Source of the DNA: a virus
Reading direction: 5' to 3' (one strand)
Virus record (IMG/VR): IMGVR_UViG_3300045988_017677
DNA: 41,029 nucleotides
Shown: piece after piece, positions 1 to 41,029 of the stretch
Numbering within the stretch: position 1 is the stretch's first letter
Layout of the letters: each line of letters starts with the position of its first letter
Notes under the pieces: generated by a model
The model's input: the letters and a program-made list of their open reading frames with translations, nothing else
What the model was told of the DNA's origin: nothing
The model's database searches: none
Made by a program: the position numbers and the translations under genes

Positions 1-55
1 TACAGCTTGTCAGGGATTTTCATGGTTTGCTCCTTTCTGTGCCCGATTCGGGCAC
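1..55. repeat. Terminal direct repeat copy 1 (identical to 40975-41029)
   Basis: tacagcttgtcagggattttcatggtttgctcctttctgtgcccgattcgggcac occurs at both ends of the window, base for base. Confidence 0.97.
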
Positions 56-63
56 CACAAAAA

Positions 64-321
64 TTAATGATTGTTTTCTAAATCCGCGATGCGGTGGTTG
101 GCAACCTTGATCTGCTCCTCCAACACCGGGACACGCCGCGCAAAATTGTTGTGCTCCCGGACTTCCCGGGTCAGCTCATCCAGCTTAGTGTCGGTGACGG
201 CCTGATGCGTATCCAGCTTGGCCTGTACATACCGGGTAGTCTTGTTGCTTGTGATGATTACCCCCAGCAGCGACAAGCCGCTGGTAATCAGGGCCACAAT
301 GATAGTTTCCGTCATGTTCAT
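64..321 (-). CDS. Small membrane-anchored coiled-coil protein associated with the lysis cassette
   Basis: 85 aa from the ATG at 321, with SD AGGAAAGGA directly upstream. The longer track ORF to 396 has no SD. It has an N-terminal TM (IIVALITSGLSLLGVIITS) followed by a long helix. It lies between the tail fibre and the holin across the circular junction. Confidence 0.6.
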   Translation of the reverse strand: MNMTETIIVALITSGLSLLGVIITSNKTTRYVQAKLDTHQAVTDTKLDELTREVREHNNFARRVPVLEEQIKVANHRIADLENNH

Positions 322-420
322 TCCTTTCCTGCCGCCAGCAGCGCGGCAAACATAAACCCCAAGCACGATGATGCGGGGATAATCAATAACAGCCACAAAG
401 GATCCATACGGCGCACCTCC

Positions 421-2370
421 TCAGCTTGCAATCCATATTCCGGCGATGTAAATATAGTACCCGGCGGCTATAGCCTCTTTGGGGCGTATCTGTATGGTGC
501 CGGAGGTGGTCAGCCTCGCATCTAATGACTTTTGACAGTATACACTTAGGGCATAGGTGGACGTTGGGCGATGGTCGCTTATGTCGGCAATGTCGTATGT
601 CGTATCAGCCGTTAGCGAAACATTGGTCTCTCCCGATACCCTCAGGATGCCGAGGCCCATCATAGCGGAGTATTTTGCCATACCGCTAAAGCCCTTCAAG
701 TTTGATCCGGACGCGCCAATCGTCAGATTGGTAGGGCTAAGGCCCAGCAGCGTCAGGGTCCCCGCCACATCGTCATAACGAATCACGCTGCGGCTGTTTT
801 GGGCGTCGTAGACGCCCCAAGCTGCTGTGGATTCCCCGTTGCCGCCGTATACGCCCACATTGTGCGGATTTGCGGCTCCGTCCGTGGTCTGAAAATAGAT
901 GTCCTTTTCCGTGTCCGACTTTTTGTATCCACCCATATAGACAAATCGATCCGCATAGATTGACTTGTCAAAGTAGGCATCCAGCCCCACCTGGAATGCC
1001 TTGGTTTTATCGTCATCGCATAGTCGGCCAATCCCAACGGATGATTTTGATTTTGCTAAGTGCTGCAGCACAAAGGACGCCGAAATGTCCCGCATGCTGG
1101 AATTGCTGGTGCTAAAAGCATCCGTTGCCACCACGCGCACTGTGTAGCGCTTATTTGTATCGGCGGGGAAAATAATGGTGATGTTTTTAGGGGCATACTT
1201 ATCGGCATCCGGTATCGTTGGTGTTACTTCCGTCCATAATCCCGTGCCACCATATTCTCGGTACTGCACCTTGTAAGCCGCCGTGTTTTTGTTAGATAGC
1301 GGGGTAATGGCGGCGGTAAAGGTGACTTTACCGTACTCTCCCGTGCGGCTCGCTGTGCCATTTTGCGTGCAGCGGGTGGCCGAAATGGCCGAGATGGTGG
1401 GGACGCTGTATTTGGATACCGTATAGCTTAGCGATTTTGTAGCCGTGCGCCCACGGCTATCCGTTACAGCGCATGTGATATACACCGTGCCGTAGTAAGG
1501 CAAAAGCCCCGTTGTCCCGCTCGCCGCAGATGCGGTATACAGTGTGCCGGAGCCAGCCGACCAGCCCACCTTAATGCTATAGGATTTAATGGTGCTGCCC
1601 TGCGCACCCGTGCCAGTGATTGCAACTCTGATTTTACTGAGCAGCTGCAGGAAATACCCGGTATATTTTGTTTTGTTGCCCGTTGGGTCAGTTACGGACA
1701 CTGTCAGTGAAGGCACCTCGCTTGCCGGGATCGCCAGCGTCACCGCACACTCCGACCGCCCCACATAAGTGCTACCGTTATAAGTGTTGGTAATGATCGT
1801 TACGACCAACTGTGTGCTGTTGGGCGCGTTGGTGGCAAGGCTAACGGGAGGTGTCCAGTGATAAGTTCCCGCTGTGCCATCATATCCCGTGATCTGCACA
1901 GCGCTATTGCTTCCGATCTTGTAATAGAGTTTGTCAGTAAAGCTTGCGCTCTTGCGGTCAATTGTGATTTTAAGGGCCGTACCGAGTGTGCCCGTGCTGG
2001 GCGCTGATACAGCAGATGCGCGTGGGATGGTGTCCAGCGTCAGCGTCTTGGTCTGCGTGATTACGCCCGCGCTGATCTCCGTGTCCATCCACGTCCGCAC
2101 CTTAATGCTCCCAGTGCCATCAGCCTTGTGGCTGACGGTGAGGGTGGTATCCAAGATGGTCTTGGTGGTATTTTGCGGCAGCGTAAACGCTACTGTGTGC
2201 TCGGTCTCTGTGCCGCCATTAATGGTGATGTAGTAATACGCCTTATCACCGGGGGCGTTGTTATAGCTGGAGCCGGTCTGCTGTGATGTCCATTTTATGC
2301 GGACTTTGGAGGTGTTGTTGACTATGGATTGGCCAACTTGCTCCAAGGATAGATTTTGATATACACTCAT
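421..2370 (-). CDS. Tail fibre / receptor-binding protein (DUF859-like N-terminus)
   Basis: 649 aa and the last large gene of the tail module. The N-terminal ~120 aa (VRIKWTSQQTGSSYNN...TLDTIPRAS) resemble the siphovirus DUF859 family from memory. T/S/G-rich beta-type segments follow. Confidence 0.7.
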   Translation of the reverse strand: MSVYQNLSLEQVGQSIVNNTSKVRIKWTSQQTGSSYNNAPGDKAYYYITINGGTETEHTVAFTLPQNTTKTILDTTLTVSHKADGTGSIKVRTWMDTEISAGVITQTKTLTLDTIPRASAVSAPSTGTLGTALKITIDRKSASFTDKLYYKIGSNSAVQITGYDGTAGTYHWTPPVSLATNAPNSTQLVVTIITNTYNGSTYVGRSECAVTLAIPASEVPSLTVSVTDPTGNKTKYTGYFLQLLSKIRVAITGTGAQGSTIKSYSIKVGWSAGSGTLYTASAASGTTGLLPYYGTVYITCAVTDSRGRTATKSLSYTVSKYSVPTISAISATRCTQNGTASRTGEYGKVTFTAAITPLSNKNTAAYKVQYREYGGTGLWTEVTPTIPDADKYAPKNITIIFPADTNKRYTVRVVATDAFSTSNSSMRDISASFVLQHLAKSKSSVGIGRLCDDDKTKAFQVGLDAYFDKSIYADRFVYMGGYKKSDTEKDIYFQTTDGAANPHNVGVYGGNGESTAAWGVYDAQNSRSVIRYDDVAGTLTLLGLSPTNLTIGASGSNLKGFSGMAKYSAMMGLGILRVSGETNVSLTADTTYDIADISDHRPTSTYALSVYCQKSLDARLTTSGTIQIRPKEAIAAGYYIYIAGIWIAS

Positions 2371-2384
2371 GGGGCGTTCCCTCC

Positions 2385-4046
2385 TTAACTGACGATCACA
2401 TCGTCATTATCGTCCGCCTGCATAATCACGTTCCCTATGGATATGGACGATAATACTTTGAGACGCTTGGCTTCCACGCCTTCCGCCGTGATTTGCAGTT
2501 CTGGTGTATTGTTGCGCACAAACTGCAAAATGTCGTTATCCAACCGTAGCAATACTTCATTCCCGCTCTCGCCGATGATAAGCCCCACGTCCGTAAATCT
2601 AAAAGCCTTTGTAATAGATTCATACTTTGCTTGCAAATCGCCGTCTACGTCATCAATCCGCTCGGTGACTTTGGTGATATCAATACCAAGCTGATCAGTC
2701 AGCACGGAGAGCCTTGTGCTGACCTCCTCCTTGTAGCTGCCAAAATCCCCGGTTTCCACATAGTTTTCCAGCGCCGATAGGATGATAGACTTGACATTCT
2801 GCTGCAGGTCGGTGATCTGCTGGGTGGTGGTTTGGGTTACCTGACCTGCAGAATCGTCCACCCGCTCGATTAACTCCGCGCGCGTGTTTTCAATGCGCTC
2901 GTTTGTTTTTCGATCCGCATCAATTTGCGATCCGGTATATGTGCGGCTGGTCCCGCCCAACGTGATTTGTGTGTTGCCTGGGTCAAGGATGTCCGGGGCC
3001 AACTCCATCAGCGGGTAGGACGCGCTGTAGCCGTGTGGCGTACTGACCAGGGCGGTCATTCTGCCCACCCGGAAATGCTGGACGCCCTCTTGCCAGCCCA
3101 AATCCACCGCCTTGCAGGTGATGGTCTCCGGCATGGACAGGCCATTGTCAGCCAGGGACGCCTTTGCTTTCGCCCGCAGGTTGGTGTCAACGGTCACATC
3201 GTCCCACTTGATATGCCGGGTAATGCGCCCATATGTGGCCACGCCAGACTTGCTGTAGATGATTTTCCCGGATTTCACCAGGTCATCCGTCAAGTCACCG
3301 TCCGGCAGATTCCCGATGGTCAGGCCGTCCTTGCCCTCCGGGAGAATAGCAGTGTAAATGTCCGCACCGTCCGTCTCGCTGGACAGGTCGAGAAGATTTT
3401 CGGCGAATTTCACCGTCTGCGTGTTTGTCAGCGGCAGCGCGGCGTAATAGTCCAAATAATTGCCGTCATTCTCGTATCGAATCAGCAGATTCCCGCCCAG
3501 GGAAGATTTGAACAGCTTATCGGAAATAGTGGTCATCGCCGTGGCGTACTCCTCAGAGCCACGGGTGATGTAATTGTTCGGGTCGGACACGGTGACCACG
3601 CCGGGCTTGATCTGCTGCTCCGTGGACACTTGGCTGTTATGCTGCGCCAAAATCCAGCGGAAAAAGAAATCAACCACATTCCCGCTTGCGGCGGCGGCCT
3701 TATAGGAAGCGTCCTCCGCAAAGTCCTCCGGGAAGTTAAACGGCGGTATGATGCTGTCATTCAGCGCCGCCATAATGCCCTCTGTTTCGATTTTGTGCGC
3801 CCCGTAGAAGTCTTTTATATCGCTGGTTATTCTTCCCCTATATATAGGGAAAGTGCCGTCCAGCAGTTCCACAAGGCCGCTCATGCGGCGCAGATTGCTT
3901 AAATAGGGATGTTCTGCGTCCACCGTAAAGGACATTTCCCCGGCCTTGCTGACCGCCAGCTTAACAGAGGGGTCACGGACGATTAGTTTTTCGTCCGCAA
4001 GGCGCGGGTCATACAGGATATAGTTTTTGTATTTGAGTTGATACAT
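2385..4046 (-). CDS. Tail-associated lysin / baseplate hub (Tal, prophage tail endopeptidase family)
   Basis: 553 aa from the ATG at 4046, with a TAATG overlap onto the Dit stop. The track start at 4190 adds an R/H-rich extension overlapping Dit. The N-terminus MYQLKYKNYILYDPR and the position after Dit are typical of Tal. Confidence 0.8.
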   Translation of the reverse strand: MYQLKYKNYILYDPRLADEKLIVRDPSVKLAVSKAGEMSFTVDAEHPYLSNLRRMSGLVELLDGTFPIYRGRITSDIKDFYGAHKIETEGIMAALNDSIIPPFNFPEDFAEDASYKAAAASGNVVDFFFRWILAQHNSQVSTEQQIKPGVVTVSDPNNYITRGSEEYATAMTTISDKLFKSSLGGNLLIRYENDGNYLDYYAALPLTNTQTVKFAENLLDLSSETDGADIYTAILPEGKDGLTIGNLPDGDLTDDLVKSGKIIYSKSGVATYGRITRHIKWDDVTVDTNLRAKAKASLADNGLSMPETITCKAVDLGWQEGVQHFRVGRMTALVSTPHGYSASYPLMELAPDILDPGNTQITLGGTSRTYTGSQIDADRKTNERIENTRAELIERVDDSAGQVTQTTTQQITDLQQNVKSIILSALENYVETGDFGSYKEEVSTRLSVLTDQLGIDITKVTERIDDVDGDLQAKYESITKAFRFTDVGLIIGESGNEVLLRLDNDILQFVRNNTPELQITAEGVEAKRLKVLSSISIGNVIMQADDNDDVIVS

Positions 4047-4711
4047 TACAGGCTCGCCTCCTGGTATGTCACAGTGATGCTGCCTGTGCCGCTTGCGACT
4101 TTTGCTTTCAGGGTGTTGCTTCCAGCCACAAGACGGATAGCGGGCAGAATATGATCTCCCGCGCTGATGTTGATTGTGCTGCTGCCCCAAAGCAAGGTGG
4201 TGTCCTGGGCCACCGTGATAGTAGGGATGACAGGCCGGCGCTCGTTGGGTAGGGATAGCTGTTTGTAGGCCGTGCCAAGGTCAGAGCGGGAAACCGTGGT
4301 TTTTGCGTTCTTGTATTTCCACGGGTCGCAGTCAACCGTGACCGGGATAGTCTGCATCATTTTGACAAGCTCCACCTGCCCAACGGAGCACCGCCCACTG
4401 TAAAAATGGGCGGTGTCCTCGGGGAATGTTATTTTAACGCGCTTGCCGTGGACTTTGTTGCAGAAATCGGAAATCGTAGCAGGCCATGTCTTGCCGCTCA
4501 CCGTGTCCACGCCGGTGAGCTTCAGTGTAATAGTGCGGTTCTTATAGGTGACTTCTCCGGTCAGCACTTCAGACGCATCCAGCAGACCGTCCCGGCCCGG
4601 AACATCGATCATGTTCGTGCGGACCTCCGGAAGGGAAATGGACTTGCTTGCAAGCAGCAGACCATATTCTGCGTAGGTATCTTTCCCGTCAAAAAATACT
4701 TTTCCAATCAT
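4046..4711 (-). CDS. Distal tail protein (Dit, Sipho_tail family)
   Basis: 221 aa. The motif FDGKDTYAEYGLLL...IDVPGRDGLLD and its position directly after the tape measure gene support the call. Confidence 0.85.
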   Translation of the reverse strand: MIGKVFFDGKDTYAEYGLLLASKSISLPEVRTNMIDVPGRDGLLDASEVLTGEVTYKNRTITLKLTGVDTVSGKTWPATISDFCNKVHGKRVKITFPEDTAHFYSGRCSVGQVELVKMMQTIPVTVDCDPWKYKNAKTTVSRSDLGTAYKQLSLPNERRPVIPTITVAQDTTLLWGSSTINISAGDHILPAIRLVAGSNTLKAKVASGTGSITVTYQEASL

Positions 4712-7029
4712 ACGGCCCTTGCCCTCCTCGCGTTGATTTTGGCCAGTTCTTCATCCATGCCTGGGGCAAGCAAACCGACAACCTGGCCACTGTCCATGAT
4801 GACTTTCATATTTGCCAACATAGGCAAATACTGTTCCAGCAGCATTACAATTCTGCCAGAATCGCTGCCACCGCTTGTGCTTTCTGCTCCGTAAGAGCCA
4901 CTTGTATAGTTTCTGCTGATGTTTGCATCTGCCGTAATGGTGCCAGCGTCAAAGCTCATGTTGCCTTCGATGTCCTTTTTCACCGATGAAAATTCATCGC
5001 TAAACCCTTCGCCCAAGCCTTCAGCCATAAAGCCGCCGATGCCGGCAAAGACCTTGGAAGGGGATGCAATACCAAGAATTTTCTTGACGCCGCCTACAAG
5101 CGCATCCACTTTATCGTTAAACCAGTTCTTGATGTTGTCCCACATTCCGGCGATGCCGTCTTTCAAACCCTGAACGATGTTTCTACCGATGCCGCCCCAG
5201 TCATAATTTCGGATCGTGTCAGCAATGGCCGCGATAATGCGCGGGACAGATGCAATCAGTTCCGGGATTGCTCCGACAATGCCGGTAATCAGCGATACAA
5301 TGATTTGCGGCGCCGCAAGAATGATTTTGTCAAGGTTGTTTACAATGCCGTTGATGAACGCAATAATCAGCGTAGGGATTGCCGCCACCAATTCCGGTAT
5401 GCACTGGATAATTCCGTCTATCAGCGCAAACAGGAGATCGATTCCCATTTGGATAATGTTCGGCAACTCTACAATGATTGCTGCAAGCAAGTTGCCAATA
5501 ATCAGAGGTACTGCCGCAATAAGCTGCGGGATCGCGTCAATCATCCCGTTTGCCAGCGTCATAATCAGCAGGATTGCCGTCTCGACAATTTGTGTTAAAA
5601 ATTCAGGGTCTGTTATCTGCTGTATAACTGTCAGGGTTACTTGGATTAGAGCATCAATCAATGCCGGGAGATTGTCAATCAGCCCATTTGCAAGTTGCAG
5701 CACGATTTCAATAGAGGCAGCATTCAACGCCGGAAGATTTTGGATAATTGCATTTACAAGCGCCATAACAACATCTGCGCCTACCTGCACGATTTTAGGC
5801 AAGTACTCAAGGATTTTATTAAGTCCATCGCCCACAACGTTGCTCATTTCGTCCATCAATCCAGAAAGACCGCCGGTGCTAAATGCATCCGTCAGTTGAG
5901 ATACATACCCCGTAAGCGTCTCGATGGCCTTTTGCGCTGGGCCGGAAAAAGTCTCATAAAGAGTGATGCCAAATCCTTCTGTGGCAGATTTTAGGATAGT
6001 AATTGCGCCGTTCAGGTTGTTAGTCATCGTGTCCGCCATGCTTTGCGCAGTACCGTCCGCATTGGCGATGGCGGATGTTAATTTCTCAAAATCGGAATCG
6101 GACGCATTGACGATGGCCAGCATGCCGGACATTGCTTCCTGACCGGCAATGGCCGCTGCCACGTTAGCTTTCTCTGCTTCGCTCAATCCGGCCATTTTAT
6201 CGCGCAGGATCTGCATGGTTTCGCTAAATGGCTTCATGGTTCCATCAGCGTTTTGGATAGCATCCGCTGCATCCATGCCCAAGGAAGCAAACGCCTCTTG
6301 GACTTCCTTGGTCGGTTTGGCCAGCCTGGTAAGCATTGCGCGCATTGATGTGCCAGCTTGTTCCGCCTTGATTCCGCTGTTGGCCATCAAACCAAGGGCA
6401 ACAGATACGTCCTCAATGCTATACCCCAAAGCGCCGGCAACAGGAGCAACGTATTTGAAGGAGCCGCCCAGCATGGATACGTTCGTATTTGCGCTATTTG
6501 ACGCAGCGGCGAGCACATCAGCAAAATGCGCAGAATCAGAGGCCTGCAGTCCGAATGCCGTCAGTGCATCCGTTACAATGTCCGACGTTAACGCAAGATC
6601 TTCGCCAGACGCGGCAGCAAGATTCATAATTCCATCAATACCGTTTAGCATTTCCTCGGTTTTCCATCCTGCCATAGCCATGTAGGTAAAGGCATCAGCC
6701 GATTCGGATGCGGAGAACTTGGTTTTTGCACCCATTTCCTTTGCTTTATCTCGCAGAGCGTCTAAACTTTCGCCGGTTGCCCCAGAAATTGCCGCGACAT
6801 TGGCCATAGACGAATCAAAATTACTACCGACATCAATGGCATATTTCCCGACCGCTGTAGCTGCTACGGATGCGGCTGCTATTGCTTTGGCTCCAAATTC
6901 AGCAACTTTTTTCGCAGCATTTGTAAACTTTCCGCCAAGCCGATTTGCGTTTTCGCCGATTTCCTCGATTTGGTTGTTTACATCGCCAGAATCTACGGAA
7001 ATTTTTACAAACAAATCAAGTAGATTCAT
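4708..7029 (-). CDS. Tail tape measure protein
   Basis: 773 aa. The TP901-type core (AISGATGESLDALRDKAKEMGAKTKFSASESADAFTYMAMAGWK) is followed by a long hydrophobic/helical repeat region. SD GAGGTG is present. Confidence 0.95.
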   Translation of the reverse strand: MNLLDLFVKISVDSGDVNNQIEEIGENANRLGGKFTNAAKKVAEFGAKAIAAASVAATAVGKYAIDVGSNFDSSMANVAAISGATGESLDALRDKAKEMGAKTKFSASESADAFTYMAMAGWKTEEMLNGIDGIMNLAAASGEDLALTSDIVTDALTAFGLQASDSAHFADVLAAASNSANTNVSMLGGSFKYVAPVAGALGYSIEDVSVALGLMANSGIKAEQAGTSMRAMLTRLAKPTKEVQEAFASLGMDAADAIQNADGTMKPFSETMQILRDKMAGLSEAEKANVAAAIAGQEAMSGMLAIVNASDSDFEKLTSAIANADGTAQSMADTMTNNLNGAITILKSATEGFGITLYETFSGPAQKAIETLTGYVSQLTDAFSTGGLSGLMDEMSNVVGDGLNKILEYLPKIVQVGADVVMALVNAIIQNLPALNAASIEIVLQLANGLIDNLPALIDALIQVTLTVIQQITDPEFLTQIVETAILLIMTLANGMIDAIPQLIAAVPLIIGNLLAAIIVELPNIIQMGIDLLFALIDGIIQCIPELVAAIPTLIIAFINGIVNNLDKIILAAPQIIVSLITGIVGAIPELIASVPRIIAAIADTIRNYDWGGIGRNIVQGLKDGIAGMWDNIKNWFNDKVDALVGGVKKILGIASPSKVFAGIGGFMAEGLGEGFSDEFSSVKKDIEGNMSFDAGTITADANISRNYTSGSYGAESTSGGSDSGRIVMLLEQYLPMLANMKVIMDSGQVVGLLAPGMDEELAKINARRARAV

Positions 7030-7069
7030 GTGTTCACCTCGCTCTCTTTGTAAATTCTGAAAATTATTC

Positions 7070-7098
7070 GTGACATTCCATTGATAGCATGGTATGAT
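7070..7098 (+). promoter_or_regulatory. Sigma70-type promoter of the bPH moron
   Basis: GTGACA (7070-7075), a 17-nt spacer, then TATGAT (7093-7098) preceded by an extended-10 TG (7090-7091). Confidence 0.6.
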
Positions 7099-7119
7099 AT
7101 CGGCAAGGAGGGATTATTT

Positions 7120-7503
7120 ATGATAAGTTTTAACAAAGATTCTGCTTGGGACTTAAAGCCGATTCCCGTTTCCGATGTGCGTGGTGAAGTGAATGGCTTG
7201 TTGATTGACGGGGAAGAAATCGCTGCCGCATTTAAGACCGTACGCGACCAGCTGATTTTTACTAACAAGCGAGTCATATCGGTTGATGTACAGGGGATTA
7301 CAGGAAAGCGCAAGTCCTTCAGCTCTATGCCCTATTCGAAAGTGCAGTTTTTCTCCGTGCAAACCCCAGGCTTTGCCGAAATCATCCCGGATAGCGAACT
7401 TGTTCTGACATTCTCCAATGGTTATGTCGCAAAGTTTGAGTTTAAGGGAGGCACAGACATCGGGAAAATCGGAAGAATGATTTCTGATTATGTCCTCAAG
7501 TAA
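7120..7503 (+). CDS. Bacterial PH-domain protein (bPH_1 / DUF1696, YvbH-like)
   Basis: 127 aa from the ATG at 7120 with SD AAGGAGGG. Motif VRDQLIFTNKRVISVDVQGITGKRKSFSSMPYSKVQFFSVQT matches the bPH_1 signature as I remember it. The gene is on the opposite strand to the surrounding tail genes. Confidence 0.75.
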   Translation: MISFNKDSAWDLKPIPVSDVRGEVNGLLIDGEEIAAAFKTVRDQLIFTNKRVISVDVQGITGKRKSFSSMPYSKVQFFSVQTPGFAEIIPDSELVLTFSNGYVAKFEFKGGTDIGKIGRMISDYVLK

Positions 7504-7516
7504 CGCATATTCGCCC

Positions 7517-7543
7517 GCCGCCCCTTTACGGGGCGGCTTTTTT
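7517..7543 (+). terminator. Rho-independent terminator of the bPH gene (plus-strand only)
   Basis: Stem gccgcccc (7517-7524) pairs with ggggcggc (7530-7537) and is followed by tttttt. On the minus strand no U-tract follows the stem. Confidence 0.8.
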
Positions 7544-7870
7544 AACTTGTAACCCGCAACGATTGACAATATCGCTGGTGATTTCTTCACATGAGCGATT
7601 GTCTTTTTTGCTCACATCTATAATTTCAATGTATCGCTTATCGATTGAAACGCCCGCGCATCGCTCGCATATTGCTTTAAGCAGGTCAGCAGAATAAATT
7701 CGATATGCTTTTTCTTCTGCATCCTGCTTGTACCGCGCTACACAGTATGACAGAAATGGCTTTACTCTTTGGCTTCCACGATATTCTCCTGCACAGAGCC
7801 GGACGGCGTTTCTGCCGTCTCGGTCTGCGCAGATGTAAAAAGGTCCGCAAAGGCATCGTCCGTCATAAGC
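7526..7870 (-). CDS. -1 frame extension of the tail assembly chaperone (gpT-like part of a G/GT frameshift product)
   Basis: The -1 frame relative to 7762-8166 is open for 114 codons, from the TGA at 7871-7873 to the TAA at 7526-7528. It has no ATG, so it is absent from the ORF track. The translation looks protein-like (YKQDAEEKAYRIYSADLLKAICERCAGVSIDKRYIEIIDV...). A T-run CCTTTTTAC at 7834-7842 is a candidate slip site. Confidence 0.65.
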   Translation of the reverse strand, partial: AYDGRCLCGPFYICADRDGRNAVRLCAGEYRGSQRVKPFLSYCVARYKQDAEEKAYRIYSADLLKAICERCAGVSIDKRYIEIIDVSKKDNRSCEEITSDIVNRCGLQVKKAAP

Positions 7871-8166
7871 TCAGTAACATCAACCAGCAACTTGGCAAGC
7901 GTCAGCCCAGCGGCATATTTTTTTGCAGGCACGCCTTCCACAGCCGCCAAAATTGCGATCAGATCTTTCTTGTGTCCACGCAAAAGCAACGGAGCAGATT
8001 TCTTAACCCTTGCCAATACAAAGTCCTTTGCATTTACGCCATCCGGGAGCTTCTGACGCTGAAACAACGCTGCGGCTTCTTTGTCCTCGGCTATGTTGGC
8101 AATAGGATCGATAATGTCTGCGATAACATCAAACACTCGCTCCCCTTTAATTTTTGACAGTTTCAT
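7762..8166 (-). CDS. Tail assembly chaperone (gpG-like)
   Basis: 134 aa from the ATG at 8166 (MKLSKIKGERVFDV...). It has an acidic C-terminus, sits between the major tail protein and the tape measure, and has an overlapping -1 ORF. Confidence 0.8.
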   Translation of the reverse strand: MKLSKIKGERVFDVIADIIDPIANIAEDKEAAALFQRQKLPDGVNAKDFVLARVKKSAPLLLRGHKKDLIAILAAVEGVPAKKYAAGLTLAKLLVDVTELMTDDAFADLFTSAQTETAETPSGSVQENIVEAKE

Positions 8167-8170
8167 GGTG

Positions 8171-8755
8171 TTACTCCTCCGCCGTACCGGCCTTGATGTA
8201 GATCTCAAATGGCACAGTGTCCTGTGCGCTCATGGAGTAGTGGGCCGTATACTCAAACGCGAACTGCCCCTTCGCCTTGTCGCTGGTCTTCAGCTGGAAG
8301 CCGCCGGTGGACAGTGCGTTCATCAGGTGGATGGCGATGAAGCCGCCATTTTTATCGCCGTTCTTGTCGGAGTAGTCGCCCACCAGCCAGATGTCGGCAA
8401 AGTCAGCGTCCGACAGATCGTTCCGAGGCGTGACCTTCCCATCGCTGGTACCCACATCGGCAGCACCGCAAAGGCTCTTTGCAATCTTGGTGTCTGCGTT
8501 AATGAACGTACCCGCAATCTTCGCCTCCCAGGAATCCACCCGTTTCAGTTCCTTCATGTTCTTGGGGCAGTTGTCGATGTCCTCTCCATAGTCCTTATAG
8601 GTGGGCGTTGCGGTAAAGCTAATGCCGCCGGTCGTCGCGCCAATCTGCCCCGATTCCCCGATGGTGCCGGTGGCCGGGGTAAAATCGGTAGTCAGAATAC
8701 CGGCGTTTATCTGGAGCTTCTGAAATGCATCAGAGGGAATTTTTGTGAATTTCAT
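8171..8755 (-). CDS. Major tail protein
   Basis: 194 aa (MKFTKIPSDAFQKLQINAGILTTDF...). Its position upstream of the chaperones supports the call. Confidence 0.85.
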   Translation of the reverse strand: MKFTKIPSDAFQKLQINAGILTTDFTPATGTIGESGQIGATTGGISFTATPTYKDYGEDIDNCPKNMKELKRVDSWEAKIAGTFINADTKIAKSLCGAADVGTSDGKVTPRNDLSDADFADIWLVGDYSDKNGDKNGGFIAIHLMNALSTGGFQLKTSDKAKGQFAFEYTAHYSMSAQDTVPFEIYIKAGTAEE

Positions 8756-8770
8756 ATTTTCTTCCTTTCA

Positions 8771-9139
8771 TCAGTTTTGCGATAGGTATTCCACCGTGAT
8801 GTTGAGATACCTTCGCTTGATGTTTTTATCGCTTTCGTCCGCGATGTTCTGACACCACGGGGAGCCACGCTTGATCCACATTGCTCCGCCGTCATAGGCG
8901 ACCATACAGCCGCCCATGCCGATTGCGTCGCTGATTTCTTGTGCCTTTGCGTTGGGCAACGCTTCGCTCTCGGTGTAATACCAGAGGTTGACCGTCAGCG
9001 CGGTCTCGCCGCTCTCCCATGATCCGGTGATAAGCTCATAGGTCAGCCACGGGAAAACCGCGTCCTCCGGCACGTTGGAAGTCGGATACGCTGGGAGGAA
9101 TTGAGAAAGCCACGCATGGAGCGCCTTGTCCTTTGTCAT
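8771..9139 (-). CDS. Tail terminator / tail completion protein
   Basis: 122 aa, immediately upstream of the major tail protein and coupled to the preceding gene. The assignment is mainly positional. Confidence 0.6.
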   Translation of the reverse strand: MTKDKALHAWLSQFLPAYPTSNVPEDAVFPWLTYELITGSWESGETALTVNLWYYTESEALPNAKAQEISDAIGMGGCMVAYDGGAMWIKRGSPWCQNIADESDKNIKRRYLNITVEYLSQN

Positions 9140-9495
9140 TTCGGCAGCTCCTTTCGCTCCGCTGTGAAGAATTTCAGCGTCTTAATGATTGCACCCGCAG
9201 ACCTTGGCGCGGCCTTTTCCTCTGGATTCGAGGTCACGCGATAGGTAATCCCCGTTTCCGTATCGCGGAAATAATCGTTATACTCGATGGGAACGCTCTG
9301 ACTAACCAGCGCGGAATACACCGAGGTCACACCCTCCTTTTCCGCCCTGCGGGCCTCCATCGAGGTGTCAAGCGCCTGATAGTTGAGAAATTCCGCGCCC
9401 TCAGCCCAAGCAACGATGTAGCCGCCTGCTCCGTCCGGCGTTCGCGTCTTTTCCATCAGCACGCATTTGCTTGCGAAATCGTCCAGTAAACTCAC
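9136..9495 (-). CDS. Head closure / head-tail joining protein
   Basis: 119 aa. The start overlaps the upstream stop. Size, pattern (..TRTPDGAGGYIVAWAEG..ITYRVTS..) and position are typical. Confidence 0.7.
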   Translation of the reverse strand: MSLLDDFASKCVLMEKTRTPDGAGGYIVAWAEGAEFLNYQALDTSMEARRAEKEGVTSVYSALVSQSVPIEYNDYFRDTETGITYRVTSNPEEKAAPRSAGAIIKTLKFFTAERKELPK

Positions 9496-9926
9496 GGTTC
9501 CACCCCCTTGAGCTTTCGCCAGTCGTTTAACCGACCTCTAAAAGCGTCCTGCCAGCCGTTTAACGTGCCGCTGTCGCTTCCCGCGCTGCGTTTGGTGTAA
9601 GAATAGCCCCCGAAGCTCTCGCTTTGATACGGGCTTGCAACGGCCTCCCCGTTCTTTTCCTGCCAAGCCTCGATCTCAACCGAAAGATCGATTACGGCTT
9701 TCGGCACGGCAAGCGCCCACACAGAGCCGGTAAACGTCTCGTCCGTTAAATCGACCGCCGGATATTGATGCAGCCCGTCGTTAAACACAGAGCCGACGAT
9801 GCGGAAATATTGATTGGTCAGGAGAAAGGGCAGCGTAATGCTGCCATTCTCCACGGCAAACTCCCCCTCATGGATATCCACAAGGAACCAGTTGTTTAAG
9901 TGCCGCAAAACCTGTTCAAGCATCAC
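9492..9926 (-). CDS. Head-tail connector / adaptor protein
   Basis: 144 aa and the first gene after the major capsid gene. The C-terminal pattern is ESFGGYSYTKR...W. Confidence 0.6.
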   Translation of the reverse strand: MMLEQVLRHLNNWFLVDIHEGEFAVENGSITLPFLLTNQYFRIVGSVFNDGLHQYPAVDLTDETFTGSVWALAVPKAVIDLSVEIEAWQEKNGEAVASPYQSESFGGYSYTKRSAGSDSGTLNGWQDAFRGRLNDWRKLKGVEP

Positions 9927-9939
9927 GCCGCCCTCCTTA

Positions 9940-11079
9940 TCACTTTGCGGTCACGCTCGCGTTGCCGCTCTTGAGCGCGTGGTAGTTGCCGTCGCACTCG
10001 ACCACGGTCACGGTCTGGCCGGTCGCAATGGTCAGGTCGCTCTTGCCGTCCCAATCGTTCCAACCGGCAACGTTGTCGCCGTAAGCGACGGTCGCGGCAG
10101 AGGCACCGGACGTGTACTTATACTTGTTGCCCGCAGCGGCCTTTGCCGGAGATACGGTCAGCTTGGTATCGCCGCTCTTGGAGCCTGCGGCAGAGGTGAC
10201 CGTCAAAGAGCCGAGCGTGCCGTTGCCGATGGTGCCAACGACCACGCCGTCAATGCGCTCGGCAAACAGCTCCATGCCGTTAATAACGGTGTCCGATGCG
10301 GTCATGTTGGTGTAATCAGGCTCCTCATGGATGCCGATGTAGCCGGTCGCATCGGTGGTAAAAGTGAAGACCTCCTGCAGATCCGCGCCGTTGACGGGGA
10401 TGTAGTAGAGGACGATGTTGTCCTTCGCCGTGGCGTAAATCTTACCCTTGGGGACGCTGGCGTTCATAATGAGCGTGCCGAGGCCAAGGAAGTTTTCGAC
10501 GTAGCTCATGCCGAACGCGGTCTGCACGGTGATGTTGGCCGTAGACAGGTAATCCGCAACGTCCAGCGGATTCATGAAGTAGACCGCGCCGATCTCGTCG
10601 TCCTCGAAAAGGACCTGCAGATTGCCCCACGCCTGCGCAAGAACAGTCTGGAAGTTCTTGCCGCTCACCGCGCCGGTGCCGGTCGAGAGGAAGTCAAAGA
10701 AGCTCTTGCGGATGCCCTTCTGCACATCCTTGAGCATTTCGTCGGTGGTCATCTCCACCGCCTGATCGTAGCCGCGATCGGTGATCGCCTCGGCAGAGGT
10801 AGCCTTGCGCCACTTCTTGAGCGTGATCTCCTTGTAGTTCACAGCCTCGGTCTTGTAGTGAGAAAGGGGGATGGTGTCACCCTCGGCCACAACGCCGCTC
10901 TCGAGCGTGCCGGTCGCCTTGTAGCTCTTAAGCACAGTACCGGCCTGCTTGGCGATCTTACGGGTCACGCCCAAGGCCTCCATCAGCTTCTTGATGGAGT
11001 AACCGAACATTTCGGTAAATTCGATCTCGCGCACGCGGGCGAGGTCATTTTTCTTGATCAGATTGGTTTCAGCAGCCAT
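9940..11079 (-). CDS. Major capsid protein with C-terminal Ig-like extension
   Basis: 379 aa, following the scaffold gene. The last ~90 aa (TLGSLTVTSAAGSKSGDTKLTVSPAKAAAGNKYKY...) look like an Ig-like decoration domain. Confidence 0.9.
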   Translation of the reverse strand: MAAETNLIKKNDLARVREIEFTEMFGYSIKKLMEALGVTRKIAKQAGTVLKSYKATGTLESGVVAEGDTIPLSHYKTEAVNYKEITLKKWRKATSAEAITDRGYDQAVEMTTDEMLKDVQKGIRKSFFDFLSTGTGAVSGKNFQTVLAQAWGNLQVLFEDDEIGAVYFMNPLDVADYLSTANITVQTAFGMSYVENFLGLGTLIMNASVPKGKIYATAKDNIVLYYIPVNGADLQEVFTFTTDATGYIGIHEEPDYTNMTASDTVINGMELFAERIDGVVVGTIGNGTLGSLTVTSAAGSKSGDTKLTVSPAKAAAGNKYKYTSGASAATVAYGDNVAGWNDWDGKSDLTIATGQTVTVVECDGNYHALKSGNASVTAK

Positions 11080-11081
11080 AA

Positions 11082-11699
11082 TTAGCCTCCGTTCTTATTT
11101 TCAAAAAGATTGATGTTTGCAGCGATCGCCGCGCGGCGCTCCGACCTGTCCTTGATCTGCATGATCTGGTCTTTAGTCATTGCGCCGCCGCCAGTGTTCG
11201 CCGGGGGATTGGCGGGATTCGCACCGTGCGTCTGCGTGGTGGAAACAAGCCCCTTGTAGGTGCCGTCCACGAGTGCATCGAGGGCCTTGGTGTCCTTGAT
11301 CTTCTCGCCGTCCAGCTCCAATGCGGCCATTTCTTCGCCGCAGCCACGCATCGCAAGGTCGAGATTCGCGCCGGTGATGTTTTTGCTCTCAAAGTAAGCA
11401 CGCACAGCCTTTTCCTTCGCCGCCTTGCTTTCCTTTGCGGTGACATTAGCCTTGAAGTCCTCGAAAGCCTTGTGCTCCTTCTCGTACTTCTCTTGATAGC
11501 CGCCGTCACCAGCCGCCTTGAGGTCGTCCAACTGCTTCTGGACGCCGGGCAGCTTCTCCGCGTCCGCCTTGTACTTTGTGAGATCGTCCTTGAGGGGGTC
11601 GACCACGCCCAGATGCAGCGCAACCAAGCGATTTTCGATCTCTTCGGTGCAAGCCTCGCCGAGAATATTTCTGATTTCCGCTCTCGTAAATTTCGCCAT
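11082..11699 (-). CDS. Capsid scaffolding protein
   Basis: 205 aa from the ATG at 11699. The protein is highly charged, K/E/A-rich and helical, and lies directly upstream of the capsid gene. Confidence 0.8.
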   Translation of the reverse strand: MAKFTRAEIRNILGEACTEEIENRLVALHLGVVDPLKDDLTKYKADAEKLPGVQKQLDDLKAAGDGGYQEKYEKEHKAFEDFKANVTAKESKAAKEKAVRAYFESKNITGANLDLAMRGCGEEMAALELDGEKIKDTKALDALVDGTYKGLVSTTQTHGANPANPPANTGGGAMTKDQIMQIKDRSERRAAIAANINLFENKNGG

Positions 11700-11750
11700 G
11701 TTATTCGTTCTCCTTTTCCTTGGCCCCAATTCTTCGGGGGCGAACGTTGT

Positions 11751-11826
11751 ATAAAAACCGCTGTGCCTCGCGGTGTTTACCTAAAACAAAAGAGCCAACC
11801 ACCGAGGATTTCTCAGTAGTTGGCTC
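11751..11826 (-). terminator. Tandem rho-independent terminators ending the antirepressor cassette
   Basis: On the minus strand, stem gagccaac/gttggctc (11792-11826) is followed by TTTTGTTTT. A second stem accgc/gcggt (11757-11774) is followed by TTTTTAT. Confidence 0.7.
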
Positions 11827-11885
11827 ATCGTGCCGTTCCGCGCGCTCAATTGCGCTGCGTGCGTTATTTACTTGCTGATATTATA

Positions 11886-12626
11886 TCACGCCACGCCCAA
11901 AAACAGCAAGCGGAATGTTTCTCTGCCTTTCGGCGTGATAAGCGTCTGTGCGCCGCTCCAATTCGTCTTTTCGTTTACCGATTCTTTGACTTCGAACAGG
12001 CCGTCGTTCTTGTGTTCATACGGGAGCAGCTTGCCCTTTTTGTCACGGTAAACGTACTTCTTTTCCAGCAGGAAAGAAACGAACTTCTTAGGCGGAACGT
12101 CCAACGCCTTTGCGGTCTCGCGGAAATTCAGCAGCGTATTTCTCTCCACAAGCTGGTCAAAATACTCGGCTTTCGGGAGCATGATCTGATTTTCCACAGT
12201 AAGCGTGGAAATGCGAGCGTCGCGATCCGCAAGCGTTTTCTGTGCCATCAGCAACGCCGATGCCATTAGCTCCTCCGGCGTCATGTTCGCCTGCCCGTTA
12301 ATGTAGCCGCCGTGCTTGCGTATGCTGGGGATAACCTCACTTGTCACCCATCGTTTGAACTTTTTCGCCGTCGGCAGCTTAGAGCCGAGGACGAGGGCGT
12401 AAAGGCCGCTTTCGTTGATAACTACCATGTTTCTGTTTTGGCTGCCGTCGTGAAACGCGACGGTGGCTTTGTCCTCACCATCTACATGGGTAGACACCGC
12501 ATCGCGCGAATTACTGTACCCAAGCGCTTCCGCAACGTCCTTACCGACGAACCACGGCGCACCGTCGCGTTCCATCGTGCGGATATTCCCAAATTCGGGA
12601 TTGTTGAAAATCATTAGTTCGTTCAT
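11886..12626 (-). CDS. Phage antirepressor (Bro-N domain plus KilAC/ANT C-terminal domain)
   Basis: 246 aa. MNELMIFNNPEFGNIRTMERDGAPWFVGKDVAEALGY is a Bro-N signature. The C-terminal half (AEYFDQLVERNTLLNFRETAKAL...) is KilAC-like. Confidence 0.85.
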   Translation of the reverse strand: MNELMIFNNPEFGNIRTMERDGAPWFVGKDVAEALGYSNSRDAVSTHVDGEDKATVAFHDGSQNRNMVVINESGLYALVLGSKLPTAKKFKRWVTSEVIPSIRKHGGYINGQANMTPEELMASALLMAQKTLADRDARISTLTVENQIMLPKAEYFDQLVERNTLLNFRETAKALDVPPKKFVSFLLEKKYVYRDKKGKLLPYEHKNDGLFEVKESVNEKTNWSGAQTLITPKGRETFRLLFLGVA

Positions 12627-12850
12627 GCAATGTCCTCCTTCTTCATCGGGCGCATTTTGATCTCAAGCTCAAAGCTCCCCTCTTTGCCGCAGAAAATATC
12701 TTTCACAATATAGTCCCCGAATACTTCGACCATAACATCGTCATATCCGGACGTGCCAGCACGAAAAAGCGCATATGCGCATCCATTCACGGCAACATCA
12801 ACTTCTTTCGGGTCGTGGATAAGCTCGCAGGCTTCTCTAACAGTAAGCAT
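12623..12850 (-). CDS. Hypothetical protein (75 aa) coupled to the antirepressor
   Basis: SD TGAGGT lies 7 nt upstream of the ATG at 12850. The stop overlaps the antirepressor start. Confidence 0.6.
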   Translation of the reverse strand: MLTVREACELIHDPKEVDVAVNGCAYALFRAGTSGYDDVMVEVFGDYIVKDIFCGKEGSFELEIKMRPMKKEDIA

Positions 12851-12868
12851 AATAAAACCTCATTTCTC

Positions 12869-12898
12869 TTGACTTTGAGGCTTCCACGATGATAGAAT
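12869..12898 (+). promoter_or_regulatory. Antisense sigma70-type promoter
   Basis: TTGACT (12869-12874), an 18-nt spacer, then TAGAAT (12893-12898) preceded by an extended-10 TG (12890-12891). Confidence 0.6.
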
Positions 12899-12904
12899 GA
12901 GATT

Positions 12905-12973
12905 TACCAACGGGGAAACCTGTTGCGATTTGAACGCTCACGTTGTCTTGGTCGGACGGTGGGCGTTCTTTTT
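12905..12973 (+). ncRNA. Candidate ~70-nt antisense sRNA (sar-like)
   Basis: It starts just downstream of the promoter. A 5' hairpin (caacgg 12908-12913 / ctgttg 12920-12925) is followed by a 10-bp terminator stem (12932-12941 / 12959-12968) and ttttt. There is no plausible ORF. Confidence 0.5.
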
Positions 12974-13145
12974 ATTTGCCGATTTCTTCTTCAAGCTTCT
13001 TTCTGAACCACTCCGTTCGGCCCTCGCCCTTTTCGGCGAGTTTTCTATCGAGTGCTTCGGCCTTTTCCTTGTCAACCATAAAAACTAATTGCTTCATGGC
13101 TTTCCTGCGCTCTCGGAAATATTCGGCGCGGCTTTTTTCAGCCAT
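12972..13145 (-). CDS. Arc/CopG-type ribbon-helix-helix protein (57 aa, below the ORF-track cutoff)
   Basis: Hand translation gives MAEKSRAEYFRERRKAMKQLVFMVDKEKAEALDRKLAEKGEGRTEWFRKKLEEEIGK. SD GGAGGTG lies 6 nt before the ATG at 13145. The beta-alpha-alpha pattern is typical of RHH repressors. Confidence 0.65.
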   Translation of the reverse strand: MAEKSRAEYFRERRKAMKQLVFMVDKEKAEALDRKLAEKGEGRTEWFRKKLEEEIGK

Positions 13146-13164
13146 TTCATCACCTCCGTTGTGG

Positions 13165-13201
13165 CTAACTACATTATATTTGTAGTTAGTTACAATGTCA
13201 A
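13165..13201 (-). promoter_or_regulatory. Perfect-consensus promoter overlapped by a palindromic operator
   Basis: On the minus strand, TTGACA (13196-13201), a 17-nt spacer, then TATAAT (13173-13178). The inverted repeat CTAACTACA-N7-TGTAGTTAG (13165-13189) covers the -10 and the likely start site. Confidence 0.7.
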
Positions 13202-13215
13202 GAGGATTTATGAGA

Positions 13216-13344
13216 TTATTTTTTCAATTCTTCCGCTTTGATGACCTGCGCTTTTACGCTACCGTCTTTCATTCGCTTTAGCTGTACCCGACAACCGGCG
13301 GCAAGCGCCTTTTCGATGGCGGTTTTCAGTTTTTCGTCAATCAT
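13216..13344 (-). CDS. Small hypothetical protein (42 aa)
   Basis: MIDEKLKTAIEKALAAGCRVQLKRMKDGSVKAQVIKAEELKK. The ATG lies 8 nt after the gp10 stop with AAGGTG upstream. It is short, so the call is uncertain. Confidence 0.35.
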   Translation of the reverse strand: MIDEKLKTAIEKALAAGCRVQLKRMKDGSVKAQVIKAEELKK

Positions 13345-13352
13345 ACAGCACC

Positions 13353-13757
13353 TTATCCATTTTTCAGCTCGCTTTCCAGAATGTCCCGATACTGTCCCGC
13401 ATGGTCGGCGGCAGCGGGTTTCAAAAATGGCTGCGCCTTGTTGCCGCGCGTGTAATGCCAATTTCCCTTTGCGTCCTGATACACCCACGGTGTAGGCCGT
13501 CCGCCGCCGCCCTCGGCGTAAATGCCGGTGCCAAGCTCAACATAAGCGGCATACTCATTGTTCGTTCCGATGATTGCCGCTGGTTCCTGCTCATCTACCA
13601 CATGGGTGATGCTGTTCCGCAGATTGCCGGTGTCCACGGGGCACAGCTTTTTCGCATATCCCTCTGCCACCAGACCAATCTTTTCCAGCCCCCGCAGAAG
13701 CGCCGCATGGATGGCGCCAGAAACCTCTTTGCTGTTGTCGGTGATTTCAACGTTCAT
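13353..13757 (-). CDS. HK97 gp10-family head-tail protein
   Basis: 134 aa from the ATG at 13757 with SD AGAGGGA. Motifs: PVDTGNLRNSI, YAAYVELGTG, AQPFLKPA. Confidence 0.8.
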   Translation of the reverse strand: MNVEITDNSKEVSGAIHAALLRGLEKIGLVAEGYAKKLCPVDTGNLRNSITHVVDEQEPAAIIGTNNEYAAYVELGTGIYAEGGGGRPTPWVYQDAKGNWHYTRGNKAQPFLKPAAADHAGQYRDILESELKNG

Positions 13758-13868
13758 CAAAAAATCCCTCTTGACTTTTTTTCGGGAATTGCATATACTG
13801 ACAGTGAGGAAACTCATGTTTCCGTTTTTTCGAGCCGAACCTCTTCCCGTTACTGGAGGGGGGGCGGC

Positions 13869-15359
13869 TCATTTTTTATACCTTCGTGCGAACAGGAGAG
13901 AACCGTTCTCATCCAATGCAATCACATCAAAACCGAACCCATTGCTAACCACGCTGCGAACTGCTCTATCATCTACAATGCGTATAAGCTCATCTGTATT
14001 GATGGATCCTGTGCACTGTAACACAACCCCTCCAGGAGTTTTTGCAATCTGCTTTGTGGCTTTTCGAATCGCCATATCTGCCGCTTTCGCTGTTGATATA
14101 CTTTTCAATTCCCACTGTTTACCTCGCCACAGGTAGTCTGGCGTTTTTATCCCCTGCGTATTCGCTTCTTTCAACAGCACGAACTTCCCGCCGAATTGAT
14201 CTCTGAGTTGGTTTGCAACTTCGATTTCGGTCTTGTGCCCTTTTATGCGGTATCCGTTCTCGTATCGCACCTTACCCATGCGGGGCTTGGCGGAATCTAT
14301 ATATTTCTTCGTAACATCCTTTGCAGATTTTTCGCTCCCCATGTGATATGGGGATAACTGTTTGCCGCTGTATCCCTGCTTCGATGCTTCCCACTGCGCA
14401 TATGTCATGTCAGATATAAGCCCGTCGCGTGTCCTACGCAGCCCGTCTGATGTATCTACCCCATCCACATCAGCAACCAGCGTGCAGCGGCAGTTATACA
14501 CAAGATAACCGGGTGCAGACGCATCGCCGGGGTACATAATCTCGTACCCATCGATTTTAAACGGCTTGTCGATTTCGGCCCGCTGACCGTCCAGCATTGC
14601 ATGGGCGTGCCGAGTTCGTCCGTCCAGCGTCGCCACCCACTCCCGCTTGAGCTTGATGCCCATATTTTCCGCCGCCGCGTAGCTGTCCATGCGCCCCGCG
14701 TTCTGTGCACCTGTCACGGCAGTTCTGGCGGTACGGATAGCGCTGTCGCGGCTCATGGTGGTAATGCGCTTTTGCAGGTCGTCCGCCATGTGCTTGATGC
14801 TCTTTCCCTGCAAGATGGAGCTGGTGACACTGGCCGTAATTTGCTTCTTGCCGTATGCGAGATCAATCCCGCGTTTCAGCGCTCTGCCCTTTGGATAGTA
14901 CGGCATCAACTCCGGTTGCTCCGCAATCAGGCGTTTAACCGTCTGCTCGTCCCACAGGTCAAAGCCGACGTTGCCCACGACCTGCTCGATGGTGTACGCC
15001 GAATAGTTGCGGTTGAGGGAGTAGATACCGGGCGTAGCATCGTTGGTGTAGGACACCGCCACAGCGTTTGCATCGGTCATGCGGTGCGCCACCTTGTCCC
15101 GCATAGCTTGATAGCGTTCTCCGCGCCCGATCTGGTTTAGCCGCCATTGCTTATAGTCAGCCTCCGTCCATTCCTTGCCGTTCTGCACGGTGCCGATCAG
15201 AGCCTTCATTTCCTCGTCGCGCTTTTTGAATTGCTCAAAATATGCGTCGATGGTAGCTTGCAGTTCTTCCCCCGCCTCGCGGTATAGCGTTGCAATACGA
15301 CGTTCCAGCTTCGCAAGCTCCTTATCGGTCAGCTTGTGTCCGAGGTCACTGTTCGCCAT
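13869..15359 (-). CDS. Minor head protein (MuF / SPP1 gp7 family) fused to a C-terminal PD-(D/E)xK-like nuclease/toxin-type domain
   Basis: 496 aa. MuF motifs are WVATLDGRTRHAHAMLDGQ and YLVYNCRCTL (aa ~240-295). An extra ~190 aa carries HKTEIEV, TPDYLWRG and QWELKS. Confidence 0.85.
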   Translation of the reverse strand: MANSDLGHKLTDKELAKLERRIATLYREAGEELQATIDAYFEQFKKRDEEMKALIGTVQNGKEWTEADYKQWRLNQIGRGERYQAMRDKVAHRMTDANAVAVSYTNDATPGIYSLNRNYSAYTIEQVVGNVGFDLWDEQTVKRLIAEQPELMPYYPKGRALKRGIDLAYGKKQITASVTSSILQGKSIKHMADDLQKRITTMSRDSAIRTARTAVTGAQNAGRMDSYAAAENMGIKLKREWVATLDGRTRHAHAMLDGQRAEIDKPFKIDGYEIMYPGDASAPGYLVYNCRCTLVADVDGVDTSDGLRRTRDGLISDMTYAQWEASKQGYSGKQLSPYHMGSEKSAKDVTKKYIDSAKPRMGKVRYENGYRIKGHKTEIEVANQLRDQFGGKFVLLKEANTQGIKTPDYLWRGKQWELKSISTAKAADMAIRKATKQIAKTPGGVVLQCTGSINTDELIRIVDDRAVRSVVSNGFGFDVIALDENGSLLFARRYKK

Positions 15360-16701
15360 CGCCGTTCACCTCCGGCGCATTCGGTTCCGCAAAGCTCCGG
15401 TCAATCTCTTCTGCAGCCTTCCGCTTTGCCATGTCCTCGTACTGGTCAATGTCGCCGTTGATGGTCAGCAGCTTCTTTGTGATGTATTCGTCATCGTAAT
15501 ACGCCGCGCCAAGAAGGATATTTTGCGTTTCCTCGCTCTTGTTGATGATTTGGTTGCGCGTGTAACTCGGCTGATCCTCAATGCCTGCCAAACGCAGAAT
15601 TTCCACGATAAAACGCGTGACCTCAGACTCAAACTTGTCCGTTTTCAAATCCAGCGGCACATAGCTTGCCTTGATTGCCGTTGCCGTTTGGTTGCCCGCG
15701 GATACCGCCGCAGCGTCAAAGCACTGGAAATCTTCATAGAGCTTCTTTTTCAGCATATCAATGGTGCTGCTCGTGCCCTCATACGGCGCCTCGATGGTCC
15801 TGCTCTCCACCTTCGCGCCGTCATCGCCGTTGGCATGGGCGACGTGTGTGGTTTTCAAGCGTTCCACAAATTTCGCGTCGTCCAGATCGTCCATGCCGTT
15901 GCAGTTAGAAAGCACCCAATAGATCAGATTTCCCTCGTCCACGTTGTTGACCATGTTAGAGGACGCAAGATCCAGCGCGTCGATGGTGTTGCGCTTGCCG
16001 ACAATTTCGGACAGACACCGCTTGTTGTTTTTCAGCGGCACGATGGGAAAGCTCGGATAATTGCCGCCGTCGTAAATCTCGGTTTCGCCGACTTCGGCCT
16101 TGCGGATAACGATCTTGTAGCTGCGCTTTTCCTGCAATACGCTCATATCTTTGTTCTTCGGCTGGAAATATTCGGTAAAGCCGTCCAGCTCGTACAGTGT
16201 CGCTCGCAAAGGCTTATCCGGCGCCACTTGCCAAAAGCGGATGCCGGCTTTCATTGCACCGTCCTCTTCATCATAGAGGGGAACGAACTCAAGCAGGGAG
16301 AACACCCGAAGATGCGTCAGATCCCAAAAGCCGAAGGATACGCCTGCGATTTTCGCCGCCCGCGCCGCATCCATGACTTCCTGATCGAAGTCCGGGCATA
16401 GCTTGTTTGGCGTTTCCTTCTCCGCAAAGGTCACACCGTTGCCCAGCAGATATGAAACCTCCTGATCCACCGCCAGACCGAAAAACCTGCTGGCCAGCTT
16501 ATGGTTTGCCGTCCACATATCCGTGTGGCTGCGGCCCTGCATATCATAGATGATTTTCTCATAGCGGTTGATGGTCGGATTCAAGCCGTCATAGTACGCC
16601 TCCGCATCTACCGCCGTTTTATACGCCGTGCTCTCGCGGTGCTCATTGATCGTGCTTCGGACAAACTCAATGCGCGCCTGCTCGTTGTCACCGACCGCCA
16701 C
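15346..16701 (-). CDS. Portal protein (SPP1 gp6-like)
   Basis: 451 aa, located between terL and MuF. The N-terminus STAYKTAVDAEAYYDGLNPTI... is typical. The start is GTG with no clear SD, so it is uncertain. Confidence 0.9.
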   Translation of the reverse strand: MAVGDNEQARIEFVRSTINEHRESTAYKTAVDAEAYYDGLNPTINRYEKIIYDMQGRSHTDMWTANHKLASRFFGLAVDQEVSYLLGNGVTFAEKETPNKLCPDFDQEVMDAARAAKIAGVSFGFWDLTHLRVFSLLEFVPLYDEEDGAMKAGIRFWQVAPDKPLRATLYELDGFTEYFQPKNKDMSVLQEKRSYKIVIRKAEVGETEIYDGGNYPSFPIVPLKNNKRCLSEIVGKRNTIDALDLASSNMVNNVDEGNLIYWVLSNCNGMDDLDDAKFVERLKTTHVAHANGDDGAKVESRTIEAPYEGTSSTIDMLKKKLYEDFQCFDAAAVSAGNQTATAIKASYVPLDLKTDKFESEVTRFIVEILRLAGIEDQPSYTRNQIINKSEETQNILLGAAYYDDEYITKKLLTINGDIDQYEDMAKRKAAEEIDRSFAEPNAPEVNGDGEQ

Positions 16702-16736
16702 AAGGTCATTATATGTTTTGATAGCCGCTCACCGTC

Positions 16737-17960
16737 CTATCTGTTCCAAATGGGAGTATAATCGCGCCGATACGCCTTATTTTTCAAAATCGTATAGGCA
16801 AAATAGCGCGTCTCGTCCATTGCGTGATCGTTTTCCTTGATTGGTCTGTCATCAGCGGATTTTTCGTCCCACCGATATAGCCCAAACTCTCGGATGCAGT
16901 CTTTGCAGCCACGATGCACCTTGAGAATGCCGTCTTGCAAAAACCGCGCCGTAGTCATAATTCCGTTTGTCACGTCGTTGTTTGCCTTGCGGACTATATA
17001 GCCGCGCCGACGTAAAACCTCGATGAATGAAGCAGCAGACGGGTCAACGATGATGCTTTTGACGTCCGCATCGCCGATGAGCTTTTTAATCTCGTCGGCG
17101 TATTCCTCGTCCGTCTTGTTCTTCTGGCTCTCGCGCCCGGAATAGTAATACTCGCGGATGCGCGTGGCCGTCTTCCCGTCCCAACGCCACAGCCCAGCGG
17201 AAAACGGGTTAAGCGTGCCATAGTCGCATGACACATAGTATTCTCCCGTTTCCGGCAGCTCGTCCACAATACAGCTTTCGTCAAACATGGGATAGATCAG
17301 TCCCTCGGCCACTACCCACAAGCCGCGAATATAGCGGTCGTAGAATACGCCGGAAAACATAGATTGATAACGTTCCAGCGTCTTTTGAGATAATCCGGGG
17401 TTATCCGTCATTTCAAAATGCAAATACAGCGCGTTCCGCTCTTTGTTCCGCTGTATCCACTCCGTATAAAACCAGTGCTGTGGGCTTCCGGGGTTACAAG
17501 AAAACCACAGCTTTGCACCGTCAACGGAGCAGCGGGTCAGCGCCTGTTCCACGAACGAGCGCGGCATCAACACCACCTCGTCCAGCAGAACGCCAGCCAG
17601 CGTGCGGCCTTGAATCAGCGTGTAGCTTGCCTCGTCCTTGCCTCCGAACACTTCAAAATAGTTTGTAACAGCGCCACGCCGCACTTCCATAACCTTGTCA
17701 CCGCGCCGCCAACGAATGATATAACGCTCCTTGGCCAAACTCATCGCTGTGAACGGCACGATGATGTTTTTGGTGCAGCTATCCACCGTGCGGCCACACA
17801 CGCCGAAGCGCTGACCGCTGAAATTTTCCATTGCCCAGCGGACAAACGCCCACATCATGATGGAGGTTTTGCCGGAACGCACGGCCCCGTCGCAGATCAG
17901 CGCGTCATAGCGGCTGTATGGAAATGCCAATATTTTTTTCTGTTTATCGCTTATCGGCAT
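16737..17960 (-). CDS. terL: Terminase large subunit (PBSX/Terminase_3-like)
   Basis: Walker A motif DGAVRSGKTS. The ATG at 17960 has SD AGAGGA 8 nt upstream, whereas the track start at 17966 is TTG. Confidence 0.95.
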   Translation of the reverse strand: MPISDKQKKILAFPYSRYDALICDGAVRSGKTSIMMWAFVRWAMENFSGQRFGVCGRTVDSCTKNIIVPFTAMSLAKERYIIRWRRGDKVMEVRRGAVTNYFEVFGGKDEASYTLIQGRTLAGVLLDEVVLMPRSFVEQALTRCSVDGAKLWFSCNPGSPQHWFYTEWIQRNKERNALYLHFEMTDNPGLSQKTLERYQSMFSGVFYDRYIRGLWVVAEGLIYPMFDESCIVDELPETGEYYVSCDYGTLNPFSAGLWRWDGKTATRIREYYYSGRESQKNKTDEEYADEIKKLIGDADVKSIIVDPSAASFIEVLRRRGYIVRKANNDVTNGIMTTARFLQDGILKVHRGCKDCIREFGLYRWDEKSADDRPIKENDHAMDETRYFAYTILKNKAYRRDYTPIWNR

Positions 17961-18753
17961 TAACAAAATCCTCTATAATTTTTCTTTCCCTTTCGGAAAT
18001 AGACCAAATAACTTTGTTTTCCTTCTCCGCCGCTGCCTTCTCCGCCGCTGCCTTCTCCGCCGCAACTCTATCCGAGCAAAGCAAGCCTTTCCCAAAAATA
18101 GTTTTTTTGTTCTCTTTTTGCATATCAAGTGCTGAAATTCTTACAGATTCATTTTTTGGAACTAAAAAACTAATTCCGTACTTACTTAATTTTTGCAAGA
18201 ATGTAGCGGTAATTACATTATCTGGATAATCATATTTTGGAAGTTCTCTGTGTAACTTTCGCTCGTTCTTTTTATTTTCTTCCGTTATGATTTTGTATAG
18301 TTCTGGGCTTGTCCTTGCCACATTGCTTTCAAGGTTTGTTGCAAACGATGTGGAAACTTTAGCACCGTTTTCGTATGTAATTGATGCACCAACCGCAATT
18401 CCGCAATACCCATCGCAAACCGGAGACAAAAGGGTAAGCGCAGGAGCAAATAGAAAGAATTTTATGCCTCTTGAGTTATAAAAGCTAATTATTTTTGATA
18501 TAATCGAAAATGGAGGGTTGTCCAAAACAATGCATCCGTCTGAATACTCGTAACGCTCATAATCGCCGCCAGGATAAAACGGCCTTACGATGGAATCAGG
18601 AGCAATTCCGTATTCATTGCAAGCCCAACCTCGTATCGCATCATATACAAGTGGCGGAGTATAGCAATCATCCGTTGTTTTCTTTGGCTTGAACTTTTCG
18701 ACAAATGCGTCATATTCTGCATTGTCTTCAAACAAAAACGTTTTTTCATTCAT
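17944..18753 (-). CDS. DNA N6-adenine methyltransferase-like protein (NPPF motif), AT-rich insert
   Basis: 269 aa from the ATG at 18753. Motifs: TDDCYTPPLVYDAI and VLDNPPFS. It is visibly AT-rich relative to its flanks. A 15-nt tandem repeat at 18021-18063 encodes (AAEKA)n. The gene overlaps terS by 8 nt and terL by 17 nt. Confidence 0.75.
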   Translation of the reverse strand: MNEKTFLFEDNAEYDAFVEKFKPKKTTDDCYTPPLVYDAIRGWACNEYGIAPDSIVRPFYPGGDYERYEYSDGCIVLDNPPFSIISKIISFYNSRGIKFFLFAPALTLLSPVCDGYCGIAVGASITYENGAKVSTSFATNLESNVARTSPELYKIITEENKKNERKLHRELPKYDYPDNVITATFLQKLSKYGISFLVPKNESVRISALDMQKENKKTIFGKGLLCSDRVAAEKAAAEKAAAEKENKVIWSISERERKIIEDFVNADKR

Positions 18754-19168
18754 CGCTATCCAACTCCTCCGCCATCTCGCGCAGACTCTGACTAAGCGCA
18801 TCTTCTCTCACCGTGTCGGCAGGACTGCCGCCGATCATCGCCCACTTGTCGATCAGTGTCCCCATCGCCGTGGTGATCTGGCTGAGATTTGCCGCCGCCA
18901 GCTTCTCCGGGTCATTGAGCATTTCAAGCCCCTTGCCGATGAACGAACACACAAGGTCTTTGTGGTCGTTCATGTACTCCATCACATCGGCGGTGTTCTC
19001 TTCCTTTTTTTGCTCGCACTTTTCCACAATGTCAGCATTTGCCCGCACAAGGTTCTTGACTGTCGTTGCGGACACGCCGTTGATTTTCGCTGTGGCGCAA
19101 TAGTTGTTCGTCTGCACATAGTCCGCCAGTATTTTCTTTTTCTGTCGGTCTGTCAGACGCGCAGCCAT
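18746..19168 (-). CDS. terS: Terminase small subunit
   Basis: 140 aa from the ATG at 19168 with SD GAGGTG. An HTH-like N-terminus (KINGVSATTVKNLV), an acidic C-terminus and the position upstream of terL support the call. Confidence 0.75.
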   Translation of the reverse strand: MAARLTDRQKKKILADYVQTNNYCATAKINGVSATTVKNLVRANADIVEKCEQKKEENTADVMEYMNDHKDLVCSFIGKGLEMLNDPEKLAAANLSQITTAMGTLIDKWAMIGGSPADTVREDALSQSLREMAEELDSDE

Positions 19169-19296
19169 TGTCACCACCTCGCACCTTTATTTGCTACCAG
19201 CCCCCACCCCTTGGCTACAGTAACAGTCTTTCCCCTCCCATGCGGACCTCTTGGGCCTCTCAAACATGGGCTACACACTATTTTTGATATTTTCTA

Positions 19297-19325
19297 TTGA
19301 CAGAATGCATCGGATAGTATATGAT
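19297..19325 (+). promoter_or_regulatory. Sigma70-type promoter on the plus strand
   Basis: TTGACA (19297-19302), a 17-nt spacer, then TATGAT (19320-19325). Confidence 0.55.
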
Positions 19326-19331
19326 TGACTT

Positions 19332-19447
19332 GTCCGATGCAGGAGGCGCTTGCATCGGTGGGAAATTCGATCCTATTTCCCGTGGATTGAAATACCAAAA
19401 ACAGTATGCTGGGGAAAAAGAGCGGAGCTTCCGCTCTTTTTCCTTTT
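19332..19447 (+). ncRNA. Candidate ~115-nt sRNA
   Basis: Downstream of the promoter are two hairpins (ccgatgca/tgcatcgg at 19334-19359 and gggaaat/atttccc at 19360-19381), then the terminator at 19415-19441. No ATG-initiated ORF with usable SD spacing is present. Confidence 0.45.
19415..19441. terminator. Bidirectional rho-independent terminator
   Basis: The sequence aaaaagagcgga-gct-tccgctcttttt has a GC stem flanked by an A-run and a T-run, so it can terminate either strand. Confidence 0.75.
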
Positions 19448-20068
19448 TATTGTGCGGCATTGCAGTCCTGCCCTGCTTTAGCGCTTCAGGGAAAGTCCCC
19501 GTCACTCGCCGTGGTCTCCCCTTACGGGGCACCTATGCCGCATATTGGCCGTCTTCCCGCTTAGATTGTCACATCACCGATTGCTGCTTTACATGCACAG
19601 CACCATTACGCTGAGGCGGTCCCCTCCCACGGTGCAGTTTTCAGCGGGCATTGTCATTTCCATGTGAGCCACGACGAACGGTCTCACATTGTCCGGGTGC
19701 GACCCGGCATCTGGCGCAGACGGCAGGACTTGAACCTGCAACATACCTCCGGCGCGGTGCTCTTACCAACTGAGCTACGTCTGCATATGTCCCCTCTGGG
19801 TCACATCGTTGAGAGGTGCGAGGGGTCCTGTTGGTGCCGTGTGGGAGGTGCGACCTCCCGCCCCGGATCGTGGGGTGCAACGAGCGCACGGCATATAACA
19901 ACAGCCCATAGGTTTCCCTACAGGCTGTTTGTGCCGGTACGCCCGTTCCCGGGGCCTCTTGCGCGGTGCGCCCAATACCGGCGGCGCACATAGTATCGAA
20001 AGGAGGGAAGATGAAAGCTACATGGTGTAGCCGGAGTGGATGTGTTGGCTTTTGCCCAATCATCCACT
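19448..20068 (-). ncRNA. Candidate large structured non-coding RNA (ROOL/GOLLD-class hypothesis)
   Basis: About 620 nt with no credible ORF between the RinA-like gene and the terminator. It is GC-rich and has many stable hairpins, including a GAAA tetraloop hairpin (19900-19929, read on the minus strand) and two hairpins sharing a UCGCA loop. A possible extended-10 element TGGTAAAAT lies at 20075-20083. Confidence 0.4.
19712..19784 (-). tRNA. tRNA-like element with a truncated anticodon arm (possible degenerate tRNA-Arg(CCG) or tRNA mimic)
   Basis: The minus strand reads GCAGACG-TA-GCTC-AGTTGGTAA-GAGC-A-[ACC GCGCCGGA GGT]-ATGTT-GCAGG-TTCAAGT-CCTGC-CGTCTGC-G-CCA. Acceptor, D and T arms are canonical. 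The anticodon arm is 3 nt short, with a 3-bp stem and an 8-nt loop. Confidence 0.55.
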
Positions 20069-20088
20069 ATACACATTTTACCACATCA

Positions 20089-20553
20089 TTAAGTGGAATT
20101 TGTGCCATCTTTTGTGTAAAGGCCGCTATATTTGGCCACATCCATCAAAAATTGCTCTTTCCTCCGGCTGAATGTTCTCTCGCTGATACCCGGAATCACG
20201 ATCCGATTACGGGCATACTTGTGCTTACCTTGGCAGTTGTGCATGATGCCATATATCAGCTGCCGCCGGATTGCATCGCTACCAATATCTCTGCCGCAGC
20301 GGTCTATAGCGTATTCCACCGCCAGCATTTTCTTGGTTTCCGGCCAGTTCTCTATGGCTGCAAGCTGCTCCGCCTTGCTCTCGGCGGGTCTGCCGGCGCC
20401 CGATCCAGTTGGCATGCCCTCTGTGGCACTATGCGTCCCGTCCAGGATCTCCGCCCGGGCCTCGCGGTACGCCCGCACCCGGCGTGGATATCCACGCACA
20501 TAAGCAATGCACTCCAACCGCACGTCATAAGGCAGCGTCGCCTTTTTGCTCAT
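20089..20553 (-). CDS. Late-gene transcriptional activator (RinA/ArpU-like, sigma region-4-like HTH)
   Basis: 154 aa with SD AAAGGAGGG. It is the last protein gene before the packaging module. The C-terminal HTH is GISERTFSRRKEQFLMDVAKYSGL. Confidence 0.55.
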   Translation of the reverse strand: MSKKATLPYDVRLECIAYVRGYPRRVRAYREARAEILDGTHSATEGMPTGSGAGRPAESKAEQLAAIENWPETKKMLAVEYAIDRCGRDIGSDAIRRQLIYGIMHNCQGKHKYARNRIVIPGISERTFSRRKEQFLMDVAKYSGLYTKDGTNST

Positions 20554-20563
20554 TTGCCCTCCT

Positions 20564-20857
20564 TTACTCCGCGCTGTTTACCATCTTATATTCGCCCCGC
20601 AGGGCCTTTTCGATGTCCGCCATCTTGATATATCCGTTGTTTTTAGCATCCACCAGCTCCACAAGACACTGCTGTAAGTATTCCAGGCTACGGGTGTCGT
20701 GCTCGTCCGCCGTCTCCTCCCGCACATGGAATCCGCACTTGTCCAGCAGCACACAGGAAACATTGTCCATGCATTGTTTGGTGCCATCCAGGCGGCCCAG
20801 TTCATATGCCTTAGCCGGATTATTTGGCACCGGTCTGCCGTTTGCCCTTTTGAGCAT
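20564..20857 (-). CDS. Hypothetical protein
   Basis: 97 aa from the ATG at 20857, with SD AGGAAAGGGG 9 nt upstream. The longer track ORF would overlap the upstream gene by 95 nt. Confidence 0.55.
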   Translation of the reverse strand: MLKRANGRPVPNNPAKAYELGRLDGTKQCMDNVSCVLLDKCGFHVREETADEHDTRSLEYLQQCLVELVDAKNNGYIKMADIEKALRGEYKMVNSAE

Positions 20858-21095
20858 CGCTATTACCCCTTTCCTCGTATTTGCATGTGCAGCACAATCC
20901 TTCCAAATCCGCATAGCTGTACTTGCAGTCCTTACACCTCACCACGACCTCTGCGTCTACAGTGGGGAGCTGCTCTGCATACTCCAACACCGATTCAATG
21001 CCGTTTATAAAATGCTTGTTGCCGTTCTTCCTGTCGTAATGATCGCGGCGGATGGGGAATTGCATCAACGCCCCTCGCTCGATGTATTCAGCCAT
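20820..21095 (-). CDS. Hypothetical Cys-rich protein
   Basis: 91 aa with motif CKDCKYSYADLEGLCCTC. It is tightly packed in the operon. Confidence 0.6.
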   Translation of the reverse strand: MAEYIERGALMQFPIRRDHYDRKNGNKHFINGIESVLEYAEQLPTVDAEVVVRCKDCKYSYADLEGLCCTCKYEERGNSDAQKGKRQTGAK

Positions 21096-21099
21096 GCTA

Positions 21100-21255
21100 T
21101 CACTTCCTTTTCTTCATCGCTCTTGCCAACACCACAGCGGCACAGTCCTGAGAGTCTTCGTCCCACCATGCACACCGCTGTTTCTGGCAGGGGTAGAAGG
21201 GAGTGTCTTTGGGTCGGCTCATAGACAACGGGCAGATTTCCTTCTCAGTTTCCAT
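21100..21255 (-). CDS. Small Cys-rich hypothetical protein (51 aa, below the track cutoff)
   Basis: Hand translation gives METEKEICPLSMSRPKDTPFYPCQKQRCAWWDEDSQDCAAVVLARAMKKRK. SD GAGGAGGG is present, and the ORF exactly fills the gap between its neighbours. Confidence 0.5.
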   Translation of the reverse strand: METEKEICPLSMSRPKDTPFYPCQKQRCAWWDEDSQDCAAVVLARAMKKRK

Positions 21256-21257
21256 CG

Positions 21258-21452
21258 TCAGCCCTCCTCACAGTAAAATCTGGAAATGTCATCCATACGC
21301 CAGCGAACCGTGTCCGAAATAGTGGAGTATAGGTACCCACCTTCCATGTGTACGGACTGCACACCGTATACCTGCCTTGGATTAGTAAAATGCCCGAATT
21401 GCTTTTTCATGTGCTTCTCAATCTCTTCCTTGAAGATAATAGTCAGTTTCAT
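21258..21452 (-). CDS. Hypothetical protein (64 aa)
   Basis: The start at 21452 is an ATGA overlap with the stop of the ASCH gene. Confidence 0.55.
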   Translation of the reverse strand: MKLTIIFKEEIEKHMKKQFGHFTNPRQVYGVQSVHMEGGYLYSTISDTVRWRMDDISRFYCEEG

Positions 21453-22336
21453 TCCATCGCCTCCACATAGCACCAGCTCTGCGGCGGTCGCGTCAGCGGG
21501 CGCTTCCATTCGCAGTCGAAGCTGTATTCGCCGTTCACATCTGGCACCTGATCGTACGGGCAGCTTCCGCACCGCTCCTTTTCGCAATACAGCTCAGGCG
21601 GAAACCAGAACTCGTTCAGTTCTTTCGGCCGATCGTATATTTTCAGGTCGGAGATATGCCAAGCATAAAGCACCGGAGTTTTGCCCGCATATGAATTTAG
21701 CCTTTCCTTTTGGATACATGATCCCATAATGTCCAGAATTTCTATTTCAATATCGTCATTGCCCCATTCGTTAAGTGAAAGATAGCAATAATCGAAATTT
21801 GCGGGAATGCCCATTCTCTGGATAACGTCGATTTTGTCGCACACAAACTCTCCGATGACCTTGCCATTCCCAAGCGGGCAGTTCAGCGACTGCATGGAAC
21901 CTGTATCTAAGTAGTCCTGCATCAGGCGTTCCGGCGAAATAGGAATGTTCAGGTCAGGTCTACCGCTGGTGCAGTAGATGTACACCTTGAACGGCGTTTC
22001 CAGCTTCGGACGATTTTTACGCACCTCAATGGTTTTCTCGCCGCTGATGATCTTCTCGCACCACTTTGGGCGGACGCTCAGCATAACAGCCTTACTCATT
22101 ACACCATTATCTCCGATGCGTGCCTCCGGATACTGCTCCAGAAACACGCTCTGCCGCGTCTTGCGCGGGTGTGCAGCAGACCATTCCTCGACGATGGTCA
22201 CAATGTTGTCATCATCAACCATTCCTTCCAATGCACTGCACTCGCAGTCTTTTGCGGGGCATTGATAGCAGTCCCCGGCATGGTGGTAAAAGCGGCACAT
22301 TCGGTCGCGTTCTTTGATAAACTTCACAGCGTCCAT
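21449..22336 (-). CDS. ASCH (PUA-like) domain protein with Cys-rich N- and C-terminal segments
   Basis: 295 aa with SD GGAGG. Motif MLSVRPKWCEKIISGEKTIEVRKNRP is ASCH-like. Confidence 0.65.
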   Translation of the reverse strand: MDAVKFIKERDRMCRFYHHAGDCYQCPAKDCECSALEGMVDDDNIVTIVEEWSAAHPRKTRQSVFLEQYPEARIGDNGVMSKAVMLSVRPKWCEKIISGEKTIEVRKNRPKLETPFKVYIYCTSGRPDLNIPISPERLMQDYLDTGSMQSLNCPLGNGKVIGEFVCDKIDVIQRMGIPANFDYCYLSLNEWGNDDIEIEILDIMGSCIQKERLNSYAGKTPVLYAWHISDLKIYDRPKELNEFWFPPELYCEKERCGSCPYDQVPDVNGEYSFDCEWKRPLTRPPQSWCYVEAME

Positions 22337-22348
22337 ATTATCAACCTC

Positions 22349-22549
22349 CTATCTCATATGTCGTTTCCCAGCCTTTGCAAACCTCGCGCTCTGCCGCACA
22401 TAGCGCTCCCGGGCGGCGGTGTTAGCTTGATCCACCCAGGGCTTTTCCTCCAGCCGCTTGGCCTCGTACTCCCGGAACGCCTCGCAGTTCTGCCGGCATT
22501 TCCCGCAGGGCAATCTATCCGGGCAATCTTTTACGCAGGGGCTTTTCAT
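22349..22549 (-). CDS. Small Cys-rich hypothetical protein
   Basis: 66 aa from the ATG at 22549, an ATGA overlap with the upstream stop. The N-terminus is MKSPCVKDCPDRLPCGKCRQNC. Confidence 0.55.
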   Translation of the reverse strand: MKSPCVKDCPDRLPCGKCRQNCEAFREYEAKRLEEKPWVDQANTAARERYVRQSARFAKAGKRHMR

Positions 22550-22995
22550 CCGGCCCACCTCACGGTCTTTTCCCGCACACCCCATTGGAGTGCATCCTCG
22601 TGGCTGTCAAAATACAGATCCAGCCGATTCCCGGCAATGGCTCCGCCGGTGTCCTGCACGGTGTAAGTATGACCGTCCAGTTCGATTTCCGTACCCATCG
22701 GCAGCACATCTGGGTCTGCGGCGATCGTCACGCCCTGGATAGCCTTTTCGCCGGTGGCTGTGTAGCCATTTGCGTACTCCCCACAGCATTTTTCGCAGGG
22801 GCAGTACGCCGTGACGGTAAACACGCACGTCCGCGTCTCCTGGGTCTCCTGCGGCCCATCGCTTGGCAGAACCACCACAGGAGGCACAACTACAGTCTCC
22901 AGCGTTTGCCCGCTGTCCTCTGTGGCAGACGCAATGCCCAAGGCCACCAAGATTGCTACAAGAAGCGCCGCGATTAACACGCTTCTTTTCACCAT
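22546..22995 (-). CDS. Secreted 3D-domain protein (MltA/RlpA-like cell-wall hydrolase fold)
   Basis: 149 aa. An N-terminal signal/TM (VLIAALLVAILVALGIASA) is followed by FTVTAYCPCEKCCG...TIAADPDVLPMGT...VQDTGGAI.GNRLDLYF, which matches the 3D domain pattern. Confidence 0.75.
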   Translation of the reverse strand: MVKRSVLIAALLVAILVALGIASATEDSGQTLETVVVPPVVVLPSDGPQETQETRTCVFTVTAYCPCEKCCGEYANGYTATGEKAIQGVTIAADPDVLPMGTEIELDGHTYTVQDTGGAIAGNRLDLYFDSHEDALQWGVREKTVRWAG

Positions 22996-23600
22996 TCCAC
23001 CGTCACCCGCCCTTCATTCGGCATCAGCACCCGCAGATTCGCCAGCAAAGCTTCCCGGTCACCGCTCATCTCCAGCCTGGCATGCAGCAGCTTTGCGCCC
23101 ATCTGCGGCTTGTCTGCTTTCGGCGGTGCATCTTTGGCAGTGTGCTCCTCGCTCTGCGCATCCGCCGTATGTATGTCCACCGCATCCGCGTTAGCCCACT
23201 CTGTAACTTTGCTCTGCCACATTTTTTCGTTCCGGCCACCGCGCCGGAATGGCGCCCCTACCAATTCCGCCTCGCGGCGTATCGTTGCATCACAAGCGTT
23301 CATTTCCTCCGCCAGCCATTTGGCCGTACCGCCGAAAGATTGCATGTTGCGGAAAAACTCGCGTTTCAGATCCTCCGGCATAGGCTTAAATTCCCGCCAC
23401 GGCATAGGCCGCGTGATATTATAGCTTTTCACCTCTCCGTTTTTCTCCTTCCTTTGTTTCTCGGTGAGGGTGTCACTGGGGAGCGCACACCCGCCGCGTT
23501 TTCTGTTGATGTGAGCAAATGCCCCTCGTGCCACACGCTTTTTCTGCATGCAGTCGTAGTCAAAATCATTCACCAACGCCACCCCTTTCGTCCGTCTCAA
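22989..23600 (-). CDS. Hypothetical protein (possible HTH)
   Basis: This is the track ORF with a TTG start. Alternative starts are GTG at 23573 or ATG at 23549. The conserved-looking core is ITRPMPWREFKPMPEDLKREFF. Confidence 0.5.
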   Translation of the reverse strand: MRRTKGVALVNDFDYDCMQKKRVARGAFAHINRKRGGCALPSDTLTEKQRKEKNGEVKSYNITRPMPWREFKPMPEDLKREFFRNMQSFGGTAKWLAEEMNACDATIRREAELVGAPFRRGGRNEKMWQSKVTEWANADAVDIHTADAQSEEHTAKDAPPKADKPQMGAKLLHARLEMSGDREALLANLRVLMPNEGRVTVEW

Positions 23601-23949
23601 ACTCCGGGCAGCTTAGCACCAAGTAAGATTCCGACTTGCGGCCTGGTATGCCGAGCGATTTTACCGCCACCCATCCCGGCACTGGCTCAAAGCGTACCTT
23701 TTTGGAGCTATCCAGCCCCGTCCAGGAGCAGCGCCCAACAGCTTTTTTGCATCTCCAACAGAGCGTCCCCCTGCTTTCTGCGTTGTTTTGGTTTGCAAGC
23801 CTCTTTTCTCTTATCCGGCGCATCTTTCTGACGATTGCATCACACTGTTTGCAAGTTGTCCTCCACTTGTTGGTATCTTTTTTGTTGTAGTTTGTGATTG
23901 GCTTTTCCATGCCGCAGCGCTTACATACGCGCATCTCGGGTTGTAGCAT
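23566..23949 (-). CDS. Zinc-ribbon protein, hypothetical
   Basis: 127 aa from the ATG at 23949, with SD GGAGGA 5 nt upstream. Cys motifs: CKRCG...CKQC and CWRCKK...CSW. Confidence 0.55.
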   Translation of the reverse strand: MLQPEMRVCKRCGMEKPITNYNKKDTNKWRTTCKQCDAIVRKMRRIREKRLANQNNAESRGTLCWRCKKAVGRCSWTGLDSSKKVRFEPVPGWVAVKSLGIPGRKSESYLVLSCPEFETDERGGVGE

Positions 23950-24334
23950 CCATGTCCTCCATCTCCCGGATAAACAATACTGTCCGTGGGTTATCCTTGT
24001 CGTACAGCACCCGACTCCCGTCGTGGCTAACGATAATGCCGCTGTGGTCGTCCTTGAGTACACCGGCCCTCACCAGCACATCGTCGATGGATTCCAGCAG
24101 ATTTGTCAAATCCACTCGCCTCCGGGTAGGCATATAAAACAGGCATTTGACCTCCACAGGCTCCTCAATGGGACGCTGCACTCTGGCCCTTTTGCAGTGC
24201 CATACAGCTTCCGCCTCGTAGTCCTGGTACTGCTTGGACGGCATGATAAACGGCTTCCCCGTTTTGCTGCTATGCATGATCCGCATATGGTTTTTCTTTG
24301 TGACGGGTGCCAGCGGCACCGTGATCTCAATCAT
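23921..24334 (-). CDS. rusA: RusA-family Holliday junction resolvase
   Basis: 137 aa. Motifs: PVTKKNHMRI..., YMPTRRRVDLTNLLESIDDVLVRAGVLKDD. Confidence 0.85.
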   Translation of the reverse strand: MIEITVPLAPVTKKNHMRIMHSSKTGKPFIMPSKQYQDYEAEAVWHCKRARVQRPIEEPVEVKCLFYMPTRRRVDLTNLLESIDDVLVRAGVLKDDHSGIIVSHDGSRVLYDKDNPRTVLFIREMEDMDATTRDARM

Positions 24335-24518
24335 CGTCTCCCTCCCCTATTGGTACGGCCACATACTTGGGCCGTCCTTTGGTACGCTTGCCGCCGTACA
24401 CAGCCCGGTAGATCGTCCGCCAGCTGACGCCGCAAATGTTGGCCAGCTCGATGATAGATTCCGAAACGGCATCCGGAAGCTCGTACTTGTCGCGGCTCAC
24501 TCGCATGTATACCGTCAT
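24327..24518 (-). CDS. Small HTH protein
   Basis: 63 aa with SD GGAGTGAGG. The HTH-like segment is IIELANICGVSWRTIYRAV. Confidence 0.6.
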   Translation of the reverse strand: MTVYMRVSRDKYELPDAVSESIIELANICGVSWRTIYRAVYGGKRTKGRPKYVAVPIGEGDDD

Positions 24519-24519
24519 C

Positions 24520-25596
24520 TCAATACCTCACTCCGATGTAGTCCAATACTCTGGCGTAGCCAAGCCCCTTTTCAGTTGGCTTCCACAGGCCGTCCACAGG
24601 GTCATACGCCCCACCGCCAATGCAAAATTCGTAGTGCTTCGGATGCGTATGTTTCATCCTCTCAAAACGATTCTCGCCTTTTTCCAGGTGTGCCCCAAAT
24701 GCGCAGAACATACAGCCCGATCGCTGACATCCCGTACAGTGTAGCGGGCATTCCGTCAGCGTCGCATCGTAGTCGTTCTCGCCATCGCTTGCTACGATTT
24801 CGCCGTACACGCTGGCATATGGGATTCGATTGCCCACAATATACCGCAGCACATCCTGCTCCGTCCAAAAGCTCATCGGCTTGCCCATCGGCCTCTTGCC
24901 CTCAAAGGCATTGCAGCCTGTGCGTTGCCATTTCAGCATGCGCAGCCGACTTTCTTCCGCCATCAACGCTGTCATGGGGTGGAGCCCTGTTTTGGCCTCG
25001 AACTTGTGCATGGGCCCCTTTTTCATCACCTTGCAGCATGAATCCGACACGAGAAACGGCGCATGAACTAAACCCCCCCACTTTTCGCAGTTGTACGGGG
25101 ATTTTTCTCCATTTTTATCGAGGTATTCCCCGCGTAAACGCTGTGCCGATTTCCCATCTGGATTAATTCGAGCATTTCCTACATACGCGGCCACCTCTTT
25201 GCTCACGATGCTGTACCCGTACTTCGTCACCACCTGTCGAATGTTCATCTTTGGGCGCAGGCGAAAAAGGTTTACGTTCACGCGGTGGAACTCCCTCCTT
25301 AGCCAGTCAGCGCACTCATTGACGAACTTCTGTATCTCTGGATATTCCAGCCCCGTGTTCGCAAACGCCAAGTTCAGCTCCCACGGCGGTGTCCTGAAGC
25401 TCGACAGGTACAACGCCGCCAAATACGCCAGCACCGTGCTGTCCTTTCCACCGGAGAAACTGACGTAACACTGTCCGCCCCACGCGGTGTACCACTCATC
25501 CAGTTTCTCAACGCTGGTGATGACCTTGTCATCCAAATCAAGGGATAGCAATTTCTTGGCAGCCTCGTTCGTCAACGGTGTGTTAAACCGTTCCAT
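24520..25596 (-). CDS. PAPS-reductase-family PP-loop enzyme with C-terminal Cys cluster (DndC-like)
   Basis: 358 aa from the ATG at 25596 with SD GGAGGTG. The PP-loop is YVSFSGGKDSTV, and the C-terminal cluster is CPLHCTGCQRSGCMFCAFG. Confidence 0.8.
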   Translation of the reverse strand: MERFNTPLTNEAAKKLLSLDLDDKVITSVEKLDEWYTAWGGQCYVSFSGGKDSTVLAYLAALYLSSFRTPPWELNLAFANTGLEYPEIQKFVNECADWLRREFHRVNVNLFRLRPKMNIRQVVTKYGYSIVSKEVAAYVGNARINPDGKSAQRLRGEYLDKNGEKSPYNCEKWGGLVHAPFLVSDSCCKVMKKGPMHKFEAKTGLHPMTALMAEESRLRMLKWQRTGCNAFEGKRPMGKPMSFWTEQDVLRYIVGNRIPYASVYGEIVASDGENDYDATLTECPLHCTGCQRSGCMFCAFGAHLEKGENRFERMKHTHPKHYEFCIGGGAYDPVDGLWKPTEKGLGYARVLDYIGVRY

Positions 25597-25879
25597 CTCC
25601 CGCCACCTCCATCTGCCCATCCACCTGCATGGCCTTTGCAAGCCTGCTGCAGGTGTCCAGCTCGTCCAGGGCCCGCTTGCGGTACATAGCAAGTAAGGCT
25701 TGCTTTTCTTCCTCCGTTTCCGCCAGCTTGTACCCGCCGTCTTTCAGCGCAACAATGGGCACCCCCTGCCGCCGCTGGGCTCGGATCATTCGCCGGTTCT
25801 CTCTGTCCGGCATCCCGGTGAGCGCTTCAAGGTTTTTCCGGGTGTATGTAATGCCGGGAATCATGCGTAATGTGGTCAT
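25583..25879 (-). CDS. Hypothetical protein (possible winged-helix)
   Basis: 98 aa with SD GGAGGAA. Motif RRMIRAQRRQGVPIVALKDGGYKL. Confidence 0.55.
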   Translation of the reverse strand: MTTLRMIPGITYTRKNLEALTGMPDRENRRMIRAQRRQGVPIVALKDGGYKLAETEEEKQALLAMYRKRALDELDTCSRLAKAMQVDGQMEVAGDGTV

Positions 25880-25880
25880 G

Positions 25881-26543
25881 TCATTCCTCCAATCCGCCCC
25901 ACTGCTCAGCCATCGCCTTTGCGACAGAGGGGAATGTCTTGGAGCGTTCCTTGGGCGTTCTCCGCCCTTTGTTCTCCCATTCCCCAGGTCTGGCCGCTCT
26001 ACCGTGCGGAGTAGTTTCCACCCATTTCCCAGTTGGCACTACGCAATTCGTGGCCATCAGCAATGGTAAGTTTTTGAGCCATAAGCATGTTCTTTTTAGC
26101 CAGGCATCCCCGAACATATATGGTTGTATAATCTGGGAGTATGGCGGGAGACCGTGAATTTTGCCCGGGACCGGGTTTTCAACAGCAATTCTCGGAATTT
26201 CGGCATCCAGCATCTCCATAAACATGGCCCTGGCTGCTTTCGCTTTTTCCATGCGTCCAGGCTGAATCTCACCGTTGACTCTAAGTCTGTTGGCTCCAGC
26301 ATTGCTGAGATAAGTACACGGTGGATGTGCAATCAGCAAATCCCATTTGCCCACATCATGCGTCTGTCCGTCCATCGTGGTCACTTGCCCCCCCTTGATA
26401 GCCACAAGGGCATCGCCTAAAATGTGCCACTCCGGGTGGTCGCCGGACGGCTCCTGTATGTCACAGCTATACGATTCATGGCCTTTTGCCCGAAACGCTT
26501 TGCATACCTCCTGCGATTCTTCGCAGGCAACCAAAACTTTCAT
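25881..26543 (-). CDS. Short C5-cytosine-methyltransferase-like protein lacking a canonical SAM motif I and TRD
   Basis: 220 aa from the ATG at 26543 (ATGA coupling). IAHPPCTYLSNAG resembles motif IV (PCQ) and IAVENPV resembles motif VI (ENV). The N-terminus VLVACEESQ replaces FxGxG. Confidence 0.6.
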   Translation of the reverse strand: MKVLVACEESQEVCKAFRAKGHESYSCDIQEPSGDHPEWHILGDALVAIKGGQVTTMDGQTHDVGKWDLLIAHPPCTYLSNAGANRLRVNGEIQPGRMEKAKAARAMFMEMLDAEIPRIAVENPVPGKIHGLPPYSQIIQPYMFGDAWLKRTCLWLKNLPLLMATNCVVPTGKWVETTPHGRAARPGEWENKGRRTPKERSKTFPSVAKAMAEQWGGLEE

Positions 26544-27208
26544 TTCAGCCTCCAATTCTGCTTTTTCCCGATGTTCAGCATATAATCCCTCGCCCTCTGG
26601 TTGATTCTGCTGCCGATGGCTTCATCCCAACTCAAAATGCGGTCAATGGTCAACTCCGTGGAGATGATAGTGATTGCATCCGGGTCAATATACCGGGCAT
26701 TCAGCAGGTCAAAGGCGATGTTTTTGTCGGCATCCGTAACGCCGCCCTTTAGAAAATCATCGATATACAGCGCACGGACGGTTTTCAGCGGGTGCATGGC
26801 TTCGGCGTATGCTTCCGCATCGTTTACTTTTGCCTTGATTGCCGGAATATCTCCCCGCCATTGCACATACCGCACAGGGATTCCTCCGTCCATCAGTTTG
26901 GCGCAAATTGCCGTACACAGGTGCGTTTTCCCAGTACCGGGAGAGCCGCCGACGAAAAACCACTTGCCCTTCCAGTCGGTCAAATACTTCTCCGCCGCCT
27001 GCTTTGCAGCCTGTTGCCAATACTCCCGCGATTGGAATGCCTCGAATGTGCAGCTGTCCAGCAAACCGGCCAGACCGGAACGCTCCATGCGCAGCCTGTT
27101 TTGCCGGATGATCTCGCATTTGCAGGTTCTGCTCACCAGTTCGCCGCTTTCGGTGCGGCGGACGATGTAGCCCAGCCCGCCGCAGATGTCACAGCCATGT
27201 TCCGACAT
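26540..27208 (-). CDS. DnaC/IstB-like AAA+ helicase loader
   Basis: 222 aa with SD AAGGAGG. It has an N-terminal zinc-ribbon (CDICGG...CKC), Walker A GGSPGTGKTHL and Walker B LYIDDF. Confidence 0.85.
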   Translation of the reverse strand: MSEHGCDICGGLGYIVRRTESGELVSRTCKCEIIRQNRLRMERSGLAGLLDSCTFEAFQSREYWQQAAKQAAEKYLTDWKGKWFFVGGSPGTGKTHLCTAICAKLMDGGIPVRYVQWRGDIPAIKAKVNDAEAYAEAMHPLKTVRALYIDDFLKGGVTDADKNIAFDLLNARYIDPDAITIISTELTIDRILSWDEAIGSRINQRARDYMLNIGKKQNWRLK

Positions 27209-27821
27209 GGTAATCCTCCTTCGTTGGTTGCGCTCCAGCCTCCGTCAGCACATCATCCCATCGGCCTTGATTCAGCCATGTGGCTGGGTTTGGGATGTAT
27301 TGGCCGTTATCCTTGCGCCACTGTTCGCTGTTTTTCTGACTGTTGACGGCATCGATAAGCGTTTTAACCGGCACAGAAACCTTGGAAAATGCTTTCTTTG
27401 CGGCCTGCTTTCCGACTTTTCGGGGATATTCCGCCCAAAACGATTCAAACGGCGACGCGCTATTGTCTTTGTCTTTGTCTTTGTCTTTGTCTTTGTCTTT
27501 GTCTTTGCTTGTTTTGCTTGGCAAATCTGGCATTTGCTTGTTTTGCTTGGCAAATCTGGCATTTGCTTGTTTTGCTTCTGCGCCCTTTCTTCCGGCTTCG
27601 CTTCGTGCGTCGGATAAACTATCCATTGCGAAGTTGTCTCGATCTATCTGCGCCCGCATCATCGGGAATAAAAACCGTTCGTTCCCGCCGAGCTGCGGGG
27701 CTTCGCCCGTCCTTGCATAAACCAACAAGGAAGTGAAAAGCCGCCCCCTCTCTGCGTCACCGAGCGGTTCTATCGCATCTAAGTAATCGATAAACAGCTT
27801 GATGTATGTCATATCCGCCAT
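27189..27821 (-). CDS. Replication organizer/initiator-like protein
   Basis: 210 aa. The N-terminal domain is MTYIKLFIDYLDAIEPLGDAERGRLF.... The C-terminal motif is FWAEYPRKVGKQAAKKAF...YIPNPATWLNQGRWDD. The linker contains a (KD)7 run. Confidence 0.7.
   Translation of the reverse strand: MADMTYIKLFIDYLDAIEPLGDAERGRLFTSLLVYARTGEAPQLGGNERFLFPMMRAQIDRDNFAMDSLSDARSEAGRKGAEAKQANARFAKQNKQMPDLPSKTSKDKDKDKDKDKDKDNSASPFESFWAEYPRKVGKQAAKKAFSKVSVPVKTLIDAVNSQKNSEQWRKDNGQYIPNPATWLNQGRWDDVLTEAGAQPTKEDYHVGTWL
27465..27577. repeat. Two adjacent tandem repeats inside the replication-organizer linker
   Basis: gtcttt occurs 7 times (27465-27506). A 29-nt unit tttgcttgttttgcttggcaaatctggca occurs 2.6 times (27504-27577). 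Confidence 0.95.
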
Positions 27822-27825
27822 GCAC

Positions 27826-27999
27826 TTACTCCTTGCGCGGAAGTAGGCAAATACCGATTCCGTGATCCGTAAAAATGCAGGCTAACTGCAATGCATCCTC
27901 CTCCGAAAGATCATCAATTCGTAAAACATTGTTAGTAAGAGAATCGGAAAGTGCGTCTCGGAGGCCATCGGCATCGTAGATAATCGCGTCAAATGTCAT
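27826..27999 (-). CDS. Small acidic hypothetical protein (57 aa, below the track cutoff)
   Basis: Hand translation gives MTFDAIIYDADGLRDALSDSLTNNVLRIDDLSEEDALQLACIFTDHGIGICLLPRKE. SD GGAGGTG is present, and the ORF fills the gap between ssb and the organizer gene. Confidence 0.5.
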   Translation of the reverse strand: MTFDAIIYDADGLRDALSDSLTNNVLRIDDLSEEDALQLACIFTDHGIGICLLPRKE

Positions 28000-28015
28000 C
28001 CATCGTCACCTCCAA

Positions 28016-28393
28016 TTAGAACGGCAAATCGCCGTCGTCCTCGGAAATCTCCGTGAAGGTCTGCGTAGGCTTCTGCGTAGCGTCCTTGCTGCCGCAGAAA
28101 TGCACCTTGTCGGCGGTCAGCTCCACCACGGAGCGCTTGTTTCCGGCCTTGTCCTCATAGTCCCGGCTGGAGAGCCTGCCCTCCACGATGATCTCCTTGC
28201 CTTTGGTAAAGTGGGTGCAGATCAGCTCTGCCGTTCCCTGCCATGCCACACAGGGGAGGAACAGTTTTGTTTCTCTGTCCTTTACCTTCTCGCTCCACGC
28301 CACGCGAAAGCTGCACACCGTTGTCCCGTTCTGCGTGGCTCTGCGTTCGGGGTCAGAGCAAAGCCGCCCCTGCAAAATCATTCTGTTTACCAT
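28016..28393 (-). CDS. ssb: Single-stranded DNA-binding protein
   Basis: 125 aa. OB-fold N-terminus MVNRMILQGRLCSDPERRATQNGTTVCSFRVAW and an acidic tail ending DDGDLPF. Confidence 0.95.
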   Translation of the reverse strand: MVNRMILQGRLCSDPERRATQNGTTVCSFRVAWSEKVKDRETKLFLPCVAWQGTAELICTHFTKGKEIIVEGRLSSRDYEDKAGNKRSVVELTADKVHFCGSKDATQKPTQTFTEISEDDGDLPF

Positions 28394-28404
28394 CTTTTTC
28401 CTCC

Positions 28405-28695
28405 TTACAAATAGCTTTTTCCGAATTCTCGCCGGAAGTCATCTTCCGTCCAGCCCTGCTCCCGCATGGCCTTTAACTGACCATATCGGCGCAGCAGACG
28501 CATTTGATTTCCGTTGCGGTGTACGGATAGACTCCCATTTCTATGGCACCGATCGCCGCAGAGATACACCGCAAGGCCGTATTTCTCGCTTTTGTTGCGG
28601 TACGCGCCGCCGAAGATGTGGTGCCGCTCCAGCGGGTCACTTGCGCCATTTCTGCCGCACAGGAAACACCGTCTATCGTCAGTCACCTTTATCAC
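28405..28695 (-). CDS. HNH-like zinc-finger protein
   Basis: 96 aa with a GTG start. Motif CFLCGRNGASDPLERHHIFGG...LCGDRCH. Confidence 0.5.
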   Translation of the reverse strand: MIKVTDDRRCFLCGRNGASDPLERHHIFGGAYRNKSEKYGLAVYLCGDRCHRNGSLSVHRNGNQMRLLRRYGQLKAMREQGWTEDDFRREFGKSYL

Positions 28696-29239
28696 CCCCC
28701 AGAGGCTGGGCTTCGCCCCAGCGGGATTTCAGCGCGTCCAGCTCCTGCGGTGTCAGCGTCTCGATGTTTGACTCCCTGCAATCGGCAACTATCTGGTCAA
28801 TAAGGCGGCTCATCTGCTCCACATCGTAGGTGCTGGAGCCGTACCAGACGGTCACATTCACGCAGCCGGGAATTTTGCTCGGCCCTTGCTCGGCTATCCA
28901 GCCCGTTCCCTTGGATTCCCATTTTCGGCAGAACTCATCCGCCGCCTTTGATACAATGCACAGGACATCGCTTACGCCACCGATGATCTTGATTTCCTCC
29001 CGGTACACATCATTCCTCGGAATCCCATAGTGCGCCGCCAGCTTATCCATCAGCACCCACGCATACGCATTTGCATCCAGGCTCCTGCCCTTGCGCTTGA
29101 TCTTAGCTACATACTGCTTGTCTGGCTTAATCTCGTCACAGATGGTCATTGCAGAGGCGGGGGACTGTACCCTGAGGCACAGCCACGCCCCATCGCTGTC
29201 CTGCTGCCACCGGGCGGCATCAACGGTTACTTGCTGCAT
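28679..29239 (-). CDS. Hypothetical protein of the recombination module
   Basis: 186 aa from the ATG at 29239 with SD AGAGGAGG. The longer track start would overlap the exonuclease gene by 100 nt. Confidence 0.6.
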   Translation of the reverse strand: MQQVTVDAARWQQDSDGAWLCLRVQSPASAMTICDEIKPDKQYVAKIKRKGRSLDANAYAWVLMDKLAAHYGIPRNDVYREEIKIIGGVSDVLCIVSKAADEFCRKWESKGTGWIAEQGPSKIPGCVNVTVWYGSSTYDVEQMSRLIDQIVADCRESNIETLTPQELDALKSRWGEAQPLGGDKGD

Positions 29240-29814
29240 ATTACCTCCTCTGACTGCGGCCACTTCCCGTGCTTTAAGCATTTTGCCAAATATCGCAGGC
29301 GTGGGAGATACTGCAATTCTACCCACTCGCTGTCATACTCGACCTTGTGAGCGGAAAGCCTGTTCATGTCGATCGGAAGGAAAAAATTCTCATATTCCGC
29401 CGGTGTCATCCTATATGCGATGATTTGGCAGGCTTTCCGCTTTCTAAAGATTCCGCATCCGCTGGCGTACATCTCCACTTGACACTGCATCCAATATCCC
29501 TTGGTGAACTTAAAAACGGGCTTGCTGTGCGTTTTGACCTCGTGTATCATGTCGCGGGTTTCCCCGTCGTAATTAACACGCAGCCGCAAACGGCGCACTT
29601 TAATCTGCCTATCTCTCGTTTGGACATTCGCGGCATCCAGTATCTTGTGTTCGTATGCTGTCCCAGCCTGCATCTCCGCATTGGAAAAATGGCCTTGCCT
29701 AATACCAAGCTTTACAGCCCACCATCTGCGGAATGTTTCTGTGTCCCACGATCCCATAATCGTAGCCGTGTCCGACGCTCCAAACCATCCGCTCCTATCG
29801 TGGTTCCGTATCAT
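29227..29814 (-). CDS. YqaJ-like recombination exonuclease (PD-(D/E)xK)
   Basis: 195 aa. Motifs: WFGASDTATIMG, GTAYEHKIL, VNYDGETRDMIHEVKT. Confidence 0.75.
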   Translation of the reverse strand: MIRNHDRSGWFGASDTATIMGSWDTETFRRWWAVKLGIRQGHFSNAEMQAGTAYEHKILDAANVQTRDRQIKVRRLRLRVNYDGETRDMIHEVKTHSKPVFKFTKGYWMQCQVEMYASGCGIFRKRKACQIIAYRMTPAEYENFFLPIDMNRLSAHKVEYDSEWVELQYLPRLRYLAKCLKHGKWPQSEEVICSK

Positions 29815-30479
29815 AGTTTGCTGACCGCCTTTTCAAGCTTGTCAATCGTCGCGAAATATCCCATAAGGTTATTTAGCTGCTTGTCGCTAATGCCAACACT
29901 GGCCAGCAAATCTCGGTGGTCAAGGCCGTTCTTTTCCTTGATAGTGATGAGCCTTTCCAGCCGCTCTTTTATTGCCCAAATGCTATGGCGGCTCAAATCG
30001 TCCTCGCCATCGTCGGTATCTCCCTCTGCCCACAAGTCAAATCCAAGCCCCGTGCGGACGGCCACGCCCTTCACAAATGCTCTCGCCAGGGCATTGTTTA
30101 TGCGGAGCTGGTTCAGCGTATCGGTGTATACAACAAGCGATCCGTTCAGCAGCGGGGTGTCATAGGTGTATTCCATGCTGTCAATGTGGATCAGCACCCG
30201 CACAAACCAGCACTCGGTTTCCCGCCCCTTACTCGTGACTACTTTTGCCTGCGGCCAAAGATAGGTCTTTGTTTCCGGGCATTCAACGGGCGCATACCAA
30301 ACGGATTCCGCGCCGTTTTCGTGCAGCAGTTTCACGCACTTTGCCCAGCTCAGATAGGGGACTTTAATTATTTTCCCACTCTCGTCCTTTGCATCCCGCA
30401 CATCGCAGTAAGGACGCACATCCAATTTTACAAGTTCATCAAATGATTTAAGCATTCCTTTTCCTCCGTTATCGCTCAT
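29811..30479 (-). CDS. Rad52-like single-strand annealing protein (Sak / DUF1071-like)
   Basis: About 222 aa. The start is either ATG at 30479 (ATGA coupling) or ATG at 30455 (SD GGAGGAAAAGG). Motif KVPYLSWAKCVKLLHENGAESVWY. It is adjacent to the exonuclease gene. Confidence 0.6.
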   Translation of the reverse strand: MSDNGGKGMLKSFDELVKLDVRPYCDVRDAKDESGKIIKVPYLSWAKCVKLLHENGAESVWYAPVECPETKTYLWPQAKVVTSKGRETECWFVRVLIHIDSMEYTYDTPLLNGSLVVYTDTLNQLRINNALARAFVKGVAVRTGLGFDLWAEGDTDDGEDDLSRHSIWAIKERLERLITIKEKNGLDHRDLLASVGISDKQLNNLMGYFATIDKLEKAVSKL

Positions 30480-30670
30480 TCCCACGCCTCCTCGTAATAC
30501 TCCTCGTTATCGCTGACGCACTCGCCGCAAATCCAAATGTCCTTGTAGTGCAGAGCGGGGAAATCTGTAATGCGGCAGCCGCAGCAATCGCACACAGGCA
30601 TCCTCGCAAGCCTCCTGTCCTGCTCCTCTGCGTAGCACTCCGCGTCCCATACCGGATCAGATGTCCACAT
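30476..30670 (-). CDS. Small Cys-rich hypothetical protein
   Basis: 64 aa from the ATG at 30670, 9 nt after SD GGAGG. Cys motifs: CDCCGC...CGEC. Confidence 0.5.
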   Translation of the reverse strand: MWTSDPVWDAECYAEEQDRRLARMPVCDCCGCRITDFPALHYKDIWICGECVSDNEEYYEEAWE

Positions 30671-30953
30671 CGGATGCATCCTCCTTTTCCGGCTCCAGCT
30701 TCCACACATCCCGGGTGACCTTGGAAACCTGGGGGATATCCCCCGCATACAGGGCGTTCAGGAAATCGTCCTCACTGGTTCCGCACAGAACAAAGTGTGG
30801 CTCTGTGATGACCTTGTACCCGGAATATACGGTTGCCTTGTTGCTGCCGCTAACCAGATCGCCCACCTCGGCCACATTGCGCTCCGACCGCATAATTACC
30901 CGGACGCCGCACCTGTCAGCCACGATGGCGTAGTAATGTCTTTGCATCTTCAT
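30657..30953 (-). CDS. Hypothetical protein
   Basis: 98 aa from the ATG at 30953, with ATGA coupling and SD GGAGGTGGAGG. Confidence 0.55.
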   Translation of the reverse strand: MKMQRHYYAIVADRCGVRVIMRSERNVAEVGDLVSGSNKATVYSGYKVITEPHFVLCGTSEDDFLNALYAGDIPQVSKVTRDVWKLEPEKEDASDVDI

Positions 30954-31723
30954 TCCTCCACCTCCAAAATCTCGCCGTTTTGCAGCGCGTACCATGTATT
31001 TTCCTTGACGGCTTCTCCGTCCACCATTACGATTTTGGCATCGATGATGTTTCCGTCATCGTCACGCTCCGATACCACAAGCCAGTTGCCCACAGAGCCT
31101 CTTGCAAGGCTATCTTGTCCCCACGCAACGGCGATGCACTGCTTGCCAATCGCGGATGCTTTCCCATGACAGCCAGTCACAGCAGCCGTGCCACTCACAC
31201 CCGATGCGGCGGCGTTGCCACTCTCACCCGATGCGGCGGCGTTGCCATTCCAGCCCGATGCGGCGGCGTTGCCCCTCCAGCCCGATGCGGCGGCGTTGCC
31301 ACTCTCACCCGATGCGGCGGCGTTGCCCCTCCAGCCCGATGCGGCGGCGTTGCCCCTCACACCCGATGCGGCGGCGTTGCCACTCCAGACCGATGCGTTT
31401 TCCTCGGTTGCGCTCTCGCACTTGTCAATCACAAACCGCACACCGGCGTTGATAACACCTTTCAGCCCGATTTCTGCGCCAATCTTGATATGTTTGCCGC
31501 AAACCTTGCTGTCATAGCTGCTACGCTGTCCGTTGTCCTCAATCTCCACCTCGCAGTACCGGCTATCGCCAGGTCTATAGTAGCGTAGCGTGTCCAGCGG
31601 GTTCTCGCAGGCGTGGAATCCCTTTTTGCACAGAGCGGCGTTTTCCTCCTCGTACTCCTTACCTACTTCGTACTGAAATTCTCTACATTTCAGGTCTTTA
31701 TCAAATCCCTTGTATGCCTTCAT
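30950..31723 (-). CDS. DUF7666-like protein with nonapeptide (GNAAASGxx) repeats
   Basis: 257 aa. The N-terminus MKAYKGFDKDLKCREFQYEVGKEYEE...GFHACENPLDTLRYY is followed by 7-8 tandem 9-aa repeats. Confidence 0.7.
   Translation of the reverse strand: MKAYKGFDKDLKCREFQYEVGKEYEEENAALCKKGFHACENPLDTLRYYRPGDSRYCEVEIEDNGQRSSYDSKVCGKHIKIGAEIGLKGVINAGVRFVIDKCESATEENASVWSGNAAASGVRGNAAASGWRGNAAASGESGNAAASGWRGNAAASGWNGNAAASGESGNAAASGVSGTAAVTGCHGKASAIGKQCIAVAWGQDSLARGSVGNWLVVSERDDDGNIIDAKIVMVDGEAVKENTWYALQNGEILEVEE
31173..31400. repeat. 27-nt tandem repeat, 7 near-identical units plus degenerate flanks (coding)
   Basis: Units start at 31200, 31227, 31254, 31281, 31308, 31335 and 31362. A 20-nt core cccgatgcggcggcgttgcc is followed by 7 variable nt. 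Confidence 0.95.
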
Positions 31724-31742
31724 CGTCTTTCCCTCCTGTTAT

Positions 31743-31841
31743 TTACTTGCCTGGTCTATCCAGCTTGTCCACCAGCTTCACGAACATCCACGCCACCGTA
31801 GCCGCGCCGATGATGACCAGCATCAATGTGTAACCGTCCAT
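31743..31841 (-). CDS. Small single-TM protein (32 aa)
   Basis: MDGYTLMLVIIGAATVAWMFVKLVDKLDRPGK, with SD GGGAGGAG 6 nt upstream. Confidence 0.45.
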   Translation of the reverse strand: MDGYTLMLVIIGAATVAWMFVKLVDKLDRPGK

Positions 31842-31843
31842 GT

Positions 31844-32041
31844 TTACTCCTCCCGCTCCGCAATCCACTTGTCCAGCAGATTGGGGAAAATCTGAAACAC
31901 ACGCCGTTTCCCTCCGATAACGCACAGGCCAAAAGGATACACACCCTGTTCAATCCCGTTCGCCAGCGTGTCTTGTGAAATGCTCAGTCCATGCACCCGA
32001 AGATGCTCCATGCACTCTTGCAGCGACATCGTCTTAATCAT
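31844..32041 (-). CDS. Small HTH-like DNA-binding protein
   Basis: 65 aa from the ATG at 32041 with SD GGGGAGGAA. It is the second gene of the early operon. Confidence 0.55.
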   Translation of the reverse strand: MIKTMSLQECMEHLRVHGLSISQDTLANGIEQGVYPFGLCVIGGKRRVFQIFPNLLDKWIAEREE

Positions 32042-32072
32042 CGTTTCCTCCCCTAATTGAAAGATTACGCCA

Positions 32073-32273
32073 TTACTTCTCCTCTTTAAGCAGTTCGTCC
32101 ACTGTGATCTTGTAGTGCTTTGCGAGTTTCCTCCGCATTTTAGGATGCGGAACGCAAACGCCCTTCCGCCAGTTGGCGATGCTCTGCTGCGAAACATCAA
32201 GCTCCTTCGCCAACCTGTAACCGCTCTCGCCGTGTTCGGCCTGTAGCCGGATTAGGTTTTCTGCCAAACTCAA
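32073..32273 (-). CDS. Cro-like XRE-family HTH regulator
   Basis: 66 aa with a TTG start after SD AAAGGAGGAG. HTH segment YRLAKELDVSQQSIANWRKG. It is the first gene of the minus-strand early operon. Confidence 0.8.
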   Translation of the reverse strand: MSLAENLIRLQAEHGESGYRLAKELDVSQQSIANWRKGVCVPHPKMRRKLAKHYKITVDELLKEEK

Positions 32274-32291
32274 TATATCTCCTCCTTTCTG

Positions 32292-32320
32292 TTGCTCACC
32301 TCCCGCCCGCGTGGTAGAAT
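32292..32320 (+). promoter_or_regulatory. Sigma70-type promoter for the plus-strand membrane protein
   Basis: TTGCTC (32292-32297), a 17-nt spacer, then TAGAAT (32315-32320) preceded by an extended-10 TG (32312-32313). Confidence 0.55.
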
Positions 32321-32342
32321 GACCCAGAAAGGAGGTGAAAAT

Positions 32343-32639
32343 ATGGATTTGTTTACTGCCCTTGCGGTAACCATCCCAAGCACATTGTCCCTTGTTACAT
32401 CGCTCATTTACGCAGTGATTGCAATTAAGAAAGCGAAAGAGCCGCCAAGAGACGAAGTATGGGAAACCGCTCTGCGTTTGATGTGCTCAAAGGATGACTG
32501 CTACTCGTCCGCCGATGATTTCGCAAGCCTTTACTTGCAGCTGAAATTTTTCAAAGACCAGCCGGAAAAGATGAAGGGCTTTACGACCATCGAACAGGCG
32601 ATGGAAGCTATCAATACCGCTTCTCGCCCGCAGGAGTGA
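32343..32639 (+). CDS. Small membrane-anchored protein in the lysogeny region (superinfection-exclusion candidate)
   Basis: 98 aa from the ATG at 32343 with SD AAAGGAGGTG. The N-terminal TM is ALAVTIPSTLSLVTSLIYAVIAI. It is divergent from the cro-like gene. Confidence 0.6.
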   Translation: MDLFTALAVTIPSTLSLVTSLIYAVIAIKKAKEPPRDEVWETALRLMCSKDDCYSSADDFASLYLQLKFFKDQPEKMKGFTTIEQAMEAINTASRPQE

Positions 32640-32781
32640 TGGTAAGAAGAAATTTCCCAACATTCACCATCTGCGCGGACATTGCCGCAATCGCTTCGCC
32701 ATCTTCGCGCCCCTCTAAAGATTGCTTGGAAAGTAGACGCAACTGCTTTTCAAGCAATTCCTTCATTTCGAGGTAGTTCAA
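32611..32781 (-). CDS. Small hypothetical protein
   Basis: 56 aa if it starts at the TTG at 32781, 6 nt after SD GGAGGTG. The track start is TTG at 32817, and ATG at 32766 is another option. Confidence 0.4.
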   Translation of the reverse strand: MNYLEMKELLEKQLRLLSKQSLEGREDGEAIAAMSAQMVNVGKFLLTITPAGEKRY

Positions 32782-32928
32782 AATTTTCACCTCCAACTTA
32801 TAATAAAAACTTGACAAATTGGAGCATTAGTGCTACTCTAAGTTTTGCTACAAACATTGATATGCGCCAGCTCGATTTGTCGGGGTGGTCAGGTCTTTTA
32901 TTGCCTGTCCACGGGTTCTATTGTACCC

Positions 32929-32985
32929 GAAGTTAGGGCAAAAGTCAACCGAAATTAGGACATAAACTTGCACGAATTTAGGGTA
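32929..32985 (+). promoter_or_regulatory. Three phased direct repeats (candidate operators) upstream of the XRE regulator
   Basis: GAAGTTAGGGCA (32929-32940), GAAATTAGGACA (32951-32962) and GAATTTAGGGTA (32974-32985). Their spacing is 22 and 23 nt. Confidence 0.5.
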
Positions 32986-32993
32986 CTATTTTT

Positions 32994-33350
32994 ATGGGAT
33001 TTACCAAAAACTTTAATTATTGCATGGAGCAGTACGGATACTCCGCTTACCGTTTTGCAAAGATAATAGGCGCAAACAACCAAAGCGTTGTTAATTGGCT
33101 GTATGGTTCAAATGTTCCCCATCCCAAAACCAGGCAGAAGATTGCTGACCATTTCGGTATTACGCTTGCCAAGCTGGACGGGGACGAATTGCCAACATTG
33201 CCGGAAAAGAGCGCAAAAAAAGCCCCCGGCATAAATGCCGAGGGATTGAGCGCAGCACGGAAAGCGTTGCTTGATGCAGTTGATGGCTTGACCGATGAGC
33301 AATGCGAGAAGCTATTGGGCATTGTACTGGAAGCTAAGAGGGTGCTGTAA
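32994..33350 (+). CDS. XRE-family HTH regulator (CI-like candidate, no peptidase domain)
   Basis: 118 aa. HTH segment YRFAKIIGANNQSVVNWLYG. The SD is weak or absent. Confidence 0.75.
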   Translation: MGFTKNFNYCMEQYGYSAYRFAKIIGANNQSVVNWLYGSNVPHPKTRQKIADHFGITLAKLDGDELPTLPEKSAKKAPGINAEGLSAARKALLDAVDGLTDEQCEKLLGIVLEAKRVL

Positions 33351-33362
33351 TGCCGTATGCGA

Positions 33363-33656
33363 TTACACCTGCCATTGCGGTTGCTTCATTGCTTGGTTAG
33401 CTACCGACCAACTGACGGTAAGGTCTTTTTCGTAGTCGCTGCACGGATTGTTTTTGCCGCAGCCTACAATATAATAGTCCCCCCAAATAGACCGCCGATA
33501 AACAACATGGCTGCAATCCGCACACGCAAGGCTTTTGCACTGTGGAAGCCCGGCGGATTCAATAAATGCGGACACACGAGTTTTACTTTTTTCTTCGTAC
33601 AGTTCGGTTTCCAGTCTCCTAATTTCATCCTTTAACTGCTTCCTTGTCTTGAACAT
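33363..33656 (-). CDS. Hypothetical protein
   Basis: 97 aa, with SD AAGGAGG 7 nt upstream of the ATG at 33656. Confidence 0.55.
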   Translation of the reverse strand: MFKTRKQLKDEIRRLETELYEEKSKTRVSAFIESAGLPQCKSLACADCSHVVYRRSIWGDYYIVGCGKNNPCSDYEKDLTVSWSVANQAMKQPQWQV

Positions 33657-33777
33657 CCTGCAACCTCCTTAAAACATATTCAGCCTGGCGGTCTGTCAGC
33701 GTCGTGATTTCCGCTTTCAACCGTTCCCGTACAGATGTTTGATTCATTATATCACATTCGTTAAAAAAAGTCATCAT
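33625..33777 (-). CDS. Small hypothetical protein
   Basis: 50 aa from the ATG at 33777, with SD GGAGG 8 nt upstream. The track ORF starts at an upstream GTG. Confidence 0.45.
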   Translation of the reverse strand: MMTFFNECDIMNQTSVRERLKAEITTLTDRQAEYVLRRLQDVQDKEAVKG

Positions 33778-33826
33778 TTGTATGGCCTCCGTTAAAGTGT
33801 TTTCATCTATACCCCCAAACACGGCG

Positions 33827-33852
33827 TTTGTTGCACACTTTTGTGCAACAAA
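33827..33852. promoter_or_regulatory. Perfect 11-bp inverted repeat (operator candidate) in the divergent lysogeny intergenic region
   Basis: TTTGTTGCACA-cttt-TGTGCAACAAA. Confidence 0.55.
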
Positions 33853-34075
33853 ATCGTAGAAAATAGAAATTTTGTTCTAACCCTCCCCATCCCCGCACCG
33901 GACAGGGAGGGTTTTGCCCACGAATCGCCTATCGGCTTATCGTTTGCACAGCCACCATATCAAAAATCAAAAACAAATCGGGCGGTGCAATCCCGAAAAA
34001 AGGCAATATCCCCAAATTTGGGGTTTGCAAAATAATGCGGGCTATGCCCGAAAAAGGGGAAGAAGGCAATTAAAC

Positions 34076-34657
34076 ATGGAGAAATCGTTGCAGGACACTT
34101 GTCGGGACGCAAAACTGGAACAGCACATCACGGCGCAGGAGATAGCAGACCAATCCGGTGTGCCTTTGTCCAGCGTCAACAACTTTTTCGCGTCTACATC
34201 TAAAGCACCGGGCGTGTATGCGGCTGGCCCCATCTGCAAGGTGCTGGGGGTGTCTATGGACCGTTACTTTGGCATTGTAGAGGTTGTTTTGGCGCAAGAC
34301 CAAATCAAGCAGCTCCAGCAAGTCCATGACGAGGATGTGCGCCTTGCACGGATAGAGGGCGCATACGATGAGCTGTCTAAATCAGCAGAGGAGCAGAAGA
34401 GAAAAGCAAGGCGGCAGCGCACGATGCTGTATATCACATCGCTGCTGTCCGCTATCCTGCTGGGTATAGTTACATGGTATGTGGCGCTTGATTACCATGT
34501 GCAGGACGAAGGCCTAATCCGATCCAGGACAGCCGGTACGATTGCATGGATTGTCATTGCGCTTTTGGCGTTGGGTATCGGCGTACTTACATCCGTGCTA
34601 TTGTCCACTCTTGCGGCGGGCAAAAAATCCAAACAAGACGAGGAAGCAGAAAAATGA
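34076..34657 (+). CDS. Membrane-anchored XRE-type HTH regulator (HTH, coiled coil, 2 TM)
   Basis: 193 aa from the ATG at 34076. HTH segment ITAQEIADQSGVPLSSVNNFF. A charged helix follows, then two TMs (LYITSLLSAILLGIVTWYVAL and IAWIVIALLALGIGVLTSVLLSTL). The stop overlaps the int start (ATGA). Confidence 0.7.
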   Translation: MEKSLQDTCRDAKLEQHITAQEIADQSGVPLSSVNNFFASTSKAPGVYAAGPICKVLGVSMDRYFGIVEVVLAQDQIKQLQQVHDEDVRLARIEGAYDELSKSAEEQKRKARRQRTMLYITSLLSAILLGIVTWYVALDYHVQDEGLIRSRTAGTIAWIVIALLALGIGVLTSVLLSTLAAGKKSKQDEEAEK

Positions 34658-35748
34658 GCAACTGCATTAAATGCGGAACAACTCTTGTCCCCGGCGCTGT
34701 ATATTGCCATCTCTGTGGAAAAAAACAGGTAACAGAGCGGCGAAAAGCATTGAAGCGGGCAAACGGCACCGGAACTGTATACAAACTGGCTGGGCGTAGA
34801 AAATCGCCTTGGGTGGCAGCAAAAAACAAAGTGATTATCGGGCATTATGAGCGCAAAACGGGCGCTCTGGACGCTTTGGAGCGGTTGAACGGCAAGAGCT
34901 TAACGGAGCGGTATAATATGACCTTTGCAGAAGTCTTTGATGTGTGGAAAGAGGAGCATTACAAGGAGATCGGCAAGCAGGGGGTAGAATCATATAACAA
35001 CGCCTACCGCATATTTACGCCGTTGCACGGGAAAAAGTTTCGCGATCTCCGCACCGCAGACTTTCAGGCCGTACTTGACCCGCACATGGCCAAAAGCCAT
35101 TCCACCGTGAACAAGTACAAGCAGCTCATAACGCAGATGTCGAACTGGGCAATCCGGGAAGAAATATGCACGACAAATTTTGCAAAATTTGTGCGATTGC
35201 CGGAGAATGTCAAAAAAGAAAAGGACATCTTCACGGAGGAAGATATCCGTAAATTGGAATCCGATAACAGCGATTCGGCAAAAATTGTCTTGATGCTGCT
35301 GGCAACGGGTATGCGTATCGGGGAACTGTTCTCTTTGCCGCTGGCTGACTGCCACGGCGATTATGTGATTGGCGGCGAAAAAACCGAAGCCGGCAGAAAC
35401 CGAATTATCCCCATTCGACCGGAGGGGAAACAATACTTTGCCTACTTTGCGAAGCGAGCAACGGGGGAGCTGCTGTTATCCGGCTACGATGGGCAAAAAG
35501 TCCCGGCAAACTTCCGCAGGCGAGATTTTTACCCACTCCTTGACCGACTGGGCATAGAGCGCAAGACCCCACACGCCACACGCCACACATACGCATCCCG
35601 GGCGGTAAAAGAGGGATTGCCCCCAGAAATGCTGCAAAAAATACTCGGGCACGCCGATTATTCCACCACCGCAAACATATATACGCACATCGACGCGCAG
35701 ACACTTGTGGATGCGGTTACTAACACGTTACTAACAAATAAAAAATAA
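34654..35748 (+). CDS. int: Tyrosine integrase with N-terminal zinc-ribbon
   Basis: 364 aa. Motifs: CIKCGTTLVPGAVYCHLCG, then ATGMRIGEL, HATRHTYAS and LGHADYSTTANIYTH. Confidence 0.95.
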   Translation: MSNCIKCGTTLVPGAVYCHLCGKKQVTERRKALKRANGTGTVYKLAGRRKSPWVAAKNKVIIGHYERKTGALDALERLNGKSLTERYNMTFAEVFDVWKEEHYKEIGKQGVESYNNAYRIFTPLHGKKFRDLRTADFQAVLDPHMAKSHSTVNKYKQLITQMSNWAIREEICTTNFAKFVRLPENVKKEKDIFTEEDIRKLESDNSDSAKIVLMLLATGMRIGELFSLPLADCHGDYVIGGEKTEAGRNRIIPIRPEGKQYFAYFAKRATGELLLSGYDGQKVPANFRRRDFYPLLDRLGIERKTPHATRHTYASRAVKEGLPPEMLQKILGHADYSTTANIYTHIDAQTLVDAVTNTLLTNKK

Positions 35749-35760
35749 GCAAAATAGAAA

Positions 35761-35794
35761 AGCCTTGAAACCGTTGAGTTTCAAGGCTTTTTTT
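35761..35794 (+). terminator. Rho-independent terminator of int
   Basis: Stem agccttgaaa (35761-35770) pairs with tttcaaggct (35779-35788), followed by tttttt. Confidence 0.8.
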
Positions 35795-35840
35795 GGTGCC
35801 CCGTCGGGGATTCGAACCCCGGACACCCTGCTTAAAAGGC
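35794..35840 (-). mobile_element. attP core: 3' 47 nt of a tRNA-Lys(UUU) gene
   Basis: The minus strand reads GC-CTTTTAA-GCAGG-GTGTC-CGGGG-TTCGAAT-CCCCG-ACGGGGC-A-CCA. This covers the anticodon loop through the CCA end. The 5' half of the tRNA is absent. It lies immediately downstream of int. Confidence 0.75.
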
Positions 35841-35969
35841 GTAAGCCAGTTCGAAATACGCAGTATATTGTTGCAATAAATCGGTATAGCACTGTGTTTA
35901 CTGGTGTTTTCCTTGTGAAAATGTTACGCTATACTGTGCCGTATCGTTTGGGTTACTATCAAATTACTA

Positions 35970-36284
35970 TCATTTTCCCAACTTGCGCATGACGCTATTA
36001 TACACGCGCTCATTGATAATCTTTAGGCTGTCCATAAGCTCATCCATGACAGCCCAAGCCTTATCATTGTCTGTGGCGGAAACGGCTCGTAAAAACTCAC
36101 TGTCTCCGTAAATTTCAACAGGGGCAGGCGCGGCGGAGTACATAGCCGGAGCATGATTTGCTGTTTCTTTGCCCTGCTGGTTCAGCACCGTGTATAATAC
36201 AGCCAGCTTTTCGTAATTTGACCAGCTTGATTCTTCTGTTTCAAGCCGCGCAATCCATTTTTTGATCTCGCGATCGTCTACCAA
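35970..36284 (-). CDS. Hypothetical protein (cargo block)
   Basis: About 104 aa if it starts at the TTG at 36284, 7 nt after GGGGGTG. The track start is TTG at 36323. The start is uncertain. Confidence 0.5.
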   Translation of the reverse strand: MVDDREIKKWIARLETEESSWSNYEKLAVLYTVLNQQGKETANHAPAMYSAAPAPVEIYGDSEFLRAVSATDNDKAWAVMDELMDSLKIINERVYNSVMRKLGK

Positions 36285-36298
36285 GGGGACGCACCCCC

Positions 36299-36691
36299 TT
36301 AGATCTCCACAGCGTCCATGCAACGCTGGATAGCCTTGCGGATGCTTTCGTCATCGGCGTTGTTCAACATCTCCTGCAACTGGCGCTTCATATCGTCCCG
36401 GGCACCGTCCCGGGAATAATGGCCGCGGACATAATGGGTGTCCCGGCGGGCATAAGAGCTGCCTTTACCATAGGTTCCGCGCATGTCCGCCTCCCAGTCA
36501 CCGTCCCGGGAATATCGGCGCTGGGAATAACCGTCGTCCTCCATCATCTCGATCTTGTCGATGTTCTTGATGGTGTCGGTCAGCTTGTGCGCGATCTCAA
36601 GGTCGCCCGCGCCCAGGTCGCCCTTGCGCGCCAGCTCGTCGAGTTCGTCGCACAGCATATTGCGAAGCTCATACATTGCTTTCTTACTCAT
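36299..36691 (-). CDS. Hypothetical charged R/D/Y/S-rich protein (cargo block)
   Basis: 130 aa from the ATG at 36691 with SD AAAGGAGAA. The central low-complexity segment is GYSQRRYSRDGDWEADMRGTYGKGSSYARRDTHYVRGHYSRDG. Confidence 0.6.
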   Translation of the reverse strand: MSKKAMYELRNMLCDELDELARKGDLGAGDLEIAHKLTDTIKNIDKIEMMEDDGYSQRRYSRDGDWEADMRGTYGKGSSYARRDTHYVRGHYSRDGARDDMKRQLQEMLNNADDESIRKAIQRCMDAVEI

Positions 36692-36704
36692 GTCCATTCT
36701 CCTT

Positions 36705-37127
36705 TCACGCGATTCTCTCAACCGTCAGGTTCGAGTTGGCGAAGTTGACGGCCTGAGTGCTGGTGTTTTCCATTGCGACCGTCAGGCAGCAGCCTTTCGG
36801 GACGCAGACCTGTGCGGAAACATAAATGTTAAAGTAGTTTTCTACCGCCGCAGGCGTGACAATAGCTGTTGCACTGGTCAACGGCTCTCCATTGATGGCA
36901 AGCGCCGCCGTGATGGCCTCGACCGTGCCTCCGGTGGGAATAGCGATGTTGCCGCCATAGGAGACCCTAAACAGGGCGCGGTTTTGATTGGTGATGCCGC
37001 GCAGCGTGACAATGCCGGCGCCCTGGCGATGCACGATACACGGCTTGCTATTGACCGCCGTTTCGGTCAAGGGAACGTTCTGGCCTGCGGCTACGCTCAC
37101 AATATTCGCGTTTGTGTACTCTGCCAA
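36705..37127 (-). CDS. BclA-C-terminal-domain / C1q-TNF-like jelly-roll protein (tentative)
   Basis: 140 aa with a TTG start after AAAGGA. The pattern NVPLTETAV...GIVTLRG...FRVSYGGNIAIP...LAINGEPL...NSNLTVERIA parallels the BclA CTD as I recall it. Confidence 0.5.
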   Translation of the reverse strand: MAEYTNANIVSVAAGQNVPLTETAVNSKPCIVHRQGAGIVTLRGITNQNRALFRVSYGGNIAIPTGGTVEAITAALAINGEPLTSATAIVTPAAVENYFNIYVSAQVCVPKGCCLTVAMENTSTQAVNFANSNLTVERIA

Positions 37128-37165
37128 AATAATCAGTCCTTTCTAAAGTGGTCGAAATCGACCAT

Positions 37166-37200
37166 GTTAAAATACAGCGGCGAGGCAATAGCCCCGCCGC
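37166..37200 (-). terminator. Rho-independent terminator after the Gly/Cys-rich membrane protein gene
   Basis: On the minus strand, stem GCGGCGGGGC / GCCTCGCCGC (one mismatch) with loop TATT, followed by TGTATTTTAA. Confidence 0.6.
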
Positions 37201-37281
37201 GTTGTTGTCAGTATCGGCACGGGGCCGACCATCTCGGTAACGTCACCGATATGGTGACCGAGAAGCTATGCTATGCAGTTG

Positions 37282-38013
37282 TCAGCAGCCGCAACCCTGA
37301 TTGCAACCGCAGCCGCCGTAACCGCTGCCCGCCCACGGGTTACAGGTAATGTAGGCAGGAGAAGGGCACGGACGCAACTGCGAGATCAGATAGTTGTTCT
37401 GCGCGGCCTGAGATGCGGCCAGCTTCAAGCCCTGATTCTCGCTCTGGAGATCCTGCAGCTTGCTCTGCGTCAGGAAGTCGAGGATCGCGCGGCTGTTGCT
37501 GTTGGCGTTGTCGATGATGTCGCGCGTCGCGTTCTGCACAGTGTTGCGCGTGTCACACGCCTGCGCCGCCATGTCGTAGCGCACGCCCTCGATGCTGCGC
37601 TGGGTGTTACAGCAACATTCAGCGGCCTGCATCTGCATGGCGTTGAGCTGCTGCATCAGCGCGGCCTGCTGGTTGCTGCGGGACAGCTCGGCCTGCGCAA
37701 AGCCGTTTGCCATCGCCATATTGGTGCCGTTGACAAGCTGCGCTTGCTGGTAAAACCCGTTGCAAAGGCCGTCGTTCACACTGTCGATTTTGCGCTCGAT
37801 GTTGGAGAAGTCGGACGCCAGCACATAGCCGTCGACCACGCCGCCGGAATTGCCAGCGTTGTTGCCCCAGCCGTTGCCGCCCCAGCCGCAGAACGCGAAC
37901 AGGAACAGAACGATAAGCCACCACGCGCCGTCACCGCCAAACCCAAAGCCACCGCTATTGGTAGGCTGCACCGGCATCGTCATCATGGGAGCGCCGCCAT
38001 CGGAAAGAGACAT
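37282..38013 (-). CDS. Gly-rich, single-TM, Q/N-rich helical protein with Cys-rich C-terminus
   Basis: 243 aa. Segments: GGFGFGGDGAWWLIVLFLFAFCGWGGNGWGNNAGNSGG, then a Q/N/A-rich helical region with AAECCCN, and a C-terminus ending GSGYGGCGCNQGCGC. Confidence 0.65.
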   Translation of the reverse strand: MSLSDGGAPMMTMPVQPTNSGGFGFGGDGAWWLIVLFLFAFCGWGGNGWGNNAGNSGGVVDGYVLASDFSNIERKIDSVNDGLCNGFYQQAQLVNGTNMAMANGFAQAELSRSNQQAALMQQLNAMQMQAAECCCNTQRSIEGVRYDMAAQACDTRNTVQNATRDIIDNANSNSRAILDFLTQSKLQDLQSENQGLKLAASQAAQNNYLISQLRPCPSPAYITCNPWAGSGYGGCGCNQGCGC

Positions 38014-38067
38014 AGTATCACTCCTTTTACAAAATTTTAATTTATCAAATCGTGGCCACGATGTTGA

Positions 38068-38268
38068 TTACTGCATTAAACTCTGAAACTGCTTCGCCAT
38101 CTGCTGAAGCTGGTTGAGCTGCTGCTGGTTCAATTTGCCGCTCTGCAAAAGCTTTTCAACCTCTGCTTTTGGGTCGCCTTGGAAATTCGCCTTGAACTGC
38201 TTGAACTGCTGCACCATCTGCATAAAGCTGTTGCCGCCGCCCATTGCACCGAAAAACGGATTATTCAT
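38068..38268 (-). CDS. Small Q-rich hypothetical protein
   Basis: 66 aa with the segment NQQQLNQLQQMAKQFQSLMQ. It overlaps the upstream gene by 8 nt. Confidence 0.55.
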   Translation of the reverse strand: MNNPFFGAMGGGNSFMQMVQQFKQFKANFQGDPKAEVEKLLQSGKLNQQQLNQLQQMAKQFQSLMQ

Positions 38269-38686
38269 CGCTCTTTTCCTCCTTGCGCTTCTTGCCCTTC
38301 ATTTCGCTCACAAGCGCCGCCAGCGCGTCAAACTCCTTGCGAGTGACAAATTCCACGCCCTTTTCCTGCGGAGCTGTACGGGGTGCTTCTGCGCGCTCTA
38401 CAAGGTCGTAAATCTTGAGCGTCGGCCTGCCACTTGCATCTGCTTGCTTGAGATAGACGGTAGGCGCGGTACTATCCCATAAGGTAACCGCCGCGTTAGG
38501 CGCTATCATCCAATTCCGAGCCTCCTGCTCGCCGCTTACCCATTGCACCCCGCCCTGTGCGATTGGATTTTGTGGGGCCTGTGGCGTCTGCATCATAGGC
38601 ATTTGCTGCTGCCGCATTTGCATGAGGTTGTCCGGCATAGGCTGCGGGTAATAAGGGTTTTGGTAGCCGTAAGGGGTAAAAGCCAT
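38261..38686 (-). CDS. Hypothetical protein with P/Q/M-rich N-terminus
   Basis: 141 aa with SD GAAAGGATGG. The N-terminus YGYQNPYYPQPMPDNLMQMRQQQMPMMQTPQAPQNP is followed by a globular-looking core GGVQWVSGEQEARNWMIAPNAAVTLWDS. Confidence 0.6.
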   Translation of the reverse strand: MAFTPYGYQNPYYPQPMPDNLMQMRQQQMPMMQTPQAPQNPIAQGGVQWVSGEQEARNWMIAPNAAVTLWDSTAPTVYLKQADASGRPTLKIYDLVERAEAPRTAPQEKGVEFVTRKEFDALAALVSEMKGKKRKEEKSDE

Positions 38687-38688
38687 AA

Positions 38689-39072
38689 TTATTCCATCCT
38701 TTCCGTTGTCCAGTAATATAAGGGCACTTCGCCGCCCGAATTCCAGGAATCAAAAATTACGCCATCCTGTACGCAGACCACATGCCCGGATAAAGCAAGG
38801 ATATAAGTCCCTTTTGGGTGCTCCTCCGCAAACCGCGCCACCGTGTAGCAATCGGGGCATGTGTCCGGGATAATATGCCGCCGATATCCGATACTGCGCA
38901 AGTAAGCCCCCCAACAGGCGTTAGCGTTTGGTAAATCTCCGACCAAGTAGCCCTGCATGCACAGCCGGAGGTAAACCTCGCCCCAATCCTTTCCCGTGGC
39001 CTTACAGATCGCACGGACAGTGCAATCTGACACGTTTTTCCCGCAGGGATTTGGATTAAAATATTTATACAT
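38689..39072 (-). CDS. Putative papain-like cysteine peptidase (Cys...His...Asp)
   Basis: 127 aa from the ATG at 39072 (MYKYFNPNPCGKNVSDCTVRAI...LSGHVVCVQDGVIFDSW). An alternative start is ATG at 39111. Confidence 0.5.
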   Translation of the reverse strand: MYKYFNPNPCGKNVSDCTVRAICKATGKDWGEVYLRLCMQGYLVGDLPNANACWGAYLRSIGYRRHIIPDTCPDCYTVARFAEEHPKGTYILALSGHVVCVQDGVIFDSWNSGGEVPLYYWTTERME

Positions 39073-39205
39073 GATCGCAATCCCTATATAGGCTTTCAGC
39101 AATTTCCACATACGCTAAAAGCCCCCTGGGATCGTCTGCGTACAAGATGCAAATATCCTGCGCCATTTGCGCGGTAAACCCGCATTTGATTAATCGCTCG
39201 TACAT
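39065..39205 (-). CDS. Small hypothetical protein (46 aa, below the track cutoff)
   Basis: Hand translation gives MYERLIKCGFTAQMAQDICILYADDPRGLLAYVEIAESLYRDCDHV. SD AAGGAGG lies 7 nt upstream. The stop overlaps the next start by 8 nt. Confidence 0.4.
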   Translation of the reverse strand: MYERLIKCGFTAQMAQDICILYADDPRGLLAYVEIAESLYRDCDHV

Positions 39206-39229
39206 ATTCCAGCCTCCTTGCCTCTATAA

Positions 39230-39262
39230 TAAAAAAAATCCGGGCAGATAAACTGCCCGGAT
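39230..39262 (-). terminator. Rho-independent terminator after the RHH gene
   Basis: On the minus strand, stem ATCCGGGCAG / CTGCCCGGAT with a 5-nt loop, followed by TTTTTTTT. Confidence 0.8.
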
Positions 39263-39283
39263 TCTGCCTGGATTCTGCAATGA

Positions 39284-39424
39284 TTAATCTTCTTTTTTTA
39301 TTGCCTCTTTAATTAGTTTCTCGATGTAGTTCGAGACGCTGCGGCCATCCGCTTCGGCGGCGGCCTGCAGTTGGGATTTGAGATCCGGTGTGATCCGGAT
39401 TACGAGACGATCGGTTTTTGCCAT
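39284..39424 (-). CDS. CopG/ParD-type ribbon-helix-helix protein (46 aa)
   Basis: MAKTDRLVIRITPDLKSQLQAAAEADGRSVSNYIEKLIKEAIKKED. The start lies 1 nt after the stop of the acidic gene. The longer track ORF is an out-of-context hydrophobic extension. Confidence 0.65.
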   Translation of the reverse strand: MAKTDRLVIRITPDLKSQLQAAAEADGRSVSNYIEKLIKEAIKKED

Positions 39425-39425
39425 A

Positions 39426-39638
39426 TCAAAAATCCTCACCAGAGACATACTCAGCAACACAAATAGGATCAGAAGTGGGATTACCATTTGCGTCATAACC
39501 ACCATCAATTTCAGCGATACGCTCATAGCCCCACTGCTTAGCCATTGCAACAGCCTCATTCCAATCAAAACTACCGGTGCCCCAATCATTATCGCCGACG
39601 TCTTGCTGCACTGCATACCAATTCTTATTTTCACTCAT
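39426..39638 (-). CDS. Highly acidic W-rich small protein (70 aa)
   Basis: SD GAAAGGAG is present. The protein has 14 D/E versus 3 K/R. The N-terminus is MSENKNWYAVQQDVGDNDWGTGSFDWNEAV. Confidence 0.65.
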   Translation of the reverse strand: MSENKNWYAVQQDVGDNDWGTGSFDWNEAVAMAKQWGYERIAEIDGGYDANGNPTSDPICVAEYVSGEDF

Positions 39639-39696
39639 TTTTACTTGCTCCTTTCAATTCAAAACTTGGCCTGTCCGTTATCTTTACTGTGGTTAC

Positions 39697-39763
39697 AGTG
39701 TACGCCATTTGTGCGCACAATGCAAGGAGAGAAATGCACAAATTTTTATTATTTTTTTGTGCA
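39697..39763 (-). promoter_or_regulatory. Promoter with palindromic operators for the acidic-protein/RHH pair
   Basis: On the minus strand, TTGCAT (39720-39725), a 17-nt spacer, then TACACT (39697-39702). The palindrome TTGTGCGCACAA (39709-39720) fills the spacer. A second inverted repeat TGCACAAA-N13-TTTGTGCA lies at 39735-39763. Confidence 0.55.
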
Positions 39764-39801
39764 AAAACGAAAAATAGCCGCGCCCAAAAAGGGCACGGCT
39801 A
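39762..39801 (-). terminator. Rho-independent terminator ending the late/lysis transcript
   Basis: Stem tagccgcgccc / gggcacggcta pairs at 10 of 11 positions. On the minus strand it is followed by TTTTTCGTTTTT. Confidence 0.65.
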
Positions 39802-39804
39802 CTT

Positions 39805-40041
39805 TTAGGAATTGAATGCATCCGCCAGTTTTTGGTATGCTCGGCGTCGCAATTTGTAAAATCCATCTACGCTGATATGCAGTTTTGCCGCCGTCTGTAC
39901 GCAGGTGCGGCCAAAAACGTCCACGTCAATTACACAGGTTTCCTCGTCTTCCGGCAGCCCTACCGCGCGGATCGTTTCTGTGGCGCGGCATGGTGCCATA
40001 GTGGATAGTTTTTTGCGGATCCTTTTGTGCTGATCTATCAT
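39805..40041 (-). CDS. Small sigma region-4-like HTH protein
   Basis: Only the last 78 codons of the track ORF are retained (MIDQHKRIRKK...VFGRTCVQTAAKLHISVDGFYKLRRRAYQKLADAF). The upstream part overlaps the amidase in another frame. The SD is weak. Confidence 0.4.
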   Translation of the reverse strand: MIDQHKRIRKKLSTMAPCRATETIRAVGLPEDEETCVIDVDVFGRTCVQTAAKLHISVDGFYKLRRRAYQKLADAFNS

Positions 40042-40132
40042 TTCCCACGGTGTGCCGTGGAGGTGCGGATGCGTTGAGCACGAGCGTGAGGCCGGCGTAG
40101 CGATGTCCTCTGCGCCCTCCAGGTGTTTACCG

Positions 40133-40789
40133 TTACCGGATATACCCCTCAAAGCCGGCGGCCTTGAGCTTGGCCAGCATCTTCTCCGCGTTGGCGCGGA
40201 CGGCAAATGCACCCACCTGCACCCGGTAGAGCTTATCGGTGGTGGCGGCGGGCTTGGGCTGCTCGGGCGCCTTAAAGGCCACGCCGAAGTAATCGCAGAT
40301 CCCCCGGGCGATGGCCTCGCCGATGTCAACCGTGTGTTCCACAATCCACTTGGCGGTGGTGGCGTTGTCGTGGAACTCGCACTCGATATAGGCCGTAGGG
40401 GCGCTGGGCACCCGCACCTCGTACAGGGAGGCATCCACCCGGATGTTCTCGCTGGCGCCTGGGGTCACCGGGGCCAGCCGATTAAAAATAGCCTTGCAGG
40501 CCTTCATGCCCTCGCCGCTGCTGTTAAAGCAGAACATGCGAGTGCCGCTGACCGTGCCGTTAAAGGCGTTGGTGTGGATGGGCACATGGAGGTCTGCGCC
40601 GAAGGCGTTGGATTCCTTGCACTTATCCTGCATGGAGGGCATATGCCCCACCTTCACGGTCACGCCGCTGCGCTCCAGGGCGATGCGGCAGGCATCGGCA
40701 ATTTTACCGCACTGGACGGCCTCGGTGGTGTTGCCGTAGGCATAGCGGTTGTCGGTCTGATTGCTGGGAGACAGATATACTTTAGCCAT
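40133..40789 (-). CDS. Endolysin: N-acetylmuramoyl-L-alanine amidase (Amidase_3) with C-terminal SPOR domain
   Basis: 218 aa with SD GGAGGGAAA. Motifs: VYLSPSNQ, DLHVPIHTNA and ECEFHDN. The C-terminal LYRVQVGAFAVRANAEKMLAKLKAAGFEGYI is SPOR-like. Confidence 0.9.
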   Translation of the reverse strand: MAKVYLSPSNQTDNRYAYGNTTEAVQCGKIADACRIALERSGVTVKVGHMPSMQDKCKESNAFGADLHVPIHTNAFNGTVSGTRMFCFNSSGEGMKACKAIFNRLAPVTPGASENIRVDASLYEVRVPSAPTAYIECEFHDNATTAKWIVEHTVDIGEAIARGICDYFGVAFKAPEQPKPAATTDKLYRVQVGAFAVRANAEKMLAKLKAAGFEGYIR

Positions 40790-40997
40790 TTTCGTTTCCC
40801 TCCTTGTTATAGGTGGCGGTGGAGATGCACAGCACCGCGCCCAGGAACGTGTCCACGGCGGTGATGGTGGTCACGATCTCCTCCGAGTAAGGCCAGGCCC
40901 ACACGGCGGACAGGGCCGCGTACAGCGTGGCGATGGCCGGCAGGGCGATGATGACCACCCACTTGAGAATGTCATACAGCTTGTCAGGGATTTTCAT
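40782..40997 (-). CDS. Holin (two TM, Hol44-like)
   Basis: 71 aa, MKIPDKLYDILKWVVIIALPAIATLYAALSAVWAWPY...AVDTFLGAVLCIS, with SD AGAAAGGAG. It overlaps the amidase start by 8 nt. Its start codon lies inside the 55-nt terminal repeat. Confidence 0.8.
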   Translation of the reverse strand: MKIPDKLYDILKWVVIIALPAIATLYAALSAVWAWPYSEEIVTTITAVDTFLGAVLCISTATYNKEGNENG

Positions 40998-41029
40998 GGT
41001 TTGCTCCTTTCTGTGCCCGATTCGGGCAC
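40975..41029. repeat. Terminal direct repeat copy 2 (identical to 1-55)
   Basis: Exact 55-nt match to the start of the window. Confidence 0.97.

Follow-up and report, generated by a model that had tools for sequence, protein, structure and literature searches.

We propose that the DNA described here is a "moron", an accessory transcription unit with horizontal mobility, residing in the operon of a temperate phage of gut Oscillospiraceae-type Clostridia, and that it is controlled at two levels, by a small autorepressor and by a cis-antisense RNA. The unit would have entered a terminator-bounded gap that extends from the minor-head/gp10 genes to the scaffold gene. We regard this explanation, taken as a whole and built from sequence comparison, as likely. 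An earlier note on the same 41,029-nucleotide stretch of viral DNA (the window) had described a self-contained cassette at this place and had likened it to the immI region of Salmonella phage P22. All the features that it listed were found in place, on the minus strand except for the antisense signals, which lie on the plus strand; the observation is thereby confirmed, and its interpretation is partly supported. The features are as follows.

13361-11782, minus strand: shared mobile block, which includes the 42-aa ORF
13216-13344, minus strand: 42-aa ORF, first gene of the block, without a promoter of its own
13201-13173, minus strand: cassette promoter, TTGACA (13201-13196), 17-nt spacer, TATAAT (13178-13173)
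13195-13181: predicted operator O1, a quasi-palindrome in the promoter spacer
13173-13159: predicted operator O2, a quasi-palindrome over the inferred transcription start
13145-12972, minus strand: 57-aa RHH-like protein, with a basic tail at the N-terminus and then a beta-alpha-alpha unit
12905-12976, plus strand: predicted cis-antisense RNA of ~70 nt, composed of a 5' segment that contains a small hairpin and of a terminator
12932-12968, plus strand: antisense terminator hairpin followed by T5, its U-run overlapping the stop codon of the 57-aa ORF
12869-12898, plus strand: antisense promoter, TTGACT, 18-nt spacer, extended -10 TG.TAGAAT
12878-12921, minus strand: leader hairpin H2, with the antisense -10 in its apical loop and upper stem
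12850-12623, minus strand: ORF75, a 75-aa ORF whose TGA stop overlaps the next ATG (ATGA)
12626-11886, minus strand: cargo, a 246-aa Bro-N + ANT/KilAC protein, annotated "anti-repressor", of AriS-like architecture
11783-11826, minus strand: terminator T1, a hairpin (11826-11792) with a 15-bp stem followed by UUUUGUUUU, at the right end of the shared block
11774-11757, minus strand: hairpin T2, within 11701-11782 together with the scaffold leader, a resident element of the head module

A Conserved and Probably Mobile Block

A survey of related phages, proposed beforehand in the earlier note, yielded 88 related loci and a conserved unit. The same promoter/operator layout, antisense promoter with terminator, and leader hairpin are seen again in 44-57 unique related loci, across RHH proteins of 42-100% identity. 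Judged by this comparison, the cassette signals are a conserved unit and not a product of chance. The extent of the cassette needed revision: the unit listed at first is real, and the block common to the phages is longer, running from 13361 to 11782, so that the 42-aa ORF (13344-13216) is now counted in it. Every close copy of the cassette, also where the head module is unrelated, carries this ORF at 97-100% identity. The ORF has a weak, sub-threshold Cro-like Pfam match, and in Dulem virus 33, which lacks the cassette, its slot is occupied by a weakly similar 50-aa ORF (E = 4e-4).

The block as a whole is 93-99% identical in two loci with unrelated flanking head genes (L006 and L008, in which it ends at 11782-11788) and in a third with mosaic flanks (L007). 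It is absent from the close relatives L002, L091, and L092, and in another relative, L001, the same slot holds different small regulator genes. Sequence comparison thus reveals a unit with its own promoter and terminator that is present or absent among otherwise syntenic relatives, as is characteristic of morons. Our literature search found no paper describing the cassette.

The earlier note had placed two tandem terminators in the cassette and had considered how transcription might continue past them into the scaffold gene. Both minus-strand hairpins are present (11826-11792 and 11774-11757, z = -6), the first also in Dulem virus 33. The second does not belong to the cassette: the segment containing T2 and the scaffold leader (11701-11782) is 78-86% identical in the cassette-less L002 and L091 and does not follow the cassette in L006 and L008. 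A strong terminator also stands ahead of the scaffold gene in relatives that lack the cassette; the terminators at this position are, on comparative grounds, a resident feature of the lineage and not caused by the cassette.

Cargo Proteins and the Antirepressor Label

As the earlier note had stated, a 75-aa ORF and a Bro-N/KilAC gene occupy the downstream half of the cassette. The ATGA overlap of stop and start suggests that ORF75 is translationally coupled to the gene that follows. Homologs of ORF75 form only eight clusters; in L019/L067 and L093 they precede the Bro-N gene. No family could be assigned to ORF75; its AlphaFold2 (AF2) model (pLDDT 83) is a small alpha/beta fold with no fold match in the PDB and only weak matches, to uncharacterized viral proteins. 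The 246-aa protein is assigned with more certainty, scoring 96.1 bits for Bro-N (cut-off 25.6) and 81.8 bits for ANT (cut-off 25.3) and matching phrog_130 with E = 1e-76, and a search for a relative of solved structure found none. Roughly half of the 88 loci carry Bro-N/KilAC cargo; in others, pRha+ANT, pRha, ORF6N, AntA, or Bro-N takes its place. In L016, alone among the related loci, the gene found downstream encodes a DnaB_2 replication protein.

What does the cargo do? The PHROGs families that match the 246-aa protein are labeled anti-repressor, and an antirepressor would be useful to this phage, because its 118-aa CI-like XRE repressor (32994-33350) has neither an S24 peptidase domain nor an ImmA partner. 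In Listeria phages, according to excerpts from one study, proteins combining Bro-N, AntA, or pRha with KilAC inhibit the SOS response and tune early and late transcription (PMC9043618). Because proteins of the same architecture inhibit SOS there, "antirepressor" is a family label only for the 246-aa protein, and the "anti-repressor" annotation of Bro-N/KilAC genes should not be taken as a statement of function. It is conceivable that the cassette has the front end described below and that its 246-aa product is an AriS-like dual regulator instead of an antirepressor, the KilAC domain damping host RecA/SOS and the Bro-N domain tuning early and late phage transcription. The excerpts report that AntA, Bro-N, or pRha proteins with ANT/KilAC block SOS induction, that Lin2418, a tested Bro-N+KilAC protein, is among the blockers, and that AriS itself is not the antirepressor (PMC9043618). 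The cargo shares this two-domain architecture, its N-terminal domain alternates across related loci between exactly those found in Listeria, and the late-region position of the cassette would suit a role in timing. Against this stand the PHROGs labels and the want of an antirepressor just mentioned; moreover, AriS was compared by domain architecture alone. For the Listeria regulators, the excerpted text reports no RHH or antisense front end (PMC9043618). We consider the AriS-like function possible, if on balance unlikely.

Promoter, Operators, and the RHH-like Protein

The cassette promoter, described in the earlier note as a perfect consensus, matches the sigma-70 consensus at 12 of 12 positions (TTGACA-17-TATAAT, 13201-13173) and is the sole such match in the window, for which the calculated chance expectation is ~0.015. 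Transcription would start near 13166. A promoter of this type precedes the RHH homologs, scoring at least 10/12 in 40 of the 57 unique loci. The only gene upstream of it in the block is the co-directional 42-aa ORF.

The palindromic operator that had been noticed over this promoter is a 15-nt inverted repeat (13159-13173 / 13181-13195) on either side of the -10. Each half, O1 and O2, itself has the form TGTAG-N4-6-CTACA, and the two centers lie 22 bp apart. The order of -35, site, -10, site, and Shine-Dalgarno sequence is kept in most of the 57 unique loci. The two sites are alike within a locus and unlike between loci (10.8 matches for native pairs, 8.4 for swapped ones, p = 1e-13, a value that, like the one for the H2 swaps below, overstates independence because the loci share a phylogeny), and the core of the site varies in step with the RHH protein's beta-strand sequence. 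The sister cassette L093 carries a different RHH protein, a canonical RHH_1 (24.7 bits, cut-off 20.5) at the same position, accompanied by a different flanking inverted repeat. From this pattern we infer that the 57-aa protein is an autorepressor of its own promoter. Searches of the whole window found no further copies of the operator and no LexA/Cheo box, hence no link to SOS, and no Mnt-like second (maintenance) repressor was found. Silence of the promoter in lysogens would consequently rest on autoregulation and the antisense RNA alone.

Of the claim that the first gene of this transcript encodes a 57-aa RHH protein, the ORF (13145-12972) stands as described, and the family assignment comes from matches that are weak and in register, none reaching the Pfam threshold. 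Sub-threshold matches to RHH_1 occur in 25 of 37 family members (best E = 3.7e-4) and weak ones to RepB-RCR_reg in 6 of 51. Searches of the PDB by sequence and by profile gave weak matches only; the profiles of AvtR (E = 0.2) and ParG (E = 0.6) align weakly but in register, as does Arc when compared with the family by hhalign (32.5% probability). An AF2 monomer, of low confidence, shows three helices, with a helix replacing the strand, and Foldseek found no match for this model. Clustered at 50% identity, the family falls into 110 groups; the exact 57-aa sequence has index entries in 361 assembly blocks. Members of the family also occur in cultured strains, among them Colidextribacter sp. OB.20 (L019, with RHH, ORF75-like, and Bro-N genes), Muriventricola aceti, Pseudoflavonifractor sp. 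524-17, and Flavonifractor plautii ATCC 29863. Among 50,697 deposited phage records, tblastn with the RHH protein found nothing; blastn against deposited phage records returned the L093 leader as its only match. One source names the protein "replication regulatory protein".

RHH proteins are commonly antitoxins, and one may ask if the cassette is a toxin-antitoxin or abortive-infection moron, with the RHH protein as antitoxin and autoregulator, the RNA as a type I-like antitoxin, and ORF75 or the KilAC protein as growth inhibitor. The tight two-level control predicted for the cargo would fit, as would a weak match to VapB and the growth inhibition seen, according to a published study, when phi11 Gp07 (Bro-N + KilA-C) is overexpressed (PMC5944126). 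Yet curated antitoxin, toxin, and defense models gave no PADLOC match, the sole NCBIfam match being VapB at 18 bits, below its cut-off of 60; the 57-aa protein lacks a C-terminal extension for toxin binding; a structured 121-nt spacer separates the genes; and the cargo families consist of regulators whose N-terminus binds DNA. We judge this explanation to be improbable.

A Predicted Antisense RNA in the Intergenic Spacer

The 121-nt spacer that follows the 57-aa gene contains the antisense promoter and terminator that had been noted from the single sequence, and both prove to be conserved in a strand-specific manner in related loci. The promoter (12869-12898) scores at least 9/12 in 41 of the 44 unique loci, with the TG of the extended -10 in 39 and a spacer of 17 or 18 nt in all. 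A plain MAFFT alignment of the spacers, informative for these columns alone, has the -35, -10, and TG as its only conserved columns. The predicted RNA folds with -29.2 kcal/mol (z = -4.05), and its terminator hairpin (12932-12968) is more stable in the antisense orientation in 42 of 44 loci (-20.4 versus -13.8 kcal/mol). A strand test that compares G.U with A.C positions is decisive here, with 148 G.U pairs against 17 in favor of the antisense orientation. The existence of a ~70-nt antisense RNA is strongly supported by these conserved signals. The predicted RNA falls into no Rfam family, no score reaching a gathering threshold; the sole match, below threshold, is to ctRNA_pT181 (RF00242; 12892-12981, plus strand, E = 3.7), at 23.3 bits where the gathering score is 56.

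Could these signals be without a regulatory role, the hairpin being merely a terminator that protects or works in both directions, and the likeness to a promoter incidental? The transcripts are predicted from sequence, and -10-like hexamers arise easily in AT-rich spacers. It would then be hard to see why a -35, -10, and TG at a 17-18-nt spacing should be the sole conserved columns of a diverged spacer, or why the terminator should be antisense-specific, with a U-run on that strand only; we find this very improbable.

A Leader Hairpin that May Switch the Shine-Dalgarno Site

Overlapping the antisense promoter, the sense leader would form a hairpin, H2, whose 5' arm belongs to the target of the antisense RNA and whose 3' arm is the spacer of the antisense promoter, often with a CCUC anti-Shine-Dalgarno motif. 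RNAalifold predicted no pairs in an ungapped, anchor-centered alignment of the 44 H2 regions, owing to shifts in stem register between loci, and H2 was assessed instead by folding each locus with arm-swap controls. Folded in this way, every one of the 44 unique loci has H2, which averages 15 bp and -19.2 kcal/mol; swapping arms between these related loci reduces the stability to -9.7 kcal/mol (p = 1e-26). The strand test, with 47 G.U and 85 A.C positions, gave no strand bias for H2, so that its action on the sense mRNA is an assumption. Given this lack of bias and the antisense -10 in its loop, H2 could be a switch that is read on both strands.

When the segment covered by the antisense RNA is blocked in silico, the predicted accessibility of the downstream Shine-Dalgarno sequence falls from 0.53 to 0.18 in 36 loci; with the 3' arm of H2 shuffled, the same blocking leaves it at 0.45. 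At the window's own locus, the prediction for the bound state has the Shine-Dalgarno sequence occluded also with a shuffled 3' arm, and details of the switch therefore appear to vary between loci.

A Model for Entry Burst and Shut-off

Based on these comparisons, we propose the following model. The consensus host-type promoter would transcribe the genes for the 57-aa RHH protein, ORF75, and the 246-aa Bro-N/KilAC protein as one unit ending at T1. The RHH protein, as co-variation and the replacement in L093 suggest, would bind both sites flanking the -10 and shut its own promoter. From the spacer between the RHH gene and ORF75, the convergent extended -10 promoter would produce the ~70-nt antisense RNA ending at the RHH stop codon. 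This RNA may base-pair with leader sequence that closely precedes the ribosome site of ORF75 and may disrupt H2, whereupon the freed CCUC-rich 3' arm, or the antisense transcript's 5' end, would occlude the Shine-Dalgarno sequence and block translation of ORF75 and of the coupled Bro-N/KilAC gene. For this last sequence of events in exactly this form, our confidence is close to even or a little below. The net effect would be a burst of cargo when the DNA enters a cell that contains neither repressor nor RNA, followed by self-imposed shut-off and a low steady state in the lysogen, the behavior of P22 arc-sar-ant and of pMV158 copG-rnaII-repB. The cargo, a putative regulator of the Ant/AriS type, would inactivate a CI-type repressor or damp host SOS.

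We tentatively suggest, with more doubt than conviction, that the front end made up of the RHH protein, two operators, antisense RNA, and H2 is an unrecognized portable controller, of an "entry-burst then latch-off" kind, that comprises new RHH and RNA/leader families. If so, a controller common to many phages of gut Clostridia works like plasmid copy-control circuits and gates Ant/AriS-type effectors, thereby setting rules of superinfection and prophage cross-talk in the human gut. To our knowledge, next to nothing is known of how lysogeny is controlled in the temperate phages that infect the dominant Clostridia of the gut (Oscillospiraceae and relatives). The cassette offers a compact, fully specified, and testable control module, and with it a regulatory RNA and an RHH family that may both be new, together with naturally occurring variants in operator and specificity.

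Relation to P22 immI

The architectural analogy to P22 immI is closer than could be seen when it was first drawn, and the restraint of the earlier note in claiming no sequence homology was right. In the annotated P22 record, an Arc operator lies inside Pant and a second operator just downstream of the promoter, the terminator of the 70-nt sar RNA adjoins the stop codon of arc, and the next late gene has a terminator in front of it. The cassette likewise combines a strong promoter with RHH operators, here predicted to flank the -10, a small RHH protein, a putative autorepressor, as first gene, a predicted ~70-nt cis-antisense RNA from the RHH-cargo spacer whose terminator adjoins the RHH stop codon, a putative lysogeny regulator as cargo, and a terminator ahead of the next late gene, here the scaffold gene. 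Both, the cassette by prediction, are independently transcribed units inside a late or structural region, variable among related phages, and the P22 region has itself been termed the "ant moron" (PMC2629481).

The resemblance is one of analogy only, since Ant and Arc belong to other protein families. Arc is a member of PF03869 and scores 106.6 bits in Pfam, whereas the 57-aa protein, of an unclassified RHH family, has no Arc-family match; Ant consists of P22_AR_N and P22_AR_C, in contrast to the Bro-N/ANT cargo, and BLASTP of the 246-aa protein against it gave E = 8.5, that is, no similarity. Mnt, the second repressor of P22, which is transcribed divergently and has an operator of its own at the promoter, is missing from the cassette, and the two operator sites of the cassette look alike, so that one protein probably binds both. 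The sar promoter lies inside the cargo gene and sar covers the ribosome-binding site, whereas the antisense promoter of the cassette lies in the spacer and its RNA would stop short, just upstream of that site. The cassette adds the 75-aa ORF coupled to the cargo, an arrangement that recalls icd-ant of phage P1. Its hosts are Gram-positive gut Clostridia, and its insertion site is gp10/scaffold instead of gene 16/tailspike. Common descent from arc-sar-ant, for which the shared order of parts, operators in and after the promoter, the ~70-nt antisense terminator at the RHH stop, and the weak, in-register hhalign alignment with Arc could be cited, is largely refuted by the mismatch in protein families, the missing mnt counterpart, and the different site of the antisense promoter, to which the difference in host phylum may be added, and is most improbable.

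Relation to Plasmid Copy-Control Circuits

The bicistronic operon of plasmid pMV158 (Pcr, copG, rnaII, repB) offers a second parallel, in which CopG, an RHH protein encoded by the first gene, represses its own promoter. In the cassette, too, the RHH gene is first in the operon and a predicted operator overlaps its promoter, consistent with the proposed autorepression, and some members of the 57-aa family weakly match RHH_1/CopG or RepB-RCR_reg below threshold. The pMV158 countertranscript, RNAII, is wholly intergenic, has a 5' tail and an intrinsic terminator, and inhibits translation by way of a target directly upstream of the translation signals of the downstream gene (PMC4485353). The predicted RNA of the cassette has each of these structural properties in silico, its target lying just upstream of the ribosome-binding site as with RNAII (PMC4485353). 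Unlike RNAII, which measures 48 nt, it would be ~70 nt long; its operon encodes ORF75 and Bro-N/KilAC instead of a replication initiator and sits among phage structural genes; and H2, which holds the antisense -10, has no described counterpart in pMV158. In the cassette, the circuit of RHH autorepressor and countertranscript known from P22 immI and pMV158 appears to have been reassembled from unrelated parts, which suggests that the design itself is selected, probably for an entry burst followed by self-imposed shut-off.

A third parallel is found in the attenuation systems of pT181 and pIP501, in which the leader has three segments and antisense pairing with the 5' segment frees the middle one to pair downstream, as proposed here for H2. 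The sub-threshold Rfam match to ctRNA_pT181 has the right strand and place, although its 23 bits are far under the gathering score. U-rich stretches, read by eye from the sequences, follow the alternative hairpin in about 21 of 36 loci; U-rich spacers are common before start codons, and these runs therefore do not establish premature termination. In contrast to the attenuators, the downstream segment of the cassette leader is the Shine-Dalgarno site, which favors control at the level of translation.

Organization of the cassette

The cassette, which comprises a gene for a 57-aa RHH-like protein, a spacer, a 75-aa ORF (ORF75), a gene for a 246-aa Bro-N/KilAC protein and their flanking signals, lies in a part of the window where every gene is on the minus strand. 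All the features claimed for it in the earlier note were recovered at their assigned positions.

Features of the cassette and its surroundings
16701-15346, minus: portal
15359-13869, minus: MuF-like minor head protein
13817-13353, minus: HK97-gp10-like protein
13344-13216, minus: 42-aa ORF
13201-13173, minus: promoter TTGACA-17-TATAAT
13195-13181 / 13173-13159: 15-nt inverted repeat on either side of the -10
13145-12972, minus: 57-aa ORF, followed by a 121-nt spacer
12932-12968, plus: antisense terminator, a hairpin and T5 running into the 57-aa stop codon
12921-12878: leader hairpin (H2)
12869-12898, plus: antisense promoter TTGACT-18-TG.TAGAAT
12850-12623, minus: ORF75, with stop/start overlap ATGA with the 246-aa gene
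12626-11886, minus: 246-aa Bro-N + ANT/KilAC protein
11826-11792 and 11774-11757, minus: terminator hairpins (T1 and T2)
11729-11082, minus: scaffold
11079-9940, minus: major capsid

The window looks like an entire temperate phage genome in circularly permuted form. Plus-strand genes encode a tyrosine integrase (about 34651-35748) and a 118-aa XRE-type CI-like protein (32994-33350), and a minus-strand gene encodes a 66-aa Cro-like protein (32273-32073); a further product is a 193-aa HTH protein in which membrane segments are predicted. Neither an S24 peptidase domain nor an ImmA-type partner was found in the window, and no LexA/Cheo box occurs anywhere in its 41 kb. Sequences related to it occur in metagenomes of the human gut and in genomes belonging to Oscillospiraceae or neighbouring Clostridia (Faecousia, Muriventricola, Pseudoflavonifractor, Colidextribacter, Flavonifractor, Oscillibacter and Butyricicoccus).

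A candidate autoregulated promoter

The cassette promoter is the sole 12/12 consensus match across the whole 41-kb window. We gathered 88 loci with genes for proteins related to the 57-aa one (42-100% identity); in most of them the upstream order is -35, quasi-palindrome, -10, second quasi-palindrome, GGAGG and start codon, and the promoter scores at least 10/12 in 40 of 57 unique upstream regions. The quasi-palindromes span 12-16 bp and read GT[A/T]G-N4-6-C[T/A]AC, copy 1 lying in the promoter spacer and copy 2 over the presumed start. The two sites are alike within one locus and unlike from locus to locus (native pairs match at a mean of 10.8 positions vs 8.4 for swapped pairs, p = 1e-13, the loci being related to one another), and the type of site core follows the protein's predicted beta-strand, KQLVF[ML]V accompanying TTAGC-type and KQFSVLS GCGC-type cores. 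Since the second site is transcribed and the first is not, we read the inverted repeat as a DNA operator; an RNA hairpin was rejected, as the first site lies outside the transcript. No further operator copies were found in the window. The 57-aa protein quite probably represses this promoter, its own.

Several weak lines agree in suggesting an RHH fold. The 57-aa protein of the window has no Pfam match of its own; of 37 close family members, 25 match RHH_1 (best E = 3.7e-4), and RepB-RCR_reg matches turn up among more distant ones. Profile comparisons add weak matches, in register, to two RHH proteins, AvtR and ParG, as well as a weak trace match to VapB and an in-register hhalign alignment of the family with P22 Arc (P = 4.7e-4, probability 32%). 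The strongest argument is contextual. In one related locus (L093, MT835537.1) the leader, the ORF75 homologue and the Bro-N/ANT gene are conserved, and the first gene encodes a different, canonical RHH_1 protein (24.7 bits vs a cut-off of 20.5) with its own promoter, TTGACC-[CTTTCTTTGTCGCTAC]-TATACT-[GTGGCAACAAAGAAAG], and its own antisense terminator. The place of the 57-aa protein can thus be taken by a bona fide RHH, with the operator changing alongside. The family is compact and makes up 110 clusters (50% identity) in a set of 1.84 billion representative proteins; tblastn found no member in 50,697 deposited phage records.

In several prophages two or three different small RHH genes are arrayed beside the 57-aa homologue (L013 4383-4930; L014 2663-2833; L022 3173-3782; L015 3629-3817). 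In L013 and L014, where the upstream region was read, a separate TTGAC(A/T)/TATAAT promoter precedes the next RHH gene, its -10 lying between the arms of an inverted repeat. The window encodes a second, canonical RHH protein of 45 aa (39284-39421, minus; RHH_5 32.5 bits, Arc 21.9 bits). Its gene lies between lysis genes and integrase and has no cassette-type operator nearby; the protein is no relative of the 57-aa family.

A predicted antisense RNA and a paired leader

Among 44 unique spacers the antisense -10 and -35 are the sole conserved columns. The promoter matches at 9/12 or better in 41 of them, with an extended -10 TG in 39 and a promoter spacer of 17 nt in 37 loci and 18 nt in 7. The hairpin at the 57-aa stop codon is stabler as the antisense strand in 42 of the 44 (mean -20.4 vs -13.8 kcal/mol, p = 1e-8), has 148 G.U pairs in the antisense orientation vs 17 in the sense, and carries its U-run on the antisense strand only. 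Strand-specific stability, G.U bias and U-run are the signature of a real intrinsic terminator, at which a predicted countertranscript of about 70-80 nt would end. In the window this RNA would be 76 nt long and fold into two hairpins (-29.2 kcal/mol, z = -4.05). No Rfam family reaches its gathering score; the sole match, a full-length one to ctRNA_pT181 (12892-12981, plus; 23 bits vs a gathering score of 56, E = 3.7), is by its score probably due to chance, though strand and extent are right.

All 44 unique loci have H2, a hairpin of about 15 bp, in the interval from the antisense terminator to the antisense -35. The antisense -10 falls in its apical loop and upper stem, and the spacer of the antisense promoter makes up its 3' arm. 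The folding energy is -19.2 kcal/mol with native arms and -9.7 with arms exchanged among unrelated loci (p = 1e-26). Conservation is absent from the arm sequences, and the constraint therefore acts on pairing. Because an antisense transcript starting about 7 nt past its -10 includes only one arm, H2 should form in the sense mRNA, where we infer that it acts; G.U/A.C counts (47 vs 85) gave no strand bias.

How antisense pairing might silence the cargo is suggested by partition-function folding of 36 leaders. The mean unpaired probability of the Shine-Dalgarno sequence is 0.53. Blocking the stretch that the antisense RNA covers lowers it to 0.18, and shuffling the 3' arm brings it back to 0.45; the window's own values are 0.52 free and 0.00 blocked, an additional pairing of 12905-12896 with 12864-12855 contributing to occlusion. 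CCUC was read by eye in the H2 3' arm of about 24 of the 44 loci, and GAGG in the 5' arm. The folding values support a three-segment switch, with the ribosome site becoming occluded once the antisense RNA has paired; this model, in its exact form, we put forward tentatively, at slightly under even chances. Alternatively, the CCUC-rich 5' end of the RNA may itself pair with the ribosome site; RNase III cleavage and attenuation are further possibilities.

Cargo, known systems and a model

In about half of the 88 loci tblastn detects a protein with Bro-N and/or KilAC encoded within ~1 kb of the RHH gene on its downstream side, and cargoes sampled at other loci include pRha+ANT, pRha, ORF6N, AntA/AntB, Bro-N, DUF3102 and, once, a DnaB_2 replication protein. 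Cargo and phage position vary, so the conserved entity is the regulatory front end (RHH gene, operators, antisense RNA and H2), which, judging from these neighbours, is mostly a gate for Ant-type proteins. ORF75 is narrowly distributed (8 clusters); its predicted structure is a confident small alpha/beta model, for which no known structural relative was found.

By analogy, the cargo would either inactivate CI-type repressors, its own phage's or those of resident prophages, or damp RecA/SOS. Azulay et al. (PMC9043618) showed that Listeria phage proteins joining AntA, Bro-N or pRha to ANT/KilAC inhibit SOS via KilAC; AriS itself is not the antirepressor. In C. difficile phage phiCDKH01 the KilAC genes lie in the early region under an XRE repressor (PMC11172241), and placement in the structural region with private control is thus unusual for Firmicutes phages.

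The earlier note had likened the cassette to P22 immI, named the 'ant moron' by Villafane et al. (PMC2629481), and this architectural interpretation was largely right. In the annotated P22 record the Arc operator lies within Pant, the Mnt operator lies just downstream, and arc, the 70-nt sar RNA, ant, a terminator and the tailspike gene follow; the sar terminator overlaps the arc stop codon, much as the cassette's antisense terminator runs into that of the 57-aa gene. The likeness does not extend to the proteins, which are unrelated, in keeping with the note's caution on homology; the cassette is also without Mnt, and unlike sar its RNA leaves the ribosome site uncovered. In these last respects of RNA shape and ribosome-site non-coverage the closest match is pMV158 copG-rnaII-repB (PMC4485353), whose RNAII likewise has a 5' tail and a terminator, is wholly intergenic and has its target just upstream of translation signals.

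We propose the following model. Upon entry of phage DNA into a cell free of the RHH protein and the RNA, the consensus promoter would fire with host RNA polymerase, yielding a burst of RHH, ORF75 and Bro-N/KilAC protein, while strong convergent transcription would, we infer, hold the antisense promoter down. Build-up of RHH would close the cassette promoter and relieve the antisense promoter, whose RNA would block translation from residual or read-through transcripts, latching the cargo off in the lysogen. A cargo that inactivates CI-type repressors, whether its own phage's or a resident prophage's, would resemble P22 Ant. Circuits of this kind are already known, and the novelty would lie in the candidate RHH family and the candidate antisense RNA/leader motif, which is widespread in gut phages; no paper describing the cassette was found in the open-access literature searched. 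The design will not surprise a specialist, yet it is well defined, conserved and directly testable.

Mobility and insertion site

The earlier note had called for a survey of related phages, and in it the cassette recurs, including in unrelated head modules. An identical copy of the 57-aa protein is indexed in 361 assembly blocks, and in the six contigs examined the 57/75/246-aa gene spacing is exactly equal, directly upstream of the scaffold gene. The surrounding head module is MuF + gp10 in L003-L005, Phage_min_cap2 with unrelated portal, scaffold and capsid genes in L006 and L008, and mosaic in L007. By blastn the block shared with L006 and L008 is window 13361-11782 at 93-99% identity, from the ribosome site of the 42-aa ORF to immediately past T1. 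The cassette is missing from L002 (Dulem virus 33), L091 (MT835551.1) and L092 (MT838701.1) despite the same MuF/gp10/scaffold/capsid genes; in Flavonifractor phage Chenonceau the same slot holds seven other small genes, including an annotated 'Arc-like repressor' and a transcriptional regulator, and the anti-repressor gene lies upstream of the small terminase gene. In distant relatives the cassette precedes the small terminase gene, lies near lysis genes or sits in the tail module. This distribution marks it as a mobile unit in a hot spot.

The 42-aa ORF (13216-13344, minus) travels with the cassette and is without a promoter of its own. A sub-threshold hit links it to the C-terminal portion of lambda Cro (PF09048, E = 1.5e-4), and Dulem virus 33, which has no cassette, encodes a weak homologue (E = 4e-4).

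Cassette-less relatives retain a strong terminator-like hairpin and T-run between gp10 and scaffold, after which comes a stretch sharing 78-86% identity with window 11782-11701 (T2 and the scaffold leader). The pre-scaffold terminators are therefore a resident property of the head module, which probably explains why this gap tolerates insertions. The need of the scaffold and capsid genes for read-through or a late promoter, pointed out in the earlier note, is thus real; the cassette is not its cause.

The T2 hairpin (ACCGCGAGGCACAGCGGT + UUUUUAUA) and scaffold leader (window 11701-11782, minus; L002 3980-4063; L091 2664-2743) keep their 78-86% identity where neighbouring genes are only 58-75% identical, and are always preceded by a strong terminator. 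For the scaffold/capsid operon it might serve as late promoter, antitermination site or processing element.

Other features of the genome

The MuF-like protein (13869-15359, minus) has 496 aa in the window vs about 335 aa in the close relatives L003-L005, and its extra C-terminal part (residues ~340-496) gives a weak, sub-threshold match to the CdiA_C toxin domain (E = 2.5e-4); it may be a MuF-fused polymorphic toxin. The major capsid protein (9940-11079, minus) ends in an S-layer SbsC_C-type (Ig-like) domain (46 bits) that is missing from relatives with otherwise similar capsids (300-aa versions). A 257-aa early-region protein (30950-31723, minus) contains about nine tandem copies of the motif G(N/T)AAASG(W/E/V)(R/S/N). 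Relatives have a gene-free gap of ~700-900 nt ahead of the small terminase gene (L003 4648-5327; L004 4484-5375; L005 4448-5370; L008 3023-3908), preceded in L003, L005 and L008 by a small HTH gene.

What the first reader, a model, noticed from the sequence alone, without database searches (positions are those of the whole stretch)
13869..14342. MuF head-morphogenesis protein carries an extra C-terminal PD-(D/E)xK-like toxin-type domain with no adjacent immunity gene
Residues 1-300 carry MuF/SPP1 gp7 hallmarks (LDGRTRHAHAMLDGQ, YNCRCTL), and such proteins normally end about there. This one continues for ~190 aa. The extension shows HKTEIEV (E378/E380), TPDYLWRG (P407-D408, nt 14136-14141) and QWELKS (E417-L-K419, nt 14103-14111). 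That spacing is the restriction-endonuclease-fold catalytic signature found in Tox-REase and CdiA-CT tRNase-type toxin modules. MuF-toxin fusions are a described class of phage polymorphic toxins thought to be packaged in the capsid, and they usually have an immunity gene directly downstream. Here the next gene, after a 111-nt gap, is an HK97 gp10-type structural gene. Immunity is therefore unassigned. Candidates are the 42-aa ORF at 13216-13344 and the 75-aa ORF at 12623-12850.
Basis: partly seen in the sequence, partly recalled or inferred. Interest (0 to 1): 0.7.

Follow-up and report, generated by a model that had tools for sequence, protein, structure and literature searches.

The report
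Phage capsid toxin with antisense RNA
A virus of gut bacteria carries an already-known kind of nuclease toxin fused to a head protein. Where sister viruses keep a small presumed antidote gene, this one has a conserved small antisense RNA gene, which may be a new way of controlling such toxins.

Summary
ORF 13869..15359 (-) is a 496-aa MuF head protein. Its last ~150 aa form a PD-(D/E)xK nuclease domain of the CdiA-CT(Bp1026b)/PF18451 family, supported by a profile hit in the family, a fold hit to 4G6V_A, and conserved E378, D408, E/D417 and K419. This architecture is a known class (MuF polymorphic toxins, Jamet 2017, which already lists cd13442).

The 42-aa and 75-aa ORFs belong to a variable insert that is absent from phages with a 99%-identical toxin; the 75-aa ORF lies in an antirepressor moron with its own promoter and terminator. 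The gp10-like gene is a constant structural gene found behind many different MuF C-termini.

The 111-nt "gap" is not empty. On the opposite strand (13771..13886, +) it holds a small-RNA gene: TTGACT-17-TATACT promoter, a stem-loop, and an intrinsic terminator whose U-tract is the complement of the toxin's last two Lys codons.
- Ten of 20 base pairs show compensatory changes.
- The fold is 4-20 kcal/mol (median ~10) more stable on the + strand in all 13 variants.
- The element follows 80/80 and 33/33 toxin genes and 0/46 loci without this toxin domain.
- It also follows stand-alone chromosomal copies and Faecalibacterium phage Aster.

It sits where eight sister toxin types carry small ORFs. I read it as a candidate RNA antidote or regulator. 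This is inferred, not shown.

The parts
13869..15359 (-). MuF-toxin gene (496 aa), directly downstream of the portal gene 15346..16701
   Evidence: ORF list. Pfam Phage_Mu_F E 8e-19 and portal PF05133. TIGR01641.
14478..14843 (-). MuF (SPP1 gp7-like) core domain, aa 173-294
   Evidence: PF04233 hit at aa 173-294. The same domain at the same position is found in sister proteins with other C-termini.
13872..14327 (-). C-terminal PD-(D/E)xK nuclease (toxin) domain, aa ~345-496, of the CdiA-CT Bp1026b / PF18451 family
   Evidence: PF18451 scores 21.6-23.7 bits, below the 26.6 cut-off, but 37 of 50 family representatives match. AF2 model pLDDT 91.5. The only significant PDB fold hit is 4g6v_A, E 1e-4, prob 1.0. 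BFVD hits are 'CDI toxin-like' and 'tRNA nuclease CdiA C-terminal' proteins.
14052..14228 (-). Catalytic motif residues E378, D408, E417, K419, and also K436-Q437
   Evidence: Conservation among 50 relatives: E378 49, D408 50, E/D417 50, K419 50, K436 42, Q437 50. The spacing D408-(+9)-E417-(+19)-K436 equals D214-D223-K242 of Bp1026b (PMC9086364).
13941..14030 (-). Hypervariable stretch of the toxin domain (aa ~443-473)
   Evidence: Only 42% nt identity to L073, whose flanks are 100% identical to the window.
13771..13799 (+). Promoter of the convergent small RNA: -35 TTGACT (13771-13776), 17-nt spacer, -10 TATACT (13794-13799)
   Evidence: Promoter scan gives 10 of 12 matches. The hexamers and the 16-18 nt spacing are kept in 110 of 114 copies and in distant copies, e.g. 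TTGATT-17-TATAAT.
13806..13880 (+). Predicted ~75-nt antisense RNA. Stem-loop 1 is 13808-13823. The terminator hairpin is 13832-13870. The U-tract is 13872-13877, the complement of the K495-K496 codons. The complement of the stop codon is at 13869-13871.
   Evidence: Folds at -34.7 kcal/mol, z -5.7, on the + strand; the - strand gives -24.0, z -3.5. 96.4% of cells are paired, 10 of 20 pairs have compensatory changes, and 0 of 500 shuffles reach this. The covariance model gives a single window hit, 122 bits, E 5e-22, at 13771..13886.
13353..13757 (-). HK97 gp10-like structural gene. It is a neighbour and not the immunity gene.
   Evidence: PF04883. The best 80 of 565 IMG/VR relatives are 90-99% identical. 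It sits behind MuF proteins with at least 12 different C-termini.
11792..13201 (-). The 42-aa candidate at 13216..13344 lies just upstream. It is not part of the toxin module.
   Evidence: Perfect TTGACA-17-TATAAT at 13201..13173 and a terminator at 11826..11792. Bro-N plus ANT domains. Present in only 1 of 80 related loci.

Best explanation
The gene encodes a MuF polymorphic toxin. The N-terminal MuF (SPP1 gp7-like) part would take the protein into the procapsid next to the portal. The C-terminal Mg-dependent PD-(D/E)xK nuclease domain, of the CdiA-CT Bp1026b family, would be ejected with the DNA into a newly infected cell. Both steps are inferred from the families.

This toxin type has no protein immunity gene. 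Its cassette ends in a convergently transcribed ~75-nt small RNA. That RNA is made from a host-type sigma-A promoter and ends at an intrinsic terminator lying on the toxin's stop codon and last Lys codons. The RNA gene is shown by comparative evidence.

The RNA's role is inferred. The most likely role is as the antidote or safety lock of the toxin. It would pair with the complementary 3' end of the toxin cistron and expose that message to duplex-specific cleavage, decay or non-stop rescue. This would resemble lambda OOP RNA on cII, or the 3'-overlapping type I antitoxin RNAs of Bacillus prophages.

My separate confidences are: toxin identity 0.9, the RNA gene being real 0.85, and the RNA controlling the toxin 0.45. 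The overall figure refers to the whole chain.
For: Toxin identity:
- MuF domain next to the portal gene.
- The family counts 889 clusters; in every listed hit the domain is C-terminal, and among the 50 scanned the N-termini are Phage_Mu_F, Phage_min_cap2 or VG15. 37 of 50 hit PF18451.
- A confident model whose only significant PDB match is the Bp1026b tRNase toxin.
- The catalytic E...D...(E/D)xK motif is conserved.
- The C-terminus is polymorphic between phages that are otherwise 90-100% identical.
- The phage is temperate: it has an integrase.

RNA gene:
- Promoter and terminator-like features were found by the scan.
- 10 of 20 pairs are compensatory, with 0 of 500 shuffles reaching this.
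- G.U pairs make the + strand fold 4-20 kcal/mol (median ~10) more stable in all 13 variants.

Linkage of the RNA to the toxin:
- Present after 80 of 80 toxin genes.
- Present after 33 of 33 toxin genes and 0 of the other 46 loci chosen by the gp10-like gene.
- A hairpin-first scan gave 114 matches; 101 show the toxin motif, 4 are cut off by the locus end, and 9 are divergent or degraded copies ending in ...KK* (the search pattern itself required the KK-stop complement); 110 have the promoter.
- It persists at 33-47% toxin identity, at split and stand-alone chromosomal toxin genes, and in cultured Faecalibacterium phage Aster.
- It is independent of the downstream gene.

Same slot as presumed immunity genes: eight sister toxin types carry a 53-102 aa ORF exactly there.
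Against: - There are no expression data. The RNA, its ends and any effect on the toxin are all predictions.
- An RNA that pairs with the message cannot neutralise toxin protein injected by a virion, so kin immunity in the polymorphic-toxin sense is not explained.
- The RNA does not overlap any ribosome-binding site.
- The hairpin core is conserved in sequence, which simple cis-antisense action does not require.
- In some distant loci small ORFs follow the element and could be protein immunity (L085, L089, L091).
- Three other MuF C-terminal types in the lineage also lack a small ORF, so lacking an ORF is not unique to this type.
- The window protein's own PF18451 score is below the Pfam threshold, and the TM-score to 4G6V is only 0.44-0.53.
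- Toxicity of this domain has never been tested.
Confidence: 0.45

Rival explanations
1. No antidote is needed. MuF is a late protein made only in cells that are about to lyse. The small RNA is then a local regulator or insulator, for example tuning the MuF to downstream-gene ratio or stabilising the message, and has nothing to do with protection.
For: The gene lies in the late operon between the portal and scaffold genes. Three other C-terminal types also have no small ORF. The RNA cannot block injected protein.
Against: The RNA follows the toxin domain even at stand-alone chromosomal genes with no phage late operon (L173, L175). It is independent of the downstream gene. The two characterised MuF toxins and eight sister types keep adjacent small ORFs despite the same late expression (PMC11699363).
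Confidence: 0.25
2. The RNA is a protein-binding antitoxin of the type III kind, or a substrate mimic. It binds the nuclease domain directly and could therefore also protect lysogens against incoming toxin.
For: The hairpin core (CCUCYGCCC ... UGGYGGRGG) is conserved in sequence from 30% GC to 47% GC loci. Neither a terminator nor cis-antisense pairing needs that. The toxin's closest solved relative acts on structured RNA (tRNA).
Against: The element is single-copy, not a repeat array as in ToxI. There is no evidence of binding. The conserved core could instead be read on the sense strand, where it is SD-like (GGnGGAGG).
Confidence: 0.12
3. A protein immunity exists but is unlinked. It lies elsewhere in the phage, for example in the lysogeny region, or in the host genome.
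For: Many small ORFs of unknown function lie near the integrase and repressor genes.
Against: None matches any immunity family. Small ORFs found next to distant toxin copies have no homologue in the window. The toxin cassette recombines on its own between phages, which would separate an unlinked pair. I could not compare whole genomes of the sister phages.
Confidence: 0.1
4. The two hairpins act on DNA as a cassette boundary or recombination signal for swapping toxin modules. They are not an RNA.
For: The element marks the 3' edge of the exchangeable toxin cassette. G.T pairs are also tolerated in single-stranded DNA.
Against: A conserved sigma-A-type promoter at fixed spacing and a U-tract after the hairpin make a complete transcription unit. 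Other toxin cassettes in the same slot have no such element. No dedicated recombinase is linked to it.
Confidence: 0.05
5. The gp10-like protein, or the 42-aa or 75-aa ORF, is the immunity protein.
For: Proximity only. The gp10-like product is under 150 aa and would count as a 'small downstream ORF' by the criterion of PMC5576092.
Against: The gp10-like protein is 90-99% identical in the best 80 of 565 relatives. It follows ADP-ribosyltransferase, metallopeptidase-like and unknown MuF C-termini alike. It is the only PF04883 protein among the window proteins scanned. The 42-aa, 57-aa and 75-aa ORFs are absent from 79 of 80 relatives, including those with a 99%-identical toxin.
Confidence: 0.02

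Closest known systems
MuF polymorphic toxins of temperate Firmicutes phages (Jamet et al. 2017, PMC5576092; characterised members Apk2 and Bxa, PMC11699363)
   Same: An N-terminal MuF domain encoded next to the portal gene of a temperate siphophage from the human gut. A variable C-terminal toxin domain shared with other polymorphic toxin families. cd13442 (the CdiA-CT Bp1026b tRNase domain) is explicitly listed among MuF toxin domains.
   Different: [quoted passage not shown] This toxin type has none and carries a convergent small-RNA gene in that slot. No paper in the searched library links MuF toxins to an antisense RNA.
CdiA-CT(II) of Burkholderia pseudomallei 1026b with CdiI (PDB 4G6V; PF18451, cd13442)
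   Same: PD-(D/E)xK fold and the only significant PDB fold match. The acidic and lysine residues have equal spacing (D214/D223/K242 versus D408/E417/K436). Both sit at the C-terminal end of a delivery protein.
   Different: 16% identity, TM 0.44-0.53, and no sequence-level PDB hit. This family also keeps the classical ExK lysine (K419). Delivery is by a phage capsid rather than type V secretion. There is no CdiI-like protein. The substrate is unknown.
Lambda OOP RNA acting on cII (own knowledge)
   Same: A short phage-encoded RNA, made from its own promoter, convergent with and complementary to the 3' end of an upstream gene and the intergenic region. It ends at an intrinsic terminator.
   Different: OOP controls a regulator of lysogeny, not a toxin. 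There is no sequence relationship.
Type I toxin-antitoxin pairs with 3'-overlapping antisense RNAs: txpA/RatA and bsrG/SR4 of Bacillus prophages, par of pAD1; and type I pairs with nuclease toxins, RalR/RalA and SymE/SymR (own knowledge)
   Same: A convergent small RNA overlaps the 3' end of a toxin message. The pairs are prophage-borne and also occur as stand-alone chromosomal modules.
   Different: Typical type I toxins are small membrane peptides. Here the toxin is a 150-aa enzyme domain, usually fused to a 340-aa capsid protein in a polycistronic late operon. There is no Rfam match.
Type III toxin-antitoxin systems (ToxIN) (own knowledge)
   Same: An RNA antidote to an endoribonuclease-type toxin, associated with phages.
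   Different: ToxI is a tandem repeat array upstream of the toxin on the same strand, and the toxin processes it. This element is single-copy, downstream and on the opposite strand.

Membership tests
MuF polymorphic toxin (Jamet 2017) | N-terminal MuF-superfamily domain | tested here: met
   PF04233 E 8e-19 at aa 173-294. TIGR01641 E 3e-10.
MuF polymorphic toxin (Jamet 2017) | Gene immediately downstream of the portal gene in a temperate tailed phage or prophage | tested here: met
   Portal PF05133 at 15346..16701, overlapping the MuF start. Integrase PF00589 at 34546..35748. HTH repressor-like gene.
MuF polymorphic toxin (Jamet 2017) | C-terminal extension carrying a toxin domain that also occurs in other polymorphic toxin families | tested here: met
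   PF18451 CdiA_C in 37 of 50 relatives. Fold hit to 4g6v_A.
MuF polymorphic toxin (Jamet 2017) | C-terminal domain varies between closely related elements while the N-terminus stays constant | tested here: met
   The same MuF core with ADPrib_exo_Tox (two kinds), ATLF-like, M90-like, DUF6883-like and unknown C-termini in phages sharing a gp10-like gene at 90% identity or more. Toxin domain 67% versus flanks 100% against L073.
MuF polymorphic toxin (Jamet 2017) | Small immunity ORF directly downstream | tested here: not met
   The 107-111 nt gap has no conserved ORF. The 41-aa ORF 13747..13872 is broken or frame-shifted in relatives. Eight sister types do have such an ORF.
MuF polymorphic toxin (Jamet 2017) | Toxic activity and presence in the virion | not testable with these tools
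   Needs expression and virion proteomics.
PD-(D/E)xK nuclease, CdiA-CT Bp1026b family (PF18451 / cd13442) | Profile match above the curated threshold | tested here: inconclusive
   The window protein scores 21.6-23.7 bits against a 26.6 cut-off and covers only profile positions 1-36 of 81. 37 of 50 relatives match at E 0.001 or better, best 2.6e-9.
PD-(D/E)xK nuclease, CdiA-CT Bp1026b family (PF18451 / cd13442) | [quoted passage not shown] | tested here: met
   Model pLDDT 91.5 with H48-61, E65-67, E81-83, E86-93, H96-109, E114-121. 4g6v_A E 1.1e-4, prob 1.0, TM 0.44/0.53.
PD-(D/E)xK nuclease, CdiA-CT Bp1026b family (PF18451 / cd13442) | Catalytic E ... D ... (D/E)xK residues conserved | tested here: met
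   Among 50 relatives: E378 49, D408 50, E/D417 50, K419 50. Reference residues E187, D214, D223, K242 from PMC9086364.
PD-(D/E)xK nuclease, CdiA-CT Bp1026b family (PF18451 / cd13442) | tRNA cleavage | not testable with these tools
   The substrate cannot be inferred at this distance.
PD-(D/E)xK nuclease, CdiA-CT Bp1026b family (PF18451 / cd13442) | Cognate CdiI-type immunity protein encoded next to the toxin | tested here: not met
   No ORF in the slot. No immunity-family hit among the neighbouring ORFs or 10 small ORFs near the lysogeny region.
Cis-antisense RNA antitoxin (type I-like, OOP-like) | Own promoter and terminator defining a small RNA convergent with and overlapping the toxin message | tested here: met
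   TTGACT-17-TATACT, two stem-loops and a U-tract on the toxin's last codons. The promoter is kept in 110 of 114 copies.
Cis-antisense RNA antitoxin (type I-like, OOP-like) | Conserved secondary structure on the proposed strand | tested here: met
   96.4% of cells paired, 10 of 20 compensatory pairs, 0 of 500 shuffles, slid controls 42-63%. The + strand is more stable in 13 of 13 variants.
Cis-antisense RNA antitoxin (type I-like, OOP-like) | Strict co-occurrence with the toxin gene | tested here: met
   80 of 80, 33 of 33 against 0 of 46, and all 110 untruncated matches of an RNA-first scan (101 with the toxin motif, 9 divergent or degraded copies). Also at stand-alone toxin genes.
Cis-antisense RNA antitoxin (type I-like, OOP-like) | The RNA is expressed and lowers toxin expression or toxicity | not testable with these tools
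   No transcript data are available here.
Cis-antisense RNA antitoxin (type I-like, OOP-like) | Toxin is a small hydrophobic peptide (typical type I) | tested here: not met
   The toxin is an enzyme domain of about 150 aa. Only the atypical RalR and SymE pairs are comparable (own knowledge).

The most novel reading that the evidence does not exclude
A whole family of PD-(D/E)xK toxins in Firmicutes, both phage MuF-fused and stand-alone, is kept in check by a dedicated ~55-75 nt convergent RNA rather than by an immunity protein. The RNA's terminator sits on the toxin's stop codon. This would be the first RNA antidote of a polymorphic toxin. It could work through a stop-codon-spanning duplex (cleavage, then a non-stop message, then tagging of the toxin) or through direct binding of the conserved hairpin core by the nuclease.
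Probability: 0.35. Interest if true: 0.8.

Novelty: new variant of a known kind. Interest (0 to 1): 0.6.

Why it matters
MuF toxins are abundant in human-gut phages. Only two (Apk2 and Bxa) have been studied, and both have protein immunity. The nuclease type seen here is among the commonest and is untested.

If its antidote is an RNA, three things follow:
- Catalogues that look for small downstream ORFs miss it, and they miscount neighbours such as the gp10-like gene as immunity.
- The rule that a polymorphic toxin comes with an adjacent immunity protein has an RNA-based exception. That links polymorphic toxins with type I or type III toxin-antitoxin biology.
- A compact toxin-plus-RNA module becomes available that moves between capsid proteins and chromosomes.

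The element is also present in a cultured phage, Faecalibacterium phage Aster, so the idea can be tested directly.

Tried and rejected
- **PDB sequence searches.** Searches with the domain and three profiles found nothing relevant. Only the fold search linked it to 4G6V.
- **My first gp10-like query was out of frame.** It wrongly suggested 60-90% identity. In frame, the best 80 relatives are 90-99% identical.
- **gp10-like as a co-varying immunity.** Rejected.
- **The 41-aa ORF 13747..13872 overlapping the MuF stop.** Not conserved. Its frame changes with an A5/A6 run and it is interrupted in the L073 type.
- **A -1 frameshift at A AAA AAU GA before hairpin 1.** The -1 frame products are short and unconserved (read).
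- **Sense-strand terminator.** There is no U-tract after either hairpin on the - strand.
- **Rfam at E up to 10.** No match.
- **Homologues in the window of small ORFs that follow distant toxin copies.** None.
- **Immunity families among 10 small ORFs near the lysogeny region.** None.
- **Trans targets of the RNA at ribosome-binding sites of neighbouring genes.** Nothing beyond background.
- **Genome scan with the diverse alignment A3.** A2 gave 8 loci, the closest in Oscillospiraceae and the rest in other Clostridia.
- **Morse 2012 (PMC3535622).** Not held. The catalytic residues were taken from review PMC9086364 instead.
Full report
**1. The observation**

- Pfam finds Phage_Mu_F at aa 173-294 (E 8e-19). 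NCBIfam finds the SPP1 gp7 model.
- The upstream gene is an SPP1-type portal. The next gene, after 111 nt, is HK97-gp10-like.
- The window is a temperate siphophage. It has a large terminase, a tape-measure protein, an amidase, a tyrosine integrase and an HTH repressor-like gene.
- The closest relatives in genome assemblies lie in Oscillospiraceae and the rest in other Clostridia. A distant relative is in cultured Faecalibacterium phage Aster.

**2. What the extension is**

The window protein's own match to PF18451 (CdiA_C, the Burkholderia 1026b tRNase toxin domain) is below threshold: 21.6-23.7 bits against 26.6, covering only aa 405-437. The family as a whole makes the link clear.
- A profile of the domain finds 889 clusters at 50% identity. 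In every hit listed the domain lies at the C-terminal end.
- Of 50 representatives, 37 match PF18451. Their N-termini are Phage_Mu_F, Phage_min_cap2 or VG15.
- Its only significant PDB match is 4g6v_A, the CdiA-CT/CdiI complex of B. pseudomallei 1026b (E 1e-4, probability 1.0, TM 0.44/0.53).
- In the viral structure library it matches MuF "minor capsid" proteins, a "CDI toxin-like protein" and a "tRNA nuclease CdiA C-terminal domain" protein.
- E378, D408, E/D417 and K419 are kept in 49-50 of 50 relatives. E380 is not.
- The spacing D408(+9)E417(+19)K436 equals D214/D223/K242 of the 1026b toxin. That toxin's catalytic residues and tRNA-Ala substrate are tabulated in PMC9086364.

The domain is therefore very probably an active PD-(D/E)xK nuclease. 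Whether it cuts tRNA cannot be told at this distance.

**3. It is a known class and truly polymorphic here**

Jamet et al. 2017 (PMC5576092) defined MuF toxins and named cd13442 among their domains.

I fetched 79 loci through the gp10-like gene. The same MuF core is followed by many different C-termini: this domain, two ADP-ribosyltransferases, anthrax-LF-like and M90-like metallopeptidase-like domains, a DUF6883-like domain, and several unknown ones.

The window itself is a mosaic.
- Outside 15470..13400 it is 100% identical to L073.
- Inside 15110..13490 it is 100% identical to L005.
- Against L073 the toxin domain drops to 42% nt identity at aa ~443-473.

**4. The proposed immunity genes**

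- The 57-aa and 75-aa ORFs and a Bro-N/ANT antirepressor form a moron. It has a perfect TTGACA-17-TATAAT promoter (13201..13173) and a strong terminator (11826..11792). The 42-aa ORF lies just upstream of that promoter, directly after the gp10-like gene.
- This insert, including the 42-aa ORF, is present in only one of 80 related loci (L073). It is absent from phages with a 99%-identical toxin, where the gp10-like gene is followed directly by the scaffold gene.
- The gp10-like protein is 90-99% identical in the best 80 of 565 IMG/VR relatives, whatever the MuF C-terminus.
- It is also the only PF04883 protein among the window proteins scanned, so it is the phage's own neck or tail-completion protein.

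None of these is a cognate immunity.

**5. What fills the slot**

In eight sister toxin types, a 53-102 aa ORF without Pfam matches exactly fills the space between the MuF stop and the gp10-like start. This is the expected immunity arrangement. Three other types have no ORF there.

The PD-(D/E)xK type always has 107-111 nt with no conserved ORF. This stretch is conserved and structured. Read on the + strand it contains:
- TTGACT (13771-13776), 17 nt, TATACT (13794-13799);
- stem-loop GGAAAC/GUUUCC (13808-13823);
- a long GC-rich hairpin (13832-13870) that ends on the complement of the toxin's stop codon;
- UUUUUU (13872-13877), the complement of the K495-K496 codons.

Together these make a complete small-RNA transcription unit of about 75 nt, convergent with the toxin gene.

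**6. Evidence that the RNA gene is real**

- In 16 distinct variants, 96.4% of pair cells are standard pairs and 10 of 20 pairs show compensatory changes. No shuffle of 500 reaches this, and slid controls give 42-63%.
- Several positions are G.U on the + strand, one of them in all 16 variants. These would be A.C mismatches on the sense strand.
- As a result the + strand fold is -27 to -37 kcal/mol, against -17 to -29 for the sense strand, in 13 of 13 variants. In the window it is -34.7 (z -5.7) against -24.0 (z -3.5).
- The promoter hexamers and spacing persist in distant copies. Examples are TTGACT-17-TGG-TATAAA, TTGATT-17-TATAAT and TTGACG-17-TATATA.
- The AGTCAA that this puts in front of the downstream gene's SD is absent from gp10-like genes that follow other toxin types.
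- When the toxin is three residues longer (L003...RYKKANP*), the extra codons lie inside the hairpin arm and the Lys-Lys codons still supply the U-tract.
- Rfam 15 has no match.

**7. Linkage to the toxin**

A covariance model gives one hit in the window (122 bits, E 5e-22).
- It gives one hit after each of 80 toxin genes in 80 loci.
- Among the 79 loci chosen by the gp10-like gene, it hits all 33 with this toxin and none of the other 46.
- Weaker hits at the same place and strand occur in several other settings:
  - toxin genes of 33-47% identity;
  - a split MuF plus 179-aa toxin gene (L172);
  - chromosomal stand-alone toxin genes (L173, behind an XRE-HTH gene, and L175);
  - phage Aster.
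- The downstream gene differs between loci. It can be gp10-like, Mom, a 66-aa membrane protein, other small ORFs, or a terminase-like gene.
- A scan of IMG/VR starting from the hairpin core found 114 matches. Of these, 101 show the toxin motif upstream, 4 are cut off by the locus end, and 9 are divergent or degraded copies ending in ...KK*. The search pattern itself required the complement of the KK-stop codons. The promoter is present in 110.

The toxin domain and the RNA therefore form one inherited module.

**8. How it most likely works**

Shown:
- the domain architecture;
- the conserved catalytic motif;
- the polymorphism of the C-terminus;
- the comparative signature of the RNA gene and its linkage to the toxin.

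Inferred from the families (own knowledge of SPP1 gp7, plus PMC5576092): MuF brings the protein into the procapsid at the portal, and it leaves with the DNA. The nuclease then acts in the newly infected cell.

Inferred from anatomy:
- Host RNA polymerase makes the RNA constitutively, including in lysogens.
- The RNA pairs with the last 3-4 codons, the stop codon and about 63 nt of 3' sequence of the toxin cistron.
- It could then trigger duplex cleavage and decay, or leave the message without a stop codon.
- This would be a lock against leaky late transcription. Lambda OOP on cII and the RatA/SR4 class of Bacillus prophage antitoxin RNAs work this way (own knowledge).

Weak points:
- There is no expression evidence.
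- An anti-message RNA cannot protect against injected protein.
- The hairpin core is conserved in sequence from 30% to 47% GC loci. This hints at recognition by a protein, possibly the nuclease itself, or by the ribosome on the sense strand.
- Some distant loci have small ORFs after the element that could be protein immunity.

**9. Comparison and novelty**

The protein is a new member of a known class. The catalogued criterion "small ORF under 150 aa downstream" would have counted the gp10-like gene as immunity, which is a caution for such surveys.

A dedicated convergent small RNA tied to a polymorphic toxin domain was not found in the literature library. It is not in Rfam.

I rate the whole as a new variant of a known kind. 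The toxin part is ordinary. The RNA part is unexpected and directly testable in a cultured phage.

Noticed in passing
window 11792..13201 (-): A self-contained moron. It has a perfect sigma-70 promoter (13201..13173), a 57-aa ORF, a 75-aa ORF, a Bro-N/ANT antirepressor (11886..12626) and a strong terminator (11826..11792). It is inserted between the gp10-like and scaffold genes and is shared with only 1 of 80 relatives (L073).
   Followed up: partly
window 13400..15470 versus L073 and L005: The window is a recombinant. It has an L073-like backbone (100% identity outside this block). A block running from within MuF (~aa 84) through the toxin domain to the gp10-like gene is 100% identical to L005.
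   Followed up: yes
window 13353..13757 (-): The only HK97 gp10-like (PF04883) gene among those scanned lies between the MuF and scaffold genes. It is not in the head-tail connector module after the capsid gene. This order is conserved in hundreds of related gut phages.
   Followed up: partly
window 9940..11079 (-): The ORF in the major-capsid position (379 aa; not itself confirmed as a capsid protein) ends in a domain matching the S-layer SbsC C-terminal domain (PF18316, E 7e-12). This may be a surface decoration fused to the capsid protein.
   Followed up: no
L001 6001..8067: A prophage remnant in a bacterial chromosome, between feoB and a Na/Ala symporter gene. It keeps only a 247-aa ORF with the intact toxin domain, the small-RNA element, a Mom-like gene and a gp10-like gene. 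Such retention would fit an addictive toxin-RNA pair.
   Followed up: partly
L173 1800..3115; L175 2501..3140: Stand-alone chromosomal toxin-domain genes of 168 and 180 aa. One overlaps an upstream XRE-type HTH gene by 4 nt. Each is followed by the same antisense promoter-hairpin-U-tract element.
   Followed up: partly
window 13832..13870 (+) and all relatives: The hairpin core (CCUCYGCCC ... UGGYGGRGG) is conserved in sequence even in 30% GC loci. On the sense strand it reads as a strong SD-like GGnGGAGG about 25 nt after the toxin stop, with no start codon after it. This is unexplained.
   Followed up: partly
window 13941..14030 (-): A hypervariable stretch of the toxin domain (aa ~443-473): 42-52% nt identity between phages whose flanks are 90-100% identical. 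It resembles diversifying exchange of a surface or specificity subdomain.
   Followed up: no
window 13824..13831 (spacer between the two hairpins): A one-base length change in an A/T run (A6 in the window, A5 in many relatives) creates or destroys an apparent ORF that fuses a 37-aa leader to the gp10-like frame. This can mislead gene callers.
   Followed up: yes
L124, L133, L160, L161 (MuF stop overlaps gp10-like start by 4 nt); L148, L171: Three further MuF C-terminal types also have no small downstream ORF and no RNA element. One ends ...NEFLAECFAYAKLG..., one is ATLF-like, and one is unknown. They may not be toxic to the producer.
   Followed up: no

Follow-up and report, generated by a model that had tools for sequence, protein, structure and literature searches.

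Genes and structured elements of the locus

The DNA analysed here (IMG/VR record IMGVR_UViG_3300045988_017677) is a stretch of 41,029 nt, hereafter the window, that spans from an integrase through tail genes. Based on the integrase, TerL, HTH repressors and the replication genes Sak, YqaJ and a DnaC-like gene, the window is a temperate phage. The locus under study sits in this temperate gut phage between a RinA-like late activator and terS, as the first-pass annotation had read it (a prophage position between late-regulator and packaging genes), and the flanking genes are all encoded on the minus strand. On that strand the interval 19450-19995 is non-coding and dense in structure. The features are listed below in minus-strand order, with the integrase last; M0 to M7b are our labels for the RNA elements.

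20553-20089, minus strand: RinA-like ORF of 154 aa, a weak match to the phage "transcriptional activator" family phrog_248 (E = 2.8e-4)
19996-20088, minus strand: M0, the spacer after the RinA-like gene, with TGGTAAAAT, a long hairpin, a terminator-like hairpin and a CU-rich tract
19897-19995, minus strand: M1, conserved array leader and anchor of 76 arrays, present in nearly all of at least 80 fetched loci
19832-19893, minus strand: M2, 60-nt mini-cloverleaf with the tail ACCA, in 52 of 122 loci among the matches listed
19785-19831, minus strand: M3, abiF-motif (AbiF antitoxin-type) hairpin; Rfam abiF RF03085, 27.1 bits, E = 0.026
19712-19784, minus strand: M4, tRNA-like RNA; Rfam tRNA (RF00005), 52 bits against a gathering score of 29, match 19784-19715
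19555-19711, minus strand: M5, self-contained closed domain of ~155 nt with a variable interior; 32 distinct homologues
19450-19542, minus strand: M6, 90-nt cloverleaf tRNA mimic; 26-30 distinct homologues
19411-19445, both strands: T, bidirectional intrinsic terminator with U-runs on both strands, which ends the array in the window (terminator scan, 16 pairs)
19178-19289, minus strand: M7b, conserved leader directly upstream of terS and 3' anchor of the arrays, in 77 of 122 loci among the matches listed
19177/19168-18746, minus strand: terS
17966-16737, minus strand: TerL (Terminase_6N/6C)
34546-35748: integrase

The minus strand of 19405-20000 (596 nt) folds at -261 kcal/mol, with z = -4.67 against shuffled sequences (0/100), and in the same test the plus strand gave z = -2.80. 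The earlier proposal of a structured non-coding RNA locus on the minus strand that includes a tRNA-like element is supported. It had also been stated that the region holds no credible ORF. Mechanical ORFs do exist, for example one of 140 aa at 19641-20063 (minus strand) that crosses M1-M5, so the claim has to be qualified; a coding reading of this ORF was rejected, since at least 120 aa in one frame occurred in only 5 of 78 relatives and the frame is thus not conserved.

Rfam 15 was scanned over 19000-20300 on both strands (E<=10, permissive filters) and over the whole window at the gathering threshold. The latter scan returned a single match, the tRNA at 19784-19715 (minus strand), in agreement with the tRNA-like element noticed earlier, and the sensitive scan of 19000-20300 gave only this tRNA and a sub-threshold abiF match. 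Membership in the ROOL or GOLLD classes, proposed in the first-pass annotation, found no support: neither ROOL (RF03087) nor GOLLD (RF01998) was matched in the 1.3-kb slice at E<=10 or in the whole window at the gathering threshold, nor was any other large RNA detected in the sensitive scan of 19000-20300 at E<=10. M1, M2, M5 and M6 correspond to no Rfam family, and a scan of 15 related loci yielded tRNAs only.

In M0, a candidate promoter, TGGTAAAAT, predicted by match to the consensus, lies at 20083-20075 (minus strand), followed by the terminator-like hairpin at 20032-20016 (terminator scan) and the CU-rich tract CUUCCCUCCUUUCG at ~20010-19997; the M0 type of the window is common to some relatives only. 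M1 starts with the 7-bp helix already reported, GUGCGCC/GGCGCAC (19989-19983/19972-19966, minus strand), and a second helix, GCCGGUA/UACCGGC (19982-19976/19939-19933), overlaps it; the two would form a pseudoknot-like fold or alternate with each other, each of them is conserved, and in one relative (L001) they covary. The inner part of M1 carries tetraloop hairpins that are interchanged between GNRA- and UNCG-loop variants in relatives, and its end is a strong hairpin (19929-19900, minus strand) followed by UGUUAUAU. The GAAA loop described for this hairpin is present, and the "internal loop" that had been drawn in its stem consists of tandem U.G/G.U pairs. In the M1 alignment four pairs show compensatory changes, mostly in this terminal hairpin.

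M2 is closed by the stem UGCCGUG/CACGGCA and contains three hairpins, including GGGAGG-UCGCA-CCUCCC (19859-19843, minus strand), after which comes CCA (19834-19832); in 18 distinct homologues, 8 of its 20 predicted pairs show compensatory double changes. M5 has a long-range closing helix, (G)CCCGCU/AGCGGG, that varies between C-G, U.G and G-C in homologues, repeated GACAAU(G/C) boxes, and hairpins that include CCGGG-UCGCA-CCCGG (19707-19693, minus strand) and UGUGAGACC..GGCUCACA; its 32 distinct homologues fall into three interior variants with identical ends. M6 consists of three arms and a 7-bp acceptor-like closing stem, GCGGCAU/AUGCCGC, around a four-way junction. The closing stem is the long-range helix of 7-8 bp (19542-19535/19460-19453) that had been recognised from the window alone, and it covaries (G-C to A-U and C-G to A-U, in either direction). 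Across M6, 98.5% of cells are paired, there are several G.U pairs, and double changes occur at five pairs. None of the M6 shuffles (0/500) matched this covariation, a figure that, like the other shuffle statistics on homologues, overstates significance because the sequences are closely related. The tail of M6 reads ACAA in the window, whereas most relatives have NCCA. Downstream, T is the strong terminator of the first reading, and M7b carries a hairpin (19225-19192) with the G-rich loop AAGGGGUGGG.

All structural features listed in the first-pass annotation were recovered at their given coordinates on the minus strand. The two hairpins with UCGCA loops are those in M2 and M5, and the third UCGCACC copy (19821-19815, minus strand) turned out to be the 5' half of the abiF-type hairpin M3. 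Three copies of TCGCACC lie on one strand inside 160 nt; window-wide there are 7 matches against 6.3 expected, i.e., no enrichment. That the UCGCA-loop hairpins might be degenerate abiF copies was considered and rejected, as a covariance model of our own found no second copy in the window.

A modular array of small RNA cassettes

The region is a hypervariable modular array in which small genes for structured RNAs, encoded on the minus strand, are set in a constant frame formed by M1 and M7b. When GenBank phages were searched by blastn, two human-faecal phage scaffolds were found to carry parts of the region, differently ordered; no cultured phage was found in INPHARED by blastn with the region and the hairpin, the matches being unannotated human-faecal phage scaffolds only. 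Scanning of IMG/VR with the 17-nt core of the M3 hairpin gave at least 120 loci, and with the RinA-like protein at least 80 loci (77-99% identity). About 200 related gut-phage loci among the matches listed were compared, onto which the segments of the window and tRNA predictions were mapped, and 76 arrays could be delimited, with M1 as start anchor and M7b as the anchor before terS.

Among the matches listed, these 76 arrays display 43 cassette architectures and range from 368 to 1729 nt, with adjoining RinA-like homologues that are 77-99% identical. The order of the window, M1-M2-M3-M4-M5-M6-T-M7a-M7b, was found in only one of the 76 (L172), and another single array consists solely of M1 and M7b. 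Cassettes of 45-160 nt, several of them with an encoded NCCA tail, are gained, lost and reordered between near-identical phages; M6 precedes M5 in L001, M4 lies upstream of M3 in L007 and its relatives, T and M7a move as a unit in ~20 of the 76 arrays, and M3 is carried by only 19 of the 76 (both counts among the matches listed). Without exception among the arrays compared, M1 comes after the activator gene and M7b before terS. This rate of cassette turnover resembles, by analogy, that of arms-race loci.

The single ornate RNA of ~620-650 nt that had been suggested is at odds with these observations, as the homologous loci consist of independent 45-160-nt cassettes, each with its own closing helix. 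M1, M2, M3, M5 and M6 are each self-closing and covarying, and no conserved helix joining cassettes was detected among the homologous loci. One conserved tertiary fold would not withstand such changes in cassette order and content among homologues. The covarying helices also indicate that the minus strand is the RNA strand, since their frequent G.U pairs would turn into A.C mismatches if the opposite strand were the RNA.

The abiF-type hairpin and its tRNA-like neighbours

AbiF is a widespread abortive-infection toxin and, to our knowledge, the mechanism by which phages evade it is not known. The protein is a HEPN RNase for which the ncRNA AbiFr serves as type III antitoxin (reviewed in PMC12737573), and AbiF has been described as a Cas13 ancestor and AbiFr as a proto-crRNA (PMC12737573). 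The abiF-motif RNA RCd22 binds AbiF and neutralises the toxin in cis and in trans; its antitoxin activity requires two abiF motifs and the stem structure, not the stem sequence (PMC12373285).

M3 belongs with these RNAs. It consists of the 5' flank ACAGGAC, an outer stem CCCCUC/GAGGGG (19825-19820/19796-19791, minus strand), an inner stem CAC/GUG, the loop CUCUCAACGAU, a 3' bulge ACCCA and the tail ACAUAU; within the Rfam abiF match (19825-19790, minus strand), the loop reads CCUCUCAACGAUG, exactly as in the family consensus. The score of 27.1 bits lies below the gathering threshold of 37; for a copy of the hairpin that precedes, by 58 nt, an Abi_2 gene confirmed by Pfam, the score is 20.6. 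Since this bona fide Abi_2-adjacent copy scores even lower, the sub-threshold score of M3 is no argument against abiF membership, and the Rfam gathering threshold misses this abiF subtype. In 45 distinct copies the loop, the inner short stem and the 3' bulge are invariant or at least 90% conserved, a conservation that in the loop is partly by construction, since the homologues were fetched by the exact loop 17-mer. The same 45 copies have double changes at all six pairs of the outer stem, a level of covariation seen in 0 of 500 shuffles.

Hairpins found 58 nt upstream of Abi_2 genes (PF07751, 6e-19) have the 17-nt loop core, bulge and two flanks of M3, and by this comparison M3 is shown to be a hairpin of the AbiF-linked type. 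In four viral loci this hairpin follows a sigma-70-type promoter, placed just upstream of the ACAGGAC flank, and is followed by a U-run, where the arrays have a 7-bp stem, and by an Abi_2 ORF (PF07751, 6e-19); the spacing is 58 nt to an ORF of 283 aa and, in the fourth locus (L068), 21 nt to an ORF of 297 aa. The ACAGGAC 5' flank, the loop, the CCCA bulge and the ACAU 3' flank are all kept in these copies. In cellular genomes the loop 17-mer occurs across phyla, with an Abi_2-like ORF directly downstream in 46 of 120 loci among the matches listed, Oscillospiraceae and Ruminococcaceae genomes included, and many further cellular loci among these matches have the promoter-hairpin-U-run form. In viral contigs the situation is reversed: among the matches listed, 4 of ~120 loci have Abi_2 and the rest are orphan. 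Array-type copies of the hairpin were found in Dysosmobacter and Faecousia MAGs, which suggests hosts from the same group as these.

In the window no AbiF was detected by tblastn, nor with an HMM built on 50 AbiF proteins when all six reading frames were searched (no match at E<=10), and Pfam scans of 27 ORFs of the window gave no Abi_2. As the window lacks Abi_2 and the next element is a tRNA-like gene, M3 is considered an orphan copy. Compared with the abiF motif (RF03085) and the AbiFr-AbiF type III toxin-antitoxin systems (PMC12373285; PMC12737573), M3 shares the consensus loop and the inner 3-bp stem and, with the hairpins next to Abi_2 genes, the 3' asymmetric bulge, the covarying outer stem and the flanks. 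It differs from these systems in having no AbiF gene adjacent or elsewhere in the window, no promoter or U-run of its own, and a location between tRNA-like cassettes. RCd22 has two abiF motifs, whereas M3 is a single copy, the only abiF-type hairpin found in the window by our own covariance model.

The element that follows M3, M4, has a 7-bp acceptor stem, D and T arms, a discriminator G and an encoded CCA. Its anticodon stem-loop is replaced by CCGCGCCGGAGGUAUGU, 5 nt in place of 13 central model positions, so that the 5-bp anticodon stem and the 7-nt anticodon loop, features of membership in the tRNA family RF00005, are absent; ARAGORN reported no tRNA anywhere in the window. The form of the window is a conserved armless type of 72-73 nt with at least 22 distinct homologues and the motif CCGCRCCNGGAGGU. 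Across the M4 family (72 to 116 nt) the acceptor, D and T arms are common and the anticodon and variable regions are hypervariable, with predicted "anticodons" that include AUC, CGC, GCA, CAC and UAU, and one loop of 4 nt.

M2, M4 and M6 each have an AUAU-type spacer followed by an acceptor-type stem of 6-7 bp, and the tails of M2 and M4 end in discriminator base plus CCA (A-CCA and G-CCA, respectively). In 43 of 91 distinct viral contexts an element that opens with a perfect 7-bp acceptor-type stem and ends in NCCA begins exactly 6 nt (ACAUAU-like) past the abiF stem, a register that was reached in 0 of 455 shuffles. The slot after the abiF hairpin is occupied in different phages by plausible tRNAs (Trp-CCA, Gln-UUG), by M6, by members of the M4 family or by a cloverleaf that is absent from the window.

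Candidate functions of the array

Based on this evidence, we propose that the array is a polycistronic precursor that is cut at its tRNA-like elements and releases an orphan AbiF-antitoxin decoy together with other counter-defence small RNAs, an explanation to which we assign about an even chance of being correct. Co-transcription, processing by RNase P and decoy function are all inferred from the arrangement of the elements. The whole array would be transcribed as one minus-strand precursor, in which M2, M4 and M6, with their acceptor-type stems of 7 bp and NCCA-type tails, may act as signals for RNase P and for 3'-end processing, so that cuts at these three elements would free the RNAs lying between them. 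The CCA end of M2 and the 5' end of M4 would trim M3 to nearly the termini that the promoter and the U-run give the natural antitoxin. Once released, M3 may bind AbiF toxins encoded by the host or by resident prophages and keep them inhibited during infection; a role as decoy against host or prophage AbiF is proposed because the phage encodes no AbiF in the window. The presence of a terminator-like hairpin (20032-20016) and of the M1 hairpin between the putative promoter and the cassettes counts against the precursor model. So do the ACAA tail of M6 in the window, the sub-threshold Rfam score of M3 and its single abiF motif, compared with the two that RCd22 needs. The position behind the late activator points to late expression, and such timing may be late for counter-defence.

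Anti-AbiF activity would in any case be a property of one cassette and not of the locus, because M3 occurs in such a minority of the arrays. The armless tRNA-like RNA and the other cassettes could be decoys or substitutes against tRNA- or RNA-targeting defences and could equally be scaffolds for processing or stability; decoy roles for M2, M4, M5 and M6 fit their conservation, rapid turnover and tRNA-like shapes.

Viral RNAs with a comparable role are known. Pseudo-ToxI is an RNA of phage PhiTE that mimics ToxI, the antitoxin of the ToxIN system (PMC3594212). M3 is similar to it as a phage ncRNA that resembles the RNA antitoxin of an abortive-infection toxin-antitoxin system, with toxin neutralisation predicted in the case of M3. 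The two differ in target (ToxN for pseudo-ToxI, putatively the HEPN protein AbiF for M3), in structure (tandem repeats vs. a hairpin unit) and in origin, as pseudo-ToxI arose in selected escape mutants whereas M3 is natural in many phages, as a mobile cassette. The RNA anti-CRISPRs (Racrs), which are solitary repeat units (PMC10651486), are likewise viral orphan copies of an RNA that binds an immune effector; they target a Cas effector, whereas M3 would, by analogy, target a TA toxin.

Among the alternatives, the one that best withstands the data, although unlikely, is that the region acts in cis as the leader of the late (packaging) operon and would be a long 5' UTR controlling terS-terL by attenuation, antitermination or processing, with the tRNA- and abiF-like elements as stabilisers or passengers. 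The fixed positions of M1 after the activator gene and of M7b before terS agree with such a role, as does the end of M1, a strong hairpin followed by a U-rich tract, with a clear UUUUUAU run in L001; in addition, the internal terminator T is missing in most arrays, which would permit read-through into terS. In the window, however, the 16-bp terminator stands between the array and terS, and the cassettes between M1 and M7b can be lost or exchanged, to the extent that one array retains the two leaders alone. A leader would also leave unexplained why M3 matches AbiF antitoxin hairpins exactly. If the function were only cis-regulatory, the analysis would still provide a clean reclassification of a ROOL/GOLLD candidate.

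It appears improbable that a phage-borne AbiF module whose toxin lies outside the window or was lost accounts for M3, as its cognate antitoxin or a relic of one, the hairpin being self-protective or vestigial. AbiF/Abi_2 systems are frequently prophage-borne (PMC12373285), and hairpin and Abi_2 do occur together in the four viral loci described, among the matches listed. Nevertheless, the window has no Abi_2 from integrase to tail genes, the toxin never follows the hairpin in arrays, and stem covariation, bulge and flanks are intact across many lineages, which argues against decay.

Phage tRNA clusters provide a further point of comparison; that of T4 carries the co-processed stable RNAs C and D, and some phage tRNA arrays counter anticodon nucleases. 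The array resembles them in the clustering of tRNA-type genes in one orientation, the encoded acceptor stems, the interspersed non-tRNA small RNAs and a maturation that presumably depends on RNase P. In contrast, most of its elements are not decodable tRNAs, the anticodon region being hypervariable or missing, and cassette turnover is extreme. A decaying tRNA gene cluster, with tRNA-like elements as pseudogenes and the other hairpins as neutral debris, would account for the genuine-looking tRNAs (Trp-CCA, Gln-UUG) that fill the same slots in relatives and for the lack of a usable anticodon arm in M4. This reading is slightly less probable still than that of an AbiF relic, as the armless 72-nt form persists, with its replacement motif fixed, through at least 22 distinct variants, compensatory changes and 98% pairing are seen in M2, M5 and M6, and cassette boundaries are sharp and in register.

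That the hairpins and repeats are a packaging signal at the DNA level (pac/cos or TerS-binding sites), the alternative raised in the first-pass annotation, is very improbable: the region does lie immediately upstream of terS and M7b is highly conserved as DNA, but the helices tolerate G.U and not A.C and are therefore strand-specific, cassette content differs among phages with near-identical neighbours, and the region contains RNA folds of tRNA and abiF type. Least probable of all is one large ornate RNA like ROOL (RF03087) or GOLLD (RF01998) (PMC5737381), a reading largely refuted in spite of the non-coding prophage context near tRNA-like genes (not diagnostic alone), the ~600-nt length and the strong folding z-score, as no covariance model of either family matches at E<=10 and independent modules shuffle without a conserved inter-module helix, in contrast to one conserved multi-junction fold.

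Returning to the precursor with its AbiF decoy, a broader extension of it can be put forward, tentatively and with clearly less confidence: the locus may be an "RNA counter-defence island", a recombination hot-spot whose swapped cassettes would be decoys or antitoxins against different RNA-binding or tRNA-targeting effectors and whose tRNA-shaped closures would hijack the RNase P and CCA machinery of the host. If so, M3 (anti-AbiF) would be the first cassette with an identifiable target, and M2, M5, M6 and the tRNA-like family with hypervariable anticodons would be undescribed RNA inhibitors of other defences.

In the literature searched, no earlier description was found of abiF hairpins that stand as orphans among tRNA-like elements in phages, nor of cassette arrays of this kind. 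The finding would represent RNA mimicry of an immune system's own RNA, in a new form, and is accompanied by several motifs that have no Rfam family. The array provides new covariation-supported RNA families (a mini-cloverleaf, a 90-nt CCA-tailed cloverleaf, a 155-nt domain and armless tRNA-like RNAs) and suggests a natural "tRNA-scaffold" route to small RNAs. The orphan AbiF-antitoxin hairpin present in many gut phages is a testable candidate for an RNA-based anti-AbiF factor which, if the proposed function is true, would add to the short list of RNA-only counter-defences formed by pseudo-ToxI and the Racrs.

tRNA-shaped RNAs and abiF hairpins in related loci

A family of tRNA-shaped genes of 72-116 nt is present in related phage loci, fetched mainly from IMG/VR, including the following:
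L124 3137-3218, tRNA-shaped gene
L134 3154-3246, tRNA-shaped gene
L136 3143-3224, tRNA-shaped gene
L164 2955-3045, tRNA-shaped gene
L016/L028, tRNA-shaped genes

The acceptor stem, D arm and T arm are common to the family and the anticodon and variable regions are highly divergent, the predicted anticodons being AUC, CGC, GCA, CAC and UAU, together with one 4-nt loop. These genes look like a single scaffold presenting variable inserts, and not like decoding tRNAs.

An additional cassette type, GCGGCGUGCAGAAGCAGAAGCG...CGCCGCUCCA, is found in related loci (e.g., L014, L021, and L041) and is absent from the window. It lies directly 3' of the abiF hairpin, the AbiF antitoxin-type RNA, and corresponds to an RNA of ~85 nt closed by an acceptor stem and ending in an NCCA tail, for which no Rfam match was obtained. 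Orphan abiF-type hairpins also occur shortly 5' of Ser, Thr and Gln tRNA genes in IMG/VR loci outside the phage group defined by the M1 and M7b leaders (L013, L048, L009, and L062/L077/L093). These belong to apparently unrelated lineages, and therefore the pairing of an abiF hairpin with a tRNA seems to recur across phage lineages.

A plus-strand sRNA candidate and the terS leader

Two elements lie close to terS in the window:
19297-19450, plus strand, sRNA candidate unit with promoter and terminator (consensus match plus terminator)
19192-19225, minus strand, hairpin with a G-rich apical loop within the conserved leader M7b, 19178-19289 (conservation among loci)

A near-consensus sigma-70 promoter (TTGACA-17-TATGAT, 11/12) at 19297-19325 on the plus strand points toward the bidirectional terminator T (19411-19445), and together they would produce a plus-strand sRNA of ~115 nt. 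The candidate contains two hairpins, one with GGAGG inside its loop. T and the accompanying segment M7a are kept as one block in about 20 of the 76 related arrays bounded by M1 and M7b (among the matches listed). In alifold, the plus strand of the block folds more stably (-47.9) than the minus strand (-32.8), and one variant gives G.U on the plus strand and A.C on the minus.

The M7b hairpin, with the apical loop AAGGGGUGGG, is located directly 5' of the terS ribosome-binding site. It was detected, irrespective of the preceding cassettes, in 77 of the 122 mapped loci (among the matches listed) and may serve to control translation or packaging.

Other elements flanking the array

Three further minus-strand features were recorded:
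17944-18801, minus strand, 285-aa ORF between terS and terL (ORF; PHROG match)
about 19997-20010, minus strand, CU-rich tract CUUCCCUCCUUUCG (sequence)
20016-20032, minus strand, terminator-like hairpin GGCUACA-CCA-UGUAGCU followed by UUUCAUCUU (sequence)

The ORF matched solely phrog_21498 (function unknown, 6e-90), and a Pfam search gave no match. It contains DNPPF, a motif characteristic of N6-adenine DNA methyltransferases, and may encode an anti-restriction methylase.

The CU-rich tract, 5' of M1, is similar to the 16S rRNA 3' end. GGAGG-type sequences are present in the replacement loop of the tRNA-like M4 (about 19745-19755, minus strand) and also in the sRNA candidate, and CACCUCC/CACCUCU sequences in the loops of M2 (mini-cloverleaf) and M3 (abiF-motif hairpin). 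Kissing or anti-SD interplay among these sequences is possible.

The terminator-like hairpin lies immediately 3' of the RinA-like gene and separates M1 from a putative extended -10 element. Expression of the array would depend on read-through if this hairpin is functional.

What the first reader, a model, noticed from the sequence alone, without database searches (positions are those of the whole stretch)
37282..39205. Five-gene cargo operon of compositionally unusual proteins between the lysis genes and attP
The operon is tightly coupled (overlaps of 8, 0 and 8 nt) and is bounded by terminators at 39230-39262 and 37166-37200. It encodes five proteins. The first is a 46-aa protein. The second is a putative papain-like Cys peptidase (SDCTVRA...GHVVCVQDG..D). 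The third is a protein with a P/Q/M/Y-rich N-terminus. The fourth is a 66-aa Q-rich protein. The fifth is a 243-aa protein combining several unusual parts. It has a Gly-rich flanked TM (GGFGFGGDGAWWLIVLFLFAFCGWGGNGWG, reminiscent of YjcZ-type sporulation peptides). It also has a long Q/N-rich helical region with a CCC motif and a GCGCNQGCGC tail, and Cys-rich tails of this kind occur in self-assembling spore-coat and exosporium proteins. I recognise none as a standard phage function. The position next to attP and outside the virion and lysis modules is where lysogenic-conversion genes sit. My working hypothesis is a secreted or envelope-associated self-assembling, disulfide-cross-linked structure processed by the peptidase. 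It could alter the cell or spore surface, or it could be an exclusion or defence system of a new type.
Basis: inference. Interest (0 to 1): 0.65.

Follow-up and report, generated by a model that had tools for sequence, protein, structure and literature searches.

The report
Conserved gut-phage membrane module, function unknown
The five genes are real, but they are part of a larger module of uncharacterised proteins that recurs, usually beside the lysis genes, in thousands of viruses of gut anaerobes (Clostridia, Bacteroides and even methanogens), so it is a widespread virus system of unknown function and not strain-specific prophage cargo.

Summary
Five minus-strand ORFs lie at 37282-39205, with the stated overlaps and flanking terminators, between the holin/amidase genes and the integrase/attP.

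The unit is larger than reported. It runs on through three more genes (g6-g8, 35970-37127). The whole set is colinear in 80 of 80 close IMG/VR relatives and in about 45 of 80 diverse GTDB loci, while the flanking lysins, holins and integrases vary.

None of the products matches Pfam, NCBIfam, PADLOC or PDB. PHROGs lists them only as families of unknown function.
- **g2:** a confidently folded small protein with invariant Cys17 and His97 and near-invariant Asp108. A papain-like fold is suggested but not statistically shown.
- **g5:** a large family, with at least 1734 clusters at 50% identity. It has a Gly-flanked TM segment, two long helices, a near-invariant CCC motif and a Cys-rich tail.

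The lysogenic-cargo reading is weakened. The module is present in the integrase-less Butyrivibrio phage Ceridwen, in C. perfringens phages and in crAss-like phages. g5, with other neighbours, is also in a cultured Bacteroides phage and in Methanomassiliicoccales viruses. No partner protein has an obvious N-terminal hydrophobic signal sequence, by reading only.

My best reading, at low confidence, is a membrane-anchored complex with a peptidase partner that acts on lysis or egress.

The parts
39805..40044 (-). Small sigma-70 region-4-like HTH gene (x100) that precedes the module in relatives. The start codon is uncertain: the ORF could extend to 40107 or 40434, overlapping the amidase frame.
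   Evidence: Pfam Sigma70_r4_2 at E=0.0094, below the gathering cutoff. Present upstream of the module in nearly all of the 80 close loci and in about 25-32 diverse loci. The L096 counterpart hits PHROG sigma-factor families.
39770..39806 (-). Terminator-like hairpin after x100, marking the end of the lysis transcription unit.
   Evidence: 16 pairs followed by a T-run.
39235..39265 (-). Terminator-like hairpin immediately upstream of the module.
   Evidence: The hairpin plus T-run is present in 39 of 71 unique upstream sequences, against 7.7% of shuffles.
39226..39231 (-). A -10-like hexamer (TATTAT) that directly follows the terminator T-run, 20 nt before the g1 ATG. Candidate autonomous promoter.
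   Evidence: Sequence. 37 of 71 unique upstream sequences carry a hexamer matching at least 5 of 6 positions, 12-40 nt before the start, against 20% of shuffles. The commonest form is TTTTTTGTATCATA. Consensus match only; not shown to be functional.
39065..39205 (-). g1, a 46-aa protein specific to the close relatives.
   Evidence: ORF. 40-100% identical copies in 77 of 80 IMG/VR loci. Only 5 of 82 diverse loci have it. No family hit.
38689..39072 (-). g2, a 127-aa small enzyme with a Cys-His-Asp arrangement (papain-like fold suggested).
   Evidence: phrog_3754 at 8e-35. N6, N8, D16, C17, R20, W30, L58 and H97 are invariant and D108 is nearly invariant. AF2 pLDDT 87. 23 BFVD matches at E<1e-3, all uncharacterised phage proteins. 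No significant PDB match.
38261..38686 (-). g3: a Y/Q/P/M-rich N-terminus, a small conserved domain (WV.GE..A..Y.VAPN..V.LWD....IY.KS.D..G.P), and a C-terminal helical, charged tail.
   Evidence: phrog_21718 at 2.5e-32. Found in 65 of 84 loci just upstream of g5. Alignment A6. No Pfam or PDB match.
38068..38268 (-). g4, a 66-aa Q/M/N-rich protein that looks helical by sequence (no structure prediction was run on it).
   Evidence: phrog_22984 at 1.8e-21. Its two sequence clusters together cover 54 of 84 loci directly before g5.
38049..38062 (-). Perfect 14-bp palindrome (hairpin) in the g4-g5 spacer, followed by a U-rich stretch and the element GATAAAT. Candidate attenuator or internal terminator-promoter junction.
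   Evidence: Unique exact match in the window. 31 of 40 unique g4-downstream sequences have a perfect inverted repeat with arms of at least 6 nt, against 8.4% of shuffles, and the stem sequences differ between loci.
37282..38013 (-). g5, the 243-aa signature protein. It has a short acidic N-tail, a Gly- and Trp-flanked TM segment (about residues 29-45), two long helices (about 68-140 and 146-213), a near-invariant CCC (133-135) and C153, and a Pro-rich then Cys-rich C-terminus.
   Evidence: phrog_16490 at 3.4e-43. 1734 clusters at 50% identity at E<=1e-3. Conserved motifs. CCC present in 109 of 120 full-length representatives. AF2 secondary structure, but low confidence at pLDDT 54.
37128..37281 (-). 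Structured g5-g6 intergenic region: three hairpins, the last a terminator at 37177-37200.
   Evidence: MFE -66.9 kcal/mol, z=-4.84. Hairpin 1 varies in sequence but keeps its pairing, while hairpins 2 and 3 are conserved. No Rfam family.
36705..37127 (-). g6, a 140-aa protein that looks beta-rich by eye (no structure prediction was run) and carries an invariant GCC motif. It is possibly a BclA_C/C1q-like jelly roll. In other loci a non-homologous Cys-rich protein (g6') occupies this slot.
   Evidence: phrog_20016 at 1.6e-52. 7599 homologues. C113 and C114 invariant. The Pfam BclA_C model is hit by only 1 of 22 members, at E=0.0014. g6' occupies the same slot in 22 loci, and hhalign finds no homology between g6 and g6'.
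36299..36691 (-). g7: an N-terminal and a C-terminal segment that read as helical, flanking an R/Y/S/G/D-rich low-complexity stretch.
   Evidence: phrog_28802 at 1.6e-11. Found in 41-44 diverse loci after g6. Proteins in the same slot of other loci share a domain with a crAss-like protein.
35970..36284 (-). g8, about 104 aa, the last gene before attP. A TTG start at 36284 is inferred.
   Evidence: Present in close relatives and in 18-22 diverse loci, including CPD1_042. In L088 its N-terminal part is fused to the NxDG-HW-YSDY domain.

Best explanation
The five genes are the upstream part of a self-contained module of 7-8 genes, plus a small sigma-region-4-like gene, carried by viruses of strictly anaerobic gut microbes.

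**Proposed working**
- g5 is the core. It would be a membrane-anchored, probably oligomeric, long-helix protein with conserved cysteine clusters.
- Its C-terminal Pro- and Cys-rich tail would dock a small Cys-bearing partner that reads as beta-rich. That partner is g6, or the unrelated g6' in other phages.
- Low-complexity and coiled-coil adaptors (g3, g4, g7, g8) would assemble on the complex from the cytoplasm.
- A small peptidase-type enzyme would mature or turn over a component. Here it is the Cys-His-Asp protein g2. In other phages an HExxH or PolyVal metallopeptidase takes that place.
- The complex would act at the host cytoplasmic membrane around the time of lysis. Its role would be to control the timing or completion of lysis and egress, and perhaps to respond to redox or metal state through the cysteines. 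It would not serve to convert the lysogen.

**Shown**
- The gene set and its conserved order.
- Its distribution across phage groups.
- The conserved residues.
- The lack of any known family.
- The recurrent position next to lysis genes.
- The terminator and promoter-like boundaries.

**Inferred**
- The physical interactions between the products.
- The membrane topology of g5.
- Peptidase activity of g2.
- The link to lysis.
For: 1. **Conserved set.** g1-g8 are colinear in 80 IMG/VR loci. The order g2-g3-g4-g5-g6-g7(-g8) holds in about 45 of 80 GTDB loci. Across 84 loci, g3 is in 65, g4 in 54 and g2 in 47.

2. **Position next to lysis genes in unrelated phage groups.**
   - Diverse lysins (M23, Amidase_3, CHAP-like, Amidase_2, M15-like) and holins lie 2-4 kb upstream in Clostridial phages. 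These neighbour assignments were made by reading representative sequences, not by a family scan.
   - In L096 the module lies between an XhlA-like gene (also assigned by eye) and the amidase.
   - In crAss-like Buchavirus the order is holin, LysB-like, NxDG-HW-YSDY protein, g5, a 145-aa protein, inside the late block.
   - In cr116_1 the holin and the L,D-carboxypeptidase lie about 1-2 kb upstream.

3. **Not tied to lysogeny.**
   - Ceridwen has the g2-to-g6 set and no integrase.
   - crAss-like phages and Bacteroides phage C3_41T2LP carry g5.

4. **A second family is shared across phyla.** The crAss-like NxDG-HW-YSDY protein with an RGY-rich stretch matches proteins in the g7/g8 slots of Firmicutes loci at E from 5e-28 to 3e-12.

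5. **The peptidase is replaceable by type.** It is g2 (Cys) in 47-55 loci. It is a small HExxH protein in L096 and cr116_1, and a PolyVal metallopeptidase in C3_41T2LP and cr116_1.

6. **Conserved cysteines on both proposed partners.** g5 has CCC in 109 of 120 representatives, averages 9.4 Cys per protein, and has a Cys-rich tail. g6 has an invariant GCC. g6' has an invariant CxxxCxxC.

7. **Partners probably stay in the cytoplasm.** None has an obvious signal sequence or TM segment in its translation (by reading, no predictor run).

8. **Ecology.** Every g5 match among 50,697 phage records comes from a gut, rumen or faecal anaerobe virus.
Against: - No experiment or expression data bear on timing or function.
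- In the Clostridial phages, terminators separate the module from the lysis genes and it has its own -10-like element. That fits expression in the lysogen or early in infection at least as well as late expression.
- In CPD1, L135 and C3_41T2LP the module lies beside replication and recombination genes.
- Accessory genes commonly collect after the lysis cassette for no functional reason.
- Lysis of monoderm hosts needs only a holin and an endolysin, so no missing step calls for this system.
- The g5 structure prediction is poor (pLDDT 54). Its TM flanks are almost uncharged on both sides, so topology is undecided.
- g2 homologues also occur without g5: in Bacillus Tsamsa-like phages, where one was inspected and sits in an early-type region, in Geobacillus GBK2, and in Lak phages by sequence match only. 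g2 may therefore not be dedicated to the module.
- The g5-g6 interaction was not modelled.
Confidence: 0.3

Rival explanations
1. This is a moron-type accessory cassette transcribed on its own by host RNA polymerase, in the lysogen and/or early in infection. Its membrane complex would protect the infected cell or lysogen by superinfection exclusion or another envelope-level defence. This is.
For: - Terminator, then a -10-like element, then a ribosome-binding site before the first gene, in many relatives.
- Terminators on both sides.
- The usual position between the lysis cassette and an opposite-strand integrase: 25 loci with a tyrosine integrase and 4 with a serine recombinase.
- g5 is a membrane protein.
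- In Bacillus phage Izhevsk, the one Tsamsa-like phage inspected, the g2 homologue sits in an early-type region beside an Ocr-like anti-restriction gene and a Ser/Thr kinase.
- As general knowledge, virulent phages also carry exclusion genes (T4 imm and sp).
Against: - No PADLOC match.
- No sensor, nuclease or ATPase component.
- To my knowledge, described exclusion proteins are single small membrane proteins or lipoproteins and are phage-specific. This is a 7-8-gene set kept across three host phyla.
- In crAss-like phages the genes lie inside the late structural and lysis block, and no separating terminator is annotated in the records. I did not scan for terminators there.
Confidence: 0.25
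2. The products are virion-associated. g5 and its partners would be packaged or ejected proteins, or a fibre or decoration complex, that act on the membrane of the next host. The peptidase would process them during maturation.
For: - crAss-like and Bacteroides phage records annotate the g5 homologue as 'spike protein/glycoprotein' or 'outer capsid protein/viral fiber'.
- In Buchavirus the genes lie between tail genes and next to a 'virion structural protein'.
- As I recall from Iyer et al. 2017 (not checked here), PolyVal metallopeptidase domains are typical of proteins delivered with phage DNA.
- A host-independent role would explain spread across bacterial and archaeal viruses.
- There is weak profile similarity to influenza HA2 (E about 0.05).
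Against: - In the window phage and its relatives the genes lie outside the virion block, which runs from the portal through the tape measure and Prophage_tail gene to the DUF859 gene. They also lie beyond the lysis genes and two terminators.
- The record annotations are weak in-silico labels.
- The HA2 matches are not significant.
- No virion proteome is available.
- TM proteins are unusual in tailed-phage particles.
Confidence: 0.15
3. One reading: a secreted or envelope-associated, disulfide-cross-linked, self-assembling structure, processed by the peptidase, that alters the cell or spore surface of the lysogen.
For: - The composition recalls coat and exosporium proteins: Cys-rich g5, a BclA_C-like pattern in g6, Q-rich g3 and g4, and R/Y/S-rich g7.
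- One g6 member hits Pfam BclA_C at E=0.0014.
- As general knowledge, coat proteins also lack signal peptides.
- Most hosts are Clostridia.
Against: - The module or its core occurs in phages of hosts that do not sporulate: Butyrivibrio fibrisolvens, Bacteroides, and Methanomassiliicoccales viruses.
- It occurs in phages with no lysogeny module.
- No YjcZ or other sporulation family match.
- BclA_C membership is not supported.
- No partner has an obvious export signal, judged by reading the translations.
- The hosts are strict anaerobes, where extracytoplasmic disulfide formation is not expected.
Confidence: 0.07

Closest known systems
Phage morons / lysogenic-conversion cassettes (lambda and HK97-type transcription units bounded by their own promoter and terminator)
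   Same: The module sits at a module boundary between the lysis genes and attP/int. Terminator hairpins lie on both sides, and a -10-like element follows the upstream terminator.
   Different: - It is not sporadic. It is constant while its flanks vary.
- It has 7-8 genes.
- It occurs in integrase-less and crAss-like phages, and its core gene occurs in archaeal viruses.
- Expression from the prophage is untested.
Spanins and other lysis accessory proteins (lambda Rz/Rz1, P2 LysB/LysC)
   Same: g5 has an N-terminal TM anchor followed by two long helices with conserved cysteines and a Pro-rich end. It recurs beside holin and endolysin genes, and in Buchavirus it lies two genes downstream of a LysB-like gene.
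   Different: - No sequence relationship was found.
- No outer-membrane lipoprotein partner or embedded lipobox ORF was seen.
- Most hosts are monoderm Clostridia, which have no outer membrane to fuse.
- The g5 family also occurs in archaeal viruses.
Papain-fold cysteine enzymes (clan CA peptidases, C39 leader peptidases, NlpC/P60, Josephin)
   Same: g2 has the residue order Asn...Cys(helix start)...His(strand)...Asp, with these residues conserved. The weak Foldseek neighbours are mostly papain-fold proteins: Josephin-2, Tae4, an NlpC/P60 endopeptidase, phytochelatin synthase and FMDV Lpro.
   Different: - No match is significant. The best PDB E-value is 0.12 at TM 0.4-0.5.
- Pfam and PDB profile searches are empty.
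- There is no ABC transporter as in C39 systems.
- Its real relatives are uncharacterised phage proteins in many phage groups.
BclA C-terminal domain / C1q-TNF-like jelly rolls of exosporium proteins and viral fibres
   Same: g6 has the right size, an alternating pattern that reads as beta strands, and a C-terminal '...NLxIxRVA' ending. One family member touches Pfam BclA_C at E=0.0014.
   Different: - The match is below the Pfam threshold and seen in only 1 of 22 members.
- There is no collagen-like stalk.
- The fold was not modelled.
Class I viral fusion proteins (influenza HA2)
   Same: A Gly-rich hydrophobic segment near the N-terminus is followed by long helices with conserved cysteines, and a protease is encoded alongside. 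The g5 profile touches about 50 HA2 sequences at E 0.05-0.5. Public crAss-like records label the homologue 'spike protein/glycoprotein'.
   Different: All scores are non-significant and are probably driven by coiled-coil and N/Q composition. There is no evidence for cleavage, for trimeric hairpin formation or for any fusion event.

Membership tests
Papain-like (clan CA) cysteine peptidase: g2 | Catalytic Cys at the N-terminus of a helix, His on a following beta strand, and a third Asp/Asn, all conserved in that order | tested here: met
   C17 and H97 are invariant and D108 is at least 90% conserved over members 28-55% identical. In the AF2 model a helix starts at residue 17 and a strand at residue 98.
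Papain-like (clan CA) cysteine peptidase: g2 | Significant sequence match to a curated peptidase family | tested here: not met
   Pfam, NCBIfam and PDB profile searches are empty. One member hits Peptidase_C23 at E=0.014 only.
Papain-like (clan CA) cysteine peptidase: g2 | Significant structural match to a papain-fold protein | tested here: inconclusive
   Foldseek against PDB gives no hit at E<=0.001. The weak hits are enriched in papain-fold proteins (Josephin-2 at E 0.22 and TM 0.40, plus Tae4, NlpC/P60, phytochelatin synthase and Lpro).
Papain-like (clan CA) cysteine peptidase: g2 | Hydrolytic activity on a peptide or amide substrate | not testable with these tools
   Needs biochemistry.
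C39 double-glycine leader peptidase system | Peptidase_C39 domain, normally fused to or beside an ABC exporter, with a GG-leader substrate | tested here: not met
   No C39 Pfam hit. No transporter gene appears in any locus inspected. The 'S-x-x-D-I-x-x-V-x-G' N-terminus seen in many g5 proteins resembles a GG leader only by eye, and the window's own g5 lacks it.
BclA_C / C1q-TNF-like domain: g6 | Match to Pfam PF18573 or C1q at or above the gathering score | tested here: not met
   The window protein gives no hit. One of 22 diverse members hits at E=0.0014. The PDB profile search is empty. hhalign against a recalled BclA CTD gives probability 0.5%.
BclA_C / C1q-TNF-like domain: g6 | Trimeric jelly-roll fold | not tested
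YjcZ-type sporulation peptides: g5 N-terminus | Match to the NCBIfam/TIGRFAM YjcZ (tiny TM) models | tested here: not met
   NCBIfam returns 0 families for g5 at E<=1.
i-spanin / u-spanin: g5 | N-terminal TM plus a long helical extracytoplasmic domain, beside holin and endolysin genes | tested here: inconclusive
   A TM helix at 31-42 and helices at 68-140 and 146-213 are predicted, but at pLDDT 54. Lysis genes lie nearby. Topology is undecided.
i-spanin / u-spanin: g5 | Outer-membrane lipoprotein partner (o-spanin) and a diderm host | tested here: not met
   No lipobox ORF lies within or next to g5 in the ORF list. Most hosts are Clostridia, for example Hominenteromicrobium and Oscillospiraceae, which are monoderm by general knowledge.
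Moron (autonomous accessory transcription unit) | Own promoter and terminator, inserted between functional modules | tested here: met
   Terminators at 39235-39265 and 37177-37200. Across relatives a terminator is followed by a -10-like element, enriched over shuffles. The promoter evidence is a consensus match only.
Moron (autonomous accessory transcription unit) | Expressed from the repressed prophage; sporadic distribution | tested here: not met
   Expression is not testable here. The distribution is the opposite of sporadic: 80 of 80 close loci, and the module stays constant while its flanks vary.
Known anti-phage defence systems | Any component matching a PADLOC-DB model | tested here: not met
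   0 families for all ten proteins at E<=1.

The most novel reading that the evidence does not exclude
g5 and its partners form a previously unrecognised machine, shared across the gut virome by viruses of Firmicutes, Bacteroidota and methanogenic archaea. It would consist of a membrane anchor with long helices and cysteine clusters, matured by a peptidase and sensitive to redox or metal state, plus a small beta-rich head and low-complexity adaptors. It would carry out a membrane step that does not depend on envelope type. Examples are gating of lysis or egress by redox or oxygen state, or a fusion-like or disruption-like remodelling of the membrane. This would be a new class of phage late-function system specific to anaerobes.
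Probability: 0.15. Interest if true: 0.85.

Novelty: categorically new. Interest (0 to 1): 0.6.

Why it matters
If the module is one functional system, it is among the most widespread uncharacterised gene sets of the gut virome.

- **Scale.** The g5 family alone has at least 1734 clusters at 50% identity. g5, g2 and g6 each have hundreds to thousands of homologues.
- **Host range.** The core crosses from Clostridial siphoviruses to crAss-like phages, a Bacteroides phage and viruses of methanogens. Few accessory phage functions are known to be shared across such different cell envelopes.
- **What it would reveal.** Working out its role would expose a step of infection in strict anaerobes that model phages of aerobes do not show. 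It would also give a function to a recurrent block of 'hypothetical proteins' in gut phage annotation.
- **It can be tested now.** Three cultured pairs carry it: Butyrivibrio virus Ceridwen on B. fibrisolvens DSM 3071, CPD1-type phages on C. perfringens, and phage C3_41T2LP on Bacteroides uniformis.

The label 'categorically new' means that no component could be placed in any characterised family or system. It does not mean that a new mechanism has been demonstrated.

Tried and rejected
**Single-sequence and profile searches**
- Pfam, NCBIfam, PADLOC and PDB searches of g1-g8, as single sequences or as profiles, returned nothing usable.

**Structure**
- Foldseek of the g2 model against PDB gave no significant hit.
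- AF2 of g5 with a diverse alignment was too low in confidence (pLDDT 54) to justify a fold search.

**Specific homology ideas**
- g6 compared with g6': the first comparison was an artefact, because alignment A5 contained a g6' row. The clean comparison shows no homology.
- The idea that the N-terminal extension of Bacteroides and archaeal g5 proteins is a fused g4 domain gave scores of only 3-7 bits and was rejected.
- The idea that many g5 N-termini are double-glycine leaders cut by g2 was kept only as an untested lead. The window's g5 lacks the motif, there is no transporter, and an N-out topology would place the leader outside the cell.

**Topology**
- The positive-inside rule is undecided. 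Positive charges average 0.40 on the N-side and 0.74 on the C-side, and both sides are net acidic.

**RNA and regulatory elements**
- RNAalifold on the g4-g5 spacer failed because MAFFT did not put the stems in register. I replaced it with per-sequence inverted-repeat statistics.
- Rfam found no family for either intergenic element.
- The palindrome is not a repeated operator in the window.
- The sigma-70 promoter scan found nothing upstream of g1, g5 or g6, because it requires a -35 box.

**Literature and database names**
- Searches on C. perfringens phages, BclA and prophages, YjcZ, Ceridwen, methanogen viruses, Bacteroides uniformis phages and crAss 'spike protein' found no paper that characterises these families.
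- Source names for cluster members were all 'hypothetical protein'.

Full report
**1. Observation**

The window is a complete-looking temperate siphovirus genome. Pfam recognises an SPP1-type portal, a Mu-F-like protein, a tape-measure protein, a Prophage_tail protein, a DUF859 protein, a Dp-1-type holin and an Amidase_3+SPOR endolysin. An integrase-sized ORF lies on the plus strand at 34546-35748. A tRNA 3'-end fragment beside it marks attP.

- g1: 39065-39205.
- g2: 38689-39072. Homologues are 125-127 aa, which supports the second ATG.
- g3: 38261-38686.
- g4: 38068-38268.
- g5: 37282-38013.

The junctions are as follows. g1/g2 and g3/g4 overlap by 8 nt. g2/g3 are 2 nt apart. g4/g5 are separated by 54 nt that contain a perfect 14-bp palindrome (38049-38062). 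Terminator-like hairpins lie at 39235-39265 and 37177-37200. The quoted peptide motifs are all there.

**2. The unit is larger and strongly conserved**

Three further genes on the same strand follow before attP: g6 (36705-37127), g7 (36299-36691) and g8 (35970-36284).

- In 80 IMG/VR loci recovered with g5, the order g1-g2-g3-g4-g5-g6-g7-g8 is kept wherever the contig extends far enough. A small sigma-70-region-4-like gene (window 39805-40044) lies upstream. Per-gene identities differ widely, for example 41-96% for g6, which indicates mosaic exchange.
- In 80 more distant GTDB loci (g5 identity down to about 32%), profile searches find g2-g3-g4-g5-g6-g7(-g8) in about 45.
- Clustering of all neighbours over 84 loci finds g3 in 65, g4 in 54, g2 in 47 and g7 in 41. 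The slot after g5 holds either g6 or a Cys-rich protein, g6', found in 22 loci. hhalign finds no homology between g6 and g6'.
- The flanks vary. Upstream lie at least five kinds of lysin and many holins. Downstream lie tyrosine integrases (25 loci) or serine recombinases (4 loci) on the opposite strand. The lysin and holin types were assigned by reading representative sequences.
- Hosts named in the records are mostly gut Clostridia: Oscillospiraceae, Acutalibacteraceae, Lachnospiraceae, Ruminococcus, Agathobaculum and Hominenteromicrobium.

**3. What the proteins are**

None matches Pfam, NCBIfam, PADLOC or any PDB sequence, either singly or as profiles. PHROGs places g2-g7 in families of unknown function. 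All source names are 'hypothetical protein'.

*g2*
- It folds confidently (pLDDT 87).
- N6, N8, D16, C17, R20, W30, L58 and H97 are invariant and D108 is nearly invariant, across members only 28-55% identical. Those members include phages of Bacillus, Geobacillus and Butyrivibrio.
- Its structural relatives in BFVD are 23 uncharacterised phage proteins from many host groups.
- In PDB nothing is significant, although the weak hits are mostly papain-fold proteins.
- 'Papain-like Cys enzyme' is therefore a reasonable but unproven label.

*g5*
- It defines a large family. At least 7885 of the 8000 scored candidates match at E<=0.001 in the 90%-identity collection, and 1734 clusters match in the 50%-identity collection.
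- Its conserved features are:
  - a short acidic N-tail;
  - a hydrophobic core flanked by Trp and Gly;
  - the motif RKLDG..NGLCDGFY;
  - a near-invariant CCC, present in 109 of 120 full-length representatives;
  - the motif TRDIIDNQNAN.RAIL;
  - the motif LAASQ.AQN.YL..LRP.P.PAY.V.NPY;
  - a terminal GCGC-type cluster.
- AF2 predicts a TM helix and two long helices, but with low confidence (pLDDT 54).
- The TM flanks are almost free of positive charge on both sides, so the topology is open.

*The other products*
- g6 carries an invariant GCC and looks like a BclA_C/C1q-type domain by eye. Only one of 22 members touches that Pfam model, at E=0.0014.
- g3, g4 and g7 are rich in low-complexity sequence (Y/Q/P/M, Q/M/N and R/Y/S/G/D respectively) and have segments that read as helical.
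- By reading the translations, none of g1-g4 or g6-g8 has an obvious N-terminal hydrophobic signal sequence or TM segment. No predictor was available.

**4. Distribution beyond temperate Clostridial phages**

This is the evidence that changes the interpretation most.

- *Butyrivibrio virus Ceridwen.* This cultured plaque-former has g2-g3-g4-g5-g6 directly after its endolysin. It has no integrase, and its authors regard it as virulent (PMC7372960).
- *C. perfringens phage CPD1 and relatives.* They carry a variant set: g3-like, g4-like, an HNH endonuclease, g5, g6' and g8-like. It lies between early genes and recombination/replication genes.
- *L135, a Bacilli-binned phage.* The order is g3-g4-g5-g6-g7-g2, next to a family-B DNA polymerase.
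- *crAss-like phages, a Bacteroides phage and archaeal viruses.* Full-length g5 homologues with all the motifs occur in at least 15 crAss-like phages of two families, in the cultured Bacteroides uniformis phage C3_41T2LP, and in viruses assigned to Methanomassiliicoccales.
- *Buchavirus (crAss-like).* The local order is holin, LysB-like protein, a protein with an NxDG-HW-YSDY domain and an RGY-rich tail, g5, a 145-aa protein, and a 188-aa protein. This lies inside the late block.
- *A second shared family.* That NxDG-HW-YSDY protein matches proteins in the g7/g8 slots of several Firmicutes loci at E from 5e-28 to 3e-12. At least two families are therefore shared across phyla.
- *The peptidase varies by type.* In cr116_1 and C3_41T2LP, small metallopeptidases (HExxH and PolyVal types) stand where the Firmicutes phages have g2. 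L096 has two small HExxH proteins and no g2.
- *Homing endonucleases.* HNH endonucleases are inserted in or beside the module in Dulem virus 33, CPD1, L096, C3_41T2LP and cr52_1.
- *Ecology.* Every g5 match among 50,697 phage records comes from a virus of gut, rumen or faecal anaerobes.
- *g2 without g5.* g2 homologues also match sequences in Tsamsa-like Bacillus phages, Geobacillus GBK2 and Prevotella Lak megaphages. In the two regions inspected (Bacillus phage Izhevsk and GBK2) no g5-like gene is nearby. In Izhevsk the gene sits in an early-type region beside a Ser/Thr kinase and an Ocr-like gene.

**5. Regulatory anatomy**

- *Upstream of the first module gene.* 39 of 71 unique sequences have a hairpin plus T-run, against 7.7% of shuffles. 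37 of 71 have a -10-like hexamer 12-40 nt before the start codon, against 20% of shuffles. The typical form is TTTTTTGTATCATA. In the window the hexamer is TATTAT at 39226-39231. The sequences are related to one another, so these are not independent counts. The pattern is nonetheless a terminator-promoter junction.
- *Between g4 and g5.* 31 of 40 unique sequences carry a perfect inverted repeat with arms of at least 6 nt right after the g4 stop codon, against 8.4% of shuffles. The stem sequences differ between loci. A U-rich stretch and a (C/G)ATAAAT element follow, about 25 nt before the g5 start.
- *Between g5 and g6.* The spacer folds into three hairpins (z=-4.84). The last hairpin is the terminator, and the g6 ribosome-binding site abuts its T-run.
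- No Rfam family covers either element.
- The 'five-gene operon' therefore looks like two or three linked transcription units (g1-g4, g5, g6-g8) with conserved attenuator-like junctions.

**6. Interpretation**

The data fit a multi-protein system built around g5. I propose that g5 is a membrane anchor and stalk, and that its Cys- and Pro-rich tail binds the Cys-bearing partner encoded next to it. That pair is the most constant feature and is kept even where the partner family is replaced. The low-complexity and coiled-coil proteins would assemble on it from the cytoplasm. A small peptidase-type enzyme would process or turn over a component. The replacement of a Cys enzyme by metallopeptidases argues that a peptidase role belongs to the system.

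For the biological role I favour a function at the membrane around lysis or egress (confidence 0.3). The reasons are that the module recurs beside holin and lysin genes in unrelated phage groups, that it sits inside the late block of crAss-like phages, and that it does not depend on lysogeny. The cysteine clusters and the restriction to viruses of strict anaerobes suggest dependence on metal or redox state. That last step is inference only.

The main rival is an autonomously transcribed protective or exclusion cassette (0.25). The terminator-promoter boundaries, the usual position before the integrase, and the early-region context of the g2 homologue in Bacillus phage Izhevsk all support it. 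The four readings sum to about 0.77. The remainder is for functions I have not thought of.

**7. Comparison with known systems, and verdict**

The closest analogies are morons (layout), spanins and lysis accessory proteins (g5 architecture and position), papain-fold enzymes (g2), BclA_C/C1q domains (g6) and class I fusion proteins (weak, non-significant HA2 similarity, plus the public 'spike protein' labels). Every membership test that needed a significant sequence or structure match failed or was inconclusive.

The finding is real, extends beyond its stated coordinates, and is much more widespread than a cargo operon. It has no characterised counterpart that I could find in databases or papers. 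Its function remains unproven. Three cultured phage-host pairs make it directly testable.

Noticed in passing
window 19715-19784 (-): Rfam's tRNA model matches here at 52 bits (E 1.8e-08, full length), but ARAGORN reported no tRNA anywhere in the window. The site lies within the 140-aa ORF at 19641-20063.
   Followed up: no
window 39284-39638 (-): A two-gene unit sits between two terminators, between the lysis genes and the module. It consists of a 70-aa acidic protein and a 46-aa ribbon-helix-helix/Arc-like protein (Pfam RHH_5 at 7.7e-08). Only two of the 80 close relatives have the RHH gene (L008, L074). It looks like a separate small insertion, possibly a regulator or antitoxin pair.
   Followed up: partly
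window 35798-35840 (-), with terminator 35758-35791: A tRNA 3'-end fragment (...GGTTCGAATCCCCGACGGGGCACCA), followed by a terminator, lies right beside the integrase gene. This is the likely attP core, matching the 3' end of a host tRNA gene. ARAGORN finds no complete tRNA there.
   Followed up: partly
window 13869-15359 (-): The Mu-F-like minor head protein carries a weak CdiA_C toxin-domain match near its C-terminus (Pfam E 2.5e-04, below the cutoff). Toxin domains fused to Mu-F-like proteins have been described in other phages, as I recall.
   Followed up: no
L001 7280-7831; L163 23542-24192; L096 11807-12640; L168 4270-4890; L170 6602-7180: HNH-type homing endonuclease genes are inserted inside or directly beside the module in five unrelated phages: Dulem virus 33, C. 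perfringens CPD1, a Lachnospiraceae prophage, Bacteroides phage C3_41T2LP and crAss-like cr52_1. In two of them the insertion is in the same g4-g5 spacer.
   Followed up: partly
window 37128-37281 (-), and the same spacer in L003-L082: The g5-g6 spacer is a conserved, strongly structured RNA-like element (three hairpins, z=-4.84) with no Rfam family. The first hairpin changes sequence between loci but keeps its pairing. The second (GGTCGGCCCCGTGCCGA) is conserved in sequence.
   Followed up: partly
L170 and L171 (crAss-like cr52_1, cr109_1): Several genes around the g5 homologue contain in-frame stop codons when translated with table 11. This is consistent with stop-codon reassignment, which I recall has been reported for some crAss-like phages.
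   Followed up: no
L169 3652-4686 and L170 1460-2485: A reverse-transcriptase gene lies a few genes upstream of the g5 homologue, after a tail-protein gene, both in a Methanomassiliicoccales virus and in crAss-like cr52_1. In cr52_1 the tail protein is annotated as similar to a major tropism determinant. This may be a diversity-generating retroelement, but that was not checked.
   Followed up: no
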